Positions 1 to 42,929 of a stretch of 42,929 nucleotides of DNA are shown here, one piece after another (position 1 is the first letter of the stretch; every line of letters starts with the position of its first letter). The notes beneath the pieces are model-generated. The model was not told the origin of the DNA. It worked only from the letters and a program-made list of their open reading frames with translations, and did not search any database. The translations under genes and the position numbers were made by a program. The DNA is from a virus: IMG/VR virus record IMGVR_UViG_3300045988_057118; one strand, written 5' to 3'.

Positions 1-119
1 AAAACTGCAAAGGTACATAAGGAATGCGGTAAATATAAGCAGAATAAGAGTGTATTAAAGTAGCACGGCACCGTCACGAAGATGAGCTCCGTATGTCTCG
101 TCGTAAAAATAAAAAAAAT
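1..119. repeat. 119-bp direct repeat identical to 42811-42929 (window termini); circular-assembly overlap or terminal redundancy
   Basis: Exact identity of bases 1-119 with 42811-42929 by inspection; ORF 42685..42873 reads through the repeat and its last 62 nt equal bases 1-62. Confidence 0.85.
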
Positions 120-286
120 AAATTTAAATTATACCGTGTTTTGTTAAATTTTTGAGCAATTTTTTTGTGGGTCCTTCTAGCAAAAATTAAAAGCATGCGG
201 TGGCCGAGACCCCAAAATTTGCCTAGATTTTAATTTTTTTATGGCCTTGCTAGTGATACAGGTAATGAAAGGAGGCTGATTGATAA
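60..286 (+). promoter_or_regulatory. Candidate cos/packaging-site region with phased A/T tracts and GC-rich inverted elements (GGGTCC ... GAGACCCC) upstream of terS
   Basis: Non-coding and AT-rich, with A- or T-tracts roughly every helical turn and isolated GC-rich boxes, immediately upstream of a Nu1/gpA-type terminase pair. Confidence 0.3.
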
Positions 287-817
287 GTGAAAATTACAGA
301 TGATTTGAAAACAGCAACAGCCTCTCAGTCGAACTTGGCAAAAGCACTTGGGCTCTCGCGTCAACGTGTTTCGCAACTGCTCCAAGAAGGGGTTTTAGCA
401 ACGGATGAAAAGAACCAAATTCTGGTTATCAAATCCGTTATCAATTATGTCAAATATAAGGGCCAATCTTCTGCTGAAGAGGAAAGCAGTTCCGATGATG
501 CGATATTCGAGGTTGAAAAGGCCAAGAATGAACGTGCGAAACGCAAGATTGCTGAGTTGAAGCTAGCCAAAATGAACGGCGAAGTGTACTCAGCAGATAC
601 TGTAGAACAGGTTATGACAGAAATGCTTGTGAATTTGCGTACACAATTATTAGGATTGCCAACAAAACTGGCTCCACAATTACAGAATGTAACAAAAGAG
701 GAAGCATATAACCTGTTAACTCAAGAAATTGAGGACAAATTATCAGAATTAAGTGAATATACGCCGTCATTATTCATGGATAGCGATGATGCAGATGAGG
801 AGGAAGTGCGAAAATGA
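287..817 (+). CDS. Terminase small subunit (HTH, Nu1-like) candidate
   Basis: 176 aa with an N-terminal helix-turn-helix (LAKALGLSRQRVSQLLQEGV) and an acidic C-terminus, at the head of the packaging module upstream of the gpA-type large terminase. GTG start follows AGGAGG. Confidence 0.55.
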   Translation: MKITDDLKTATASQSNLAKALGLSRQRVSQLLQEGVLATDEKNQILVIKSVINYVKYKGQSSAEEESSSDDAIFEVEKAKNERAKRKIAELKLAKMNGEVYSADTVEQVMTEMLVNLRTQLLGLPTKLAPQLQNVTKEEAYNLLTQEIEDKLSELSEYTPSLFMDSDDADEEEVRK

Positions 818-2124
818 CAATATTAGATTGCATGATGAAAGCCTTATCTGTTCGTGAGCTTCATGAAATACCAGGTGTATTAATGGATGTGTTGCTTGAT
901 CATAATAAACTAGAAAGATTAATTGCGAATATGAGTGGTTGTTATTCGTATTCTGGATTATTACAGGAATTTGAAGAAAAAGCAGCAGATAGAAAAAACT
1001 ATATGCAAGACTATACGCCTCAAAGTGTTATGGATATCGTAGCAGGTATATCCACTAATGGTTGTGTAAGAGATGTATGTGCTGGCATAGGCGGTCTTTC
1101 GCTAGCTAAGTATAAGAATAATCCAGATGTAGTATTACAGCTTGAGGAATATTCTAAAAATGCGATATGTTTTTTACTTTTTAATTTGGTAATGAACGGA
1201 GTACCTGCTGTTGTAATAGAACGAAATGTACTAACTCAAGAAAATATAGCGAAATATAAGGTGGAGATTAGTAATCAAGCGCCACAGATTATCAGAGAAG
1301 TATGTATAGATGAAGGTACATATAAGGCTGATACGATTATTAGTAATCCTCCATATAGTCTATCGTGGGTGCCTGTTAATGATGAACGTTTTGATGGGTA
1401 TAAATTAGCACCAAAAAGTAAATCAGATTATGCTTTTATTTTAGATGGTATTTATTCTCTTAAAAATAACGGGACAGCAGTGTATATTTTACCGCATGGT
1501 GCCTTATTCCGCGGACAAGCTGAAGGTGATATTCGTCAAAATTTGATTAAAAACAATTTGCTTGATGCGGTAATAGGATTACCATCTAATTTATTTACCA
1601 ATACAGGGATACCTGTATGTATACTTGTATTTAAGAAAAATAGAGTAAATAAAGATATATTATTTATCGATGCTCAAAAAGGTTTCGTTAAGGATAAAAG
1701 CAAAAATATAATGACATCAGAACATGTGTTAAAAGTTATTGATACTTATAACAATCGTTCTGATATTGAAAAGTATTCAAGAAAAGTTAGCATTTCTGAA
1801 ATAGAAGAAAACGATTATAACTTGAATATACCTAGATATATTGATAGCTTTGAGCCTGAAGAAATACCAGATGCAGTACAGCTTGCTAAAGAACTGAACG
1901 AAATTAATCGAGAAAGTCGGACGTTGGGTTTAGAAATTGCGGAGATGTTAAAGCTATTAGTTTGTACGGATCCAGACGCGCAGAAGGAGCATGATGAATT
2001 TGTAAAAGAATTTACAGAATTCTTGGTATCTTCTGATAGTGCTTGTACAATTGAGGAGCAAGAAGCTGTGATAAAAAAAATAGAAGATGTTAAGAAGTAT
2101 TTACTTCAAAAGATGTTTGTGTAA
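814..2124 (+). CDS. N6-adenine DNA methyltransferase, HsdM/N-6 DNA methylase family (gamma class)
   Basis: Motif I-like CAGIGG, motif IV IISNPPYS (NPPY), and a YTPQSV motif typical of HsdM; 436 aa; start overlaps the upstream stop (translational coupling). Confidence 0.8.
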   Translation: MTILDCMMKALSVRELHEIPGVLMDVLLDHNKLERLIANMSGCYSYSGLLQEFEEKAADRKNYMQDYTPQSVMDIVAGISTNGCVRDVCAGIGGLSLAKYKNNPDVVLQLEEYSKNAICFLLFNLVMNGVPAVVIERNVLTQENIAKYKVEISNQAPQIIREVCIDEGTYKADTIISNPPYSLSWVPVNDERFDGYKLAPKSKSDYAFILDGIYSLKNNGTAVYILPHGALFRGQAEGDIRQNLIKNNLLDAVIGLPSNLFTNTGIPVCILVFKKNRVNKDILFIDAQKGFVKDKSKNIMTSEHVLKVIDTYNNRSDIEKYSRKVSISEIEENDYNLNIPRYIDSFEPEEIPDAVQLAKELNEINRESRTLGLEIAEMLKLLVCTDPDAQKEHDEFVKEFTEFLVSSDSACTIEEQEAVIKKIEDVKKYLLQKMFV

Positions 2125-2519
2125 TGTTAAAAAATTACAAGAAATTTAAAATTACGGAAGTTGCTGATATACTGGGGCGTCCTAAGAAGAATCAAATGTA
2201 TCCGGAGGGTTGTATTTGCTTGCAAGTATCTGCAAGTAAAGGGGAGTTATTATATTTAGATACATCACAACAAGTTGATGCAAAATATGTGGTGATTCAA
2301 CCGAGAAATGTAATTCCCTTTTATTTATATTTGATGATAGAAAAGGCAATGCCTGAATTCTTATATAAATATAGACAAGGACTAAATATATCAGCACATG
2401 ACATAAAACATATGGAGGTAGTGTGCCATACGGATGTCGAAACTCAGGCATTAATAGCTATGATGTTTACATCTATAAATGGTACAAGGTTAAGCGTACA
2501 AATGGGTGCGCTTTTTTAG
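2124..2519 (+). CDS. Half-size type I specificity (HsdS-like) target-recognition domain protein
   Basis: 131 aa, coupled ATGTAA overlap with the MTase. Shows the HsdS-like pattern KITEVADILGRP ... FYLYLMIEKAMPEFLYKYRQGLNISAHDIKHMEV, resembling the conserved end of a TRD. Confidence 0.5.
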   Translation: MLKNYKKFKITEVADILGRPKKNQMYPEGCICLQVSASKGELLYLDTSQQVDAKYVVIQPRNVIPFYLYLMIEKAMPEFLYKYRQGLNISAHDIKHMEVVCHTDVETQALIAMMFTSINGTRLSVQMGALF

Positions 2520-2540
2520 TTTAAAAAAGGAGGTGATAGC

Positions 2541-4445
2541 ATGAAAACGGCAAAAGAATTGTGGCAATATGTCTCTAAAATGGGTCTAAAACCACTACCT
2601 AAAACCAGTGTTAGCCAATGGGCTGATGATTATCGCATGCTATCACAAGGCCTTTCTGCTGAACCAGGACGATGGAAAACGAGTAGAGCACCATATCAAA
2701 AGGATATTATGGATGCTTTCACGCAACCTGGTATAAATCGGGTAGTTGTTAAGTCAGCATCACAGGTCGGGAAGTCGGACATAATGAATAATGTCCTCGG
2801 GCGATACGCTCACCTTGACCCATGCGCAGTCATGATGATTCAACCGACTATCGAATTAGCTCAAGATTATTCAAAGTCTCGTATCTCTCCGATGATCCGT
2901 GATACAAAAGTACTTTCACAAGTATTCTATGAAACAAAATCAGAAGACGGGGCCAAGACACGAGATGGTAAGAACACAATCTTATCTAAACTCTTTCCTG
3001 GTGGCCGTCTTATCATGTGTGGCGCGAACAGTCCAGCAGGATTGGCATCACGTCCTGTGCGTGTTCTACTAGCTGACGAAGTAGACCGCTTCCCAGATAG
3101 TGCCGGTACAGAAGGCGACCCAGTAGACCTTGCTGCAAAACGTATGACAACGTTCTGGAACAGGGTCATGGGGTTATTCTCTACGCCAACTAATGAAGGT
3201 AGCTCACGAATCGATGTAGAGTATCAAACAGGAACTCAAGAAGAGTGGCAACATGAGTGCCCTAATTGTGGTGAGTACCATTTGATACGACATACTGAGA
3301 TGGAATGTGAGACAGAGGAACATAAGGACGCTAAAGGTCGGAAGATTGTAGTAGTTAGTGATGTAAAATGGCGGTGCCCTGACTGCGGGTCCACATTCTC
3401 AGAAGATGAAATACGAAAAGTTCCTCAAAAGTATATATCGAAAAACCCTGCTGCGTTGCATAATGGCATACGCAGTTTTTTTGTAAATGGATTCACGTCT
3501 CCGTGGCTAACATGGAATGACATCATGAGGGAATGGCTAGAGGCTAAAGGCGACCCTACTCGTGAAAAGGTAGTTATGAATACACGTTTCGGTGAGTCAT
3601 ACGCACAGCAAGGTGCCTTTGAAGACTATCAACAATTCATTAGGCGTCGTGAGAAATATGGCTCAGACCTCCCGGACGGTGTATTACTGCTAACTGGAGC
3701 CGTAGATACACAAGATAATCGGTTAGAGTATGAAATCACCGGTTGGGGGTACGGCGAAGAATGTTGGGGGATATGTAAGGGCGTTATCCTTGGGGAACCT
3801 GACAATAAAGCAACATGGGATGCACTTGATGCGGTACTTGATAAGGTGTACCGCTTTAAGAATGGTACAGGCCTTAAAGTAGCTCGTGCTTTCATTGACT
3901 CCGGTGGTCACTACACATCAAAAGTCTATGAATATTGTGAAAAGAACTTCAGTAAGCAACGATTTGCCATCAAAGGTACGGCCGGAACACCTGGTATACC
4001 TTTGAATTATAAGATTGGTAAAGCATCGGGAAGCAAGATTCCGCTTGTCATGCTAGGTGTAGATGATGGGAAACAACAGGTAATGAACCGATTGGCTATC
4101 GAAGAGCCTGGTGCGAAGTACTTTCATTTCCCATTGGATGAAGAATTCCTAGGAACTAGAGGATATGACGAACTGTATTTTAAAGGGATTATCTCGGAAC
4201 ACAAGAAGAAAATAAAACGTAAGGGCGTTATCCATGAAATATGGGAACCAACTGCAGGGGTTCGTAATGAACCTTTGGATTTACGTGTATATAACCTAGC
4301 ATGTATGAATTCAATCCATCCTGATTGGGATAGATTAGCGGAAGTAGTTAAAGGTGGAGGCCATTCCACTACAACAGTAACTACTCCACGAAAGAAACCA
4401 ATACGGAAACGTGTTCGTAGGGCTAGTAAAGTAGCAGATATTTAG
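2541..4445 (+). CDS. terL: Terminase large subunit, lambda gpA family
   Basis: 634 aa with a Walker A-like VVKSASQVGKSD, a zinc-finger-like CPNCG...CPDCG, and gpA-like length and layout. RBS AAGGAGGTG. Confidence 0.9.
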   Translation: MKTAKELWQYVSKMGLKPLPKTSVSQWADDYRMLSQGLSAEPGRWKTSRAPYQKDIMDAFTQPGINRVVVKSASQVGKSDIMNNVLGRYAHLDPCAVMMIQPTIELAQDYSKSRISPMIRDTKVLSQVFYETKSEDGAKTRDGKNTILSKLFPGGRLIMCGANSPAGLASRPVRVLLADEVDRFPDSAGTEGDPVDLAAKRMTTFWNRVMGLFSTPTNEGSSRIDVEYQTGTQEEWQHECPNCGEYHLIRHTEMECETEEHKDAKGRKIVVVSDVKWRCPDCGSTFSEDEIRKVPQKYISKNPAALHNGIRSFFVNGFTSPWLTWNDIMREWLEAKGDPTREKVVMNTRFGESYAQQGAFEDYQQFIRRREKYGSDLPDGVLLLTGAVDTQDNRLEYEITGWGYGEECWGICKGVILGEPDNKATWDALDAVLDKVYRFKNGTGLKVARAFIDSGGHYTSKVYEYCEKNFSKQRFAIKGTAGTPGIPLNYKIGKASGSKIPLVMLGVDDGKQQVMNRLAIEEPGAKYFHFPLDEEFLGTRGYDELYFKGIISEHKKKIKRKGVIHEIWEPTAGVRNEPLDLRVYNLACMNSIHPDWDRLAEVVKGGGHSTTTVTTPRKKPIRKRVRRASKVADI

Positions 4446-4453
4446 GAGGATGT

Positions 4454-4699
4454 ATGGCAACTAGTTATTCAAGTAAGCCAAGGCTCATTGACGTCCGGTT
4501 AGAGTGGTACGTCAAAGCTGAGGAAGCAATATTGACCGGCCAAAGCTATACAATCGGAAATCGGACTCTTACAAGGGCAAATTTAGCAGAAGTAAGGAAA
4601 ATGATTGATGATTTAGTGGCAAGAGGCGCTAAATTACCAGGTATGGATACAGATAATGGGCGTGGGAACCGGTCAAAACGGGTAGTTTTTAGGGATTAG
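4454..4699 (+). CDS. Head-tail joining protein gpW-like
   Basis: 81 aa, immediately after terL and before the portal as in lambda; gpW-like sequence pattern. Confidence 0.55.
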   Translation: MATSYSSKPRLIDVRLEWYVKAEEAILTGQSYTIGNRTLTRANLAEVRKMIDDLVARGAKLPGMDTDNGRGNRSKRVVFRD

Positions 4700-4708
4700 G
4701 AGACTGAA

Positions 4709-6316
4709 ATGGCGAGAAAAAACAAGAAATTTAACGCTAAAATAGGCACTCCGAGGGCTAAAAATAGCGGATATAGTGAGGGCGGGGCCTCTCATAATAA
4801 CAAGTCATTGAAGGGATATAACCCTAGAAAACTGGGTTATAAGGCTGATATTGGTGCAAATCTATCAACTTTGCGTGATAGATCTGCAGATTTAGCCATC
4901 AATACACCAGTCGGAACAGCTGCAATTAACACGAGTACGACTCATACAGTTGGTGCAGGCCTCAATGTGTTCCCTAGACCTAAGTTTCAAATCTTGGGAA
5001 TCAGTGCAGAGGAAGCTAGAGCATGGGCTCGTAAGGTTCGCGCTGAGTTTGACTTGTGGGCTGAATCAAAAGACTGTGATATTTATCGCAAAAATAATTT
5101 ATACGATATGCAAAGCATCGCATATCAAGGATATCTTACAGATGGTGATAGTTTCGCCGTATTCAGACGTAAGCCAACTACACCAGATATGCCGTATACG
5201 TTGCGCCTTCAATTAATTGAAGGTAATCGTGTAAGTAATCCGCTTACTGATTCCACATATGTTACAGGTGACCCATCTGGTGTTGAAGCGCTTAACCCAA
5301 ATAATGGGAACCGCATATTGAATGGTATAGAAATTGATACTGATGGCGCTATTGTAGCCTACTGGGTATCCAATCAAGTACCTGGCGAACCAATTACAAG
5401 TGTATTAACTACATGGGCAAGGGTTGAAGCATATGGCAAACGTACAAGTATTCCGAATGTACTGCAAATTAGTAATGATACTAGACCAGAGCAGTACAGA
5501 GGGGTGCCTTATTTAGCTCCAGTTATTGAAACGCTAAAGCAAGTGTATCGATACACAAATGCAGAACTTACATCGGCCATTATTAAATCGTACTTTGCAC
5601 TATTCTTTACGGAAGCCGTGACTAACTCTGGTTCATTAAATGATATGTTGGCCGACAATGGTGTTGATGATCCAACGGAACCAGTAGTCGATGTATCAGA
5701 ATACAATTTAGGACCTGGCACATTAAATGCCTTACCTAAAGGTGTGGATGTAAAAAGTGTTGATGCTTCCAATGCTCAATCTACTTTTGAAGTATTTAGT
5801 ACCCAACTCATCAAACAAGTAGGTGCTGCACTTAACCAGCCTTACGAAGTATTGATGAAGAACTTTAACTCTTCGTATTCTGCAAGCCGTGCAGCAATGT
5901 TACAGGCTTGGGAAGAATATAAACTACGTCGCAAGTGGTTCGCTCGTGACTTCTGCCAACCAATCTATGAGGTATGGTTAATGGAAGCAGTAGCGAACGG
6001 CCGAATTGAAGCGCCTAGTTTCTTTGATGATCCATTAATTCGAAAAGCATGGTGCAATGCCGATTGGTTCGGACCAACGATGTCCATCCTTGACCCTGTT
6101 AAGGATATGAATGGTAGTACCCTTCGCATTGAGAATGGAGTTTCCACTCGCGAACGTGAAGCGGCTGAAATGACAGGGACAGACCTTGAAGAAAACATTG
6201 CACAACTTGCATTTGAAAAGCAACTCATGGAGAAATATGGCATGGGGCTAGCTGATGCGGTAAATCCTTCCGTTGGCTCTAAATCTGAAGCGAAAGGAGG
6301 TGAAGAGGATGAATAA
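4709..6316 (+). CDS. Portal protein (lambda gpB-like)
   Basis: 535 aa; position after gpW and before the ClpP-like protease; acidic C-terminus. Confidence 0.8.
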   Translation: MARKNKKFNAKIGTPRAKNSGYSEGGASHNNKSLKGYNPRKLGYKADIGANLSTLRDRSADLAINTPVGTAAINTSTTHTVGAGLNVFPRPKFQILGISAEEARAWARKVRAEFDLWAESKDCDIYRKNNLYDMQSIAYQGYLTDGDSFAVFRRKPTTPDMPYTLRLQLIEGNRVSNPLTDSTYVTGDPSGVEALNPNNGNRILNGIEIDTDGAIVAYWVSNQVPGEPITSVLTTWARVEAYGKRTSIPNVLQISNDTRPEQYRGVPYLAPVIETLKQVYRYTNAELTSAIIKSYFALFFTEAVTNSGSLNDMLADNGVDDPTEPVVDVSEYNLGPGTLNALPKGVDVKSVDASNAQSTFEVFSTQLIKQVGAALNQPYEVLMKNFNSSYSASRAAMLQAWEEYKLRRKWFARDFCQPIYEVWLMEAVANGRIEAPSFFDDPLIRKAWCNADWFGPTMSILDPVKDMNGSTLRIENGVSTREREAAEMTGTDLEENIAQLAFEKQLMEKYGMGLADAVNPSVGSKSEAKGGEEDE

Positions 6317-7391
6317 ATTTTGGTCTGTTAAGAATTTTGTAAATCAAGATGGTACCGGTCAATCTGAATTGATTTTGTATGGTGATATTTCTGATACCTC
6401 TTGGTGGGGTGATGAAATTACACCACGTGAATTTGCAAGTGACTTGGCTAGTTGTAATGGTAATGACTTAACAATGCGCATCAACTCTGGTGGTGGTGAC
6501 GTGTTCGCAGCACAAGCTATCCACAATATGATCAAAGCCTATACTGGCAAAGTAACAGCACATATTGATGGCTTATGCGCAAGTGCTGCTACAATTATTG
6601 CCTGTGCGGCGGATAAGGTAATCATGCCAAGTAATGCTCTGTACATGATTCACAATCCATCTGTATTTCTAGGTGATAGCTTTGATGCGGACGGATTAAC
6701 TAAAATGGCTAACTATTTGGCGAGTGTTAAACAGACAATCGCAAACGTTTATTTGAGCCGTAGCGACGTTTTGACATCTGAACAGGTAAATACACTTATG
6801 GATGATGAAACGTGGCTCACGGCGGACGAGGCGAAGTCCTACGGCCTGATTGATGAAGTAGATACGGCGATTACGGACAAAGCTGTTATGAATAACGGAA
6901 TGGTTATCGTAAACAAAGTATCTTGCAAATACTCGGCCAAAAATGAAGCCAAAATCAAACAATTTTTAACAAGTAAGGAGAAACCTATGACTGAAAACCA
7001 ATTCATGGCAAGCTTAAAAGGTTTGCTCGGTATTTCTACAAATGAACCTGCAGAAAACGCAGCAGTAACAGCAGAACGCGAACGCGTTGAAGCATTAAAT
7101 ACGTTAAAAGGTGATAATGAAGTCGTCAATCGTTTAGTTGATGTAGCTGTTAAAGAAGGTAAAACAGTAAATGAAGTAACACCTTTCATCTCTGCCGTAT
7201 CTGATATTCCTGCAAGTGATAACAAAGTAGTTGACCAAATTCGACAATTAGTTATTGATCAAATGGAATCTGGTGCGGATAAAGTGGCCCCTCAAGGTGC
7301 ATCTACACCAGAAACCAATGATGCAGTAGCAAAAGCTAGTGCAATTGATGAAGTCGTAGCATTTGCGAATGCTAAGAAAGGCGGTAAATAA
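6309..7391 (+). CDS. Prohead protease (ClpP/S49-like) fused to a scaffold-like C-terminal domain
   Basis: ClpP-like core (NSGGGDVFAAQAIHNMIKAY ... MIHNPS) plus an Ala/Val/Glu-rich C-terminal half. ATG at 6309 preceded by GGAGGTG; overlaps the portal stop. Confidence 0.8.
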   Translation: MNKFWSVKNFVNQDGTGQSELILYGDISDTSWWGDEITPREFASDLASCNGNDLTMRINSGGGDVFAAQAIHNMIKAYTGKVTAHIDGLCASAATIIACAADKVIMPSNALYMIHNPSVFLGDSFDADGLTKMANYLASVKQTIANVYLSRSDVLTSEQVNTLMDDETWLTADEAKSYGLIDEVDTAITDKAVMNNGMVIVNKVSCKYSAKNEAKIKQFLTSKEKPMTENQFMASLKGLLGISTNEPAENAAVTAERERVEALNTLKGDNEVVNRLVDVAVKEGKTVNEVTPFISAVSDIPASDNKVVDQIRQLVIDQMESGADKVAPQGASTPETNDAVAKASAIDEVVAFANAKKGGK

Positions 7392-7729
7392 TGGCATATT
7401 TCGAACAAGTAAATGGTGTCGCAGCTGATTACCTATTAGGTGGTGGCGGTGTACCTGTATTAACTCAAAATGTAAAAGTAGTAGCCGGTGATTATAAACG
7501 TGGCCAAGTTCTTGAAAACAACTCTGGTACATTCCAAAAAATCGCAAGTGGTAAGCCTGCGGGTATCGTAGTATCTGATACTACTGCAACTACTGACCAC
7601 AATGTATTAACTGTATACATTTCCGGTCGCTTTAATCGTGAAGTATTGGTAGTTGACCAAGCTTACAAAATTAATGATCATGAAGCGGACTTTAAGGACG
7701 CTCACTTATTCTTAACTAGCATTAAATAG
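7391..7729 (+). CDS. Head decoration protein (gpD-like)
   Basis: 112 aa between protease/scaffold and major capsid, the lambda D position and size; coupled ATGGCATAA-type start. Confidence 0.6.
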   Translation: MAYFEQVNGVAADYLLGGGGVPVLTQNVKVVAGDYKRGQVLENNSGTFQKIASGKPAGIVVSDTTATTDHNVLTVYISGRFNREVLVVDQAYKINDHEADFKDAHLFLTSIK

Positions 7730-7742
7730 GGGGAACTATATA

Positions 7743-8792
7743 ATGGCAATTGATTTCAAAGATACATTTTCCTTGATGCAAGCTGTGGAACGAATGAAAA
7801 CTCCGGCAAGTTTCTTGCTTGATACTTTCTTCCCACAAGTTCCAGCAGTTGCAACTTCTAAAAAAATCGCAGTAGAAACTCGTAAACGTGGTCGCACATT
7901 AGCACCTTTCGTATCTCGTGGTGCATCTGGCGTTAATGTTAAACGTGCAGGATCTAAAATTGCTTTATACGAAGCACCTATGATGGGCCCTCGTACAGTT
8001 ATTGACCCAGAACAACTTGATCAACGTGCATTTGCTGAAAACATTGTGTCTACAATGACACCTGCACAACGTGCCGCACAAATGCAAGCTGAAGATTTGT
8101 CTTACTTACAAGGCACAATTATTAATCGTAAAAATAAAATGGCAGCCGATTTGCTTACTACTGGTAAATGCAAAATCGAAGGCTATGCTGACGATGGTGA
8201 AACAGTTCAAGTTGATGAAATTGATTTCGAATTTGAACAAGACATTACACCTACTACTACTTGGGACCAAGCGGGTGCTGACATTTATGGCGACTTGAAA
8301 ATGGCGTCCGAAAAAATTCAAGAAAACGCAGGTATCGTTCCAACTGTGTTAGTCGTTGGTAAAAACGTTGAAAAATACATTCTTGATAATGCATCCATCA
8401 ACAAAATGTTAGCAATTCCTAATCGCGAAAACATGTCTATGTTCAGTTTTGCTCCTGAATACTTGTCTCCACAAGTTCGATATGTTGGCCGTATCATGTC
8501 TTTGAATATTGATGTGTACGCATACCTTGAAACATATCAAGATGATGAAGGTAAAGTAAAATCCTTTATTGGTGATGATGCAGCAGTATTAGGTGTTCCT
8601 GGCCGTGGCCGTCAACAACATGCAGCAGTAACATTGCTCAACGATGACAATCAATTCACAACATATGCAGGCATTTATGTACCTTACTACTATGCTAATA
8701 AGGCTACACAAGAATTAACATTGTCTGTATACTCCCGTTGCGTATTGATTCCTGAAACTATCGACGATTGGGCTACTATTAAGACTAAATAG
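7743..8792 (+). CDS. Major capsid protein (lambda gpE-like)
   Basis: 349 aa, highly expressed-gene codon usage, position after the D-like gene. Confidence 0.8.
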   Translation: MAIDFKDTFSLMQAVERMKTPASFLLDTFFPQVPAVATSKKIAVETRKRGRTLAPFVSRGASGVNVKRAGSKIALYEAPMMGPRTVIDPEQLDQRAFAENIVSTMTPAQRAAQMQAEDLSYLQGTIINRKNKMAADLLTTGKCKIEGYADDGETVQVDEIDFEFEQDITPTTTWDQAGADIYGDLKMASEKIQENAGIVPTVLVVGKNVEKYILDNASINKMLAIPNRENMSMFSFAPEYLSPQVRYVGRIMSLNIDVYAYLETYQDDEGKVKSFIGDDAAVLGVPGRGRQQHAAVTLLNDDNQFTTYAGIYVPYYYANKATQELTLSVYSRCVLIPETIDDWATIKTK

Positions 8793-8806
8793 GGGGTAAC
8801 CTACTT

Positions 8807-9043
8807 ATGAAAATCAGAGTATTAAAGGGTTATTTAGCACATGAAGGCGAGATGTATGGCAAAGGCGAAGTAGTCGACATCAAAAAGAAAACGGTTGCGT
8901 TGTCCTTGCTTGAATCTGATAAGTTTGAATCTGCTGAAGATGATCCTATCGAAGTACCGGAACCATTGGAAGTCGTTCCAGATGAACCAGAAGAAGAAAT
9001 GGAATTACCTGAAGTTGATGCGGAAGTTACGGTGAAAAAATAA
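8807..9043 (+). CDS. Hypothetical acidic protein (FI-position)
   Basis: 78 aa, very acidic C-terminus; between capsid and FII-like gene. Confidence 0.4.
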   Translation: MKIRVLKGYLAHEGEMYGKGEVVDIKKKTVALSLLESDKFESAEDDPIEVPEPLEVVPDEPEEEMELPEVDAEVTVKK

Positions 9044-9396
9044 TGCGATTTAGAGATTACCTAGAAAGCGATATTGACGATGTATTCCTTAATGAAGACG
9101 AATTCGCCGAAGGGCATAATCTAAATGGCACAGTAGCTAAAGCGATTATCCAATCGCCAACGGCGAGGGAGTCATTCTTGTCGAATGGCTCTCACGTATC
9201 AAATGACGGATTACACGGGGTGTCTGTATTTGTGCATTGCAAATTAAAGGACATCCCTGAAATTCCATCACAGGGAAACGTATTCCGATTAGATGATGAT
9301 GTGTACATCGTTCAAAGTGCAACGGAAGAAGATGGGCTCGTGTCTATCGAACTTAGAGCAGAAGCTAGAGGCGGTGTTGACGGATGGTTGAGCTAG
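9043..9396 (+). CDS. Head-tail joining protein, gpFII-like
   Basis: 117 aa (lambda FII is 117 aa) with a similar hydrophobic/charged pattern; coupled start. Confidence 0.5.
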   Translation: MRFRDYLESDIDDVFLNEDEFAEGHNLNGTVAKAIIQSPTARESFLSNGSHVSNDGLHGVSVFVHCKLKDIPEIPSQGNVFRLDDDVYIVQSATEEDGLVSIELRAEARGGVDGWLS

Positions 9397-9917
9397 AACT
9401 TGATAAAAGTGCAGTGAAAACAATTGAAAAAGCACTGGAAACATTAAAAGAAGATAGAGTTCGACGTGTCTGCCAAGCCGCATCTAAGCGTGCTGCAACA
9501 ACCGCAAGAAAAGCAGGTACGCAAGCACTACGTAATATCTACGCCATTAAAGGTGTATCGGTCGTAAAGTCTGGTGTATCTATTAATAAATTGAATGGTG
9601 GCACAGAAATGCGTATCAAAGGTGGTTATACTAGCGCTCAAAAGTACTTTAAGATTAAATCGCTTAAACGAAAAGGTGTGTTTGTGTCTATTAAAAAAGG
9701 TACAGAAACAAAGGTACCAAATGGCTTTGTTAGTGCATCTGGTATATTCATGAAACGCCAAGGCAAGGACCGATACCCATTAAAAGGGATATATGGACCA
9801 GCCTTACCGCAAATGTTTGGTAATGAAACTGTTATGAATGCCATGCAAAAAGAAGGCATGGAAATGTATGAAAAGCGCCTATATCACGAATTAGAGCGTG
9901 CGTTAGGAGGTAACTAA
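9384..9917 (+). CDS. Tail completion / gpZ-position protein
   Basis: 177 aa basic protein in the neck module. Confidence 0.35.
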   Translation: MVELELDKSAVKTIEKALETLKEDRVRRVCQAASKRAATTARKAGTQALRNIYAIKGVSVVKSGVSINKLNGGTEMRIKGGYTSAQKYFKIKSLKRKGVFVSIKKGTETKVPNGFVSASGIFMKRQGKDRYPLKGIYGPALPQMFGNETVMNAMQKEGMEMYEKRLYHELERALGGN

Positions 9918-10396
9918 TGACACCATTAGATGTATCAGACGGCATTGCCACCTATCTCATGGATGAGTTGCGCAAGCTAAATGAAACAAGTGATGTTACC
10001 ACGAGCCCTATTCGAGTATGGAGCGGGTTCTTACCAAGGGTGGATAAGAATGAAGATAAGCGCAAGTTATGTCCAGCCGTAGTAGTGCATCCGTATTCTG
10101 TTAGTGATGCGGATAGTTCGACGGTAGGTATTACTGTATTGGTAACTACTTATGACGAGGCCTTAACAAAAGGTCATGTCGGACTATATCACCTCTTAGA
10201 GGTAGTGCGTGAGCGGTTACTATCTGATAATCCAGTAGCACTTAAATATGAAATTAAGGAGAATACCGTTAATACAACAATTCCTGATGATCAACCATAC
10301 CCTCAATGGGTTGGATATCTTGAATTTGAAGTGTACATTCCAGTTATTCGTAGAAATCTAAACAAGATATTTACGGATAATAAAGTAATTGAATAG
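9917..10396 (+). CDS. Neck / tail terminator-position protein
   Basis: 159 aa, coupled TAATGA overlap with upstream gene; immediately before the sheath region. Confidence 0.35.
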   Translation: MTPLDVSDGIATYLMDELRKLNETSDVTTSPIRVWSGFLPRVDKNEDKRKLCPAVVVHPYSVSDADSSTVGITVLVTTYDEALTKGHVGLYHLLEVVRERLLSDNPVALKYEIKENTVNTTIPDDQPYPQWVGYLEFEVYIPVIRRNLNKIFTDNKVIE

Positions 10397-10405
10397 GAGA
10401 CAACG

Positions 10406-10633
10406 ATGAACCCTGTTGTATATGTTGGGCCTTCGTTCCGCAGTAGCCGGTTAAATCAATTCATGGTATTTAGCGACGGTGCACCACTGCCGGAAGCGGA
10501 AGACCCTATTTTTATGCATTTATTCGTGCCTCTGGACGAACTCAACCAAGCAATGATTGATGTGAGAACACAAGGCACACAATTAAATGTATTCTATGTT
10601 AACGCATTGAAGAATTATAAAGGAGTGAAGTAA
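10406..10633 (+). CDS. Hypothetical protein
   Basis: 75-aa ORF with RBS, directly upstream of the sheath gene. Confidence 0.35.
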   Translation: MNPVVYVGPSFRSSRLNQFMVFSDGAPLPEAEDPIFMHLFVPLDELNQAMIDVRTQGTQLNVFYVNALKNYKGVK

Positions 10634-12073
10634 ATGGCCTTTTATCATGGCGTCAAAACAAGTGAGCAAGCTACCTCTGTAATTGCTCCTGTCCAAACTA
10701 CTGCCGGGCTTCCAATTGTGTTCGGTACTGCACCTGTACACCTTACAGAAGACCCTAGCGCAGTAATTAATAAGCCAATCATCTGTTATAGCTGGGAAGA
10801 AGCTGTTCAACAACTTGGCTATTCTGAAGATTGGACACATTTCACATTGTGTGAAGCAATGTACGCACAATTCAAATTGTATGGCGTAGCTCCAATCGTA
10901 TTTGTTAACGTATTGGATCCTGCTAAACATAAGAAATCCACTACAACAACTGCTACATTGACAGAAAAGAAATGCATTGTAAAAGCTGCAGTATTGCTTA
11001 ACACATTGCAAGTATCTAGTGGCGGTCAAACAGGTGTGGCCAACACAGATTACACGGCGGCATTTGATGACAAAAATCAATTAATCATCTCTGTTATCAA
11101 AGGTGGTAAGTTCGATTCCGCAAGTACATTGGACCTCACATACGATGAACTCGATGTAGAAAACTTCGATTATAAAAACGTAATCGGCGGTGTAGATAGT
11201 AATGAAAAAGCAACAGGCTTTGAATTGATTGATACAATCTATCATCATTTCGGTATTGTACCTGGTCTTATTGCTGCACCTGGATTCTCTCAACATCCTA
11301 CAGTCGCTTCCGTGATGAAAGCAAAATCTCGTGTTATTAATAACTTGTTTGGTGCGACTACTTTGGTAGATATCGATACTACACAAGTTGTTAAATACAC
11401 AGATGCTTACGAATGGAAGAAAGGTAATAGCTATACAGGTGAATCTGAAGTCGTATGTTGGCCGATGGTTCGCAATGGCGATTATAGGTTCCATATGTCT
11501 ACGCACATCATGGGCATTATTGGCAAATGTGATGCATCCAATAGCGATATTCCTACGTTATCCCCTTCCAATAAGTCTATGAACATCACAGGCTTATGCT
11601 TAGCTAATGGTAAGGAAGTAATGCTTACTCATTCCCAAGCTAATTTATTGAACTCTCAAGGGATTATGACGGCCGTTAATATCAATGGCTGGGTATCTTG
11701 GGGCAACTACACAGGTGCATATCCTGGTACAACTGATGTTAAGGATACATTTATTTGTGTACGTCGTTTCAATGATTGGGATGATCAAACATTCATCTTA
11801 ACGTATTGGCAAAAAGTGGATATGCCTATCTTGCCTCGTAATATCAAGACAATTCTTGATAGTGAAACAATCCGTCTTAACGGTCTTACTTCTCGTGGAT
11901 TTATCTTGGGCGGTCGTATTGAATTCAAAGAAGCAGAAAACCCTACAACAGATTTGTTGAATGGTATTATTCGCTTCCATAAATACCGTACACCTCCAAT
12001 TCCAGCACAAGAAATTGAAAGCATTTCTGAATACGATGTTTCCTATTTCAAAACGCTATTTCAAACAGTATAG
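10634..12073 (+). CDS. Contractile tail sheath protein
   Basis: 479 aa; C-terminal sheath-like conserved region (VSWGNYTGAYPG ... FICVRRFNDWDDQ); followed by a tube gene. Confidence 0.75.
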   Translation: MAFYHGVKTSEQATSVIAPVQTTAGLPIVFGTAPVHLTEDPSAVINKPIICYSWEEAVQQLGYSEDWTHFTLCEAMYAQFKLYGVAPIVFVNVLDPAKHKKSTTTTATLTEKKCIVKAAVLLNTLQVSSGGQTGVANTDYTAAFDDKNQLIISVIKGGKFDSASTLDLTYDELDVENFDYKNVIGGVDSNEKATGFELIDTIYHHFGIVPGLIAAPGFSQHPTVASVMKAKSRVINNLFGATTLVDIDTTQVVKYTDAYEWKKGNSYTGESEVVCWPMVRNGDYRFHMSTHIMGIIGKCDASNSDIPTLSPSNKSMNITGLCLANGKEVMLTHSQANLLNSQGIMTAVNINGWVSWGNYTGAYPGTTDVKDTFICVRRFNDWDDQTFILTYWQKVDMPILPRNIKTILDSETIRLNGLTSRGFILGGRIEFKEAENPTTDLLNGIIRFHKYRTPPIPAQEIESISEYDVSYFKTLFQTV

Positions 12074-12089
12074 AAAGGGGTAATTAATC

Positions 12090-12623
12090 ATGGCATCTAT
12101 CAATCAAGTGCCGGAAGTACTTAATGACTTCCGTGTATACGAAGAAGGCTCTGACAACTGTTTAGGTGTTGCCAAAGTGGAATTACCTAGTGAATCTGTA
12201 ATGACTCAAACTGTAAAAGGTGTGGGCATTGCAGGTGAAGTAGAAGCGCCAGTTATTGGACACTACTCCTCTATGGAAACAAAACTTACTTGGAACACTC
12301 CAACAGAAACTACACACCGCCTTACAGGTGGTCGTGGCGTACGCTTAGAAGTACGTGGTGCTATCCAATGTTGGGATAGTGGCAAAGATAAATATGTAAT
12401 CGTGCCTACACGTGCTGTTATTCGTGGCCGTGCTAAATCTAAAGAAAATGGCACATATGAATCTGGCAATACTATCGATGCAACGAACACAATCGAAACT
12501 ACATACTTGAAACTCGAACAAGATGGCAAGGTAGTTCGTGAAATCGATAAATACGCCTATAAAGATTCTATTTCTGATGGCACCGACTTCCTTGGCGATG
12601 TTCGTGCTGCACTCGGTATTTAG
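12090..12623 (+). CDS. Tail tube protein (P2 FII-like)
   Basis: 177 aa; pattern similar to P2 FII, including C-terminal DFLGDVRAALGI. Confidence 0.75.
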   Translation: MASINQVPEVLNDFRVYEEGSDNCLGVAKVELPSESVMTQTVKGVGIAGEVEAPVIGHYSSMETKLTWNTPTETTHRLTGGRGVRLEVRGAIQCWDSGKDKYVIVPTRAVIRGRAKSKENGTYESGNTIDATNTIETTYLKLEQDGKVVREIDKYAYKDSISDGTDFLGDVRAALGI

Positions 12624-12645
12624 TCTGTAGAAAGGACGATCACTA

Positions 12646-12942
12646 ATGAGTAAACATAACACTATGAACGAAACACATGAACAAACAGGTATTGAATTAG
12701 TAAAAGCTGGTCATTCCTTACAATTTGAAGGCATCAGCGGGTACACATTAATTAAATGCGAAAAGTCCGCTAAGGGTGAAGATAAAACTATTACAGTTCC
12801 GGCATTATCCATGACGTATCAAGCACATGTAGCAGCTGCTGTATGCGGATGTAAAGTGGATGATATTTATAGTCTCCCGGCTGCCGATTTCACTAGAGTG
12901 TGCTTAGAGGTACAGAATTTTTTGCTCAATTCCGAAAAATAA
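12646..12942 (+). CDS. Tail assembly chaperone (G / E-like)
   Basis: 98 aa between tube and tape measure; a -1 frame ORF overlaps at a TTTTTTG heptamer. Confidence 0.55.
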   Translation: MSKHNTMNETHEQTGIELVKAGHSLQFEGISGYTLIKCEKSAKGEDKTITVPALSMTYQAHVAAAVCGCKVDDIYSLPAADFTRVCLEVQNFLLNSEK

Positions 12943-13112
12943 CAGACCTAGAACGGTATTTTACTGAGTGTGCAATTACGTGTAGTAAATACACTAGCAC
13001 ACCGATGGACTACTTCATTAGAGAGCTAGACGTGGATGAGTTCATAGTCCACGTTCGGCTCATTAGTGATAGTATCGAGCGCGAGAATAAAACAATGAAA
13101 GGGAGAAAATAA
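12900..13112 (+). CDS. -1 frameshift extension of the tail chaperone (GT / E+E'-like)
   Basis: Frame -1 relative to 12646..12942, no credible own start; slippery T TTT TTG at 12918-12924 inside the overlap; ends at the tape measure start. Confidence 0.5.
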   Translation: MLRGTEFFAQFRKITDLERYFTECAITCSKYTSTPMDYFIRELDVDEFIVHVRLISDSIERENKTMKGRK

Positions 13113-15451
13113 TGGCCAATAAAGTCTTAGAAATGGCGATTGCCATTAAAGGTAAACTCGATGGCGGGTTATCTTCCTCCGTATCAAAAGCATCTCAGGA
13201 ACTCAATAAATTATCTAATGTAATCAAAGATCAACAGGCGCAATATAGAAAACTACAAGCTATATCGCAAAAGACTGGTAATGTTAGCGATAGGAACGCA
13301 GCAATTGCAGCTGAGCAAAAGCTGAATTCTATGTTACAACGGCAAGCCCGGTTACGGTCTAATATCGCAAGTCAGACGGCGCATCAAAATGCAATCAGTA
13401 AAATGGGTGGTGCAAGTCCTTTAGCAGGTGCTGCATCAGCTGCGCAAGGTGCTAGTGCTGCGGTAAGTGGTATTACAGGAAAGCTTGCAAGTTTCGCTAT
13501 GGTTGCCGCCGGTGGGTTTGGTATTGGTGCCATTATAGATAATGTAGTAAATGCTGGCGAAGCACTTTATCAATTGTCTAATAAATTACATATGACAACT
13601 GCTGAAACGGCACAATTTAAGAAGATTATGACATTAAGTGGTGTTGATGTAGAAGCGGCCGCAAAGTCTTTCGCTAAAATGGATAAGACTTTGGCTGGTG
13701 GCGGTAAAAGTGCTGAAGCTTTGCAAGGATATCTCAGTCAATTTGGTGTATCCTTAACCGATGCCAATGGCAAGTTATTGCCTATGAATCAACAGTTGGA
13801 TGCAATGGCTAAAGGTTACCAAAATGCGGTAGCACAAGGCCGGGGACAAGAATTCATGCTTGAAACGCTAGGTGCAAAAGGCATGGAGCTTACTAAAGTA
13901 TTTGAGAACTATGCAGATGCACAAGCGGCCGCATCACAAATCAAAGGCGTCGGAATAGATCCTAAATCACTCCATGAAATATGGCTACAAATGAACATCT
14001 TGAAAGCGGAAGCTACGCAAGTTGCATTAGGGTTGGCACAAGCCTTTATACCGATTGCTCAGCAAATATTACCGGCACTAATACCGGTATTGCAAGCTGT
14101 TGTAACCTTCATGAAGGATAATAAGGAAGCTATTGCCGCCGTAGTCACTAATGGATTGAAATTAGCCTTACTGTATGGTACGGCTACAAAACTAGCATCA
14201 GGTATTACTACAATTACCACGGCATTTAAAGGTGTAGAAACGGCAACGGGTGCATTTAAAGCAGCGGGTGCATTAATAGGTGGTCCATGGGTAATCGCTA
14301 TCATGGCGATTATTGCGGTGATATACCTATTAGTAACTAATTGGGATACTATCTGTGCCACGTTAACATCTGTTTGGGATAGTGTATGTTCTGGATTGAG
14401 TTCAATATGGGATAGCGTATGTTCTGCTTTAAGTTCCGCATGGAGCGCCATTATATCCGGTATTATGGCTGTAATTAATGGGTTCTTATCATTAGGCCTT
14501 AGCGCATTTAATGCATTGAAAGCGGCAATAATTGCTTATGTAAATCTATGGTTAAACCTACCAACATATATTGGTATGGCCGTAGGATTCATAATAGGCA
14601 TTATTTTGCGATTACCAGAGATAGCGGTACAAGTTGGTACTGCTGTTATATCTGCCGTCGTATCATTTGCCACAGAATGTTATAACTTCGCAGTTACTAC
14701 ATTTAGTGCTATGGTCGATGATATTTATAACTTCTTAATCAATTTGCCTATGTATATGATCACTTTGGGCGCTGAATTCGTGGCGGCGGTTATTTCGTTT
14801 GCCTCTGAAGCATATGCTACGGCCACATCATGGATTAGTAGTTTGGTTAACGATGTTATTAATTTCATCATGAATTTACCTAGTGCATGTGCTGATGCGG
14901 GAGCCAGTTTCGTAGCTGCCGCAGGCCAATGGGCAAGTGATGCCTATAATGCTGTGTTAAACTGGGTAAGTCAAATCCCGAGCGCTGTAGCTAATGCAAT
15001 CGCTGGTGCATGGGATAGTATTAAAGCCCAATTTAGCGGAGGCTTTACAGTAGGTGTTTCCGCAGCTGGAGAGGTTGGTAAGAGAGCCAACGGTGGTGTT
15101 ATTACATCTCCAGAACTATCGTGGATAGGGGAAGCTGGTTATCCAGAAGTTGTAGTTCCTATTGATGGTAGTGCTAATGCTATGAATTTATGGCAAACGG
15201 CCGGACGAATGTTAGGTGTGAGTGGAGCGCAGTCAGCTGTAGTGCCTACTGTATCATTAGCACCTAGCGTACCTGTGACATCCTCATCTAGTAATAGTGG
15301 GGCGCCTGTACAGATTACATTTGCACCAGTTATTAATGCTGGTAATGGTTCAACTGATGATATTATGTCGGCATTGGACGCTAAAATGCGTGAATTTGAA
15401 CAAATGATGCGTAGCTATACCGCCGGACAACGGAGGTTAAGTTATGACTAG
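13112..15451 (+). CDS. Tail tape measure protein
   Basis: 779 aa, Ala/Gly-rich with hydrophobic segments and internal tandem repeats (WDSVCSGLSS x2); canonical position. Confidence 0.8.
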   Translation: MANKVLEMAIAIKGKLDGGLSSSVSKASQELNKLSNVIKDQQAQYRKLQAISQKTGNVSDRNAAIAAEQKLNSMLQRQARLRSNIASQTAHQNAISKMGGASPLAGAASAAQGASAAVSGITGKLASFAMVAAGGFGIGAIIDNVVNAGEALYQLSNKLHMTTAETAQFKKIMTLSGVDVEAAAKSFAKMDKTLAGGGKSAEALQGYLSQFGVSLTDANGKLLPMNQQLDAMAKGYQNAVAQGRGQEFMLETLGAKGMELTKVFENYADAQAAASQIKGVGIDPKSLHEIWLQMNILKAEATQVALGLAQAFIPIAQQILPALIPVLQAVVTFMKDNKEAIAAVVTNGLKLALLYGTATKLASGITTITTAFKGVETATGAFKAAGALIGGPWVIAIMAIIAVIYLLVTNWDTICATLTSVWDSVCSGLSSIWDSVCSALSSAWSAIISGIMAVINGFLSLGLSAFNALKAAIIAYVNLWLNLPTYIGMAVGFIIGIILRLPEIAVQVGTAVISAVVSFATECYNFAVTTFSAMVDDIYNFLINLPMYMITLGAEFVAAVISFASEAYATATSWISSLVNDVINFIMNLPSACADAGASFVAAAGQWASDAYNAVLNWVSQIPSAVANAIAGAWDSIKAQFSGGFTVGVSAAGEVGKRANGGVITSPELSWIGEAGYPEVVVPIDGSANAMNLWQTAGRMLGVSGAQSAVVPTVSLAPSVPVTSSSSNSGAPVQITFAPVINAGNGSTDDIMSALDAKMREFEQMMRSYTAGQRRLSYD

Positions 15452-15647
15452 TTATACAACAATACAAGGGGATATGTGGGATTTAATCGCTTATAAGGTG
15501 TATGGCAACGAACGATACATTAATCTATTGTTAGAAGCAAACCAAAAACATCGTAATACGGCGATATTTTCCGCTGGTGTTGTGTTAACATGCCCAGATG
15601 TTCCTGCTGATTCCTTGCCTGAATTCTTACCACCATGGAGGCGATAG
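15444..15647 (+). CDS. Tail protein X-like (LysM-like, P2 gpX family)
   Basis: 67 aa, same size as P2 gpX, with the pattern QGDMWDLIAYKVYG ... LLLEANQ ... LTCPDV. Confidence 0.65.
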   Translation: MTSYTTIQGDMWDLIAYKVYGNERYINLLLEANQKHRNTAIFSAGVVLTCPDVPADSLPEFLPPWRR

Positions 15648-15650
15648 TAT

Positions 15651-16811
15651 ATGAGCTTACAAAAGAGCCTAGCTAAGGTCCAGAAATGGAAGAAAGATTT
15701 AACGCCACAAACGAAGTTAGCACGGCGGGCATGGTGTACGATTGGTTACCAACATTGGGGGAGTAAGGAGTCAAAGGACATCACCGACGATATTAGTAAA
15801 TACCTTCTTGATATAACTTTCACAGATAACCTTTCAGGAACTGTAGATGACGTGGCTATCTCACTAGAAGATAGGGGCCGTCTATGGGTCGGCGATTGGT
15901 ACCCTGTGAAAGGGTCATTACTAGAAGTGGCAATTAATACCGTAGCATGGGAGAAATTAGGGGATGAACAATTTACGTTGCCAATCGGCAAATTTGAAAT
16001 TGATGAATTCGAGGGCAGTAGCCTTCCTGATGTAGTTAAAATCAAAGGTGTCGCTATTATCGGTAGTACTGACTTGCGGGAGAAAAAGAAAGACAAATCG
16101 TGGAAAACTACAACGCTTAAAGCGATTGCTACCGAGAAAGCAAAAGATAATAAATTAAAGCTAGTATGGGATGCGGATTTTGACCCACCGTTAAAAGATG
16201 CATCACAAAGTGCTGAATCAGACCTCGCATTCTTGCAGAAACTATGCAATGATGCGGGGTTTTCTCTTAAGGTATCCACTGAACAGTTGATTATATTCGA
16301 TGATTACAAATACGAAAACGTGAAGCCTAAAGTTATAATTCGTAGACCAGGTGGCCAATATCAACCTGTACAGACGAAGGAAGGCGAGCAACCGCCTTTG
16401 ATTATTACTAGAGCCTTATCTTATTCGTACAAAAGTAAAACTCGTGAAGTATATCGAGCATGCCATGTGAAATATACAGATAAGGATAAGAAATCCGTTA
16501 TCGAGGATACATTCGAAGATCCTGACCGTAAGGGTCACACGTACCTTGCTGTATTAGAGGTTAATGAACAGGTTAAAGATAAGGCTGAGGCAAAGAGATT
16601 GGCTAAAAAGAAGCTAAGAGAAGCCAATAAAGAAGCCGATACAATGTCTTTTAGTTTTCCTGGCAATCCTCTTATTATGGCATCGGTTACGGTTAATCTC
16701 GAAGGATTTGGGGTGTTCGATGGTAATTATTTAATTACTAAAGCAACGCATACATTAGGGGCCAATTATTCAACGTCGATTGATGTAAGGAGGTGTTTAA
16801 ATGGCTACTGA
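15651..16811 (+). CDS. Tail protein D-like (P2 gpD family)
   Basis: 386 aa (P2 gpD is 387); conserved blocks FTDN ... GKFEIDEFEG ... PDVVKIKG ... DLAFLQKL ... LITKATHTLG recalled from gpD. Confidence 0.75.
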   Translation: MSLQKSLAKVQKWKKDLTPQTKLARRAWCTIGYQHWGSKESKDITDDISKYLLDITFTDNLSGTVDDVAISLEDRGRLWVGDWYPVKGSLLEVAINTVAWEKLGDEQFTLPIGKFEIDEFEGSSLPDVVKIKGVAIIGSTDLREKKKDKSWKTTTLKAIATEKAKDNKLKLVWDADFDPPLKDASQSAESDLAFLQKLCNDAGFSLKVSTEQLIIFDDYKYENVKPKVIIRRPGGQYQPVQTKEGEQPPLIITRALSYSYKSKTREVYRACHVKYTDKDKKSVIEDTFEDPDRKGHTYLAVLEVNEQVKDKAEAKRLAKKKLREANKEADTMSFSFPGNPLIMASVTVNLEGFGVFDGNYLITKATHTLGANYSTSIDVRRCLNGY

Positions 16812-17265
16812 CATATTATCCACATTAGTGGATATGATATTTATTGGAAATGTTTCAAGTACAATTCCTGAAGAAGGTAAAGCCGTTGTTACACGCCTAG
16901 ATAGAGAAGGTGTTGTAACGGCGCCATTATCTGTCATTAATCGAGGTGCAGCACATGATAAGGACTATTGGATGCCGGCTATTGATGACCAGGTATTGTG
17001 CATTATGTTGCCTAATCGGTCCGGACGTGGGTTTTCCGATGGATTCATTATTGGCACATTCTTTAGTAGTGCGGATCCGACTCCAGGCGGTGCGGATAAT
17101 GGTAAACGTGTGCTTACTGTTCCTGGAGATATGACTCTTAATGTTGGAGGTACTTTATCAATTAATTCAAGCGGTGGGGATGTAGTGGTCAATGGTATTT
17201 CCTTAGTTCATCATGTGCATGGCGGTGTAGTGTCTGGTGGTTCTACAACATCAGGACCAGAATAG
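16801..17265 (+). CDS. Baseplate hub/spike protein gpV-like
   Basis: 154 aa; OB-fold gpV-like N-terminus (GKAVVTRLD ... YWMPAIDDQVLCIM) and a Gly-rich C-terminus. Confidence 0.6.
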   Translation: MATDILSTLVDMIFIGNVSSTIPEEGKAVVTRLDREGVVTAPLSVINRGAAHDKDYWMPAIDDQVLCIMLPNRSGRGFSDGFIIGTFFSSADPTPGGADNGKRVLTVPGDMTLNVGGTLSINSSGGDVVVNGISLVHHVHGGVVSGGSTTSGPE

Positions 17266-17274
17266 GAGGTATAG

Positions 17275-17751
17275 ATGTATATCGGTTATTTGGCGGATAT
17301 AGTATTTTATACCGCATTAGATAATGTTCTTACTGTATCGGATGTAACGCGTTCAGGTAGTGCTCGATGGGAAAAGCACAATTTGATGTTAGAAAAGCCT
17401 GTCAAACAATTTAGCGGACCTGATGTGGAACAAATTACATGTAAGATTCTTATTTCTGCATCACTTGGACAATCTCCAGATAGTACTGTTAAGAAATTGC
17501 GAAATTATCGCGATACGGGGGCTGTATTACCGTTTATTATCGGTGGTAAACCTGTTAGTCAAAACTACTTTGTCATCATGTCTATGAGCGAGGATAGCTT
17601 ATTCACGGATGCATACGGTAAGACTCAATCTATTGAGGTTTCTCTAACTCTTGAGGAATATTCGGATAATAATACAGTAGAAGAAAAGTCCATGCTAAAT
17701 CAATATGGTCAGAAGTTCAATAAAGTTAATACGATATTGAGGAGGTTCTAG
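17275..17751 (+). CDS. Tail protein U-like (P2 gpU family)
   Basis: 158 aa with the pattern RWEKHNLMLEKPVKQFSGPD ... VSLTLEEY. Confidence 0.5.
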   Translation: MYIGYLADIVFYTALDNVLTVSDVTRSGSARWEKHNLMLEKPVKQFSGPDVEQITCKILISASLGQSPDSTVKKLRNYRDTGAVLPFIIGGKPVSQNYFVIMSMSEDSLFTDAYGKTQSIEVSLTLEEYSDNNTVEEKSMLNQYGQKFNKVNTILRRF

Positions 17752-17753
17752 CC

Positions 17754-18065
17754 ATGTCAGCAACGTATGAAATTAAACCAGTAACTGACAATAGGATATC
17801 GCTAGCACCTGAAAGTGAAGTCGCTGAGATTTTGCAGAATGTGCAAACGATTATTTCTACTGTTCGTGGTAGCGTGCCACTAGATAGGGAGTTTGGTATT
17901 GATGGTCGCATTATTGATATGCCTATCCATCAGGCGCAAGCTCATCTATCTAACGACATATTCCAACAAATTAAACGGTATGAACCACGTGCCAAAATTA
18001 GTGATATATCATTTACCGCCACACAAAATGGGGCGTTGATTCCGAAAGTGATGGTGACTGTATGA
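17754..18065 (+). CDS. Baseplate wedge protein gpW / gp25-like
   Basis: 103 aa, GPW/gp25-like pattern (VRGSVPLDREFGIDGRIID). Confidence 0.7.
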   Translation: MSATYEIKPVTDNRISLAPESEVAEILQNVQTIISTVRGSVPLDREFGIDGRIIDMPIHQAQAHLSNDIFQQIKRYEPRAKISDISFTATQNGALIPKVMVTV

Positions 18066-19183
18066 GATTATCTGATTTACCTAATGTTGAGTTTTTTAAC
18101 ACAGATAAAGAACACGTTCAACAGAAGGTATTTGATATTTACACAACAATAACAGGGCGAACCTTGGGAGAGGGCGATCCTGTTACTTTATTTTTAAATG
18201 TAATTTCGGAAATTATTATCCGATTATTGAACGATGCAAATTATGCAGCTAAACAAAATCTATTAGCCTATGCAGAAGGCGATAACTTGGACCATGTTGG
18301 AGCTGTTCCTGCTGCTGTTGAGCGATTAAAGGCAACGAAAGCGACTACAACAATTCAAGCAACATTGTCAGCAGTGCGCACGAACTCTGTCATTATTCCA
18401 AAGTGGACTAGAATATCAACTGGAAGTGGCGAATATTTTGCTACTGTTGAGGATTTGGTTGTTCTACCAGGTCAACTTAATGGATCCGTAAAAGCAGAAG
18501 CACAAATTGCCGGGGCGCGAGGCAATGGGTTTAAGCCGGGCGAGATAAGTACAATTATTGATCCTATAGCTTATGTGGATACGATGCGTAATATAACTCT
18601 ATCTGAAGGTGGTTCTGATACAGAGGACGACGAATCGTATCGCGAACGTATTCATGAGGCTCCAGAATCGTTCTCTGTGGCAGGCCCTGAAGGGGCGTAT
18701 GAGTATTTTACAAAGTCCGCGTCGCACCTTGTGGCAGATGTAGGCGTATCTTCTCCACGTCCAGGTGAGGTTAATATTTATCCCTTATTAGCAGGAGGAG
18801 GACTTCCTGGGCAAGAATTGCTCACGACTATTACGGATTATTTATCTGATAAGAAACGTAGGCCTCTGACTGATAAGCTAACTGTATTAGCACCTACTAC
18901 TACGCAATATAACATCGACGCTAAGTATTACATTGAAAAAGGCGCCGATGCAACGGTGGTAAAAGCTAAGGCAGATAAAGCAGTTAATGACTATGTTATA
19001 TGGCAAAAGTCAAAATTGGGCCGTGATATAGTACCCAGTCGATTGGTTCAAATGCTCATGGATGTATCCGGAATTAAACGCGTTGAAGTAACGGCACCTA
19101 TATTTACCCCGATTGCAGAACAAAGCGGCGTGGCAGTAGCCAATACAATCGCTGTAGCGCTCGCAGGAAGTGAGGAAGAATGA
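18062..19183 (+). CDS. Baseplate protein J-like
   Basis: 373 aa; coupled start; Baseplate_J-like pattern (GGSDTEDDESYRERI ... GPEGAYEYF). Confidence 0.7.
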   Translation: MRLSDLPNVEFFNTDKEHVQQKVFDIYTTITGRTLGEGDPVTLFLNVISEIIIRLLNDANYAAKQNLLAYAEGDNLDHVGAVPAAVERLKATKATTTIQATLSAVRTNSVIIPKWTRISTGSGEYFATVEDLVVLPGQLNGSVKAEAQIAGARGNGFKPGEISTIIDPIAYVDTMRNITLSEGGSDTEDDESYRERIHEAPESFSVAGPEGAYEYFTKSASHLVADVGVSSPRPGEVNIYPLLAGGGLPGQELLTTITDYLSDKKRRPLTDKLTVLAPTTTQYNIDAKYYIEKGADATVVKAKADKAVNDYVIWQKSKLGRDIVPSRLVQMLMDVSGIKRVEVTAPIFTPIAEQSGVAVANTIAVALAGSEEE

Positions 19184-19839
19184 TACTTGATAGCAAGTAT
19201 ACTAGTGCGGAGCATCTTCCGTCCTCAATCGATAGGGAACCAGTTAAGTCCCTTGCTAAAACGTGGGATGATATGCTGGCCGAATTTATGAATACGAATA
19301 CTCTGCTATTATGGTCGTCTATTGATACTGAACCAGAGAGTGTAATTGATCATTTAGCGTATCAATTACACGTGGATGACTATGATAGTGGGTTACCGAT
19401 AGAGACTAAACGTGAAATGGTGAAGAACTCAATTGATATTCACCGCCATAAGGGCACGCCGTATGCTGTTGAAAAGGCCGTACAGACTATATATTCTGAT
19501 TCAAAAACCGAAGAATGGTTTGAATATGGCGGGAAACCGTACTATTTCAAGGTTACGCTAATCACAGCCCCATTAAGAGGCGAAACAGATATAGCTAAGC
19601 TTGTACGTGCTATTAATGCGGCTAAAAATGTACGGTCCTGGCTAGATGGTATTGAATTCATTCGACGAATTAACTTCAATAAGTATTTTGCCGGATGGTG
19701 CGGTGTATCTAGGAAAGTGAATATCAAGTGTGATTTCACGAATGCATGGCGCATTAATTTGAATACCCATGTAACGTCTTACACCGTTGAATCTAAGAAA
19801 ACGAAGATTAATGTAGCGCTAGATAATAGCGTTAGATAG
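19180..19839 (+). CDS. Tail protein I-like (P2 gpI family)
   Basis: 219 aa with the pattern LLLWSSID ... IDHLAYQLHVDDYD ... IHRHKGTPYAVEKAV. Confidence 0.65.
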   Translation: MILDSKYTSAEHLPSSIDREPVKSLAKTWDDMLAEFMNTNTLLLWSSIDTEPESVIDHLAYQLHVDDYDSGLPIETKREMVKNSIDIHRHKGTPYAVEKAVQTIYSDSKTEEWFEYGGKPYYFKVTLITAPLRGETDIAKLVRAINAAKNVRSWLDGIEFIRRINFNKYFAGWCGVSRKVNIKCDFTNAWRINLNTHVTSYTVESKKTKINVALDNSVR

Positions 19840-19848
19840 GAGGAATAT

Positions 19849-20733
19849 ATGGCAGAATGGTCAAATGCAACCATGACTGATATCGGTGCTGATCTTCAAG
19901 CGAAGGTAAATGCAGGCAAAACTAAATTGACATTCACTAAAATCAAAGTCGGTAGTGGCGTTAATGCAACGAATCCATTGGCACTAACTGATGTAATCTC
20001 CTCTAAATGGGAGACTACTAATTTTGTAGTTAAACAAGAAGGTAAAATCGTAAGCGTTGATACGTTTATTACAAATAACGGCATAAAAGAGGCATTTAGA
20101 ATGTCAGAAATTGGGTTATTTGCCAATGATCCAGATAAAGGAGAAATATTGTATGCATACCTAACAGATCCTGAACCTGATAGAATGCCGGCAGAAGGGG
20201 GTGCGGTTGTTGTATCTCAAGAGCTAACTATCGGAATGATGTTTAGTAACACTGGCAATGTATCACTCACAGTTAATATGGGGGCGCTAGTTAATCAGGA
20301 ACAACTTAAAGAGCATAACTCATCTACTTCATCTCACTCTCCTATAACAGACCAAATCAAAGCAATCCTTGGAAGTGCAAATTGGAAAGACACTCCTGCT
20401 AGTACACTTGTTACAATTAAAAATTTGTTGGGCCAAGGTGCTATAGTAGCATCTAAACTTGATGCTAGCGCAGGCTTTGTTAAATTTGCAAATGGTTTCA
20501 CTATCCAGTGGGGAATAGGCGGCCAAGATAATGTAACTAAGACAGAAGTGCGATTCCCTATCAAATTTACAACTTTATTCATGGCGAACGCTATTGATGC
20601 GTACTGGTCGGGCTCAGATACCCCTAGGTATTTTGCCAACTCCGTGACTGAGAGCGACACCACTAAGGCCGTATTTTCGGCAAGTGATAGATATGCTGCT
20701 TCTTATTACTGGTTCGCTCTAGGAAAAATTTAA
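19849..20733 (+). CDS. Tail fibre protein; constant N-terminal about 222 aa fused to invertible C-terminal cassette C0
   Basis: 294 aa after the gpI-like gene. Its C-terminal 72 aa begins at a ccagtggggaata site that recurs inverted twice downstream in front of homologous alternative C-termini. Confidence 0.7.
   Translation: MAEWSNATMTDIGADLQAKVNAGKTKLTFTKIKVGSGVNATNPLALTDVISSKWETTNFVVKQEGKIVSVDTFITNNGIKEAFRMSEIGLFANDPDKGEILYAYLTDPEPDRMPAEGGAVVVSQELTIGMMFSNTGNVSLTVNMGALVNQEQLKEHNSSTSSHSPITDQIKAILGSANWKDTPASTLVTIKNLLGQGAIVASKLDASAGFVKFANGFTIQWGIGGQDNVTKTEVRFPIKFTTLFMANAIDAYWSGSDTPRYFANSVTESDTTKAVFSASDRYAASYYWFALGKI
20503..20520 (+). repeat. Recombination site S0 (ctatCCAGTGGGGAATAgg) inside the tail fibre gene
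   Basis: 13-bp core ccagtggggaata is identical to the inverted copy at 21193-21205. Imperfect palindromic arms flank a 3-bp agt spacer; encodes TIQWGIG in frame. Confidence 0.7.
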
Positions 20734-20981
20734 TTACCTATAATCAGAAACATAATCTGGTCACCAACACCTTGCTGCCCTCTATAATCACTATCCTTGT
20801 ACGTCAACTGATTTCTAGATGTCGATAAAATGATTTCAGAAAATGAATAATCACCGTTATATCTTGTTGCAGAAACGGCGATAGTTTTATTACTGAACTC
20901 TATCGGATATCGCACAGTCCATGGCTTTGGTTGATTATTAGCATTAAATAATACCCACTGGGTATTAAGATAATCCGACGG
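20730..20981 (-). other. Silent alternative tail-fibre C-terminal cassette C2 (promoterless, inverted)
   Basis: Open frame on the minus strand beginning at inverted site SB (LNTQWVLFN ...). Its product aligns with the expressed C-terminus (VRYPIEFSN vs VRFPIKFTT; AVSATRYNGDYSF vs AVFSASDRYAASYYWF). Confidence 0.65.
20951..20966 (-). repeat. Recombination site SB (ataCCCACTGGGtat), inverted relative to S0
   Basis: Perfect palindromic arms ataccc/gggtat around act; shares ccagtggg with S0; encodes NTQWVL in the same phase as S0 (TIQWGI). Confidence 0.6.
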
Positions 20982-21231
20982 CTATCCACACAAAACTTCC
21001 AGTATCTGCTCTGTTAGTTAAGAATCTGATTGCGGTTCTATTAGATTGAGAAAATCCACTGTTCCACGAAATAAAGCATTCCGATCCAGAAGTCGCAACA
21101 CTGACAGAGTCGTCGGTGGCTAAGGATACCAGAACAGTACTGTTAATCGGTAGCGAAATATCTTTGTAGTACCTATTGGAATCAAACCAGGATATTCCCC
21201 ACTGGGGAGTTACTTTAATAATTCTATTGTT
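20965..21231 (-). other. Silent alternative tail-fibre C-terminal cassette C1 (promoterless, inverted)
   Basis: Open frame on the minus strand beginning at inverted site SA (VTPQWGISWFDSNRYYKDISLPINSTV ... FVWIAVGLS), homologous in length and pattern to C0 and C2; its stop overlaps site SB. Confidence 0.65.
21191..21208 (-). repeat. Recombination site SA (tattCCCCACTGGggagt), inverted copy of S0, 5 bp from the recombinase stop codon
   Basis: Reverse complement contains ccagtggggaata, identical over 13 bp to S0; encodes TPQWGI in phase with S0. Confidence 0.7.
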
Positions 21232-22061
21232 TTACGTAGTTCCCGAATGGTTTTGTGCGTGTATACCCTGGTAGTGATATCGCCTTGTTTATGACCTAAC
21301 AATGCGCGTAACGTGTTAGGCGGCGCAATCGCATCAAGTAGACTTGCAAATGTGTGCCGGGTATCGTGGATAGTATGCTTGCAGTTAAGTTGTTTCATAA
21401 TATCATGGAAATGCTTGCGAAATGATGTGTAGCTGATAGTGAATAGATAATTGTCTGTATCGTTGTATAATTGCTCAATTAATGGCATGATGCGGTGATG
21501 GATGGGAATGATACGCCCTTCACCAGCTTTTGTTTTAGCGTGTCTCACAATAAGGTATAATGATCGTCTATTGATATCTTGCCTACGTAAGTTAAGTAGC
21601 TCGCCGATACGGAGCCCGGTGTAGAGCAACATTAAAATCATTTGGGAATAAGAATTATCTATCGCCCATAATTTGTTGATTTGTTGGCGAGTGAATACTC
21701 TTCTTTTAATCATTGGTATATTGGGCCCTAGATTTAAGTGTGAGGCGTAATTAGTGATAGGGTAATCTTGGATGATTGCGTAATTAAATAATTGATTAAG
21801 TAACGTGCGGACTTTCTTACATGATGAGTAAGAAAGTCCTTTTACGTGCATGGAATTAATCACATTTTGAAGGTGCTGAAAATGAATATCCGTGATAGGC
21901 ATATCCGCTATGTTGGATATGTGTTTAAAAGCAATATGGTAAGACTTAACGACACTCTTAGTAATAGCTTGTGAGTGAATAGGCAACCACTCGTTAAATA
22001 GTTGCCTTAATGTAATGGTATTGCGTTGTCTACGTTTTAGTATAACGGCGTAACGGCGCAT
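21210..22061 (-). CDS. Tyrosine site-specific recombinase (Rci/shufflon-type invertase candidate)
   Basis: 283 aa with catalytic motifs TGLRIGEL (Arg), HDTRHTFAS (H-x-x-R), LGH, and TRVYTH (Tyr). RBS GGAGGTG; located directly adjacent to the invertible tail-fibre segment. Confidence 0.8.
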   Translation of the reverse strand: MRRYAVILKRRQRNTITLRQLFNEWLPIHSQAITKSVVKSYHIAFKHISNIADMPITDIHFQHLQNVINSMHVKGLSYSSCKKVRTLLNQLFNYAIIQDYPITNYASHLNLGPNIPMIKRRVFTRQQINKLWAIDNSYSQMILMLLYTGLRIGELLNLRRQDINRRSLYLIVRHAKTKAGEGRIIPIHHRIMPLIEQLYNDTDNYLFTISYTSFRKHFHDIMKQLNCKHTIHDTRHTFASLLDAIAPPNTLRALLGHKQGDITTRVYTHKTIRELRKTIELLK

Positions 22062-22087
22062 AATTTCACCTCCGAAAGGATGCTACT

Positions 22088-22477
22088 ATGAATCAATATG
22101 TATTTATTTTAAATGACAAAGGGGAGCGTATTACATCCCTGTGTGATAACACGTTGAGCCGTGATGATATTATGGCGCAAGCTGAACACGATTATCCAAA
22201 TGCACAATATGTGTATTCTGCAGATGGTGACAGTATGCTAGATGAATTTATGAGCGGTAAATTGTATGTAAACGGAAAATTTATTGAGCCTGATCCGTAT
22301 GTTCCTACAAAGGAAGATAAGATTAACGCTATAAAAGCTGAATATGAACCCCGCTTCAAAACGCTAGAAGAAGCGCAACGTAGATTGCTACTTATGGGAA
22401 AACCTACTAATGCAATTAGCACTCAATATATCAAGTTGAATAACGAAATGGTCGCACGAATTAAGGAGGTGCAATAA
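22088..22477 (+). CDS. Hypothetical protein, possibly tail-fibre associated
   Basis: 129-aa ORF divergent from the recombinase gene; RBS present. Confidence 0.4.
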   Translation: MNQYVFILNDKGERITSLCDNTLSRDDIMAQAEHDYPNAQYVYSADGDSMLDEFMSGKLYVNGKFIEPDPYVPTKEDKINAIKAEYEPRFKTLEEAQRRLLLMGKPTNAISTQYIKLNNEMVARIKEVQ

Positions 22478-22478
22478 T

Positions 22479-22619
22479 ATGCCTAAATATATCGGTGATA
22501 GCAAAGTTCCTGTTATGGAATTCTGTGAGTACTGCTGGGAGGTACTCAACGATGACGGTACATGTCCAACAGAAGGATGCGTGCACAATGATTTAATGGC
22601 TTTAGATGAAGAATCATAA
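22479..22619 (+). CDS. Small Cys-rich protein (46 aa)
   Basis: ATG preceded by AAGGAGGTG; CxxC ... CxxxxC zinc-ribbon-like pattern; not in the ORF track because under 60 aa. Confidence 0.35.
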   Translation: MPKYIGDSKVPVMEFCEYCWEVLNDDGTCPTEGCVHNDLMALDEES

Positions 22620-22635
22620 GGGCATGGGGGAGTGA

Positions 22636-23187
22636 ATGGATATTCTTAATGATATTTTAATCATGCTCATCAGTGGTATATCGCATGAACATATAGTCAG
22701 TATGGGGGTAGTGATTATTTTAACCACTACATTGTTATTTGTGGACACAATACAGCGGATTGCTGCAGAAGTGTTGCGGTATAACAAAGATAATCACAGG
22801 CCTAATAATCCTATTACACTACTAACAACATTGACCTGGTATGGATGGGGAAAAGGTAGGTATATCGATGAAACTACCGGTGAAAGGCGTAGATATTTAA
22901 TGAGTGAGCGCCTTAGAGGTGATCTATTAAAGAAACTATGCATACAATATCCGGCATGGATGATACTATCCATTGTATTTATTTCATTACCTGATATCCC
23001 AATACCAAACACCAATCTATTCTTAGACCATATATTCTCTTATGCATTTATGCTGATACCATTCTTCGCTGAGTGTTGGTCTATTATTGAAAACCTACGT
23101 GAAATGGTTGAAGATGACCTAATTGATATAGGAAAAATATTTCAATATACGATTGAAATCATAAAGGCATGGAGGGGTAATGGATAA
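22636..23187 (+). CDS. Membrane protein, holin-like
   Basis: 183 aa with several predicted TM helices, first gene of the lysis cassette. Confidence 0.4.
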   Translation: MDILNDILIMLISGISHEHIVSMGVVIILTTTLLFVDTIQRIAAEVLRYNKDNHRPNNPITLLTTLTWYGWGKGRYIDETTGERRRYLMSERLRGDLLKKLCIQYPAWMILSIVFISLPDIPIPNTNLFLDHIFSYAFMLIPFFAECWSIIENLREMVEDDLIDIGKIFQYTIEIIKAWRGNG

Positions 23188-23572
23188 GCTAGCGATTATT
23201 AACCGCATTAAGCGGTCATATAAGTCCATTCGAATAGCTGGCATACGGCCAACAGGTGTATTAGCAACGAGGGCATTGGTCCTCGTCATGCTAGTACCGA
23301 TGATATTAGTCGTTGCCCAGTATGTGCTATCGACGATTAAGGGGTATGTATCCCCTGAAGCGAATCAGCTTATCGATAAGGGTATTCTTATAATTGACCA
23401 TATATTCGTACCATCAGTGCTTATGACCATTGTTGGATTGTGTGGCATGTTCATCGATAAGAACCATAACGGGATTCCAGATAAGCTTGAGGAACCAAAT
23501 ACATTGCCTATGAACAGACCTGGCATACAACAATTAGAGGATGATATTAACCATGACGAGAGGGGGAAATAA
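23180..23572 (+). CDS. Holin-like membrane protein (two TM segments)
   Basis: 130 aa with two hydrophobic helices and a charged C-terminus; coupled ATGGATAA overlap; immediately upstream of the endolysin. Confidence 0.45.
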   Translation: MDKLAIINRIKRSYKSIRIAGIRPTGVLATRALVLVMLVPMILVVAQYVLSTIKGYVSPEANQLIDKGILIIDHIFVPSVLMTIVGLCGMFIDKNHNGIPDKLEEPNTLPMNRPGIQQLEDDINHDERGK

Positions 23573-24148
23573 ATGTTTAGACAAATTACAATGGACGAGT
23601 TAAAAGACCTAGCGCTAGATGCCTATGGCCAAATTGAAAAGGCGTACTATCATTGGACAGGGGTAAAAGGTGGTAAGCACTTCACAGATTACCATATCAA
23701 CATCGACCGAGCAGGTACAATGTGGACCGATATAGAGACCTTAACCGATTATAAGGAACACACCTATATGCGCAATAGTAACGCTGTAGGCATTGCCATT
23801 GAAGCGTGTTGGGATGCAGTCAGTGAAAATAACCTAGGTAGTGAACCACCAACAAAAGAACAGTTGGCCACTATGACACAAATTATGGCGGTGCTTACTA
23901 TTAATGCAGGTGTGCCACTTGACCTACAACATCAGATGACGCACGCCGAAGCAGCAGATAATCGGGACGGCTTGGACCTCTATTATTTAGATCCGACGGG
24001 CTATCCAAATAATACGTACGGCCCAGACTCCAACGTTGACCGATGGGACCTCTTGGTGTGCCATGAGGGCGACGAACGATGGAGTGGTGGTGACTGGTTA
24101 CGTGGCACCGCTCGATGGTGGGGTGCTCAGTGGGGTAGTACAATTTAG
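23573..24148 (+). CDS. Endolysin, N-acetylmuramoyl-L-alanine amidase (Amidase_2 / PGRP fold)
   Basis: 191 aa with an Amidase_2-like pattern (YHWTGVKGGKHFTDYHINIDRAGT ... GIAIE ... MTHAEAAD). Confidence 0.8.
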   Translation: MFRQITMDELKDLALDAYGQIEKAYYHWTGVKGGKHFTDYHINIDRAGTMWTDIETLTDYKEHTYMRNSNAVGIAIEACWDAVSENNLGSEPPTKEQLATMTQIMAVLTINAGVPLDLQHQMTHAEAADNRDGLDLYYLDPTGYPNNTYGPDSNVDRWDLLVCHEGDERWSGGDWLRGTARWWGAQWGSTI

Positions 24149-24160
24149 GAAGGAGTTACC

Positions 24161-24622
24161 ATGTATGAAACTATCAAGAACAAAGTTATATCTGCGTTTA
24201 CTCTTAAGCGTGTTATTTGTGGTGTGCTTAGCATTATTTCCATCTATTTCGCATGCAGCCTCATCGGAGGGTACCTCGACACAAGAGCCGACTATCAGCG
24301 TACCCGTGAGAAGTTGGAACGAACTCAAAGGGCGCTTGATGAAAGCAGAAAGCTCAATCAACAACTCCGAGAAAGCATTGCAGCAAGCCAACAGCTTAAC
24401 CGCGACGCAGGGAACAGCATTAACAGAATTGAAGATTATCAACGAAGAACGGACGAAGGAATTGAACGCGCTCAAAGCAATCAACGAGAAACAGGGGCAA
24501 GAATTAACGAAAGCCTCCAATCTCTTGACAACGCAAGAAGCGAAATTGAACGAAGCCTCGACCTCATTAGAAGAATTGACAGAACAAATCAAACGCAACA
24601 AACGAACCGAACAGCGCCTTAA
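24161..24622 (+). CDS. Alternative overlapping ORF, i-spanin-like (N-terminal TM plus charged periplasmic domain)
   Basis: 153 aa, ATG 7 nt after AGGAAGGAG. Uses rare ctc/cga codons, so it may be a compositional artefact of the T-depleted segment. Confidence 0.3.
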   Translation: MYETIKNKVISAFTLKRVICGVLSIISIYFACSLIGGYLDTRADYQRTREKLERTQRALDESRKLNQQLRESIAASQQLNRDAGNSINRIEDYQRRTDEGIERAQSNQRETGARINESLQSLDNARSEIERSLDLIRRIDRTNQTQQTNRTAP

Positions 24623-24689
24623 ACGGCAACGTGACACATGGGCCGTGGTAAGCGGTGTATTTGGATTGGCAGGTGCAATTCGTCGATGA
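24165..24689 (+). CDS. Spanin-like periplasmic coiled-coil protein (N-terminal signal peptide, C-terminal TM anchor)
   Basis: Frame +1 relative to 24161; host-like codon usage (tta/ttg Leu); clear heptad coiled coil. N-terminal signal MKLSRTKLYLRLLLSVLFVVCLALFPSISHA, C-terminal WAVVSGVFGLAGAI. Confidence 0.4.
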   Translation: MKLSRTKLYLRLLLSVLFVVCLALFPSISHAASSEGTSTQEPTISVPVRSWNELKGRLMKAESSINNSEKALQQANSLTATQGTALTELKIINEERTKELNALKAINEKQGQELTKASNLLTTQEAKLNEASTSLEELTEQIKRNKRTEQRLKRQRDTWAVVSGVFGLAGAIRR

Positions 24690-24750
24690 CTGAGAGGTGA
24701 TCCATACATCTCCTGAGCATGAACAGGTGGACTCATGGATTGACTATATA

Positions 24751-24792
24751 AAAGACCTTACCAGGATATAACTTGGTAAGGTCTTTTTTTTA
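24751..24792 (+). terminator. Rho-independent terminator ending the late/lysis operon
   Basis: aaagaccttacc / ggtaaggtcttt hairpin followed by a T8 tract. Confidence 0.7.
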
Positions 24793-24858
24793 TATTTAAT
24801 TTATTGCATACAATCTAAAAATATGGTGTAATTAGGGTAATAATAGGAGGTGGGAGTA

Positions 24859-25176
24859 ATGCTGAAAATTCTTAATTGTAATCCACATTTTATGAGGGAC
24901 CCAGTGCCCGTGTCGAACTATGCTGAAGCGTGGGACGTAATATGTTCCATGCAAAGGGAATTAGGTCAAGGGATACTTGCTGTTGACAGAGAGGCTTGGG
25001 AAGTTTTGGGATTAGCTGAGCATTTCCCTGAATTTGTTTGGAAAGAAAATGTAAAGGCGGTATACATTAATAGCGATAAATCGTTACTGATTTCTGCCCC
25101 AAGGAGATATTGTAGATCTAATGTTTTGAAGCTTATCAAATTCTTTGGACTCCACTATTCTATCCGAGAAATATAA
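24859..25176 (+). CDS. Moron: hypothetical protein between lysis cassette and attP
   Basis: 105 aa from ATG at 24859 with AGGAGGTG 7 nt upstream; its own AT-rich promoter region follows the late terminator. Confidence 0.45.
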   Translation: MLKILNCNPHFMRDPVPVSNYAEAWDVICSMQRELGQGILAVDREAWEVLGLAEHFPEFVWKENVKAVYINSDKSLLISAPRRYCRSNVLKLIKFFGLHYSIREI

Positions 25177-25185
25177 ATGTATATA

Positions 25186-25204
25186 TGACATCATTTTGAC
25201 ATCA
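25186..25204 (+). repeat. Integrase arm-type sites, left arm (two direct TTGACATCA copies)
   Basis: tgacatcat at 25186-25194 and tttgacatca at 25195-25204; the same 9-mer recurs three times at 25414-25459. Confidence 0.55.
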
Positions 25205-25336
25205 TATTATATAAAAATATAGTGAAATATAAATAGATACGCTAGTAATCGAGCTAGATAATTGCTGTATTTATAAGTTTTGTGTGTGAACTTTAAATGC
25301 CACGCCATCTTGAGGGGGTGGTGAGCTAACGCTCGT

Positions 25337-25364
25337 GCGGGTTCAAGTCCCGCCAACCGCACCA
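25337..25364 (+). other. attP core: tRNA/tmRNA 3'-end fragment (T-arm, acceptor 3' strand, CCA)
   Basis: gcggg ttcaagt cccgc caaccgc a cca forms a T-stem/loop plus acceptor with CCA, but no matching 5' acceptor strand or anticodon arm lies upstream. Confidence 0.6.
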
Positions 25365-25376
25365 AGCTAATAAAAT

Positions 25377-25413
25377 AAGGGCTTACAGAATTACCTGTAA
25401 GCCCTTATTTTTG
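25377..25413. terminator. Bidirectional terminator between attP core and int
   Basis: aagggcttacag / ctgtaagccctt hairpin with flanking A- and T-tracts. Confidence 0.6.
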
Positions 25414-25459
25414 TTTGACATCATAAAGTCTTATGCGGTTTGACATCATTTTGACATCA
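25414..25459 (+). repeat. Integrase arm-type sites, right arm (three direct TTTGACATCA copies)
   Basis: Copies at 25414-25423, 25439-25448 and 25450-25459; the last overlaps the int stop codon. Confidence 0.55.
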
Positions 25460-26530
25460 GAATATTTTAGCGATGCGCTCCACGATGTCATCTTCCATTT
25501 TAGGAGTGACGTGTGAGTAGGTATCCATTGTTTCTTGAAATGAAGCGTGCCCTAGACGTTCCTGTATGGCTTTCATATTTGCGCCATTTTCAATGAGAAG
25601 AGTAGCGTGAGTATGTCTAGTGCCATGCATTGTAAAAGATGGCTTACCGATTAAATTAGCGTATTTCTTACATAACTTACTAACCTCATCAGGACAGCGA
25701 GGTGCACCTTTGATGCCAGGGAATACTAGATTGTTATTAATCCAGTTCATTGTCTTAATTCTGCGTTTATCTATGACTATTTTATGCTTAATAAGTTCCT
25801 GGAGTGTATCCGTATCGATTGCTATTACACGTTTAGAGGATGTTGTTTTAGTTGTATTTGATATAACTGCAGTTGATCCGATTTTGAGTGCTGTTTGTGA
25901 GATAGATATGGTCGATTTCTTAAAGTCGATATCAGACCATCTTAGGCCTAACAATTCAGAGCGTCGCATACCAGTTGCAAATGCTAATTTAAAGAGTGCG
26001 TGATGTTCTGAGTTAGATATATTGGATAAGAAGTTTTTAACCTCATCTACAGATAGCGTTACCATATGCCGAACTTTAACCTGCTTTGGCCGGTCTATGT
26101 TTTTCATATAGTTCTTAGGGATGATGTCATCTTTTACCGCCTGCTCTAATATTGAGCCTAGAATTGTCATTGTGTAGGAGATAGTTCTTGATGATAATCC
26201 GCCCATCGACTCAAAGACATAGCGTAATGTATTGGGTTTAATCTCAGCTAGCTTTACATTGCCAATTTTGTTTCTAATATAGCGATTTATGATGCCTGTA
26301 TAACTTTGGTAGGTAGATGGCGTTATGGTCTTTTCTTTTAATTGTAACCATATATTAATCCATGTATTCAACGAGATAGTATCATCGAAATTTGCACATG
26401 ATTGATTAGTACTGATATACTTTTCCATGGCTTCAGTAGCAGCTTTCTTAGTGCTGCCATAAAAGTATTTTCGCTTACCGTTTATCACCTTAGATACCTG
26501 GTAGCGACCATCGGCTCGTTTTTTAGCCAT
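25457..26530 (-). CDS. int: Tyrosine integrase
   Basis: Start at MAKKRADGRYQ with AAGGAGG RBS (the ORF track's upstream extension lacks an RBS). C-terminal catalytic motifs HGTRHTHATL, LGH, YSH; adjacent to attP. Confidence 0.9.
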   Translation of the reverse strand: MAKKRADGRYQVSKVINGKRKYFYGSTKKAATEAMEKYISTNQSCANFDDTISLNTWINIWLQLKEKTITPSTYQSYTGIINRYIRNKIGNVKLAEIKPNTLRYVFESMGGLSSRTISYTMTILGSILEQAVKDDIIPKNYMKNIDRPKQVKVRHMVTLSVDEVKNFLSNISNSEHHALFKLAFATGMRRSELLGLRWSDIDFKKSTISISQTALKIGSTAVISNTTKTTSSKRVIAIDTDTLQELIKHKIVIDKRRIKTMNWINNNLVFPGIKGAPRCPDEVSKLCKKYANLIGKPSFTMHGTRHTHATLLIENGANMKAIQERLGHASFQETMDTYSHVTPKMEDDIVERIAKIF

Positions 26531-26633
26531 AAAAATAACCTCCTTGACATAGTGAATAAGCCTTAGAGGTTTTATGTGATATAATGATATTGGAGTAAAA
26601 ATGAAGTACCTCTGAGGTATGTAGTTTTTAATG

Positions 26634-26662
26634 GCCCTCACTGCGGTGAGGGCTTATTTTTA
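26634..26662 (+). terminator. Intrinsic terminator-like hairpin between int and the abi gene
   Basis: gccctcac tgcg gtgagggc hairpin followed by ttattttta. Confidence 0.45.
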
Positions 26663-27619
26663 TGTAATTATCTTCTTGGTATTTGAGTGCCAATCAATAG
26701 GAAATCCTAATTTTATTAAGATATCATTTATACGAATAGATTCGAGCTTTGGAGCCAATTTTTTCACTAACTTTAGTACCGAGTTATGTAGTGTGGCATA
26801 TTCGATGCGGCTTAAAAAACATTGTAGTGAAAGAAAAACAGTGTAGGGAGTGTTTCTTGGGGTATTTGACGTAATGCAATATTTAGAGTGTAATGGCGCC
26901 CAATAGCGATCATCTGCGGGGCAATGGTGCCCGATTAATCTATTACTGTGCGCGCAAACGTTTCTGATGTCGTGCATGTTTTTTACAAAGCTTATCATTG
27001 TAGCCGGAGGAAATTGCCCCGGATTTTGAATATGTTCTGAAATAAAGCTTATGCAATCACGAGCTACTTTGTTTTGTACAGAAGTCGTTGAATTAGTTAA
27101 TAAATATCGAAATGCTCCAAATTCAATATAGCTAGATAATACCCAAATGGGTACTTTCTTATATTTATTTATGTAGTGATAAATACTGGAGTCTTTATAG
27201 CGTTTACAATTATATCTTGTAAGTATTTTAGATAGTTTAGATATAGTCTCTATACTCTCTAGGCGCTTAGTGGAATCGTAACAATTTATATCTAAATAAG
27301 GGTAAGGGTCGTTTGGGAATGTCTCGGAAAATCTATGAACAAACAACGCTTTTAAGTGTGTTTCTGCGCTAAGAATGGCATTTAGTAGTTCTTGCTTAAG
27401 CTCCTTTTCGAATCGATATAGTTTAGCAATTTCATCAAAGTTAGTATTAGCGGTGTAATTATCATTGTTATCGTGTGGAAAAAAATTAGCATAGCCGTTA
27501 ATAATATTGTAATAGTTTTGACTTAACAAATATGCTTTTGCCTTATCAATATCATTAATGACAAGCTTTCGTCCAAGAAGTATTTGAATTTGCTCATCTA
27601 TCGTTTTAAATTCTTTCAA
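26660..27619 (-). CDS. Abortive-infection protein, Abi_2 family (AbiD/AbiF-like)
   Basis: 319 aa; N-terminal EQIQILLGRKLVIND ... YYNIINGY and a conserved IRNVCAHSNRLIG motif typical of Abi_2 proteins. Confidence 0.7.
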   Translation of the reverse strand: MKEFKTIDEQIQILLGRKLVINDIDKAKAYLLSQNYYNIINGYANFFPHDNNDNYTANTNFDEIAKLYRFEKELKQELLNAILSAETHLKALFVHRFSETFPNDPYPYLDINCYDSTKRLESIETISKLSKILTRYNCKRYKDSSIYHYINKYKKVPIWVLSSYIEFGAFRYLLTNSTTSVQNKVARDCISFISEHIQNPGQFPPATMISFVKNMHDIRNVCAHSNRLIGHHCPADDRYWAPLHSKYCITSNTPRNTPYTVFLSLQCFLSRIEYATLHNSVLKLVKKLAPKLESIRINDILIKLGFPIDWHSNTKKIIT

Positions 27620-27621
27620 AA

Positions 27622-27655
27622 GAAAAAGCCCTCCTCAATGAGGAAGGCTTTTCTC
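27622..27655 (-). terminator. Terminator for the minus-strand secreted-protein gene
   Basis: Hairpin gccttcct / aggagggc followed (minus strand) by a T-rich run. Confidence 0.4.
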
Positions 27656-27769
27656 CGCATCGGGCCCCGTAGGGTAACCGACACTCTTCTGCTATCCTCA
27701 TTATATTAAAATAACTTGACAAAAGTCAACAAATTTACACATAAATACACATAAATCTATATTGAACTG

Positions 27770-28129
27770 CTAAAATACAGAATCTAATACATCGTCATAC
27801 CAGTGCTTTTTCTTTTCTTTCTTAGAGGGTTCTTGCTGAATATCTTCAGAATACGTTCTGTGCATTTCGTTGGCTGCTTGCCACTTTGCTAATGCCTTAT
27901 CAGTGCCTTCATCGACTTTGTGCAACTCGTCAATTTGTTCTTGTGTCATATTGATAGTTCGTTCAAGATATTCTTGTTCCTCTAATAACTCAGTACTTCC
28001 ATCATCATAATGAACTAATACTTTAGGACCGTCTAAAGCCTTAAATTCGTCATGAGATACTTCTGTTCTGGCAAAACCGGTTACGGTAACTAAGGTAAGC
28101 ATAGTTGTAATTAACAAAGTCTTTTTCAT
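27770..28129 (-). CDS. Secreted protein with signal peptide (function unknown; exclusion/conversion candidate)
   Basis: 119 aa; N-terminal MKKTLLITTMLTLVTVTGFA signal peptide without a lipobox Cys; highly charged mature part. Confidence 0.5.
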   Translation of the reverse strand: MKKTLLITTMLTLVTVTGFARTEVSHDEFKALDGPKVLVHYDDGSTELLEEQEYLERTINMTQEQIDELHKVDEGTDKALAKWQAANEMHRTYSEDIQQEPSKKEKKKHWYDDVLDSVF

Positions 28130-28155
28130 TTTTAAATCTCCCTTTATATATTCCC

Positions 28156-28431
28156 TTATAACGCCGATAAATAATGGTGGTAAAAAGCTATATTTTCCAA
28201 TTCGGATTCATCGACGTGAGACCTACGAACCATTTGCTCAATAAGGTCCACGTGTTTATCCAAGAAAAAGTCATCATTAATAATATGAATTAATTCATGC
28301 TTAATTTCCTCCCTCATACGATCATGAGGGAGGTTTCTATTTATGTAGATATTATGGGTATCCACATCTTCACATTCCTCCGATACAGCGTTGGCATGTG
28401 GTAAATCACAGTAAATTACATTAACTACCAA
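28156..28431 (-). CDS. ImmA/IrrE-like metallopeptidase (short)
   Basis: 91 aa with HEXXH (KHELIHII), located immediately downstream of the cI-like repressor on the same strand. Confidence 0.5.
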   Translation of the reverse strand: MVVNVIYCDLPHANAVSEECEDVDTHNIYINRNLPHDRMREEIKHELIHIINDDFFLDKHVDLIEQMVRRSHVDESELENIAFYHHYLSAL

Positions 28432-28452
28432 ATTAACACTCTCCCTTATATA

Positions 28453-28839
28453 CTATTTATTTTTTAATTTTAATAGTTCTATATATTCAACTGCTTTCTC
28501 CATATCCTCCTTACTAATATCTTTTGCTGCAGAGAATAACATACGGGCCCCTGGGCGTGTACGCAAGTATTCGGCGAATTCAGCAGCTTCTTTATCTAAG
28601 TAATATTCCTCTTCAGTTTTATCTTGCTTTTCTACTAATTCCGATTTTGACACGTGAAAATAGTTCGCCATCATTTCAATTTTATCTATTCTTGGATATG
28701 TATTGCCTTTCAACCAATCTGTTAACGTAGTGTATTTAAACCCTAAATCAGCACATAGTCTATTTCGGTCTATTCCGCGACTATCCATTAGCCTTTGGAG
28801 ATTTTGGGCCATAATCTCCTTATTGCCTAAATCACTCAT
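28453..28839 (-). CDS. CI-like repressor, XRE-family HTH
   Basis: 128 aa with N-terminal HTH (QNLQRLMDSRGIDRNRLCADLG); divergent from the cro-like gene across the operator region. Confidence 0.75.
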   Translation of the reverse strand: MSDLGNKEIMAQNLQRLMDSRGIDRNRLCADLGFKYTTLTDWLKGNTYPRIDKIEMMANYFHVSKSELVEKQDKTEEEYYLDKEAAEFAEYLRTRPGARMLFSAAKDISKEDMEKAVEYIELLKLKNK

Positions 28840-28889
28840 CTCAAATTTCCTCTCTATAATAAATTCATAATAATTAATAATATAATACG

Positions 28890-28980
28890 ATATTTCCGTA
28901 ATAAATTCAATATTTAAACTAAAAATTTACGATATTTTACGGAAATTTAATAGACATTACGGTAAAACCGTAGTATACTC
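28890..28980. promoter_or_regulatory. Immunity switch region: operator O-a TTACGGTAAAACCGTAG (28957-28973) within the spacer of a TAGACA-17-TATACT promoter, plus TTACGG-type half-sites at 28893-28902 and 28936-28947
   Basis: Palindrome with arms TACGGT/ACCGTA; -35 TAGACA (28951-28956) and -10 TATACT (28974-28979) exactly 17 bp apart; inverted half-site pair atttccgtaa / ttacggaaat. Confidence 0.55.
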
Positions 28981-29023
28981 TAATCATGATAATAAGTCAT
29001 GTTAATAAGAAAGGAGGTAGTTT

Positions 29024-29212
29024 ATGAAATATACACTTAGAATGCTCCGCGCATCCAAGTCTTGGACGCAAGCTCAAGCCGCAAAAGAAATTGGCGTATC
29101 AACTGAGACTTGGGGGAATTGGGAGCGTAAGCGATCTTATCCAGATGTACCAAACATATCTAAGATAGAACAGGTATTCAATGTCGCTTATGATGATATT
29201 ATTTTTTTATAG
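29024..29212 (+). CDS. Cro-like HTH regulator
   Basis: 62 aa XRE-type HTH (WTQAQAAKEIGVSTETWGNWER); RBS AAGGAGG; first gene of the rightward early operon. Confidence 0.65.
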   Translation: MKYTLRMLRASKSWTQAQAAKEIGVSTETWGNWERKRSYPDVPNISKIEQVFNVAYDDIIFL

Positions 29213-29216
29213 CCAC

Positions 29217-29233
29217 TTACGGTTTTACCGTAA
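29217..29233. promoter_or_regulatory. Second copy of the 17-bp operator (TTACGGTTTTACCGTAA), immediately downstream of cro
   Basis: Reverse complement equals O-a at 28957-28973 over 16 of 17 positions. Confidence 0.5.
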
Positions 29234-29340
29234 AAATAAAGAAAAGGAAGGAATATGAAAATAGTAAAACTCATTACAAAAGCAACGTTAAAAAAGTAAA
29301 AGCCACCAACAAAGTTAGTGGCAGTAGCGAGGGGCATTAA

Positions 29341-29616
29341 ATGAAAGAGGAAAAACATATTAAAATACTCCGCCAACAGCTGGAACTATTGACGGAGTTG
29401 CAAAAACAAGTGGATGATCCACAAATAATCATGGAGTTATCTGACAAAATAATTGTGTTATCTGATGTACTAACTAATCTAGAAGAATCACAAAATAATA
29501 AATTATCTGTTTGGAAAGACGCATCATTAATTTATCAATTAGCCTTATCAATTCAAAATAAATGTGCAAAAGATATAGATGAATTATTTGCTCTGAGCAG
29601 TGACAAAAGCAAATAG
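29341..29616 (+). CDS. Hypothetical protein
   Basis: 91-aa ORF with an upstream RBS-like GGCAGTAGCGAGG. Confidence 0.4.
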   Translation: MKEEKHIKILRQQLELLTELQKQVDDPQIIMELSDKIIVLSDVLTNLEESQNNKLSVWKDASLIYQLALSIQNKCAKDIDELFALSSDKSK

Positions 29617-30167
29617 CATCTGCATAACTGCGATAGCAATATGTTGATGCTTGTGGAGTACATTAGAAAATTTTGATAATAGACCTTTTTGCACGGGGAT
29701 ATCATTACTTAAGTTTGTTTCTAGCAAATGGAGCATTTTTCTAAACGCTTCTTTTTCTTCCATAGATATATTTTTGTCATTGTCAATTAGATTTGAAATT
29801 GAATTTATGGATTGATCTATAGAAATTGAAATATTTTCTTGTGAACCAATTATAGAATTTCCATTTATAGTGCCAATGTTAAATATATTGGTTGCATTAG
29901 AGCGTTTATGAGCACGCTGATAGTCTGTTTCATAATTTAAAATGGCGCCATCAGTCATTCCCAAAGGTTTTACATCTATAACATGGTAGTTCTTTTTGTT
30001 ATGAACCAAGATATCGCCTTCTATTATATCTGAAAATTCTAATGTTTGAATGGAGTTTGGATATTTACTAGAACAGAAAAATCCATACACTTTGTCAGCG
30101 ATTACTTTATTATTTCGTATTACAGTAAATAATTCAGACATATTTTTAAATGGGGCAACCGGCATTT
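29584..30167 (-). CDS. Hypothetical protein encoded antisense to the early operon (moron/defence candidate)
   Basis: 194 aa from ATG (complement of 30165-30167) with GGAGGTG 6 nt upstream; the RBS sits in the 7-bp stem aatcacc/ggtgatt; convergent with the 29341 ORF. Confidence 0.5.
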
Positions 30168-30286
30168 TGAATTTCATTATAATCACCTCCTTTCAAGGTG
30201 ATTATACAAACAATTATTTAAGAATACGCAAAATATTCATGAAAATTTTATGAACATCTATAAAGAAGATATAAAGGAGGATTATT

Positions 30287-30487
30287 GTGGACAGGAATAA
30301 ATTATGCATAACAGTCGCTGAGGCTGCTGAACTAGCAAGCGTTCCTCAAGATGTGATTCGTCAATGGGCGGCTGACTTTGATTTTCCGTCGATGAAGATA
30401 GGGGCCCGAGGAGGTAAACGATTGATCCATTTAGATTCGTTTAATGCATGGCTAGGGAAACGATGCCAAGCAAGAATAGGAGAGTGA
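30287..30487 (+). CDS. xis: Excisionase-like HTH DNA-binding protein
   Basis: 66 aa with an Xis/MerR-like pattern (ITVAEAAELASVPQDVIRQWA); RBS AAGGAGG. Confidence 0.55.
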   Translation: MDRNKLCITVAEAAELASVPQDVIRQWAADFDFPSMKIGARGGKRLIHLDSFNAWLGKRCQARIGE

Positions 30488-30491
30488 AAAA

Positions 30492-30668
30492 ATGAAAAAA
30501 TTAGCAGGCATCATGTTGGCCACATGTTTTGGAATTTTAGAAGGCTCAGATGTGCAAGGGTACGAGTTGCACTCATCGACTATGCTACTGTTGCTTTTAT
30601 GCGTTGTATCAGCAGTAGCTATTCTTTATAAATCATTTAAGGAGGATGAGCATTATGGACGATATTGA
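30492..30668 (+). CDS. Small membrane peptide (58 aa)
   Basis: ATG after GAGTGAAAAA; central Leu-rich TM segment; below the ORF-track size cutoff. Confidence 0.3.
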   Translation: MKKLAGIMLATCFGILEGSDVQGYELHSSTMLLLLLCVVSAVAILYKSFKEDEHYGRY

Positions 30669-30753
30669 TGTGATTGGTGTGTTATTTATTCTTGTTGTGA
30701 TGGCCGTTTGCATTATGTTTTATGGCGGTCTGGTTTGGGTACTAATACGATGA
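30655..30753 (+). CDS. Small hydrophobic peptide (32 aa)
   Basis: AAGGAGGATGAGCATT upstream of ATG; one TM helix; the ATGA overlap couples it to the next ORF. Confidence 0.3.
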   Translation: MDDIDVIGVLFILVVMAVCIMFYGGLVWVLIR

Positions 30754-30920
30754 GACGTCCGGTTCGAACATGTACGAAATGTGGAGTTAGGTTAATTCCA
30801 CACACTTATAACTACATTTATGACGAGATTAATCGTAAGGCGATTAGAGTGTGCAAACCTTGCCACGATGAACATATTCGTCGTAAAAGTAAAAATGCTC
30901 GCACTCACGGCAATGAGTAA
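30750..30920 (+). CDS. Small zinc-ribbon protein
   Basis: CTKCG ... CKPCH four-Cys pattern; likely start MRRPVRTC at 30750 within ORF-track entry 30708..30920. Confidence 0.4.
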   Translation: MRRPVRTCTKCGVRLIPHTYNYIYDEINRKAIRVCKPCHDEHIRRKSKNARTHGNE

Positions 30921-30972
30921 CGAGCACAGATAAAAAATATCCTATGTAAATTATACCAGATAAGGAGATAAA

Positions 30973-31362
30973 ATGCCTGAAATAAAAGCAATAAAACATA
31001 AAGCCACTGTAAATGCATTTGACTTTAATTTCTTTGCAGATAACAGGGGTAAACACGAATCATTACAAAAGGTAGCGATAGTGACTGCAAATAGCTATAT
31101 CAAGCTTTCAATGCCGGCTTACAGAAAGTTAAAAGGGCCTGAATATTTCAAGGTTGGTATAGATGTTAACAACAAAGTCATTTGTGTGGCTCCTGCGCTT
31201 GCAACAGAGCCATATGTAATTAAACCAACAGCAGTACAAATCGAAAGAAACACTATTTATATATCCAAAAGTCGTAGCGTAATTCAAAAACTTCAAGAGA
31301 TTGGAATTCCCAAAATCGTTGAAGGGAAATTAGTTGATGATGAATTACTGTTTAAATTTTAA
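30973..31362 (+). CDS. Hypothetical protein
   Basis: 129-aa ORF with RBS AAGGAGAT. Confidence 0.45.
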   Translation: MPEIKAIKHKATVNAFDFNFFADNRGKHESLQKVAIVTANSYIKLSMPAYRKLKGPEYFKVGIDVNNKVICVAPALATEPYVIKPTAVQIERNTIYISKSRSVIQKLQEIGIPKIVEGKLVDDELLFKF

Positions 31363-31374
31363 GGAGAATTAATC

Positions 31375-31902
31375 ATGGAAAATAAAAACGTTTTAACTAT
31401 TAACTTTAATAACATAGAAGATTTGGCATTGCAGATCGCAGAATGGAATGAAATTTTAAACCATCAATGTTGCGGCAATTGCCATGATGAAAAGCACCCT
31501 GCTGAACAAGTAACAAAAGCAATGTGTGAAACTGCACCTAAAGCTGAGCCTGCTACAAAGCAGGAAAAACAGAAAACTCCAGAAATTACGGATGACGACC
31601 TTCCAGTACTTCCTATTGACGCGGATCCGTCGCCTAAAGCAGAATCACAACCTCAGCCAGTCGTTCAAGAAAAGGTTAAATCTGTTCCAGAACCTGAACC
31701 TGCATTGGATGTAAGTGACGAACCTGTAGATAAAAAAGCCTTTTATAAAGAATTCCGTGCATGGATGGGCGAAGATGGGGTAAAAGCAAAAAAAGCACTT
31801 GCAATTTTTAGCAAGCACGGGGTCACTCGTCCGTCTAGCGACTCTTTAACGGATGATCTTATCACCGATTTAAAATCCATCATGGCAGAGAAGGAGGCTT
31901 AA
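31375..31902 (+). CDS. Hypothetical protein with Pro/Glu-rich linker
   Basis: 175-aa ORF; RBS AAGGAGAA; low-complexity central region. Confidence 0.45.
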   Translation: MENKNVLTINFNNIEDLALQIAEWNEILNHQCCGNCHDEKHPAEQVTKAMCETAPKAEPATKQEKQKTPEITDDDLPVLPIDADPSPKAESQPQPVVQEKVKSVPEPEPALDVSDEPVDKKAFYKEFRAWMGEDGVKAKKALAIFSKHGVTRPSSDSLTDDLITDLKSIMAEKEA

Positions 31903-31904
31903 AT

Positions 31905-32273
31905 ATGGCTAAGCAACAATTTAAAAGCCAAGCAGATATATGTAAGAAGTCCCTAGACATATTACATAAGGCAATTGAACTGGACCCTAATAACGCTGAG
32001 GAATACCAAGCTGGTATTACCTACACAGAGGATGTCATGAGAGCATCTAATGCGATTGTAAAAGCCTTTGATGTGGTCGAGCCTTCTAAGTTAGCTACTT
32101 CTAAGGATAAAACGGAAGATGCTACAAAGGAAGAAAAGCCAAAGCGTACACGTAAGACTAAAACCGCTAAAGAATCTGCACCAGATAGCAAACCAACTGC
32201 AGATGAAACGCAACCAACGGTTGAGCCTAGTGTAGAAGAAAATTCGAGCATCTTTGCCATGTTTGATGATTAA
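31905..32273 (+). CDS. Hypothetical protein
   Basis: 122-aa ORF, coupled start (TAAATATG). Confidence 0.45.
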   Translation: MAKQQFKSQADICKKSLDILHKAIELDPNNAEEYQAGITYTEDVMRASNAIVKAFDVVEPSKLATSKDKTEDATKEEKPKRTRKTKTAKESAPDSKPTADETQPTVEPSVEENSSIFAMFDD

Positions 32274-32287
32274 GGCGGTGGCGTTCT

Positions 32288-33937
32288 GTGGAAACTGTGT
32301 CAAGTTTATACATCCGTAAAATGTTCGATAGCATCATAATTGAAAAACATTATGATGCTGCTTACACAACAATTCACCATTGTGATTGCAATCACACATT
32401 TGGTGGCACATGGAACCGCAAATATAGCATGGGCTGCGGATATTATACAGGTGCGAAATATTATGTTTGCCCTAATTGTGGTACTCGCTCCGAACCATAT
32501 GTTCATAAAGTGGTGATTGCATCTAATGATGAGGAACTATTTCCTAAAGAAATGTTTTTTGAAGTTGTTAATTGCAAAGACTTTCTTGATCTTCGTATTA
32601 AATATAAAGGTATCCAGCTATTTTGGGATGGAACGTCTGAAGATGGCTCTTATAAAGAAGTTTTGCGTTTTGATTTCAAAGCAAGAAAAGCTTTTTATAT
32701 CGATGAAGATAAGAGAAAACATGAACTCACAGCCGATTATATTCGTGATTGCGATAATCCGATTATGCCAATTTTAAAATACATAGGGAAATCGTATGCA
32801 GTACATGGAGTTAATAAAGAACATTTGACCAAACTCTTCAAAAGTCTGCGCCTAATATTTGAAAAGCGCTTAACAGAACAGTGTGGACATAAAGTAAAAG
32901 ATGTTTATATTCCGCACTCGATTAGTGAATATGGCGGATATGGGATTTCTATGTTGGTTAATATGATCTTAAAGCTTAGAGCTCCTGATATGCCTGCTAT
33001 CACTAAAATAATTAAAAGCAAAATTAAATGGAGTCCGTGTTATTGGATTGGTTACGTAAGAGATCTTCCTTTTGATGAATCGATATTAACCATGACTAAA
33101 AAGGGAACCGGATTCTTAGAAGCATTGCGAATTTATCATCGAGCTCCGGATAGTAAATTATTGCGTAGCATGATGGTTAATGACCCTATGATTGTTAAGC
33201 TATCAGATATGCTGAATGTTTTTAAAGACGAAAATAATCGAAGGACAATATTGACTCTTAATCGAGACAAAGGGTTCGATGATGTATCTGCGAAAATAAT
33301 TAATGCAGCTCATTTAGATGAGAATATGGGTGTTAGGTCTCAAAAAATCTTTAATATGTGGCGTGGCCTTTCCAAACGATATGGTGAGCGAAATTTATTG
33401 CGGTATTTGCTAAATGCCACTGCATCAGATATCAGGGATATTGTTAATATGTACAGTCAAATAAATGGTAAGTATATAGCTCAAGTTTGGGATACTAATT
33501 GCAAGCTAAAAGACTTCCATGATGTTGTAGTTAATATTTATAACAAACAAGAGTATGGCGATGTAATGCTTCCGGAAGTCCCTCAGCTACAAGCTGATGT
33601 AAACGGAATGCACTTCATGGTACCTAAGACTGCAGCTGATTTAATGACTGTAGGTAAACGGTTAAAAAATTGCGTTGGATCATACCGAGATAGAGTCATG
33701 AAAGGGACTACCGCAATAGTGTTAGTTACCGACGATGCTATGAAGCCAGTTGCGTGCCTAGAATTGGCCAATAAAGGTAAAAAGAAAGGCCGTCAAATAT
33801 TCGACTTAGTGCAGGCGAAGCTCTTCGCTAATGAAGAGCTAAAAAAGAACGCTCAAATTAATTCGACGGTAATGCAATGGGCCAATCAATTACAGATTGA
33901 GCCACATACCATCGATGTGGATGCCACTGTTGTATAG
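32288..33937 (+). CDS. Large early protein with N-terminal zinc ribbon (PcfJ-like candidate)
   Basis: 549 aa with HHCDCNH ... CPNCG near the N-terminus and a C-terminal VGKRLKNCVGSYRDRV block reminiscent of PcfJ-like proteins. Start ambiguous (GTG 32288 or ATG 32327). Confidence 0.4.
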   Translation: METVSSLYIRKMFDSIIIEKHYDAAYTTIHHCDCNHTFGGTWNRKYSMGCGYYTGAKYYVCPNCGTRSEPYVHKVVIASNDEELFPKEMFFEVVNCKDFLDLRIKYKGIQLFWDGTSEDGSYKEVLRFDFKARKAFYIDEDKRKHELTADYIRDCDNPIMPILKYIGKSYAVHGVNKEHLTKLFKSLRLIFEKRLTEQCGHKVKDVYIPHSISEYGGYGISMLVNMILKLRAPDMPAITKIIKSKIKWSPCYWIGYVRDLPFDESILTMTKKGTGFLEALRIYHRAPDSKLLRSMMVNDPMIVKLSDMLNVFKDENNRRTILTLNRDKGFDDVSAKIINAAHLDENMGVRSQKIFNMWRGLSKRYGERNLLRYLLNATASDIRDIVNMYSQINGKYIAQVWDTNCKLKDFHDVVVNIYNKQEYGDVMLPEVPQLQADVNGMHFMVPKTAADLMTVGKRLKNCVGSYRDRVMKGTTAIVLVTDDAMKPVACLELANKGKKKGRQIFDLVQAKLFANEELKKNAQINSTVMQWANQLQIEPHTIDVDATVV

Positions 33938-33946
33938 GAGAAGAAT

Positions 33947-35878
33947 ATGAAACTCACAAAATTAGAATTACTAAATTTTAAAGGGCTAAAGTCCTTTGCC
34001 ATAAATCTTAATGGCGATGTTGTAATCCGTGGTGATAATGCCACCGGGAAAACCACTGTGTTCGACTCAGTATGCTGGTTGCTGTTCGGGAAAGATAGCC
34101 TAGATAGAGCTGACTTCGAAATTAAGACATTGGATGGTGGCGAACCTATCCATAAAGTCAATCACGAAGTAACTGGGACCTTTACATTAGATGACGGCGG
34201 GACGATTGAATTACAGCGAGTATATCGTGAAAAGTATTCATCCCCTCGTGGTGGTGAAGTAACTCTCACCGGACATACGACAGACTATTTTGTCGATGGT
34301 GTACCTAAGAAAGAAAAAGAATACAAAGAGATTGTAAATTCTCTGGTTGATGAAAATATCTTCAAATTGATTACAAATCCGTTGTACTTCAATGAGACGT
34401 ATTCATGGCAAAACCGCCGTAAGTTATTACTTGAGATGTGTGGCGATATTTCAGACGAAGATGTTATCGCCAGCCATAATGAATTAAAAGCTTTAACAGA
34501 TATCTTATCTGGTCATAGCGTTGACGATCATCGAAAAGTGGTCGCATCTAAAAAGGCAGCTATTAATAAAGAATTGGATATGTTGCCAGTTCGTATAGAC
34601 GAGGCCTTACGAGGTAAACCTGAAGTTACTGCTAATCCGGAAGTGTTACGACTTAACATCGATACCTTAAATGCAGATATCGAAAAGTTAGAAAACGATA
34701 AGGCGTTATTGCAGAATGGCCACTCTCTCGTTGATAAACGTGCTGAATTAAAAAATGTACAACGTAAGATTATGGCTCGTGAAACAGAACTGCAGATGGA
34801 ATATAAAAAACAATATTCCCTGAAGTCTAATGAATATGATGCTGTTGTAGCTGAAATCAATAGTCTGACAGCTAGACTTGAGGATACAAAACGACGTATA
34901 GATGACTCAGCAGCGTCCATCAATCTTATTCAAGGTCTAATTGGAGAATTAACTATTCAACGAAGTCAGATTAATGCAGAAACATTTGTGGCAGATATTA
35001 ATGATCATTGCCCAACATGTGGGCAAAAACTTCCTGAAGAGCAAATTCAAGATGCTTATGCTAAAGCAGAAGCGAATTATAATCTCAAGAAGTCTAAGCG
35101 ATTAGAAGAGATTGAACGCTCTATCGCCCTAAAGGAACAAGATATTGAAGGTATCAAAAAGCGAGATTCTAATTTAGAGTCTGTGGAAACAATAGAGGCT
35201 CTTATTAAAGCAAAAGAGCTTTTAAAGGAAACCATAGCCGAAGAGATTGGAATGTTAACTGCACCAGTGCTTAATGATGACTCCGAATATGCTGATTTAA
35301 AAGCAGAGGAGCTCATGTTACAACTGGCGATTGATGACGATAACTCTGATTACTCGGAAGAAATTGCCGAACTCGAGATTAAAATATCAGACAACAAAAC
35401 CGAACGTATGAAGTTAGAACAAGAGCTCAATAAGTTTGCTGAAATTAAGCGCATTGAACTCCGTGTGTCAGAACTCGAGGCAAAGCAGGCTGAATTATCC
35501 GAAGAAAAAATGAAACTCGATGAAGCATCATATCTTATGGATGAGTTCGTAAAAGCCAAAGTTAATATGCTCGAAGAAAGTATTAATGCAAGGTTTAAAT
35601 TGGCTCGTTTCAAAATGTTCAACGTCATGTTGAATGGCAATGTTGAAGAATGTTGTGAAACCACCTATAAAGGGGTACCATACCGCAGCATGAACAACGC
35701 AGCACGCATTAATGTAGGGTTAGACATTATCAATGCATTAACTAGCTACTTCAAAGTTAATGCTCCGGTGTTCATAGACAATGCGGAAGCTGTTACTGAC
35801 TTTATACCTGTTAATAGCCAAACAATTAAATTGATCGTTGATGAATCAGAACCACAATTAGTGGTTAAGGAGGGGTAA
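33947..35878 (+). CDS. SMC/SbcC/RecF-like AAA ATPase with long coiled coil
   Basis: Walker A GDNATGKTT at the N-terminus, about 300 aa of coiled coil, and a C-terminal Walker B/D-loop (VFIDNAEAVTD). Confidence 0.7.
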   Translation: MKLTKLELLNFKGLKSFAINLNGDVVIRGDNATGKTTVFDSVCWLLFGKDSLDRADFEIKTLDGGEPIHKVNHEVTGTFTLDDGGTIELQRVYREKYSSPRGGEVTLTGHTTDYFVDGVPKKEKEYKEIVNSLVDENIFKLITNPLYFNETYSWQNRRKLLLEMCGDISDEDVIASHNELKALTDILSGHSVDDHRKVVASKKAAINKELDMLPVRIDEALRGKPEVTANPEVLRLNIDTLNADIEKLENDKALLQNGHSLVDKRAELKNVQRKIMARETELQMEYKKQYSLKSNEYDAVVAEINSLTARLEDTKRRIDDSAASINLIQGLIGELTIQRSQINAETFVADINDHCPTCGQKLPEEQIQDAYAKAEANYNLKKSKRLEEIERSIALKEQDIEGIKKRDSNLESVETIEALIKAKELLKETIAEEIGMLTAPVLNDDSEYADLKAEELMLQLAIDDDNSDYSEEIAELEIKISDNKTERMKLEQELNKFAEIKRIELRVSELEAKQAELSEEKMKLDEASYLMDEFVKAKVNMLEESINARFKLARFKMFNVMLNGNVEECCETTYKGVPYRSMNNAARINVGLDIINALTSYFKVNAPVFIDNAEAVTDFIPVNSQTIKLIVDESEPQLVVKEG

Positions 35879-35880
35879 GT

Positions 35881-36648
35881 ATGACTGACTTACAAATTTT
35901 TAATAATGATAGATTTGGACAAATTCGGATTGTACCGGTAGATGGCGAATTAATGTTTGTCGCTAAAGATGTATGTGATTGTTTAGAAATCACAAAGTAC
36001 CGAGATGCAATCAGCCGACTAGATTCTGATGAAAGGGGGTCGGTTAAACTGGACACCCCTGGAGGAAAACAAGATATTGCTGCTATTAACGAATACGGGC
36101 TATATAACCTCGTGCTTTCAAGTCGAAAACCTGAAGCAAAAGAATTTAAACGTTGGATTACACATGATGTGATTCCTGCTATTAGAAAAACTGGGTCCTA
36201 CTCTATATCAATTCCAAAGTCACTACCTGAAGCTCTTAGAGCATACGCCAATGAGGTGGAATCGCACAATGCAACAAAGGCTATCGTTGCTCAACAAGAG
36301 CAACAGATCGCTGAATTTAAACCAGTTAAGGATTACGTTGATAAAATTCTCTCAAGCAAATCCTGTTTAACCATCACACAAATTGCCGCTGACTACGGCA
36401 TGAGTGCTCAAGAACTAAATAAGATTTTGCATGAAGCTGGTCTACAACGCAAAGTCGGTGATCAATGGATTTTGTACAAGCAGCATATGTCAAAAGGATT
36501 CACTAAATCTGAAACCTTTACATTCTGCAGAAGTGATGGTCGCCTAGACTCTAAAATCACCACTAAATGGACGCAAAAAGGCCGTTTAGAAATTCATAAT
36601 ATTTTATCTAATTTAGATATCCATGCTGTATGTGAAAACGTGGCATAG
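35881..36648 (+). CDS. Antirepressor (Bro-N N-terminal domain plus KilA-C-like C-terminal domain)
   Basis: Bro-N hallmark FNNDRFGQIRIVPVDGELMFVAKDVCDCLEI; 255 aa. Confidence 0.7.
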   Translation: MTDLQIFNNDRFGQIRIVPVDGELMFVAKDVCDCLEITKYRDAISRLDSDERGSVKLDTPGGKQDIAAINEYGLYNLVLSSRKPEAKEFKRWITHDVIPAIRKTGSYSISIPKSLPEALRAYANEVESHNATKAIVAQQEQQIAEFKPVKDYVDKILSSKSCLTITQIAADYGMSAQELNKILHEAGLQRKVGDQWILYKQHMSKGFTKSETFTFCRSDGRLDSKITTKWTQKGRLEIHNILSNLDIHAVCENVA

Positions 36649-36658
36649 GAGGTACATA

Positions 36659-37531
36659 ATGGGTGAAGTAACAAAAGCACAATCTCAAACACCATCGCTT
36701 AAAACTATGGTGTCTAGTGAGTCAGTAAAGAAACGTTTTAATGAAATCTTGGGTAAAAAATCAGCGGCCTTTGTGTCCAGTTTGATTTCTGTATCTAATA
36801 ATAATGAACTTTTATCGAAAGCAGACCCTACTACAGTTATTACTGCAGGTGTGATGGCAGCTACTTTGGATCTTCCAATCAATCAAAACCTGGGGTTTGC
36901 CTATATCGTTCCTTTCTACAACAGTAAAAAGAAAATTAATGAAGCTCAATTTCAAATGGGTTACAAAGGGTATATCCAGTTGGCCATGCGCACAGGTCAA
37001 TATAAGACCATTAATGCTAGTGAAATTTACGAAGGCGAAATTAAACATCATAACAAACTTACTGGCGAGTTCGAATTAGGCGATCGGACTGGTGATAACG
37101 TAGTTGGTTATATTGCTTATTTCAAACTCATTAATGGCTTTGAAAAGTATTTATATATGTCTAAAGAAGATGCTGAAGCACACGCTATAAAGTATTCTCA
37201 AACATATAAAAGGGGATTTGGCCTTTGGAAAACAGACTTTGACGCTATGGCCATCAAAACAGTACTTAAACGTTTGTTAAGTAAATATGGCATTCTATCT
37301 GTTGAAATGCAAAGTATGGCTAATGCAATTTCTGTAGATGGTGCCGTCATTCGTGATAATAATGGCGAGCTCACCCCTGATTTCGAAGGTGAAACTATCG
37401 ATGTTCAATCTGATGTAGCAGAAACCATCGCTAATAATGCAAATTCTGAAGCCATTGACATTGAACCTGGTCCTGCCAGTGAATTCGTTAATCCTGAAAC
37501 TGGTGAAGTAGTCAAAATGTTCGGTGATTAA
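36659..37531 (+). CDS. recT: RecT-family single-strand annealing protein
   Basis: ATG at 36659 after AGGAGGT; RecT-like pattern (AGVMAATLDLPINQNLGFAYIVPF ... GYKGYIQLAMRTGQY). Confidence 0.8.
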   Translation: MGEVTKAQSQTPSLKTMVSSESVKKRFNEILGKKSAAFVSSLISVSNNNELLSKADPTTVITAGVMAATLDLPINQNLGFAYIVPFYNSKKKINEAQFQMGYKGYIQLAMRTGQYKTINASEIYEGEIKHHNKLTGEFELGDRTGDNVVGYIAYFKLINGFEKYLYMSKEDAEAHAIKYSQTYKRGFGLWKTDFDAMAIKTVLKRLLSKYGILSVEMQSMANAISVDGAVIRDNNGELTPDFEGETIDVQSDVAETIANNANSEAIDIEPGPASEFVNPETGEVVKMFGD

Positions 37532-37533
37532 TT

Positions 37534-38256
37534 GTGATTAGTATTCAAGCATTCGGTAGTAGCTCGAAAGGGAACTGCTACCGAATCAAAACCTCAACAA
37601 ATGTCGATGAATTACTGCTTGATGCAGGGTTATCCTTCAAAGAAATTCAACGGTATTGTCGCTTTAACTTTCTACACCTGTGTGGCACGTTGCTCACACA
37701 TCAACACGGAGACCATAGCAAGGCTGTAAATGATCTATTAAAGCTTGGACATCGTGTATATATGTTAAAAGATACTGCAGATGCATTATATGTAGCAGGG
37801 CATCACAAAGCAATCTATATTACGCCTAAGATTCAATTTACGATAGGTAATTTTAGTATTCTACCTTTTGAATTAGAACACGACGTGCCTAATGTTGGAT
37901 TCTTGATTTCAGACGGTGAAGAGAAACTGCTATATATTACCGATACCTATTATTGTAGGTACACATTTAAAGATGTTGATCACATCATGGTTGAATGTAA
38001 CCATTCTTACGAAATCCTAAATCAACAAGTAGAAGCTGGTTATTTAGATGAAAAACGAATGGAACGGTTAATCCAATCTCATTTTTCACTAGAAAATGTA
38101 ATTAAATTTCTCAAATCTATGGACCTAACCAAGTGTCAAGATATACGACTACTACATTTATCTGATAGCAACTCAGATTCAGAAACATTTAAACAAGCTG
38201 TTCAAGCTGCTACTGGTAAATTAGTAATCGTAGAACAAGAAAGGAGCCCATTATGA
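37534..38256 (+). CDS. MBL-fold metallo-hydrolase (candidate nuclease partner of RecT)
   Basis: HQHGDH motif; GTG start; immediately downstream of recT. Confidence 0.6.
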   Translation: MISIQAFGSSSKGNCYRIKTSTNVDELLLDAGLSFKEIQRYCRFNFLHLCGTLLTHQHGDHSKAVNDLLKLGHRVYMLKDTADALYVAGHHKAIYITPKIQFTIGNFSILPFELEHDVPNVGFLISDGEEKLLYITDTYYCRYTFKDVDHIMVECNHSYEILNQQVEAGYLDEKRMERLIQSHFSLENVIKFLKSMDLTKCQDIRLLHLSDSNSDSETFKQAVQAATGKLVIVEQERSPL

Positions 38257-38690
38257 TTATTAAATCAATTCAAATTAAAGATAACGACATCAGTATTGCC
38301 TACCAAAAACCATCTGCCACAGGTCTTACAGATGTATTTACCCTTAAATCTAAAGATGATCCACGTCCTGAACTTCTGCAAGCATTTAGTAAACTGCAGT
38401 CTATTGTGAAGAAGAATTTCGAATTTCTGGAAGAATTTAAAATTCCATTTTTGGTAAACACATTCAAATTTAAGTATGGCGACATTGAAGGTCTTATTAA
38501 CCAGGTTGGTGTTGAAGGTATCGTGTCTGATATGAACACTCCTAACGAATTTAAATTCAAAACAGACTGGTTAAATGTTGAATATGCAGACTCTACATTC
38601 GCTATCTCTGTTCAAGACTTAATTGATGAATGCGTGAAATTTATTATGGGGCGCAGAGCCCAGGATAATTTATTTGTAGATGAGGAATGA
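38253..38690 (+). CDS. Hypothetical protein
   Basis: 145-aa ORF coupled to the upstream gene. Confidence 0.45.
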   Translation: MIIKSIQIKDNDISIAYQKPSATGLTDVFTLKSKDDPRPELLQAFSKLQSIVKKNFEFLEEFKIPFLVNTFKFKYGDIEGLINQVGVEGIVSDMNTPNEFKFKTDWLNVEYADSTFAISVQDLIDECVKFIMGRRAQDNLFVDEE

Positions 38691-38693
38691 TGA

Positions 38694-39665
38694 ATGGCCA
38701 AGGATGTATATTACTTCAGCCACGATGTTAATGCGAGCAATGATCCTAAAATCGTGGCAATGGAGTCAGAGTTTGGGGTTATTTCATATGCCTGGTGGTG
38801 GAAATTAATTGAAAAACTAGCTTCATCTGAGGACTACAGACTGCCTTTTAAAAAATACACATTTATAGCCCTTGATAAAGAACTAGGAATTTTGAACGAA
38901 AATGAACGACCGTTGAACGAAAACAAACGACCGTTGAACGAAAACGAACGACCGTTGAACGAAAACGAACACACTTTCTTTTGTTCAAATAAATCATTTT
39001 TGTTCGTAAACTCGTTAATTTATGATTTTGAATTGCTTGAATGTGATGACGAGTATTTTTGGTCTCCTAGTTTGATTCGCAGACAAGAAGAGCGAAGAAG
39101 TAAATTTGAAAAAAAGCAGGAACAACGTAGGCTCGCAGGCATTAAAAGTGGTGAAGCTCGCAGAAAAAAGGAACAAAATCGAACGACCGTTCAACGAACT
39201 TCAACGGTCGTTGAACAAAACGAACAAAAGGAAAGGAAAGGAAAGGAAAGTATATATTCATATTCATATAATGAGGCGCACGAAAATGAAAAATTAGATA
39301 AGGACATCTTATCTATGTTTGATGATGAATCAAAAAAACATGATCCATATAAAAACGTGTTCAAAATTTATATGAATGATGTAGGTGAAATTTCTTCTGT
39401 GACAAAAGAGAAACTAGAATGTCTTGTTAATGACTTTGGTGAAAATGAAGTCATTAATGCTATTAGTAAATCTAGCGAAATAGGTAAAGCTAGTATCGCA
39501 TACATCACAGCAGTTCTAAATAACAAGATTAGGGAGGAGGCAGCAAAGGACAATGGAACAAGCAAACGTAACAGCAGCGCTAGAGGCGTGTATCGAAAAA
39601 ATTCGAGAAAGGACGAACAAGTCGACTGGAAAGCGGAATATGAAAGAGTCCACGGAAAAAAATGA
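38694..39665 (+). CDS. Replisome organiser (phage_rep_org_N-like N-terminus, DnaD/DnaB_2-like C-terminus) with internal origin iterons
   Basis: N-terminal YYFSHDVNASNDPKIVAMESEFG ... YAWWWKLIE; C-terminal region similar to DnaD-like domains; contains 21-bp tandem repeats. Confidence 0.6.
   Translation: MAKDVYYFSHDVNASNDPKIVAMESEFGVISYAWWWKLIEKLASSEDYRLPFKKYTFIALDKELGILNENERPLNENKRPLNENERPLNENEHTFFCSNKSFLFVNSLIYDFELLECDDEYFWSPSLIRRQEERRSKFEKKQEQRRLAGIKSGEARRKKEQNRTTVQRTSTVVEQNEQKERKGKESIYSYSYNEAHENEKLDKDILSMFDDESKKHDPYKNVFKIYMNDVGEISSVTKEKLECLVNDFGENEVINAISKSSEIGKASIAYITAVLNNKIREEAAKDNGTSKRNSSARGVYRKNSRKDEQVDWKAEYERVHGKK
38892..38971. repeat. Putative origin iterons: 3.5 tandem copies of GAACGACCGTTGAACGAAAAC (21 bp)
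   Basis: Units at 38904-38924, 38925-38945 and 38946-38966 plus a partial copy at 38892-38903; encode NERPLNE repeats inside the replisome organiser gene. Confidence 0.65.
39176..39225. repeat. Inverted pair of iteron-like sequences (gaacgaccgttcaacg / caacggtcgttgaac)
   Basis: Inverted repeat related to the 21-bp iteron, about 210 bp downstream of the tandem block. Confidence 0.55.
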
Positions 39666-40287
39666 GTTCTTTTACCCGGTCTACGATGAACCATTAGTCA
39701 TTCAAACTAATTTTAACACCACCTATGCTGCAGTTGGGATCCCTAAGCGTTATTATCATATGGATTTTGATTGGTTACGTAAACACGGTAGCTTTTCAAA
39801 AGAGAATGCTGAAGCTTACGACGTAGTTAAAAAGTACTCTGATAATCTGAAAGCTAATCTTGATCATGGTAAGGGCCTCATATTAAGGGGCCCAGCTGGT
39901 ACCGGCAAGACATCGATTGCGGTGAGCATCCTAAAACAGGCTATGGCGTTAGGTGAAGGGTGTCTAATGATTTCAATGCCTAATTTATTGGATAATATGC
40001 TTACGTTATCTAAGGGCGATAATGTAGCCTATCTAAGATATGAACAGAAACTTAGAAGTATCCCATTGCTATTACTTGATGATTTTGGTGCGGAGTATTC
40101 GAAGTCTGATTGGGTATCATCTAAGGTTGAAAGTATCATTATTGATCGATACAACAGGATGAAGCCTATAATTCTTACAACGAATTATAGTGATACCTGG
40201 ACTGAAGAGAATTATAGCCAAAGAATATATGACCGCCTACGTGGTGAATATGCAGTGGCTATATTCAATGGAGAGTCACACAGGTGA
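39553..40287 (+). CDS. DnaC/IstB-like helicase loader ATPase
   Basis: Walker A LRGPAGTGKTS and Walker B LLLLDDFG. Start uncertain (39553 after AGGGAGGAGG, or internal ATG 39640). Confidence 0.75.
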   Translation: MEQANVTAALEACIEKIRERTNKSTGKRNMKESTEKNEFFYPVYDEPLVIQTNFNTTYAAVGIPKRYYHMDFDWLRKHGSFSKENAEAYDVVKKYSDNLKANLDHGKGLILRGPAGTGKTSIAVSILKQAMALGEGCLMISMPNLLDNMLTLSKGDNVAYLRYEQKLRSIPLLLLDDFGAEYSKSDWVSSKVESIIIDRYNRMKPIILTTNYSDTWTEENYSQRIYDRLRGEYAVAIFNGESHR

Positions 40288-40682
40288 AAATTATATTGAA
40301 ATGCCAGTTTAGATTTCGGAAGAAAACCCATGATAGGTTTCCAACATTGAATGAGTATATCGACTGCGAACGTGGCTCGACTATAGCTGCAGCTGCTATG
40401 AAGAAGAAATGCACTGAGCAGGTTAAAGAACAATGCTTATCACAGCAGATACAACCAGTTAATGGGAAGGTAGACCTACTGTTTGAATGGCACTCTTCAA
40501 CCAGGCATGACCCTGACAATGTAGCATTTGCTAAAAAGTTCATTCTTGATGGACTGCAGTTAGCTGGTGTACTAGAAAACGATAACAGAAAATTCATCGG
40601 TACTATGGCCGATGAGATTATTCAGGATGATGAAGACTATGTAATCTTACACATTACTAAGAATATGGGGATATTCTTGTGA
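40284..40682 (+). CDS. RusA-like Holliday junction resolvase
   Basis: 132 aa; GTG start overlapping the upstream stop; RusA-like block HDPDNVAFAKKFILDGLQLAGVLENDN with catalytic Asp pattern. Confidence 0.5.
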   Translation: MKIILKCQFRFRKKTHDRFPTLNEYIDCERGSTIAAAAMKKKCTEQVKEQCLSQQIQPVNGKVDLLFEWHSSTRHDPDNVAFAKKFILDGLQLAGVLENDNRKFIGTMADEIIQDDEDYVILHITKNMGIFL

Positions 40683-40706
40683 TTACAAAATTAGTGGAGG
40701 TATAAA

Positions 40707-40898
40707 ATGACTGTTAAAGAATTAGAAGAAGCCTTGAGCAGAGTAGAAAACAAAGACATTGAAGTTATAATCTATGACGAAATGTTTGGCGGGACTGAAA
40801 TTGAAGGCGTTGTGCATAATCTAGATGAACCAAAACTCAATTTCAAAGAACGTGTAGAACTATTGATTGGATGTGAGATTGATGCTAGTCGAAGATAA
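40707..40898 (+). CDS. Hypothetical protein
   Basis: 63-aa ORF, RBS GGAGGT. Confidence 0.4.
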   Translation: MTVKELEEALSRVENKDIEVIIYDEMFGGTEIEGVVHNLDEPKLNFKERVELLIGCEIDASRR

Positions 40899-41310
40899 GG
40901 ATAAATGGTGTTGGGTCGATGACTACGGAAATGCAGGTGAGCCACAAGATACAATACAAGAGGCTATCGATGATCTTATGGAGTGTGAACCTGATTTAAA
41001 AGAGACATGGCTCACAGATGAATATGAACGAGTTGTGAGAATAGGGCATCCAAATTATTACACTCCACAAGTTGATGCAGAACGAGTGATTGAAGACGTT
41101 ATCAATTATGATATTGATGATGAAATAGCTGAATGGGCTTGTGATTATTTATCAAATGTTAAGACTGAACATCTTGATGAGCTGAGCACAGCATTAACAA
41201 AGGCATTCCGTGGATGGGAAAAGAAATATGGCTATGAAAATAAAGGTCATGTGGTTTTAGAAACAAAATCGTATCCTGTTGATAGCAAAGGCAGACTTAT
41301 TGTATTGTAA
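40867..41310 (+). CDS. Hypothetical acidic protein
   Basis: 147-aa ORF; start ambiguous (40867 or 40882). Confidence 0.4.
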   Translation: MDVRLMLVEDKDKWCWVDDYGNAGEPQDTIQEAIDDLMECEPDLKETWLTDEYERVVRIGHPNYYTPQVDAERVIEDVINYDIDDEIAEWACDYLSNVKTEHLDELSTALTKAFRGWEKKYGYENKGHVVLETKSYPVDSKGRLIVL

Positions 41311-41397
41311 ATACTGATTACATTTAATTATTTCTTATGATGCTGGTAAACAAATTCGGACTAAAACAAAAAAATAATTGTAAAGGGGGCAACATAT

Positions 41398-41928
41398 TTG
41401 AATGAATATGATATTGAGAAAATCACAAGGTTGGCCACAGAAGTGGCAACCAAAACTTACTATGAATTAGCTAAGCAAGAAAATGCTCAACTCGGTCGTA
41501 AACTTCGACACAACACGATCAAGTTATTAAAGCATTACAGTCAGCTGCAGTCCTATGTAGACAATGCTATCTCGGATTCGACACAAGCCGAGGATATTTG
41601 GCTCAATGAACTGCTAGTTGATATGTTCGATGACAATAGCATAGTAAGGGTAAATGCCATTGTTAAAAGTAAAGAAAAAACCGCACTAATGATGCGACAT
41701 GTGAATAATATGCTAGATATCTATGCTGAAAAGTGCAGCGAGAAACAGTTTAAATACTGTGAATGTGTGCGACGTTATTATATCAATGGCGAAACATTAG
41801 AAGAAATTGCTGAATCATTCCCTGAAAAACCCGATGTGCGTACTATTCATAGGTACGTTGCAAGGGGAATAGAAGAACTATCTGTACTTCTATGGGGAGT
41901 GATAGGGCTCAATACAAAATTGTCATAA
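41398..41928 (+). CDS. ArpU/RinA-like late-gene transcriptional activator
   Basis: 176 aa; C-terminal sigma region-4-like HTH (VRTIHRYVARGIEELSVLLWG); TTG start after AAGGGGG; last regulatory gene before the packaging module. Confidence 0.5.
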   Translation: MNEYDIEKITRLATEVATKTYYELAKQENAQLGRKLRHNTIKLLKHYSQLQSYVDNAISDSTQAEDIWLNELLVDMFDDNSIVRVNAIVKSKEKTALMMRHVNNMLDIYAEKCSEKQFKYCECVRRYYINGETLEEIAESFPEKPDVRTIHRYVARGIEELSVLLWGVIGLNTKLS

Positions 41929-42035
41929 AACTGTCATGGACATGTCATTCTTGACAATTTATAATGATAGTGTGAGTTAATAGGGAAACAAATTAATCTC
42001 TCTCGACAAAGTGAATACCTAGAACACAAAAGCGA

Positions 42036-42066
42036 AAAAGCCCTTGCTTCGGCAAGGGCTTTTTGC
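42036..42066. terminator. Bidirectional intrinsic terminator
   Basis: aaaaagcccttgc ttcg gcaagggcttttt: perfect 8-bp stem with an A-tract on one side and a T-tract on the other. Confidence 0.75.
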
Positions 42067-42133
42067 TATAGGGCAGCTAATCCTATAAGGTAGTGCGATC
42101 GCAACAGGATGCAAGTTAATGGCAAGTTATATA

Positions 42134-42265
42134 CTAAACGTAAATAACAAACGCGCGTTTACCGTAGTCACGAGCATAACGGCGTTTACCAGTCTTAGGG
42201 TCTGTTACGTATGCAACAAATTTCTTTGTGCCACGTTTAGACCCGCTTTGAGATGTTTTCGACAT
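42134..42265 (-). CDS. Small very basic protein (43 aa) in its own minus-strand cassette
   Basis: MSKTSQSGSKRGTKKFVAYVTDPKTGKRRYARDYGKRAFVIYV; minus-strand promoter with perfect TATAAT (complement of 42326-42331); flanked by terminators on both sides. Confidence 0.45.
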   Translation of the reverse strand: MSKTSQSGSKRGTKKFVAYVTDPKTGKRRYARDYGKRAFVIYV

Positions 42266-42306
42266 ATTAGCGTTTCCTTTCATAAATTTCTCTGAAGAGA
42301 TTTATG

Positions 42307-42318
42307 GCGGGCCCGCAC
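42307..42318. promoter_or_regulatory. Perfect GC palindrome GCGGGCCCGC between the -10 and RBS of the small basic gene
   Basis: Self-complementary 10-mer in an otherwise AT-rich leader. Confidence 0.3.
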
Positions 42319-42373
42319 TATTTATATTATAACCATTATTTATTGATTAAACCAGTATTGAGATGTAAATGAA

Positions 42374-42400
42374 AAAGACCCCGGACTCCGGGGTCTTTTT
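42374..42400. terminator. Bidirectional intrinsic terminator
   Basis: aaaaagaccccgg act ccggggtcttttt: 8-bp GC stem with flanking A- and T-tracts. Confidence 0.75.
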
Positions 42401-42585
42401 CATAGACGGAACAAGTAAACTTGTTTGAAATAAAATGAGTTGTAGCTAATAACTCAAAGCATCCTTTATACGTCTAAACATCTCACTAACATAATATCAC
42501 TAAAATATAAAAAATCAATCGTAGGATTGCAGATAATTTATATTTAATTTATAAATGGAAAAATAGAACGAATATTCCATACAAG

Positions 42586-42608
42586 ATATTGTTTTTATAA
42601 AACAATAT
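42586..42608. promoter_or_regulatory. Palindrome ATATTGTTTT-tat-AAAACAATAT upstream of the late/packaging operon
   Basis: 10-bp perfect inverted arms with a 3-bp spacer in an AT-rich intergenic region, about 80 bp upstream of the 42685 ORF; candidate binding site for the late activator. Confidence 0.35.
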
Positions 42609-42684
42609 AACAATATATAGTATGTTATCAATGATAAAAACGTATATAGTTATGCAAAAGAAGAATGGAACGAGGTGAATACGA

Positions 42685-42873
42685 TTGACTGATGTGTATT
42701 GTGAAAAGAGAAGATGCTTAAACAATGTTAAAGGTTGGTGCAAAGCGAACGGCATTCATATTGATCATATGTGTAAATCATATGCGCCATCACATTCTTT
42801 AGTAAAAATAAAAACTGCAAAGGTACATAAGGAATGCGGTAAATATAAGCAGAATAAGAGTGTATTAAAGTAG
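42685..42873 (+). CDS. Small Cys/His-rich protein (62 aa), first ORF of the late region; its 3' end lies in the terminal repeat
   Basis: CEKRRC ... HIDHMC ... HKEC pattern; its C-terminal coding sequence is the sequence repeated at window positions 1-62. Confidence 0.4.
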   Translation: MTDVYCEKRRCLNNVKGWCKANGIHIDHMCKSYAPSHSLVKIKTAKVHKECGKYKQNKSVLK

Positions 42874-42929
42874 CACGGCACCGTCACGAAGATGAGCTCC
42901 GTATGTCTCGTCGTAAAAATAAAAAAAAT

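Follow-up and report, generated by a model that had tools for sequence, protein, structure and literature searches.

A two-gene cassette inserted between the terminase small- and large-subunit genes (terS and terL) of a Veillonella phage probably encodes an orphan type I-like ('Type I½', M.AhdI-like) M2S2 N6-adenine methylase that is optional, was horizontally acquired and protects phage DNA. The cassette consists of a methyltransferase gene (M) and a gene for a single-domain specificity protein (S), and was analysed in its window, the whole 42,929-nucleotide stretch of viral DNA. The M-S module is regarded as a real and fairly ordinary phage accessory module, with protection from host restriction as its most likely role, and current understanding is not overturned by the findings.

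Locus layout and the methyltransferase subunit

The gene order is terS-M-S-terL, with all four genes on the + strand:

287–817, + strand: terS, terminase small-subunit gene, 176 aa (phrog_57, 8.4e-34)
814–2124, + strand: M subunit gene, 436 aa, HsdM-type gamma-class N6-adenine DNA methyltransferase
2124–2519, + strand: S subunit gene, 131 aa, single target-recognition domain (TRD)
2527–2533: AAGGAGG, terL's own ribosome-binding site, ahead of the gene
2541–4445, + strand: terL, GpA-type large-subunit gene (GpA_ATPase 9e-69, GpA_nuclease 2e-70, phrog_15 3.9e-212)

A preliminary description had placed a 436-aa methyltransferase gene between the two terminase genes; its coordinates are exact, and the flanking genes are identified by phrog_57 and the GpA profiles. 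The same description proposed translational coupling of M to S through an ATGTAA overlap. The coupling stands, but the junction reads GTG-TAA-TG, a one-base TAATG overlap between the M stop codon (2122–2124) and the S start codon (2124–2126). M is coupled to terS too, since its start codon overlaps the terS stop as ATGA (814–817). A megablast search of the terS–terL region against GenBank phages returned no match.

M matches the Pfam N6_Mtase profile (PF02384) at 1e-64, with 219.3 bits against a cut-off of 20.4. The three motifs quoted for it in the preliminary description were all located:

1012–1020, + strand: M motif X, YTP, aa 67–69
1078–1095, + strand: M motif I, CAGIGG, aa 89–94
1345–1356, + strand: M motif IV, NPPY, aa 178–181

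The motif order X, I, IV, together with the PF02384 score, is that of an HsdM-type gamma-class adenine methyltransferase, and M is the sole carrier of an [ND]PP[YFW] motif among the window ORFs of at least 100 aa. Against PDB sequences, the best match was 3lkd (3.5e-67), and EcoR124 HsdM was matched at 1.1e-38; the PADLOC MTase_I model matched at 1.5e-77. In a fold search with the AF2 model of M (pLDDT 86.5), all of the 21 top matches were HsdM. Profile, sequence and fold searches thus agree on the HsdM-like nature proposed for M.

The TIGR00497 hsdM equivalog profile gave M 177.5 bits against a threshold of 242.75, and was aligned over profile positions 201–509 only. The 3lkd alignment envelope begins at chain residue 173, and a Pfam search of M for HsdM_N gave no match. 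On these alignments, M lacks the HsdM N-terminal domain of ~170 aa. At the other end, the 3lkd alignment reaches residue 533 of 542, through the C-terminal hairpin of M. In type I enzymes, this region of HsdM packs on the coiled coil of S. M is evidently under purifying selection, with a dN/dS of 0.10–0.22.

The specificity subunit and a divided dimerisation helix

The preliminary description had likened S to one TRD of a type I S subunit, quoting the strings FYLYLMIEKAMPEFL and NISAHDIKHMEV, both of which were located in S, and had staked its reading on a TRD fold in the 131-aa ORF. The fold was found. Using the AF2 model of S (pLDDT 86.5; residues 121–131 below 50), the nine best PDB matches from Foldseek were all HsdS, with a probability of 1.00 and TM-scores of 0.59–0.74, and the HsdS matches include 5ybb_D, 1yf2, 3okg, 1ydx, 7eew, 7vs4_C, 2y7c_A and 7bst_A. 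Four PADLOC Specificity_I models agree with this assignment (best E = 1.7e-4). S itself scores 13.9 bits with Pfam Methylase_S (PF01420), below the gathering cut-off of 22, while its homologue in phage Pika (tblastn 3e-14) passes the cut-off with 23.5 bits. By its modelled fold, S is a type I target-recognition subunit with one TRD. A canonical HsdS has two TRDs and two helical regions in one chain; S has one TRD and ~15 helix residues. The dN/dS of S is ~0.10–0.12, so that S, like M, is under purifying selection. A search with the S-family profile against PDB sequences yielded nothing meaningful, the sole match being a ketohexokinase (E = 0.9).

The family of S comprises at least 269 representative clusters, whose members are mostly stand-alone proteins of 120–160 aa encoded beside an M gene in phages. 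Unrelated phages of several hosts, Streptococcus, Enterococcus and Megasphaera among them, carry the pair too, in every case with S downstream of M and overlapping it. Natural M~S fusions of 538–606 aa make up at least 15 representative clusters, and the two-TRD HsdS proteins P0202 and P0233 carry the S-family TRD as their TRD1. The recurring pair, the fusions and the TRD shared with two-TRD HsdS proteins together indicate that M and S work together. The 538–606-aa proteins were used as the fusion evidence because the 'DNA methylase' of Lactobacillus phage Lv-1, a candidate Rosetta-stone fusion, was rejected for its lack of NPPY. The ORF upstream of the P0202 gene, on a short 2.8-kb contig, gave no methylase match. 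In all public records compared, the S-type protein is named 'hypothetical protein' and has no precomputed Pfam domain. Recognizing single-TRD subunits would fill this annotation gap and improve phage methylase annotation and methylome motif assignment.

The C-terminal part of M and the parts of S are laid out as follows:

1873–2031, + strand: HsdM-type C-terminal helical hairpin of M, aa 354–406 (AF2 helices H354–380 and H387–406)
2044–2121, + strand: extra C-terminal helix of M, aa 411–436, CTIEEQEAVIKKIEDVKKYLLQKMFV (S-family HMM, MAFFT, AF2 helix 413–433)
2073–2080, + strand: A8 homopolymer tract in the tail of M, directly ahead of the relocated helix motif
S aa 1–104: TRD
S aa 105–119: N-terminal half of the dimerisation helix
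S aa 120–131: low-confidence tail

An HMM built from 92 stand-alone S-family proteins covers S at positions 4–121 of 147 only, and its positions 123–147 match the M tail (14.9 bits, E 8.5e-7 for one target). The M tail of relative L005 is likewise matched. L004, IPP23 and Pika have full-length S partners, and their M proteins gave negative scores. In a MAFFT alignment, EDVKKYLLQKMFV of M aligns with the very C-terminal end of natural M~S fusions, beyond the TRD. By these alignments, S keeps just the opening ~15 residues of its dimerisation helix, and the closing ~25 (...KKYLLQKMFV) are carried by M, at its C-terminus. The similarity between the M tail and the S-family helix covers a short stretch (14.9 bits). 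No Pfam match was obtained with the M tail and S joined artificially into one sequence.

This split arrangement is kept in the Megasphaera relatives L005 and L092 (~62% identity), and also in L094. A full helix is present in most S-family members and in all fusions examined. The short family members L093 and L095 have an M without the relocated helix, and some of the S family may therefore work in a non-dimeric mode. Because M carries the remainder of the S helix, a dimer of the present enzyme cannot be a simple half-S homodimer. The literature searched held no description of an S-helix fragment attached to the C-terminus of M.

Optional insertion at the terminase junction

To place the module among its relatives, 80 viral contigs were retrieved, of which 77 were informative (TerL identity 97–100%, except for L082 at 80%). 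The terS–terL site is empty in 66 of these, is occupied by the cassette in 10, and carries a deletion scar in one (L025). In the 66 empty sites terL lies 48 nt after terS, which bears out the earlier statements that the two genes are normally contiguous and that the module is an insertion. The junction features are:

816–2503, no strand assigned: inserted cassette, approximate extent, ~1.69 kb, GC 0.33
2492–2517, + strand: terminator-like hairpin and T-run, AAGCGTAC-aaatgg-GTGCGCTT-TTTT (the scan found the hairpin at 2492–2513)

Homology to the empty-site relatives ends after nt 815 and resumes between 2492 and 2508. The cassette is foreign in composition, with a GC content of 0.329 against 0.408 in terS, 0.439 in terL and 0.391 elsewhere in the window. 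On the left side, the junction alignment shows that the last four codons of terS differ from those of cassette-free relatives; in tblastn searches with terS, aa 1–172 were matched in empty-site relatives and aa 1–176 in cassette carriers. On the right side, the 2492–2517 hairpin is the counterpart of the hairpin at the empty junction, and now encodes the last S codons. Compared with the empty-site relatives L006 and L020, there are two to three substitutions from GCGCTTTTTTAG (2508) on, and the sequences are identical from AAAAAAGGAGG through the terL start. A local alignment of the left and right flanks, made for a direct repeat around the cassette, was no better than shuffles (810/1000). An origin of the S tail by duplication of the terS 3' end was suggestive and not significant (140/2000 shuffles, p ~0.07), and a backbone origin is therefore claimed only from ~nt 2492–2508 on.

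The preliminary description called the module a moron. Its presence and absence among near-identical phages fits that term; the classical definition also includes an own promoter and terminator, and in this respect the term does not hold. Promoter-like sites in the cassette are not above shuffle expectation (12 found, 15.3 expected), and the only terminator-like hairpin, at its 3' end, derives from the phage backbone. Since 66 of the 77 near-identical phages do without the cassette, any benefit from it would be conditional. Near-identical Veillonella phages that carry the cassette, lack it or have deleted it provide a natural experiment on what an orphan type I-like methylase adds to host range. 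The host, Veillonella, is an oral and gut commensal.

As the preliminary description had it, no R subunit was found in the window: its ten largest non-structural ORFs include no HsdR-like protein and gave no match to ResIII, helicase or HSDR_N. These ORFs are integrases, Abi_2, PcfJ, AAA_23, ANT/Bro, RecT, a metallo-beta-lactamase fold protein, Lin1244_N and an IstB-like protein. In a type I R-M system, HsdR is encoded with M and S; here their neighbours are terS and terL, which bound the cassette, and no cognate Type II endonuclease gene is adjacent to the M and S genes.

Proposed assembly, known systems and rival readings

We propose that M provides AdoMet binding and catalysis and S the single target-recognition domain, neither being expected to bind DNA alone, and that the two would be made 1:1 through translational coupling in the late packaging operon terS-M-S-terL. 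Assembly would most likely be head-to-head, as (M·S)2, with the TRD-joining coiled coil rebuilt from S aa 105–119 (N-terminal half) and M aa 411–436 (C-terminal half). Such a complex would methylate one adenine per strand of an interrupted palindrome, and progeny genomes would resist host restriction enzymes recognizing the same sites. Because M lacks the HsdM N-terminal domain, the enzyme is probably active de novo, on phage DNA that has just been replicated and is still unmethylated; M.EcoKI becomes a de novo methylase through N-terminal mutations in M (PMC3874165). The preliminary suggestion that methylation occurs just as DNA is packaged is consistent with the position of the genes in the packaging operon.

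M2S2 assembly, a palindromic target and an anti-restriction role are suggested by the precedents of M.AhdI-type enzymes and half-S subunits (PMC3874165). M.AhdI, M.BsaBI and M.PshAI have a 2M+2S composition, a single TRD in each S subunit and interrupted palindromes as targets (PMC3874165, Loenen et al. 2014). Like these 'Type 1 1/2' methyltransferases, the cassette encodes a separate HsdM-like M and a small single-TRD S with a type I-like dimerisation helix motif, and by analogy a 2M+2S enzyme with an interrupted-palindrome target is expected. The M.AhdI-type enzymes, however, are part of Type II R-M systems and have a cognate endonuclease, whereas the cassette has no endonuclease, lies in a phage packaging operon and has the C-terminal half of the S helix fused to M. 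Half-S homodimers are also functional in Type IC systems (PMC3874165), where a single TRD with a dimerisation helix, as in EcoR124I delta-50, the EcoDXXI truncations and natural NgoAV, replaces the two-TRD HsdS and yields palindromic specificity. M matches the HsdM of EcoR124, a Type IC enzyme, at 1.1e-38, while its best match, 3lkd, is given no family. The Type IC half-S enzymes are full restriction enzymes with HsdR and an M with its N-terminal domain, unlike the cassette, with its N-terminally short M and no R.

Another one-TRD type I methylase unit is the 'minimal intact MTase' of Vibrio vulnificus YJ016, PDB 7eew, as reported from Seo et al. 2022 in PMC12429846. It is a fold match to both S (E 4.3e-4) and M (2.1e-16) and is analogous to the natural M~S fusions of the S family, but it is a single fused chain in a chromosomal type I locus, whereas the cassette has two genes and a split helix, and identity is 13–18%. 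S subunits are known to tolerate circular permutation, and those of Type IC 'begin and end within D2' (PMC3874165). Like circularly permuted HsdS (the Type IA, IB and IC domain orders; EcoAI cp380), S would have its termini inside a dimerisation helix; unlike them, the cassette has the missing helix fragment joined covalently to M, at its C-terminal end. Such a transfer of half the coiled coil from S to M would extend the known tolerance of S subunits to permutation.

Most known phage methylases are Type II-like enzymes of a single chain, Dam and C5 methylases for example, while the cassette enzyme would need a separate specificity subunit. Orphan DNA methyltransferases of phages, for example those of lactococcal and S. 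thermophilus phages, are nuclease-free, patchily distributed and read as protection from R-M systems, and C5 methylases are among them (PMC5601072). The cassette resembles them in being accessory, patchily distributed and without a nuclease. Neither a Veillonella phage methylome nor a description of the M-S module was found in the literature searched.

A monomeric M1S1 enzyme is an unlikely alternative to M2S2, in which M and the single TRD would form a split M.TaqI-like gamma methylase with a short continuous site and no coiled-coil dimer. S does hold just ~15 dimerisation-helix residues, its tail is disordered in the model, L093 and L095 lack the relocated helix on M, and monomeric gamma methylases have no C-terminal dimerisation helices (PMC3874165). 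However, the missing half of the helix is on M, with the HsdS-type motif conserved across genera, and the helix is complete in most of the family and in every fusion examined. S is truncated relative to its family and its last codons are read from backbone sequence, and among the relatives one (L025) has a deletion scar and another (L073) a frameshifted M, as might be expected of a decaying, passively carried hsdM-hsdS fragment. Such an inactive remnant is the least credible reading, given that the catalytic motifs are all intact, that dN/dS is 0.10–0.22 for M and ~0.1 for S, and that the split arrangement is conserved in Megasphaera at ~62% identity.

Two further readings would accept an active enzyme with a purpose other than self-protection, and both are very improbable. 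Dam methylation controls terminase recognition at the P1 pac site, and a regulatory methylase for packaging or gene expression, acting for instance on terminase recognition, would fit the position between terS and terL, the coupling to terS and the finding that related cassettes in other phages also adjoin terminase genes. Yet 66 of the 77 relatives package without the cassette, which is therefore not required for packaging, and one has deleted it; the junction of replication and packaging modules is, moreover, a common site for phage accessory genes. Marginally more doubtful is the recruitment of a host HsdR, by which the prophage M and S would join a resident type I R subunit and give the lysogen or the infected cell a new restriction specificity for defence or competition. 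Against this stand the lack of an R gene in the window, the loss of the whole HsdM N-terminal domain from M, and the location of the cassette inside the late packaging operon, coupled to terS, with a promoter-like signal not above chance; in its favour, Type IC EcoR124I HsdM and 3lkd are among the closest matches of M, members of the TRD family are also found in ordinary two-TRD HsdS proteins, and the prophage has another defence gene, Abi_2.

Within the preferred reading of a protective M2S2 methylase, there is a slim chance that the split helix is a functional, undescribed topology that makes M·S assembly obligatory, with the A8 tract (2073–2080) as a slippage switch. If so, a phage population would toggle between a dimer-competent palindromic methylase and a form that is inactive or of altered specificity. 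In relative L073, M (protein P0138, 422 aa) is frameshifted at the A8 tract and loses IEDVKKYLLQKMFV, which could be real variation or an assembly error.

The cassette at the terminase junction

Two intact ORFs, for methyltransferase (M) and specificity (S) subunits, were placed between the terminase small (terS) and large (terL) subunit genes in the preliminary description, and their coordinates and the terminase family matches agree with this:

287–817, + strand: terS, upstream (phrog_57, 8.4e-34)
814–2124, + strand: M, intact, 436 aa
2124–2519, + strand: S, intact, 131 aa
2541–4445, + strand: terL, lambda GpA-type, downstream (GpA_ATPase 9e-69, GpA_nuclease 2e-70)

The terS stop and M start overlap (ATGA, 814–817). 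Coupling of M and S by an overlap also stands, but the sequence first quoted for it, ATGTAA, does not: the M stop and S start share one base in TAATG (2122–2126).

The junction was compared among 80 viral contigs with a TerL related to that of the window (97–100% identity except L082, 80%), 77 of which include the region upstream of terL. In 66 of these 77, terL follows terS after 48 nt, confirming that the two genes are normally contiguous and that the cassette is inserted; 10 carry the cassette, and one (L025) retains a scar between intact terS and terL (L025:3799–3979), with M codons 1–23 fused to S codons 96–131, showing that internal deletion can remove it. The empty junction of a cassette-free locus (L006:3945–3975) has a hairpin and T-run, AAAGCGCC-aaatta-GGCGCTTTTTT, with the terS stop codon in the loop, 20–30 nt upstream of terL. 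This hairpin may attenuate or terminate transcription between the terminase genes; a pattern scan for terminators made no call there. Homology of the window with the empty site stops after nt 815 and resumes at the equivalent hairpin (2492–2513), which now codes for the final codons of S. The GC content of the cassette is 0.329, compared to 0.408 for terS and 0.439 for terL. The lowest GC of the window, below that of the cassette, lies at 28100–30300 (~0.31–0.33 in 1.7-kb windows), in the lysogeny and regulatory region.

Both genes are under purifying selection, since dN/dS relative to cassette-bearing relatives is 0.10–0.22 for M and about 0.10–0.12 for S. Within 287–4445, synonymous divergence from two relatives (L024, L087) is 0–0.035 across terS, M and S and 0.40–0.43 across the adjacent terL, which implies that recombination, breaking at the junction of S and terL, has recently carried the terS-M-S block from one phage backbone to another. 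In ~15 close relatives (L068:2597–5671; also L067, L069–L081) TerL is 1024 aa, compared to 634 aa in the window; an intein-like insertion of ~390 aa, absent from the window TerL, directly follows the Walker-A motif SASQVGK, beginning ALDVETPI and ending ...IPTHN ahead of SDIMNN.

The pair recurs as a module in several unrelated phages, with an overlapping small S directly 3' of M. It occurs in Streptococcus pneumoniae phage IPP23, S. equinus phages and Enterococcus phages, immediately upstream of the terminase genes in two metagenomic phages, and in Veillonella and Megasphaera genomes. The S gene is labelled 'hypothetical protein', with no Pfam domain, in all public records examined; the closest M homologues are attributed to Veillonella parvula by one source.

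Identity of the two subunits

The motifs quoted for M were all found: YTP (aa 67–69), CAGIGG (aa 89–94) and NPPY (aa 178–181). Its HsdM-like character is corroborated by Pfam (N6_Mtase, 1e-64), PADLOC (MTase_I, 1.5e-77) and phmmer against PDB, where the best match is 3lkd, a type I M subunit from Streptococcus thermophilus (3.5e-67), and EcoR124 HsdM (1.1e-38) and PacII M1 (1.6e-36) also match; the best 21 PDB fold matches of its AlphaFold model (pLDDT 86.5) are all type I M subunits. M is shorter than full-length HsdM: it scores 177.5 bits against the NCBIfam hsdM equivalog (cut-off 242.75), at profile positions 201–509 only, and has ~60 residues of short helices in place of the ~170-residue N-terminal domain. 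PADLOC also matches M (814–2121) to mad2 (3.6e-20) of the methylation-associated defence system MADS, and an S homologue (L004:3111–3551) to mad5 (4.3e-5); both probably reflect common HsdM and HsdS ancestry.

For S, Pfam Methylase_S gave E=0.062 and 13.9 bits, below the cut-off of 22; NCBIfam gave no match, nor did the S-family profile against PDB sequences. Taken alone, the Pfam result would leave S unproven as a target-recognition domain (TRD) protein, but four other lines settle its identity. All four PADLOC matches are Specificity_I (best 1.7e-4). A homologue that tblastn finds (3e-14) in phage Pika of Streptococcus equinus exceeds the Pfam cut-off, at 23.5 bits. The nine best PDB fold matches of the AlphaFold model (pLDDT 86.5) are all HsdS (TM-score 0.59–0.74, probability 1.00), among them 5ybb_D, 1yf2, 3okg, 1ydx, 7eew (V. 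vulnificus M~S enzyme) and the S subunits of PacII, EcoKI and EcoR124; probability falls to 0.08 at the tenth. Finally, an exhaustive profile search placed 269 representative clusters in the family, mostly stand-alone proteins of 120–160 aa, together with at least 15 M~S fusions (538–606 aa; P0174, P0181 and others) with the S domain C-terminal to an HsdM-like domain, and two ordinary two-TRD HsdS (P0202, P0233) whose TRD1 belongs to the family. The likening of S to a type I TRD is thus sustained, and the TRD fold, whose absence had been named as telling against it, was found. The 375-aa 'DNA methylase' of Lactobacillus phage Lv-1 (L002:3191–4318; representative P0299) joins the N-terminal AdoMet-binding half of the M family directly to an S-family TRD; as it has no NPPY, it probably lacks methylase activity, its annotation notwithstanding.

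A dimerisation helix divided between M and S

An HMM of 92 stand-alone S-family members (147 positions) has at its end a helix of ~40 residues that bears the HsdS-type motif ...K-x-y-m-l-x-k-M-F-V. The window S covers positions 4–121 only, its helix ending after about 15 residues (aa 105–119) and aa 120–131 being of low confidence, and positions 123–147 match the M C-terminus, aa 411–436 (...EEQEAVIKKIEDVKKYLLQKMFV; 14.9 bits, E 8.5e-7 for a single target). MAFFT splits the M tail and aligns EDVKKYLLQKMFV to the extreme C-terminus of natural M~S fusions, after the TRD, and AlphaFold places a third C-terminal helix at 413–433, past two HsdM-type helices. The C-terminus of the M of a Megasphaera relative (L005; M 62% identical) likewise matches the helix positions; M of L004, IPP23 and Pika score negatively, and their S partners are full length. 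The split also occurs in Megasphaera micronuciformis (L092) and an unrelated contig (L094), and is absent from two other short members (L093, L095). On these HMM, alignment, model and relatives' results, the half-S dimerisation helix is shared out between the two polypeptides in this clade. Such a split fits the circular permutability of S subunits, those of Type IC 'begin[ning] and end[ing] within D2' (PMC3874165); no description of an S-helix fragment attached to M was found in the literature searchable here. The M tail contains an A8 tract (2073–2080), where a frameshift in one relative (L073:3440–3620; P0138, 422 aa) removes the relocated helix IEDVKKYLLQKMFV; the cause is either slippage or an assembly error.

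Probable mode of action and search for a nuclease partner

Neither M nor S alone binds DNA; single-TRD S subunits act as inverted pairs held by antiparallel helices, the 'Type 1 1/2' methylases M.AhdI, M.BsaBI and M.PshAI are 2M+2S with interrupted palindromes as targets, Type IC systems include examples of half-S homodimers, and M.EcoKI becomes a de novo methylase when mutated in its N-terminal part (PMC3874165). Given these precedents, we hypothesize as most likely that the late packaging transcript yields M and S in equal amounts, that they would assemble as (M·S)2 via a coiled coil rebuilt from S 105–119 and M 411–436, and that this would act de novo on replicated phage DNA, methylating an interrupted palindrome at one adenine per strand and so protecting progeny from host restriction. 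The cassette may work as 'Type 1 1/2' methylases and Type IC half-S homodimers do.

Monomeric gamma methylases such as M.TaqI have no dimerisation helices (PMC3874165). A monomeric M1S1 enzyme is an unlikely reading of the cassette. A methylase regulating packaging or gene expression is very improbable, as 66 relatives lack the cassette, and we give slightly less credence still to a specificity module borrowing a host HsdR. Least probable is a dead remnant, against which stand the dN/dS values and intact motifs. The module is no member of the Type I R-M systems, because it has no R, no M N-terminal domain and a single-TRD S, nor does it belong to the Type II systems of the AhdI kind, which have an endonuclease where the cassette has none. 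The description that suits it best is that of an orphan variant of the 'Type 1 1/2' or half-S kind, carried by a phage and with a split dimerisation helix. The preliminary reading is supported wherever testable; the finding is real, if unsurprising to a specialist, and its main value lies in annotation and in the ready natural comparison between near-identical phages that carry the cassette and those that lack it.

That no R subunit is present was borne out by Pfam, which found no HsdR among the ten largest non-structural ORFs of the window (two integrases, Abi_2, PcfJ, AAA_23, ANT/Bro, RecT, a metallo-beta-lactamase fold protein, Lin1244_N and an IstB-like ATPase). Ten further ORFs match only PHROGs of unknown function or endolysin, and one matches no family; [ND]PP[YFW] occurs only in M among ORFs of at least 100 aa. 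The two tyrosine-integrase genes (21210–22061 and 25457–26641) and the Abi_2 gene beside the second (26660–27619) are on the − strand; Abi_2, abortive infection-like, is likely a defence gene that the prophage carries in its lysogeny region.

Follow-up and report, generated by a model that had tools for sequence, protein, structure and literature searches.

The tail-fibre gene of a temperate, contractile-tailed prophage of Veillonella parvula/dispar very probably carries an active multi-cassette DNA inversion system, or shufflon. The window, by which we mean the whole stretch of DNA analysed here (42,929 nt; IMG/VR record IMGVR_UViG_3300045988_057118), holds one state of this locus, with one expressed fibre tip, two silent tips on the opposite strand, three copies of a short site, and a gene for a 283-aa tyrosine recombinase (Table 1). 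A first-pass annotation, made from the DNA alone, had claimed a multi-cassette inversion that swaps the C-terminus of the fibre beside a dedicated tyrosine recombinase; every fusion that it predicted is found in public assemblies, where near-identical genomes display 13 distinct arrangements.

Table 1. Features of the locus and of the separate integrase, with positions in the window.
Feature	Position	Strand	Description and evidence
Tail-fibre gene, N-C0 isoform	19849..20733	+	294 aa; ORF list, Pfam, PHROG
Constant fibre part	19849..20511	+	Residues 1–221, ending ..FANGFTIQW; exact-match public proteins, loci L001–L013 and L094–L111
Site S0	20502–20514	+	TATCCAGTGGGGA = TAT-CCAGTGG-GGA; crossover site within the expressed gene, core over the Q220-W221 codons
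Cassette C0	20506..20733	+	QWGIGGQDN...WFALGKI*; expressed in the window; pN/pS 0.14 over 45 variants
Cassette C2	20730..20960	-	QWVLFNANN...MFLIIGN*; silent here; open frame; pN/pS 0.12
Site SB	20952–20964	-	Reverse complement TACCCAGTGGGTA = TAC-CCAGTGG-GTA; separates the C2 head from the C1 tail
Cassette C1	20965..21204	-	QWGISWFDS...VWIAVGLS*; silent here, single-headed segment; open frame; pN/pS 0.31
Site SA	21196–21208	-	Reverse complement TCCCCAGTGGGGA = TCC-CCAGTGG-GGA; separates the C1 head from the recombinase gene end
Tyrosine recombinase	21210..22061	-	283 aa; presumed invertase; Pfam Phage_integrase E = 4e-20, SAM-like core-binding hits
Phage integrase	25457..26641		393 aa; lysogeny module, beside Abi and cI-like genes

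The fibre gene and its cassettes

The fibre protein matches Phage_tail_fib of Pfam in its N-terminal part (residues 6–147), Gp53-like_C at its other end (residues 212–292, E = 2e-9), and a PHROG tail fibre (E = 3e-38). Immediately upstream lie genes for baseplate J and Tail_P2_I. In the proteins and loci given for the constant part in Table 1, the identical 221 residues run on directly into C0, C1, C2 or C3.

Gp53-like_C (Pfam PF21882) is also matched by C2 fused to the constant part (E = 3e-7), by C3 (E = 1e-9), and by three further families (8e-12 to 8e-7), with alignments that cover profile positions 1–83/84. Six of the seven cassette families thus pass the threshold, the exception being C1, which aligns with the whole profile at a score below it (E = 0.034). 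A profile of the cassettes further matches the tip domain of PDB 4MTM (residues 84–163, E = 1e-4). From these matches to Pfam and PDB, the point of exchange falls in the domain's first strand.

The minus-strand frames of C1 (..TPQWGISWF) and C2 (..NTQWVLFNA) are both uninterrupted and, as had been claimed, keep their phase across CAG TGG. C0 and C2, joined tail to tail, form one double-headed invertible segment that always moves as a unit and is found in either orientation. The first-pass annotation had counted three cassettes, and with them three host-range states, overlooking C3; the full locus has four and the lineage about seven families. Its list of matching peptide blocks was also in the order C0/C2/C1, rather than C0/C1/C2.

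It had named decay of the silent cassettes as an outcome that would speak against the system, and such decay was not found: among complete cassettes, 211 of 217 are intact at 74–81 aa, and five families had variants enough for pN/pS, which is 0.12–0.31 even though some 70% of copies are silent in the locus where they occur. In these five families, the cassettes are functional genes under purifying selection. A scan for promoters and terminators gave no signal above background.

Recombination sites

The core, CCAGTGG(G), begins at 20505, 20955 and 21199, each time in Q-W-G codons that head a tail-fibre tip cassette, and is found nowhere else in the 42.9 kb. Counted over the whole window, the 8-mer CCAGTGGG has three occurrences, all at the locus, against 0.39 expected (the mean in dinucleotide-preserving shuffles, of which 0 of 100 reached three copies). 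All three sites claimed at first pass are present, displaced by only 1–2 nt. An inverted-repeat search returned the pairs I2 (18 nt, 89%) and I6 (16 nt, 81%), and the stop codon of C1 lies 3 nt ahead of the SB core.

The general form of a site is [left half]-CCAGTGG-[cassette head]. In loci that are 100% identical, the left half of S0 (..TTTCACTAT) is joined to each of the four cassette heads. The conserved sequence is a 13-bp near-palindrome, T-M-Y-CCAGTGG-G-G-A, asymmetric only at its central G:C pair. Conservation spans only 13 bp of each site, which is short for the core site of a tyrosine recombinase and leaves the binding arms ill-defined.

The recombinase and the separate integrase

The 283-aa protein consists of core-binding and catalytic Pfam domains only, without an arm-binding domain, and has the catalytic residues R151, H232-x-x-R235, H257 and Y267, among them the R/HxxR/Y motifs reported at first pass. 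Its gene, then described as divergent, is in fact convergent with the fibre gene. A single nucleotide separates its stop codon from the 13-bp site SA, and the 7-bp core is 4 nt away, where a distance of 5 bp had been given. All 88 related loci have the gene next to the cassettes, and in 87 its reading frame is intact. This conserved adjacency suggests that the 283-aa protein is the enzyme of inversion.

Clustering of the recombinase with integrases, together with an attachment site of its own elsewhere, had likewise been named at first pass as a refuting outcome. A separate canonical integrase of 393 aa is, however, encoded in the lysogeny module, and the phage has no other copy of the core. 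The two proteins are 24% identical in an alignment that begins at residue 86 of the integrase. The adjacent gene has no resolvase-family match, and the ORFs scanned around the locus yielded tyrosine recombinases only.

Among deposited phages, the nearest relatives of the 283-aa recombinase are ordinary integrases (31–35% identity). We considered whether its clade is generally tied to fibres and rejected this idea, the relatives in Fusobacterium phages phiHugo and JD-Fnp2 and in Butyrivibrio phage Arawn being lysogeny-module integrases.

Arrangements in public assemblies

Thirty-three loci with an identical N-terminus, whose constant flanks are nearly identical where aligned, were compared together with the window. 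In these near-identical V. parvula prophages, 9 of the 12 full-length arrangements allowed by site polarity and all 4 of the allowed arrangements that lack C3 are found, which together make up the 13 mentioned above. The flanks of the 18 aligned loci have 29 variable positions in 2.77 kb. Three loci (L011, L096 and L013) have one and the same SNP haplotype over these 2.77 kb, and the arrangements of L011 and L096 differ from that of L013. Across 87 loci, none of 231 junctions is of the forbidden head-to-head kind. The number of sites per locus is two, three or four.

Exact fusion proteins are present on many public contigs (N-C0, 132; N-C1, 74; N-C2, 74; N-C3, 120) from many independent samples, including chromosome-size Veillonella contigs; among the 18 places listed, no sample is common to N-C1 and N-C3. 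A megablast search of deposited phages returned no match to this phage and its fibre N-terminus is only 25–32% identical to fibres of Firmicute phages; the phage is therefore without an annotated reference.

Contigs also break at the locus. Twenty-two end inside it, eight of these no more than 14 nt past a core, and four end exactly at ..CCAGTGGGGA, of which the final base is common to the heads of C0, C1 and C3. Breaks at the very base where alternative heads diverge point to mixed junctions within one sample. Together with the identical haplotypes, these contig ends suggest that isoforms coexist within one clone.

In full-length relatives, a 235-nt C3 sits between the left half of SA and C1. 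The SA junction of the window is identical to the product expected from deletion of C3 between two direct sites, and SNP haplotypes fail to separate loci without C3 from full-length ones. The absence of C3 from the window could reflect such a deletion or the path taken in assembly: the junction between the recombinase end and the C1 head also occurs in full-length isoforms (e.g. L005), so the loss could be a chimeric path.

Proposed mechanism

We propose that the fibre has a gp53-like tip domain in whose first strand the constant part terminates, the rest of the tip (about 75 residues) being supplied by whichever cassette is currently joined at the site. The full locus comprises four sites and three segments, i.e. 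the double-headed C0> <C2 and the single-headed C1 and C3, and the adjacent recombinase would exchange strands, at presumed cleavage positions, within the common core of inverted sites. Because left halves always rejoin cassette heads, 12 arrangements are reachable, and in each of them one cassette and no more would follow the constant part in frame. Direct sites, when they recombine, could delete single-headed segments, never the double-headed one; in a simulation of the locus, likewise, the deletable segments were the single-headed ones only. The resulting fibre tips probably differ in receptor or host specificity.

Alternative explanations

That the isoforms are assembly artefacts arising from the repeated sites is scarcely credible. 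Artefacts do happen at this locus: one contig (L077) is a chimeric palindrome in which two strains are joined via the common C0/C2 segment (with L042, also from 3300007123, it represents three different strains), and assembly of a mixed population along a chimeric path could explain why the window lacks C3. However, repeats of 8–13 bp are far below assembler k-mers and read lengths, so that every contig junction requires a real spanning read; the same set of junctions recurs in contigs of two naming styles and from many samples; and all junctions keep to the rule that joins left halves to cassette heads, unlike random misjoins. The arrangements might instead be old fixed polymorphisms of strains, inherited by different phage lineages at a locus that no longer switches. 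The evidence comes wholly from comparison of assemblies rather than from the reads of one clone, a metagenome-assembled genome (L088) has a recombinase copy with a large internal deletion and still keeps four sites, and a complete genome, CP019721 (L083), has the two-site form only. We nevertheless regard this explanation as very improbable, given that so many arrangements occur over so few variable flank positions and even on identical haplotypes, that the recombinase frame is otherwise intact, and that the contig breaks call for mixed junctions within samples.

Only slightly less improbable is that inversion is catalysed in trans by the 393-aa integrase or by a host recombinase, the 283-aa protein being a second integrase, a resolvase or similar. 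Its best matches are indeed phage integrases, and trans-acting invertases are known, e.g. Mpi of B. fragilis (as cited in PMC6109161). Against this stand the end of the recombinase gene 1 nt from a site and its place beside the array at every locus across 85–100% sequence divergence. The protein is also without the N-terminal extension seen in the integrase, as described for the Rin invertase (PMC6109161), and no further core copy could serve it as an attachment site. We therefore retain the 283-aa protein as the presumed invertase of an active shufflon.

Comparison with known inversion systems

Shufflons driven by tyrosine recombinases on phage receptor-binding proteins have been described as Rin in prophages of Bifidobacterium breve and B. 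longum (Mavrich et al. 2018, PMC6109161), and a Rin-type shufflon is also known from Eggerthella lenta prophages (PMC8778435). With these precedents, and with a recombinase-flanked fibre shufflon described in a preprint (PMC13596623), the system is less unusual than the first-pass annotation had held. We found no published description of it in Veillonella, and the locus is a new example of the kind of shufflon first described in 2018. Its architecture is of the Rin type, with a recombinase adjacent to the array and distinct from the integrase, promoterless in-frame cassettes, and alternative arrangements.

Both systems have a phage tyrosine recombinase of XerD-like size, without an arm-binding domain, that flanks the array apart from the lambda-like integrase of the prophage; several C-terminal cassettes, all promoterless, that combine with a constant N-terminal part of the receptor-binding protein; a short repeat heading each cassette; and isoforms seen via genome comparison. 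How deletion between direct sites is limited is a question common to the two. This likeness is one of architecture and description. The Rin genes lie in Bifidobacterium chromosomes (PMC6109161, Table 1); in a tblastn search of phages with the recombinase, Bifidobacterium is outside the ten most frequent genera named (28 further genera go unnamed).

The differences concern the host (a diderm Firmicute of the Negativicutes here, Actinobacteria for Rin), the tail (contractile, of baseplate-J/P2-I type with a gp53-like tip, in place of a siphovirus receptor-binding protein like that of TP901-1), the site (a 13-bp near-palindrome in Q-W-G codons, against the asymmetric rix repeat of 11 bp, TTCCCTAACCC), the cassettes (about 75 aa vs 95–100 aa), and the double-headed segment present here.

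The shufflon of R64 and ColIb-P9 (Rci, sfx, PilV) resembles this locus in that a tyrosine recombinase, with its gene at the array's end, carries out multiple inversions, in the mixture of double-headed and single-headed segments, and in a constant N-terminus with exchangeable C-termini on an adhesin by which target cells are selected. The target here is a tail fibre (Phage_tail_fib, Gp53-like_C) instead of the PilV thin-pilus adhesin, the enzyme has 283 aa and no C-terminal extension whereas Rci has 384 aa with one, and the site is unlike sfx. The recombinase had been called Rci-type at first pass; we rejected membership in that family, its identity to Rci of R64 (NC_005014) being 24% over 252 aa, equal to that with the phage's own integrase, and its best database relatives being phage integrases. 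A tblastn search of 72,556 plasmids gave 389 matching records, nine from Escherichia, and an IncI-type shufflon recombinase appeared in 0 of 40 rows sampled.

According to a 2026 preprint, BV01-like phages of Phocaeicola vulgatus have a recombinase-flanked tail-fibre shufflon (PMC13596623). The likeness lies in a multi-cassette shufflon over the distal end of a fibre gene in a temperate gut phage and in the detection of all configurations in natural populations; the system described there has a 10-bp motif (TGGGAGAACT) and three non-homologous cassettes giving six variants, whereas the tips here are homologous and gp53-like.

DNA inversion also swaps the fibre C-terminus in Mu (Gin), P1 (Cin) and p15B (Min), by serine recombinases in place of the tyrosine recombinase seen here. 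Serine recombinases of the Gin/Hin family require an enhancer and Fis. The invertible segments of Mu and P1 also carry a chaperone gene, which is absent from this locus with its cassettes of about 230 nt. Min and the gin-dependent shufflon of Enterobacter phage FR-phi (PMC13418256), which belongs to the same serine-invertase group, likewise have several cassettes.

Possible cassette exchange between genomes

A doubtful but conceivable extension is that the sites are also ports through which cassettes pass between genomes, single-headed cassettes being lost by self-deletion, so that the locus would be an integron-like, evolvable platform common to a very prevalent lineage of human-associated Veillonella phages, its polarity set by the single central base pair of the near-palindrome. 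Cassette blocks about 100% identical are found between backbones whose flanks are 84–93% identical, with breakpoints no more than 10–14 nt from cores, and sharp transitions in identity are two to three times commoner at cores than at a distance of 100 nt. Much the same would be expected of ordinary homologous recombination with its anchor in the conserved stretch FANGFTIQWG.

Implications for Veillonella phages

Hardly any phages have been characterised for Veillonella, a core genus in the human mouth and gut, and the lineage described here is common, its four exact fibre isoforms being found on about 400 public contigs. The system is compact, its presumed enzyme being 283 aa long and its site 13 bp, and its state space is enumerable and mostly observed in nature. 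Host prediction from metagenomes is affected because an annotated fibre represents one state of the locus only, and assembly quality is affected because contigs break or drop cassettes there; the locus is equally relevant to the isolation or engineering of Veillonella phages. Fibre shufflons run by tyrosine recombinases, known earlier from prophages of Actinobacteria and possibly from Phocaeicola phages, are extended to diderm Firmicutes and to phages with contractile tails. The phage itself encodes its alternative fibre tips, of which the full locus has four and the window three, and very probably cycles among them.

The tail-fibre locus and its phage

The window is the roughly 43-kb genome of a temperate phage with a contractile tail (tail sheath, tape measure, baseplate J and Tail_P2_I genes were found). 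Related sequences, including chromosome-size contigs and one complete genome, place it in Veillonella parvula, V. dispar and related Veillonella. The first-pass annotation had proposed that a multi-cassette inversion system swaps the C-terminus of the tail fibre; natural isoforms show this system to be real, with a mechanism essentially as proposed, and the three sites heading in-phase open frames were recovered in the window sequence. The locus, however, comprises four cassettes (C0–C3, each an alternative C-terminus for the constant fibre residues 1–221) rather than three, the fourth being found in relatives, and the recombinase gene, described as divergent from the fibre gene, is convergent with it.

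Features of the window discussed in the text
Feature	Position	Strand	Remarks
Tail-fibre gene	19849..20733	+	N-terminal tail-collar-fibre domain; Gp53-like_C tip domain at residues 212–292
Site S0	20502–20514	+	CCAGTGG at 20505
Site SB	20952–20964	-	CCAGTGG at 20955
Site SA	21196–21208	-	CCAGTGG at 21199
Tyrosine recombinase gene	21210..22061	-	stop 1 nt from third site
Inverted repeat	21809–21839	+	perfect 12-bp arms, 7-nt loop, then TTTT
Back-to-back gene starts	22061–22088		recombinase (22061, -) and next late-region gene (22088, +), 26 bp apart
Weak sigma-70-like matches	22272–22245; 22198–22169	-	near recombinase start
Overlapping ORFs	24036..24689; 24098..24736; 24161..24622	+; -; +	just past amidase gene
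Tyrosine integrase, 393 aa	25457..26641	-	lysogeny module, with Abi_2 gene and cI-like repressor
Abi_2 (abortive-infection-like) gene	26660–27619		directly adjoins integrase; Pfam E=2e-35

The Abi_2 gene is probably a prophage-encoded defence gene. The gene content of 24036–24736, where three long ORFs overlap on both strands, is ambiguous.

Recombination sites and recombinase

The 7-mer CCAGTGG, sought on either strand, occurs three times in the window, once in each site, and nowhere else; for the 8-mer CCAGTGGG, shuffled sequences average 0.39 matches and none of 100 reaches three. All three copies cover CAG TGG (Q-W) and head an open frame of 74–79 codons to the stop. Alignment of 224 junctions gives the consensus T-M-Y-CCAGTGG-G-G-A, with an invariant T at position -3 and A at +3 in 77%, and the site forms a near-palindrome of 13 bp around a single asymmetric G:C pair. 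In C1, C3 and the recombinase gene, the stop codon sits within the left half, 3–4 nt ahead of the core. Strand exchange must lie inside 8 bp, because CCAGTGGG alone is common to all partners; that the 7-bp overlap CCAGTGG is the exchange region is a guess from symmetry.

The recombinase protein has core-binding and catalytic domains only, with catalytic residues R151, H232-x-x-R235, H257 and Y267 by alignment to Rci. It shares 24% identity with the phage's own integrase, whose first ~85 residues it lacks. The first-pass annotation had called it Rci-type, but judged from sequence its kinship to Rci is at the superfamily level only. One Veillonella metagenome-assembled genome (L088:4049–4453; L numbers denote related loci from public assemblies) retains four sites and the cassettes and lacks nucleotides 283–727 of the recombinase gene, and may be a naturally locked variant.

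The inverted repeat, antisense within the recombinase coding region, looks like a terminator of transcripts leaving the fibre gene and cassettes, in which case the downstream lysis genes would need a promoter of their own. Given the 26-bp spacing of the recombinase and late-region starts, both divergent promoters must sit in neighbouring coding sequence.

Cassettes as coding sequence

Among 217 complete cassettes, 211 are intact (74–81 aa), and they form about seven families at ≥60% identity; the five families that had sufficient variants show pN/pS of 0.12–0.31, with about 70% of copies in silent positions. Joined to the constant lead, cassettes of six families passed Gp53-like_C over the whole profile, and C1 aligned full length with a score under the threshold. 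The cassette profile also matches the AP22-type tail fibre in its C-terminal domain (PDB 4MTM, E=1e-4). These tip-domain matches therefore put the swap point in the domain's first strand, at its conserved Q-W-G motif.

Two contigs with differing backbones (L012 and L014) carry a C3 frameshifted by one G lost from a GGGG run at the core/head boundary, the head reading CCAGTGGGACGCG in place of CCAGTGGGGACGCG; imprecise recombination, slippage or sequencing error could each account for it. In L009, a 27-nt in-frame deletion removes IEFSNKTIA from C2, and the locus is likewise 27 nt shorter in two independent samples (L106 and L108), a length that suggests the same deletion.

Natural isoforms

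Window segments were mapped onto 80 related loci from a recombinase scan of IMG/VR and eight from species-representative genomes. Loci in which every segment is identical to the window show varied segment orders and orientations, and the mapping exposed a 235-nt segment absent from the window, the cassette C3 (QWGRDNYDSDERSHWVTFPISF...LWLAVGKA*), which four loci (L002, L005, L008 and L010) carry as an in-frame fusion to the constant part. Junctions throughout read [left half]-CCAGTGGG-[cassette head], with four left halves (the ends of the constant part and recombinase gene and the tails of C1 and C3) and four heads, each found joined to the constant part. C0 and C2 never separate, forming one double-headed segment.

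Simulated inversion between oppositely oriented sites reaches exactly 12 arrangements, each with a single cassette fused to the constant part; deletion via direct sites is possible for the single-headed segments (C1 or C3) and impossible for the double-headed one. The window and the 33 loci sharing its identical N-terminus together display nine of the 12 full-length arrangements, all four possible C3-less ones and none outside the allowed set, and head-to-head junctions are absent from the 231 junctions of 87 loci. L011 and L096 have a haplotype identical to that of L013 across 2.77 kb of flanks and a different arrangement. An exact-sequence look-up in public assemblies retrieved all four predicted fusion proteins (N-C0 in 132 contigs, N-C3 in 120, N-C1 and N-C2 in 74 each), the places examined representing different samples and two styles of contig name.

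Since the repeats are just 8–13 bp, they are unable to confuse an assembler, and every junction in contigs must have been read. Of 22 contigs ending within the locus, eight stop ≤14 nt past a core and four exactly at ...CCAGTGGGGA, the last base common to the C0, C1 and C3 heads, where the assembly graph would branch; such ends are indirect evidence that arrangements may be mixed within samples. A palindrome-like contig (L077:5585–8886: recombinase, cassette, C0/C2, cassette, inverted recombinase gene) is chimeric: its halves match at only 83% identity and come from two strains, assembled together through the C0/C2 segment that both carry, in opposite orientations.

The missing cassette and possible cassette exchange

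The window lacks, at 21196–21212, the 235-nt C3 that many 100%-identical relatives carry (compare L013:4111–4367). C3 could have been deleted between two direct sites, and the window junction of recombinase end and C1 head is the exact product of that event; the same junction is also present in full-length isoforms (e.g. L005), and a chimeric assembly path across a mixed population could have produced it. C3-less contigs are common (six of ten N-C1 places examined), and haplotype does not set C3-less loci apart from full-length ones. Other lineages have two, three or four sites, the two-site form being one double-headed segment, the sole undeletable configuration.

Cassette blocks are ~100% identical between L003 and L016, and between L082 and L018, against backbone flanks of 84–93%, with breakpoints ≤10–14 nt from cores. 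Sharp identity transitions fall at cores in 37 of 955 site pairs, compared with 20 and 12 for control positions set 100 nt off. This pattern hints at cassette exchange between genomes, which could proceed via the sites; alternatively, the conserved FANGFTIQWG stretch could have anchored homologous recombination.

Relation to known systems

Literature searches on Veillonella phages, shufflons and invertons turned up no account of this system, and a paper on Negativicutes prophages is silent on inversion. The system, which the first-pass annotation had called unusual, is nevertheless not unprecedented, since its architecture is already published in other phages. The Rin shufflon of Bifidobacterium prophages, called the first phage-encoded tyrosine-family invertase in 2018, likewise combines a recombinase without an arm-binding domain with a receptor-binding protein split into constant and variable parts, although its sites are 11 bp (PMC6109161) rather than a 13-bp near-palindrome; Rin was later reported from Eggerthella prophages (PMC8778435). 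BV01-like Phocaeicola phages are described as having a multi-cassette tail-fibre shufflon (PMC13596623). Serine-invertase counterparts include Min and the shufflon of FR-phi, which depends on gin (PMC13418256), and a systematic survey of programmed inversions includes phage tail genes among the targets (PMC9881135). What distinguishes the Veillonella system is its unusually complete natural evidence, a site set in a conserved domain motif, a near-palindromic core, the hints of cassette exchange between genomes, and the division into deletable single-headed and undeletable double-headed segments.

Follow-up and report, generated by a model that had tools for sequence, protein, structure and literature searches.

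Organization of the lysis cassette

The window, that is, the whole stretch of DNA analysed (42,929 nt; IMG/VR record IMGVR_UViG_3300045988_057118), belongs to a temperate Veillonella phage. Two nearly co-linear reading frames, referred to here as A and B, were found immediately 3' of the endolysin gene, where they occupy the final gene position of the lysis cassette ahead of a terminator. The features of the region are as follows.

22636..23187 and 23180..23572, plus strand: two overlapping membrane-protein genes (phrog_23091 and phrog_27828; hydrophobic segments)
23573..24148, plus strand: endolysin gene (Pfam Amidase_2, E 1.9e-5; phrog_5867 endolysin, E 5e-35)
24098..24736, minus strand: 212-aa ORF, open in the window and without family match
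24150..24155, plus strand: Shine-Dalgarno sequence AAGGAG, common to both ATGs, 5 nt 5' of the A ATG and 9 nt 5' of the B ATG
24161..24622, plus strand: frame A gene, 153 aa (phrog_18860, E 5e-56)
24165..24689, plus strand: frame B gene (+1 relative to A), 174 aa (980 homologous protein clusters)
24165..24257, plus strand: B signal peptide, residues 1-31 (alignments; AF2)
24212..24277, plus strand: A membrane helix, residues 18-39 (hydrophobic stretch, insertion energy)
24282..24329, plus strand: N-terminal motif of mature B, residues 40-55 (invariant residues)
24306..24602, plus strand: B coiled coil, about residues 48-146 (heptad scan; AF2)
24591..24641, plus strand: B polybasic motif, residues 143-159 (invariant residues)
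24639..24686, plus strand: B C-terminal tail (conserved tail length; hydrophobic composition)
24750..24797, plus strand: intrinsic terminator, 16-bp stem and T run, which ends the late operon directly after B

In the window, the A ATG follows the endolysin stop after 12 nt. The starts of A and B form the sequence ATGTATG, 4 nt apart behind one Shine-Dalgarno sequence, and the strong ribosome-binding site noted in a previous sequence-only reading of this DNA is present as AAGGAG at 24150-24155. The two frames overlap by 458 nt (of the 462 nt of A), and B extends 67 nt beyond the A stop. The genes at 22636..23187 and 23180..23572, 5' of the endolysin, are candidates for a holin or antiholin, and in related cassettes a Phage_holin_4_1 gene occupies the position of the membrane genes at 22636..23572.

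The A/B pair was always found 3' of an endolysin gene, at a distance of 12-140 nt. It trails four unrelated endolysin families (Amidase_2, Peptidase_M15, GH25 and Amidase_3), with holins upstream. No sigma-70-type promoter-like site above the minimum of 9 of 12 was found between the endolysin and A/B in the window. The end of the late operon that carries the pair adjoins att and the integrase. The segment occupies the spanin position of the lysis cassette, in agreement with its earlier description as a candidate spanin locus.

Base composition and maintenance of two open frames

The T fraction at positions 24270-24640 was 0.135, whereas the mean over the window was 0.285 (sd 0.040, 370-nt windows). 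The T-poorest stretch anywhere in the window started at 24262, with a T fraction of 0.132 (370-nt windows), and the AT skew was approximately 0.5 across 24300-24600. A T-depleted segment 3' of the Amidase_2 endolysin, open in two plus frames and one minus frame, had been described from the letters alone and was confirmed.

When B was recoded synonymously with the codon usage of the phage (20,000 trials), frame A contained a mean of 14.7 stops and a minimum of 4, compared to none in the observed sequence. When A was recoded synonymously with phage codon usage, frame B contained a mean of 10.3 stops and a minimum of 2, again compared to none observed. In six independent lineages, synonymous recoding predicted 5-16 stops in the other frame, and the probability of zero stops was 0.003 or lower. 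The T fraction at the third codon position of B (B3) was 0.10-0.15 compared to 0.25-0.38 at the third positions of neighbouring genes, and it is this depletion at B3 that keeps A open. Codon usage had been thought to favour B over A; the scores proved nearly equal (-0.035 for A and -0.048 for B), and both were lower than those of every other gene tested.

The minus-strand ORF at 24098..24736 was interrupted in L091, L288, L290 and L291 and matched no Pfam, NCBIfam or PHROG family. It was rejected as a gene, being not conserved and a by-product of the plus-strand T depletion. The B reading frame is already open from TTG 24036. Extension of B to this codon was also rejected, since ATG 24165 is the start that is conserved and the extended gene would overlap the endolysin.

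Conservation of both frames and purifying selection

Both starts and both ORFs were retained in approximately 99% of 180 distinct homologous DNAs. The A ATG was located exactly 4 nt before the B ATG in 178 of the 180, with lengths of 135-166 aa and 160-179 aa for A and B, respectively. A single purine-rich Shine-Dalgarno sequence was found 5-7 nt 5' of the conserved ATGTATG (270 loci). In a subfamily approximately 38% identical to the window type, both frames were retained and the third frame was closed. Relatives with 25-30% identity, of which the DNA of the remotest was reached via protein search and exact look-ups, also retained both frames and the frame relation, with different start offsets. 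In the window as in every subfamily examined, B was read in +1 relative to A, so that the proposed Rz/Rz1-type geometry, with a second frame that runs the full length, is borne out. Loss of one frame in homologues had been named as an outcome that would refute the earlier reading, and the outcome was the opposite, with both frames open in all subfamilies.

In distant homologues, the amino acid identity of A was 0.28-0.58 compared to 0.17-0.29 expected under selection on B only (z 4.4-11), and reciprocal resampling showed that B was conserved above the expectation under selection on A only (z 4-11), both deep-pair tests presupposing saturated synonymous sites. Mosaic recombination among subfamilies was seen; it could inflate the values of pairs with 57-69% identity but hardly those of pairs with 36-42% identity. 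In close relatives, replacements caused by substitutions silent in the other frame were milder than random (A, z 5.9 and 2.6; B, z 4.6 and 3.6). In four subfamilies, diversity at the codon positions of the overlap was 0.09-0.29 compared to 0.24-0.48 at endolysin third positions, indicating that no codon position is a free wobble position. The most variable codon position in the region was B3, which is the first codon position of A (A1). The neutral baseline of the close set is uncertain, as the synonymous rate in the non-overlapped tail of B was only approximately 1.6-fold that of substitutions which are silent in B and change A. Comparison of rates in the close set is a poor test because recombination inflates the endolysin baseline, and the deep-pair, conservative-replacement and codon-position tests were relied on instead.

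These substitution patterns show that A and B are both under purifying selection at the amino acid level, each beyond the constraint imposed by the other frame. As judged from sequence conservation, 24161-24689 is a true dual-coding locus and not a compositional accident. The sequence-only reading had suggested a synonymous-site check across homologues and had considered B to be the real gene and A spurious. The tests above found amino acid-level selection on both frames, and the dismissal of A is contradicted by its retention in every subfamily.

It is therefore highly improbable that B is the only gene and that A reflects T-poor composition and the habits of gene callers. A peak of diversity at B3, the larger number of called homologue clusters (980 for B and 486 for A) and the steadier length of B would fit such a locus. 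However, it leaves the T depletion at B3, which keeps A open, to be explained, and the A ATG, the N-terminal motif MY[ED]xIK of A, its membrane helix and the helix that follows were conserved down to 25-38% identity. Moreover, A exceeded a B-only null that includes the T-poor codon usage of B (z 4.4-8.1), and B-silent substitutions were skewed to conservative changes in A. Least probable of all is that A is the only gene, as called in PHROG and in many annotations, with B as a by-product: phrog_18860 covers A end to end, the Shine-Dalgarno spacing is closer for A and a charged helical protein is naturally T-poor at first codon positions, but a diversity maximum at A1 would be absurd in a sole gene, 56 columns of B are invariant, a perfect heptad core among them, its motif RTEQRLxRQRDTW runs past the A stop, B exceeds the A-only null (z 4-11), and 5-12 stops are predicted in frame B when A is recoded.

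A read-through fusion of the endolysin and A was rejected, as the two share a frame in the window type only. Chimeric A/B proteins in databases were considered as products of programmed frameshifting, and this too was rejected for the one examined, which is a plain 2-nt insertion; the other chimeric entries are products of indels where two frames are open. The natural variant with the 2-nt insertion (at least three samples) retained the coiled coil and tail of B and lost the helix of A, with the membrane helix of A replacing the signal peptide of B.

Predicted properties of protein A

A consists of a short basic N-terminus, a membrane helix and a long polar helix rich in Arg, Glu and Gln with weak heptads. 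The best 19-mer had an insertion energy of about -0.6 on average (223 sequences), and the N-terminal hydrophobic helix that had been claimed for A is present. AF2 predicted one helix at residues 2-151 (pLDDT 83). A Foldseek search of this model against BFVD gave no match, a single long helix being uninformative. The homologues of A fall into 486 clusters, and phrog_18860 carries no assigned function. The weaker heptads of A lie in the same register as those of B and arise from the same DNA. An N-terminal transmembrane domain followed by a coiled-coil periplasmic domain defines an i-spanin, and A has both. The model suggests that A is an i-spanin-like type II membrane protein with an N-terminal membrane helix and a periplasmic helix of the coiled-coil type.

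Predicted properties of protein B

The signal-like N-terminus, heptad coiled coil and C-terminal hydrophobic stretch that had been noticed in frame B were all found. The signal peptide, MKLSRTKLYLRLLLSVLFVVCLALFPSISHA, ends in an SPase I-type S-H-A|A site, which would leave Ala32 as the first residue of mature B. An SPase I-type A-x-A site was conserved in alignments of B homologues, and the Cys in the h-region was not conserved. The relaxed lipobox [LVI][ASTVI][GAS]C was matched within the first 40 residues by none of the B sequences (0 of 223), which agrees with the earlier remark that B has no clear lipobox and is atypical for a unimolecular spanin in this respect. In the window type, neither A nor B has periplasmic cysteines.

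AF2 predicted a helix at residues 5-24 of B, then a disordered stretch, and a single helix at residues 48-173, with pLDDT above 90 across residues 50-160. The N-terminal motif of mature B, QEPTISVPvrSWNELK, lies in the flexible stretch just N-terminal to the coiled coil. Its invariant residues are E41, P42, T43, I44, V46, P47, W51, L54 and K55, and in remote relatives the motif was seen as T-I-x-V/M-P..W/Y-N-x-L-K. The heptads of the coiled coil were unbroken over residues 48-146 approximately, without a hinge, and its invariant a/d positions were spaced 3-4-3-4.

The polybasic motif KRNKRTEQRLKRQRDTW was the most conserved part of the family, with invariant residues K143, R147, T148, E149, Q150, R151, L152, R154, Q155, R156, D157, T158 and W159. 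RRQR[DN]xW was retained in remote relatives. The tail that follows, WAVVSGVFGLAGAI-RR, has 14 Gly/Ala-rich hydrophobic residues and a basic end (K or R), and the hydrophobic run was 12-14 residues long across the family. Beyond the last QR, the tail measured 18 or 20 residues in 220 of the 223 sequences. The polybasic and hydrophobic part comprises only the last 32 residues or so of B. The insertion energy of the best 19-mer in the tail was strongly positive (mean +11), and the AF2 helix continued through the tail. The tail may serve as a weak anchor in a membrane or as a peptide that inserts into one. The C-terminal hydrophobic anchor proposed earlier holds as far as the hydrophobic segment is concerned; this segment is too short and too weakly hydrophobic for a confident transmembrane call.

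Hosts and database searches

The hosts of the homologues were Veillonella parvula, V. atypica and V. dispar, and one source name gave Dialister. Lysogens include V. atypica KON ATCC 17744 and V. parvula UTDB1-3, the latter with two diverged copies. Veillonella are diderm Negativicutes, as the earlier expectation of a diderm host despite Firmicute-like genes had implied. Negativicutes do not have the Lol pathway and apparently have no outer-membrane lipoproteins (PMC5491611, PMC11784454). In the whole window, no ORF with a lipobox fit for a canonical o-spanin or u-spanin was found, and no other candidate for outer-membrane disruption.

With the region and both proteins as queries, blastn and tblastn searches against 50,697 deposited phage genomes gave no match, to which the low-complexity filter may have contributed. 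None of the spanin models in Pfam and NCBIfam came near its cut-off with A or B, the best being LysB TIGR03495 (13.9 bits compared to a cut-off of 92.75). Functional annotation of A and B with Pfam, NCBIfam and PHROG returned coiled-coil noise only, except for phrog_18860 (A). The literature searched contained nothing relevant on spanins of Veillonella or of Negativicutes, and a 2025 survey of lytic proteins is silent on them. Canonical spanins need an outer-membrane lipoprotein and catalogues require a lipobox, so that phages of Negativicutes are missed entirely.

Proposed function of the A/B pair

We infer, with a probability of roughly 60%, that A and B are a lipoprotein-independent spanin-like pair encoded in a dual-coding lysis locus. 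A would be anchored in the inner membrane. B would be exported without lipidation and would pair with A via the coiled coils, contacting a second membrane by its basic and hydrophobic C-terminal tail or by its N-terminal motif. Once the endolysin has cleared the peptidoglycan, the A/B complex would destabilise or fuse the envelope. The common ribosome-binding site would set the ratio of A to B subunits. Neither the A nor the B helix has the hinge that is used in the Rz model to draw membranes together, an observation that speaks against a spanin-like function. The same holds for the lack of a match to any spanin family, for the missing lipoprotein signal of B, which defines o-spanins and u-spanins, and for the absence of periplasmic cysteines in the window type.

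A broader proposal, to which we give somewhat less than even odds, is that the pair represents a spanin class of diderm Firmicutes that has so far gone unnoticed, a two-subunit, lipoprotein-independent rod that spans the envelope. A would provide the inner-membrane anchor at one end of the rod, and the polybasic, fusion-peptide-like tail of B would reach the outer membrane at the other. One stretch of DNA, read in two frames, would specify both coiled coils with a common heptad register and a single ribosome-binding site, and the full-length overlap would be older than the split of subfamilies that are now only 25-30% identical.

It is unlikely, with both proteins taken as real, that B alone spans the envelope in the manner of a unimolecular spanin. 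The tail would then be an anchor in the inner membrane, the EPTISVP..W motif would bind a component that tethers the outer membrane or the peptidoglycan, such as OmpM, and A would act as a regulator or as a redundant partner in the inner membrane. A signal peptide together with a C-terminal hydrophobic segment ending in RR fits a cytoplasmic C-terminus, the N-terminal motif is invariant and constraint is somewhat higher on B than on A. However, the hydrophobic run is just 12-14 residues long, rich in Gly, Ala and Ser and strongly positive in insertion energy, and eight basic residues before the tail would be periplasmic, contrary to the positive-inside rule. A, its helix included, is about as deeply conserved as B, which is more than a dispensable accessory needs. 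The 2-nt insertion variant, which keeps the coiled coil and tail of B on the membrane helix of A without the A helix, would suit a B that acts alone, but it may be merely a defective prophage.

Still less likely is that A and B are envelope proteins without a role in lysis, acting in superinfection exclusion, lysogenic conversion or the modulation of division or secretion from the end of the late operon. Neither protein has homology to any spanin, the end of a late operon beside att and integrase is a typical site for cargo genes, and the annotations in the source records are unspecific, 'cell division protein' and 'chromosome segregation ATPase' among them. In contrast, the pair lies 12-140 nt 3' of the endolysin, with no promoter-like site between them in the window and a terminator only after B. 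Four endolysin families precede the pair in different phage backbones, whereas with a cargo gene it is the cargo that should vary and not the endolysin, and the phage has no other candidate for outer-membrane disruption.

As a means by which phages get through the outer membrane of diderm Terrabacteria, the spanin-like A/B pair is a concrete and abundant candidate, with hundreds of variants in human-associated Veillonella prophages. The genetic tractability of V. parvula puts it within reach of experiment. The locus is also among the clearest bioinformatic cases of long same-strand dual-coding genes in a tailed phage, with approximately 460 nt in which both proteins are conserved to 25-40% identity. 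Gene callers choose the frame at random, which results in two seemingly unrelated families of 'hypothetical protein' and in many chimeric entries. If the coiled coils of A and B pair, a single stretch of DNA would code for the two partner strands of a heteromeric coiled coil.

Comparison with known systems

Two-component spanins are encoded by embedded genes, as in lambda Rz/Rz1, or by overlapped genes, as in P2 LysB/LysC (Kongari et al. 2018, PMC6139136). Like these, the A/B pair is last in the lysis cassette of a phage of a diderm host, next to endolysin and holin genes. A resembles the inner-membrane subunit in its N-terminal membrane helix, its helical periplasmic domain of the coiled-coil type and its length of approximately 150 aa. 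The frame of B is +1 relative to A, and its end beyond the A stop is a feature shared with the overlapped class. Whereas the o-spanin is a small proline-rich lipoprotein, the 174-aa B is of the coiled-coil type, carries an SPase I signal and lacks a lipobox. Nearly the whole of A is overlapped (458 of 462 nt), one Shine-Dalgarno sequence serves both starts, and the extent of the overlap from the start codon is outside the three architectures described (PMC6139136). Also unlike two-component spanins, A and B have no hinge and show no sequence similarity to Rz, Rz1 or LysB models, the window type is without periplasmic cysteines, and the host lacks the Lol pathway by which a lipoprotein would be brought to the outer membrane.

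B resembles the unimolecular spanin T1 gp11 in combining, on one polypeptide chain, an export signal at the N-terminus with a hydrophobic segment at the C-terminus, and in having its gene at the end of the lysis cassette. It differs in the absence of a lipoylation signal, in a C-terminal segment of only 12-14 weakly hydrophobic residues and in being always co-encoded with a second conserved protein. The periplasmic domain of unimolecular spanins is mainly beta (PMC6139136), whereas that of B was predicted by AF2 as one long alpha helix. The resemblance of B to a unimolecular spanin, suggested in the sequence-only reading, thus extends to the signal peptide and the C-terminal hydrophobic segment and fails on lipoylation and on the all-alpha rather than beta-rich fold.

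The disruptin of phage phiKT, gp28, is a cationic outer-membrane disruptor resembling an antimicrobial peptide, from a phage without spanins (bioRxiv 10.1101/515445). The A/B pair would likewise breach the outer membrane independently of a lipoprotein, and the C-terminus of B is polybasic and amphipathic or hydrophobic, with a conjectured membrane activity of the tail. Disruptin is a free peptide, small, cationic and amphipathic, that carries no export signal, whereas B is an exported 174-aa coiled coil with a partner.

Long same-strand overlapping genes, with involvement of a lysis function, occur in the small phage phiX174 (D/E and A/B/K). As in these overlaps, one stretch of DNA encodes two proteins in different frames in the A/B locus. 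Unlike them, A and B belong to a 43-kb tailed phage with no obvious pressure on genome size, are co-linear nearly throughout, with starts 4 nt apart and one ribosome-binding site, and are structurally similar heptad-repeat proteins.

Overlapping frames in a T-poor stretch

The features of the locus are as follows.

Features of the lysis locus and its surroundings
23573..24148: endolysin, Amidase_2-like, upstream of the pair
24150-24155, plus strand: SD AAGGAG, 5 nt to the ATG of A and 9 nt to the ATG of B
24161..24622, plus strand: frame A gene, open ORF, 153 aa
24165..24689, plus strand: frame B gene (ATG at 24165), 174 aa, +1 frame relative to A
24098..24736, minus strand: ORF open in the window
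24750-24787: terminator with a 16-bp stem, 3′ of the pair
25457..26641, minus strand: integrase, beside a tmRNA 3′-end match

The T depletion and the overlapping ORFs pointed out in the sequence-only reading are real. The T fraction was 0.135 in 24270-24640 compared to a window mean of 0.285 (sd 0.040, 370-nt windows), the lowest T of the entire window falls within this stretch, AT skew reaches 0.5, and three ORFs are open. The start codons of A and B together read ATGTATG and share one SD, and 458 of the 462 nt of A lie inside B. Two membrane-protein genes are found upstream, alongside the endolysin. Frame A is in phase with the endolysin, and TAG plus 12 nt lie between them (24146-24163), so that stop read-through would fuse both; this is probably coincidence because the homologous locus L090 differs.

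When synonymous codons were resampled using each phage's own usage in six lineages, recoded B gave 6-16 stops in frame A and recoded A gave 5-12.5 stops in frame B, and the probability of zero stops was ≤0.003, mostly <2e-4. The open frames are not explained by base composition. The amount of T at the third codon position of B (B3) was 0.10-0.15 compared to 0.25-0.38 in neighbouring genes. B3 is the first codon position of A (A1), where T would give TAA, TAG or TGA, and thus T is depleted where stops arise in frame A. Codon usage had been taken to favour B over A, but the scores of the two frames are equal (-0.035 for A and -0.048 for B) and below every other gene tested, as mutual constraint predicts, which removes the codon argument for B alone.

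Conservation of both frames and selection

Gene callers are split at this locus, with 486 protein clusters for frame A against 980 for frame B, and the same DNA is filed in databases under two unrelated 'hypothetical protein' families. Frame A matches phrog_18860, which has no assigned function, end to end. Among 180 distinct homologous DNAs, the ATG of A lies exactly 4 nt before that of B in 178, and lengths are 135-166 aa and 160-179 aa for A and B, respectively. Both frames are open in L090 and L091, where B identity is only 59-60%; in L091 the minus-strand ORF is interrupted, and it was rejected as a conserved frame. In the V. dispar-type subfamily (L231-L287, approximately 38% B identity) the arrangement is kept with the third plus frame closed, and A shows MY[DE]KIK, then a membrane helix and then a polar helix. 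The remote loci L288, L290 and L291 (25-30% identity) retain an A-like ORF of 140-155 aa with membrane and polar helices in an unchanged frame relation; start offsets vary, the A-like start preceding the ATG of B by 16 nt in L288 and following it by 2 nt in L291. Profiles of window-type and remote A proteins were co-linear (probability 80%, E 1.4e-5). The dropping of frame A in the sequence-only reading was wrong, both frames being retained among homologues down to 25-30% identity.

In the window's subfamily, diversity at codon positions 1, 2 and 3 of the endolysin was 0.052, 0.038 and 0.236, respectively, compared to 0.088, 0.040 and 0.047 for the overlap in A phase. The peak at A1 (B3) rules out A-only coding, but it is 2.7 times below a free wobble position. 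The same flattening was observed in three other subfamilies (0.29/0.16/0.14, 0.10/0.05/0.11 and 0.24/0.16/0.17), whose adjacent endolysins had 0.40-0.48 at third positions; in one subfamily both 'third positions' were equal and constraint was strongest at A2, which is B1.

When B third positions were resampled, including from B's own T-poor usage, the identity of A between distant homologues was 0.28-0.58 compared to 0.17-0.29 expected (z 4.4-8.1, rising to 11 at most under general codon usage). Tested the other way round, B given A had z 4-11, and between the window and L250 identity was 0.38 for B and 0.36 for A. Among close relatives, B-silent substitutions caused milder A replacements than all those possible (z 5.9 for transitions and 2.6 for transversions) and A-silent substitutions likewise caused milder B replacements (z 4.6 and 3.6), independent events being only approximated by a nearest-neighbour 'tree'. 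With the caveats of evident recombination among subfamilies and of an uncertain neutral baseline in a separate comparison of substitution rates among close relatives, these findings together establish dual coding of A and B as far as bioinformatics can, with a probability that we put at about 0.9.

Architecture of the two proteins

The N-terminus of protein A is basic (MYETIKNKVISAFTLKR) and leads into a hydrophobic helix spanning residues 18-39. The approximately 115 residues that follow abound in Arg, Glu, Gln and Asp; AF2 predicts them as one helix (pLDDT 83), and their heptad pattern is weak. Protein B begins with a classic signal peptide, whose small-x-small site is conserved and reads SHA|A (in other subfamilies ALA|A, SFA|S or VSA|D); next comes a flexible stretch carrying an invariant EPTIxVP..W. 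Its helix 48-173 is uninterrupted in the AF2 model (pLDDT >90 for residues 50-160), with invariant a/d positions at 3-4-3-4 spacing; the heptads of B share their register with those of A at the DNA level. The best-conserved motif of the B family is K-R-N-K-R-T-E-Q-R-L-K-R-Q-R-D-T-W. The C-terminus is a 14-residue Gly/Ala-rich hydrophobic tail with RR at the end; 18 or 20 residues follow the last QR in 220 of 223 sequences, and the insertion energy predicted for the tail speaks against a normal stop-transfer helix. A lipobox was absent from all 223 B sequences, and no other lipobox ORF fit for an o-spanin role was found anywhere in the window. The unusual topology proposed earlier for B, a signal peptide, coiled coil and hydrophobic tail without lipobox, is upheld.

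The remote A-like proteins (L288 3485-3974, L290 3500-3983, L291 3501-3998) conserve a common Cys (ID/LD/IK-E-C-Q/K), and a Cys at a comparable position (LEHC, LQDC) occurs in two of their three B-like counterparts. Disulfides between the chains, of the kind known from classical spanins, are possible there; the window type has no such Cys. Chimeric A-N/B-C and B-N/A-C clusters occur in public collections (e.g. P0187, P0252, P0256, P0266 and P0276), since with two frames open any indel gives a full-length chimeric ORF.

Phage, host and synteny

A fragment matching the tmRNA 3′ end and an integrase lie downstream of the pair, and from its upstream and downstream gene content the window appears to be an entire temperate phage genome of ~43 kb; its IMG/VR relatives are 42-43 kb. 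The tmRNA match (25337-25353; Rfam RF00023, model positions 347-363 of 374, E 0.0033) probably marks an attachment core in ssrA. An Abi_2 abortive-infection-like gene (26660..27619, minus strand, E 2.4e-35) adjoins the integrase and is likely a prophage-borne defence gene. A second tyrosine recombinase (21210..22061, minus strand, Phage_integrase E 3.6e-20) lies just past the tail-fibre gene (19849..20733), whose 3′ end is flanked by an 18-nt inverted repeat (20500-20517/21193-21210, 89% complementary, 675 nt apart); this arrangement is a candidate invertible switch for the fibre C-terminus.

Genomic homologues were all from Veillonella parvula, V. atypica or uncultured Veillonella, and remoter ones from V. 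dispar and Veillonella sp., with one source named Dialister. Veillonella is a diderm Firmicute, and thus the diderm host implied by the sequence-only reading is confirmed and its worry about a monoderm host is gone. On the V. parvula UTDB1-3 chromosome there are two prophages whose copies of the pair have diverged (L002 and L006; A identity to the window 99% and 89%, respectively), which makes this strain convenient for induction experiments.

In every case the pair comes next after the endolysin gene, and that endolysin is drawn from one of four unrelated families, namely Amidase_2 (window), Peptidase_M15 (L090 and L091), GH25 (L288-L292) and Amidase_3 (V. dispar type). Upstream there is often a Phage_holin_4_1 gene. 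The spanin position proposed earlier holds across all four families, and a constant last-in-cassette partner of interchangeable endolysins in phages of a diderm host is a spanin signature (PMC6139136).

Proposed mechanism

One SD would load ribosomes onto either ATG, fixing the A:B ratio. A would be anchored in the inner membrane, its N-terminus on the cytoplasmic side, and B would be exported via Sec and then cleaved. The heptad helices could form a homo- or hetero-oligomeric rod of about 100-125 helical residues (15-19 nm), able to cross the periplasm. We favour parallel in-register pairing with A's anchor at one end and, at the other, the basic and hydrophobic tail of B, ~20 residues past A's C-terminus, engaging the outer membrane. 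Once peptidoglycan is removed by the endolysin, the complex would destabilise or fuse the membranes.

In the main alternative, with which the data agree equally well, the B tail would stay in the inner membrane and the N-terminal motif would reach the outer membrane, much as in a u-spanin (unimolecular spanin). A 2-nt (GT) insertion at the window equivalent of ~24306, found in L293, L294 and L295 from at least three samples, joins residues 1-48 of A to residues 50-174 of B, so that both normal products are cut short. It may represent a defective prophage, or a viable single chain with both anchors, in which case it may hint that such a chain can work.

Comparison with known spanins

Neither A nor B belongs by sequence to known spanin families (Pfam and NCBIfam models). 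In structure, A agrees with the definition of an i-spanin, whereas B departs from that of an o-spanin, an outer-membrane lipoprotein, and from that of a u-spanin, which calls for a lipoylation signal together with a beta-rich periplasmic domain. The likeness of B to a unimolecular spanin seen by the sequence-only reading does not extend to the lipobox, which is missing, or to the periplasmic part, which is one helix; the hydrophobic tail may or may not qualify as the C-terminal TMD that a u-spanin also needs. Negativicutes are without Lol genes, acylated outer-membrane proteins were not found in V. parvula, and diderm Terrabacteria are described as making an outer membrane without lipoproteins (PMC5491611, PMC11784454). 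A lipoprotein o-spanin would thus be unable to get to the outer membrane here, a reason for the absent lipobox, and the pair escapes surveys that demand one (PMC6139136; PMC12596118). We infer that the locus is a spanin-like lysis gene pair of new architecture with a new, lipoprotein-free second subunit, its arrangement being the extreme of the 'overlapped' spanin class, with 458 of the 462 nt of A within B and a single SD.
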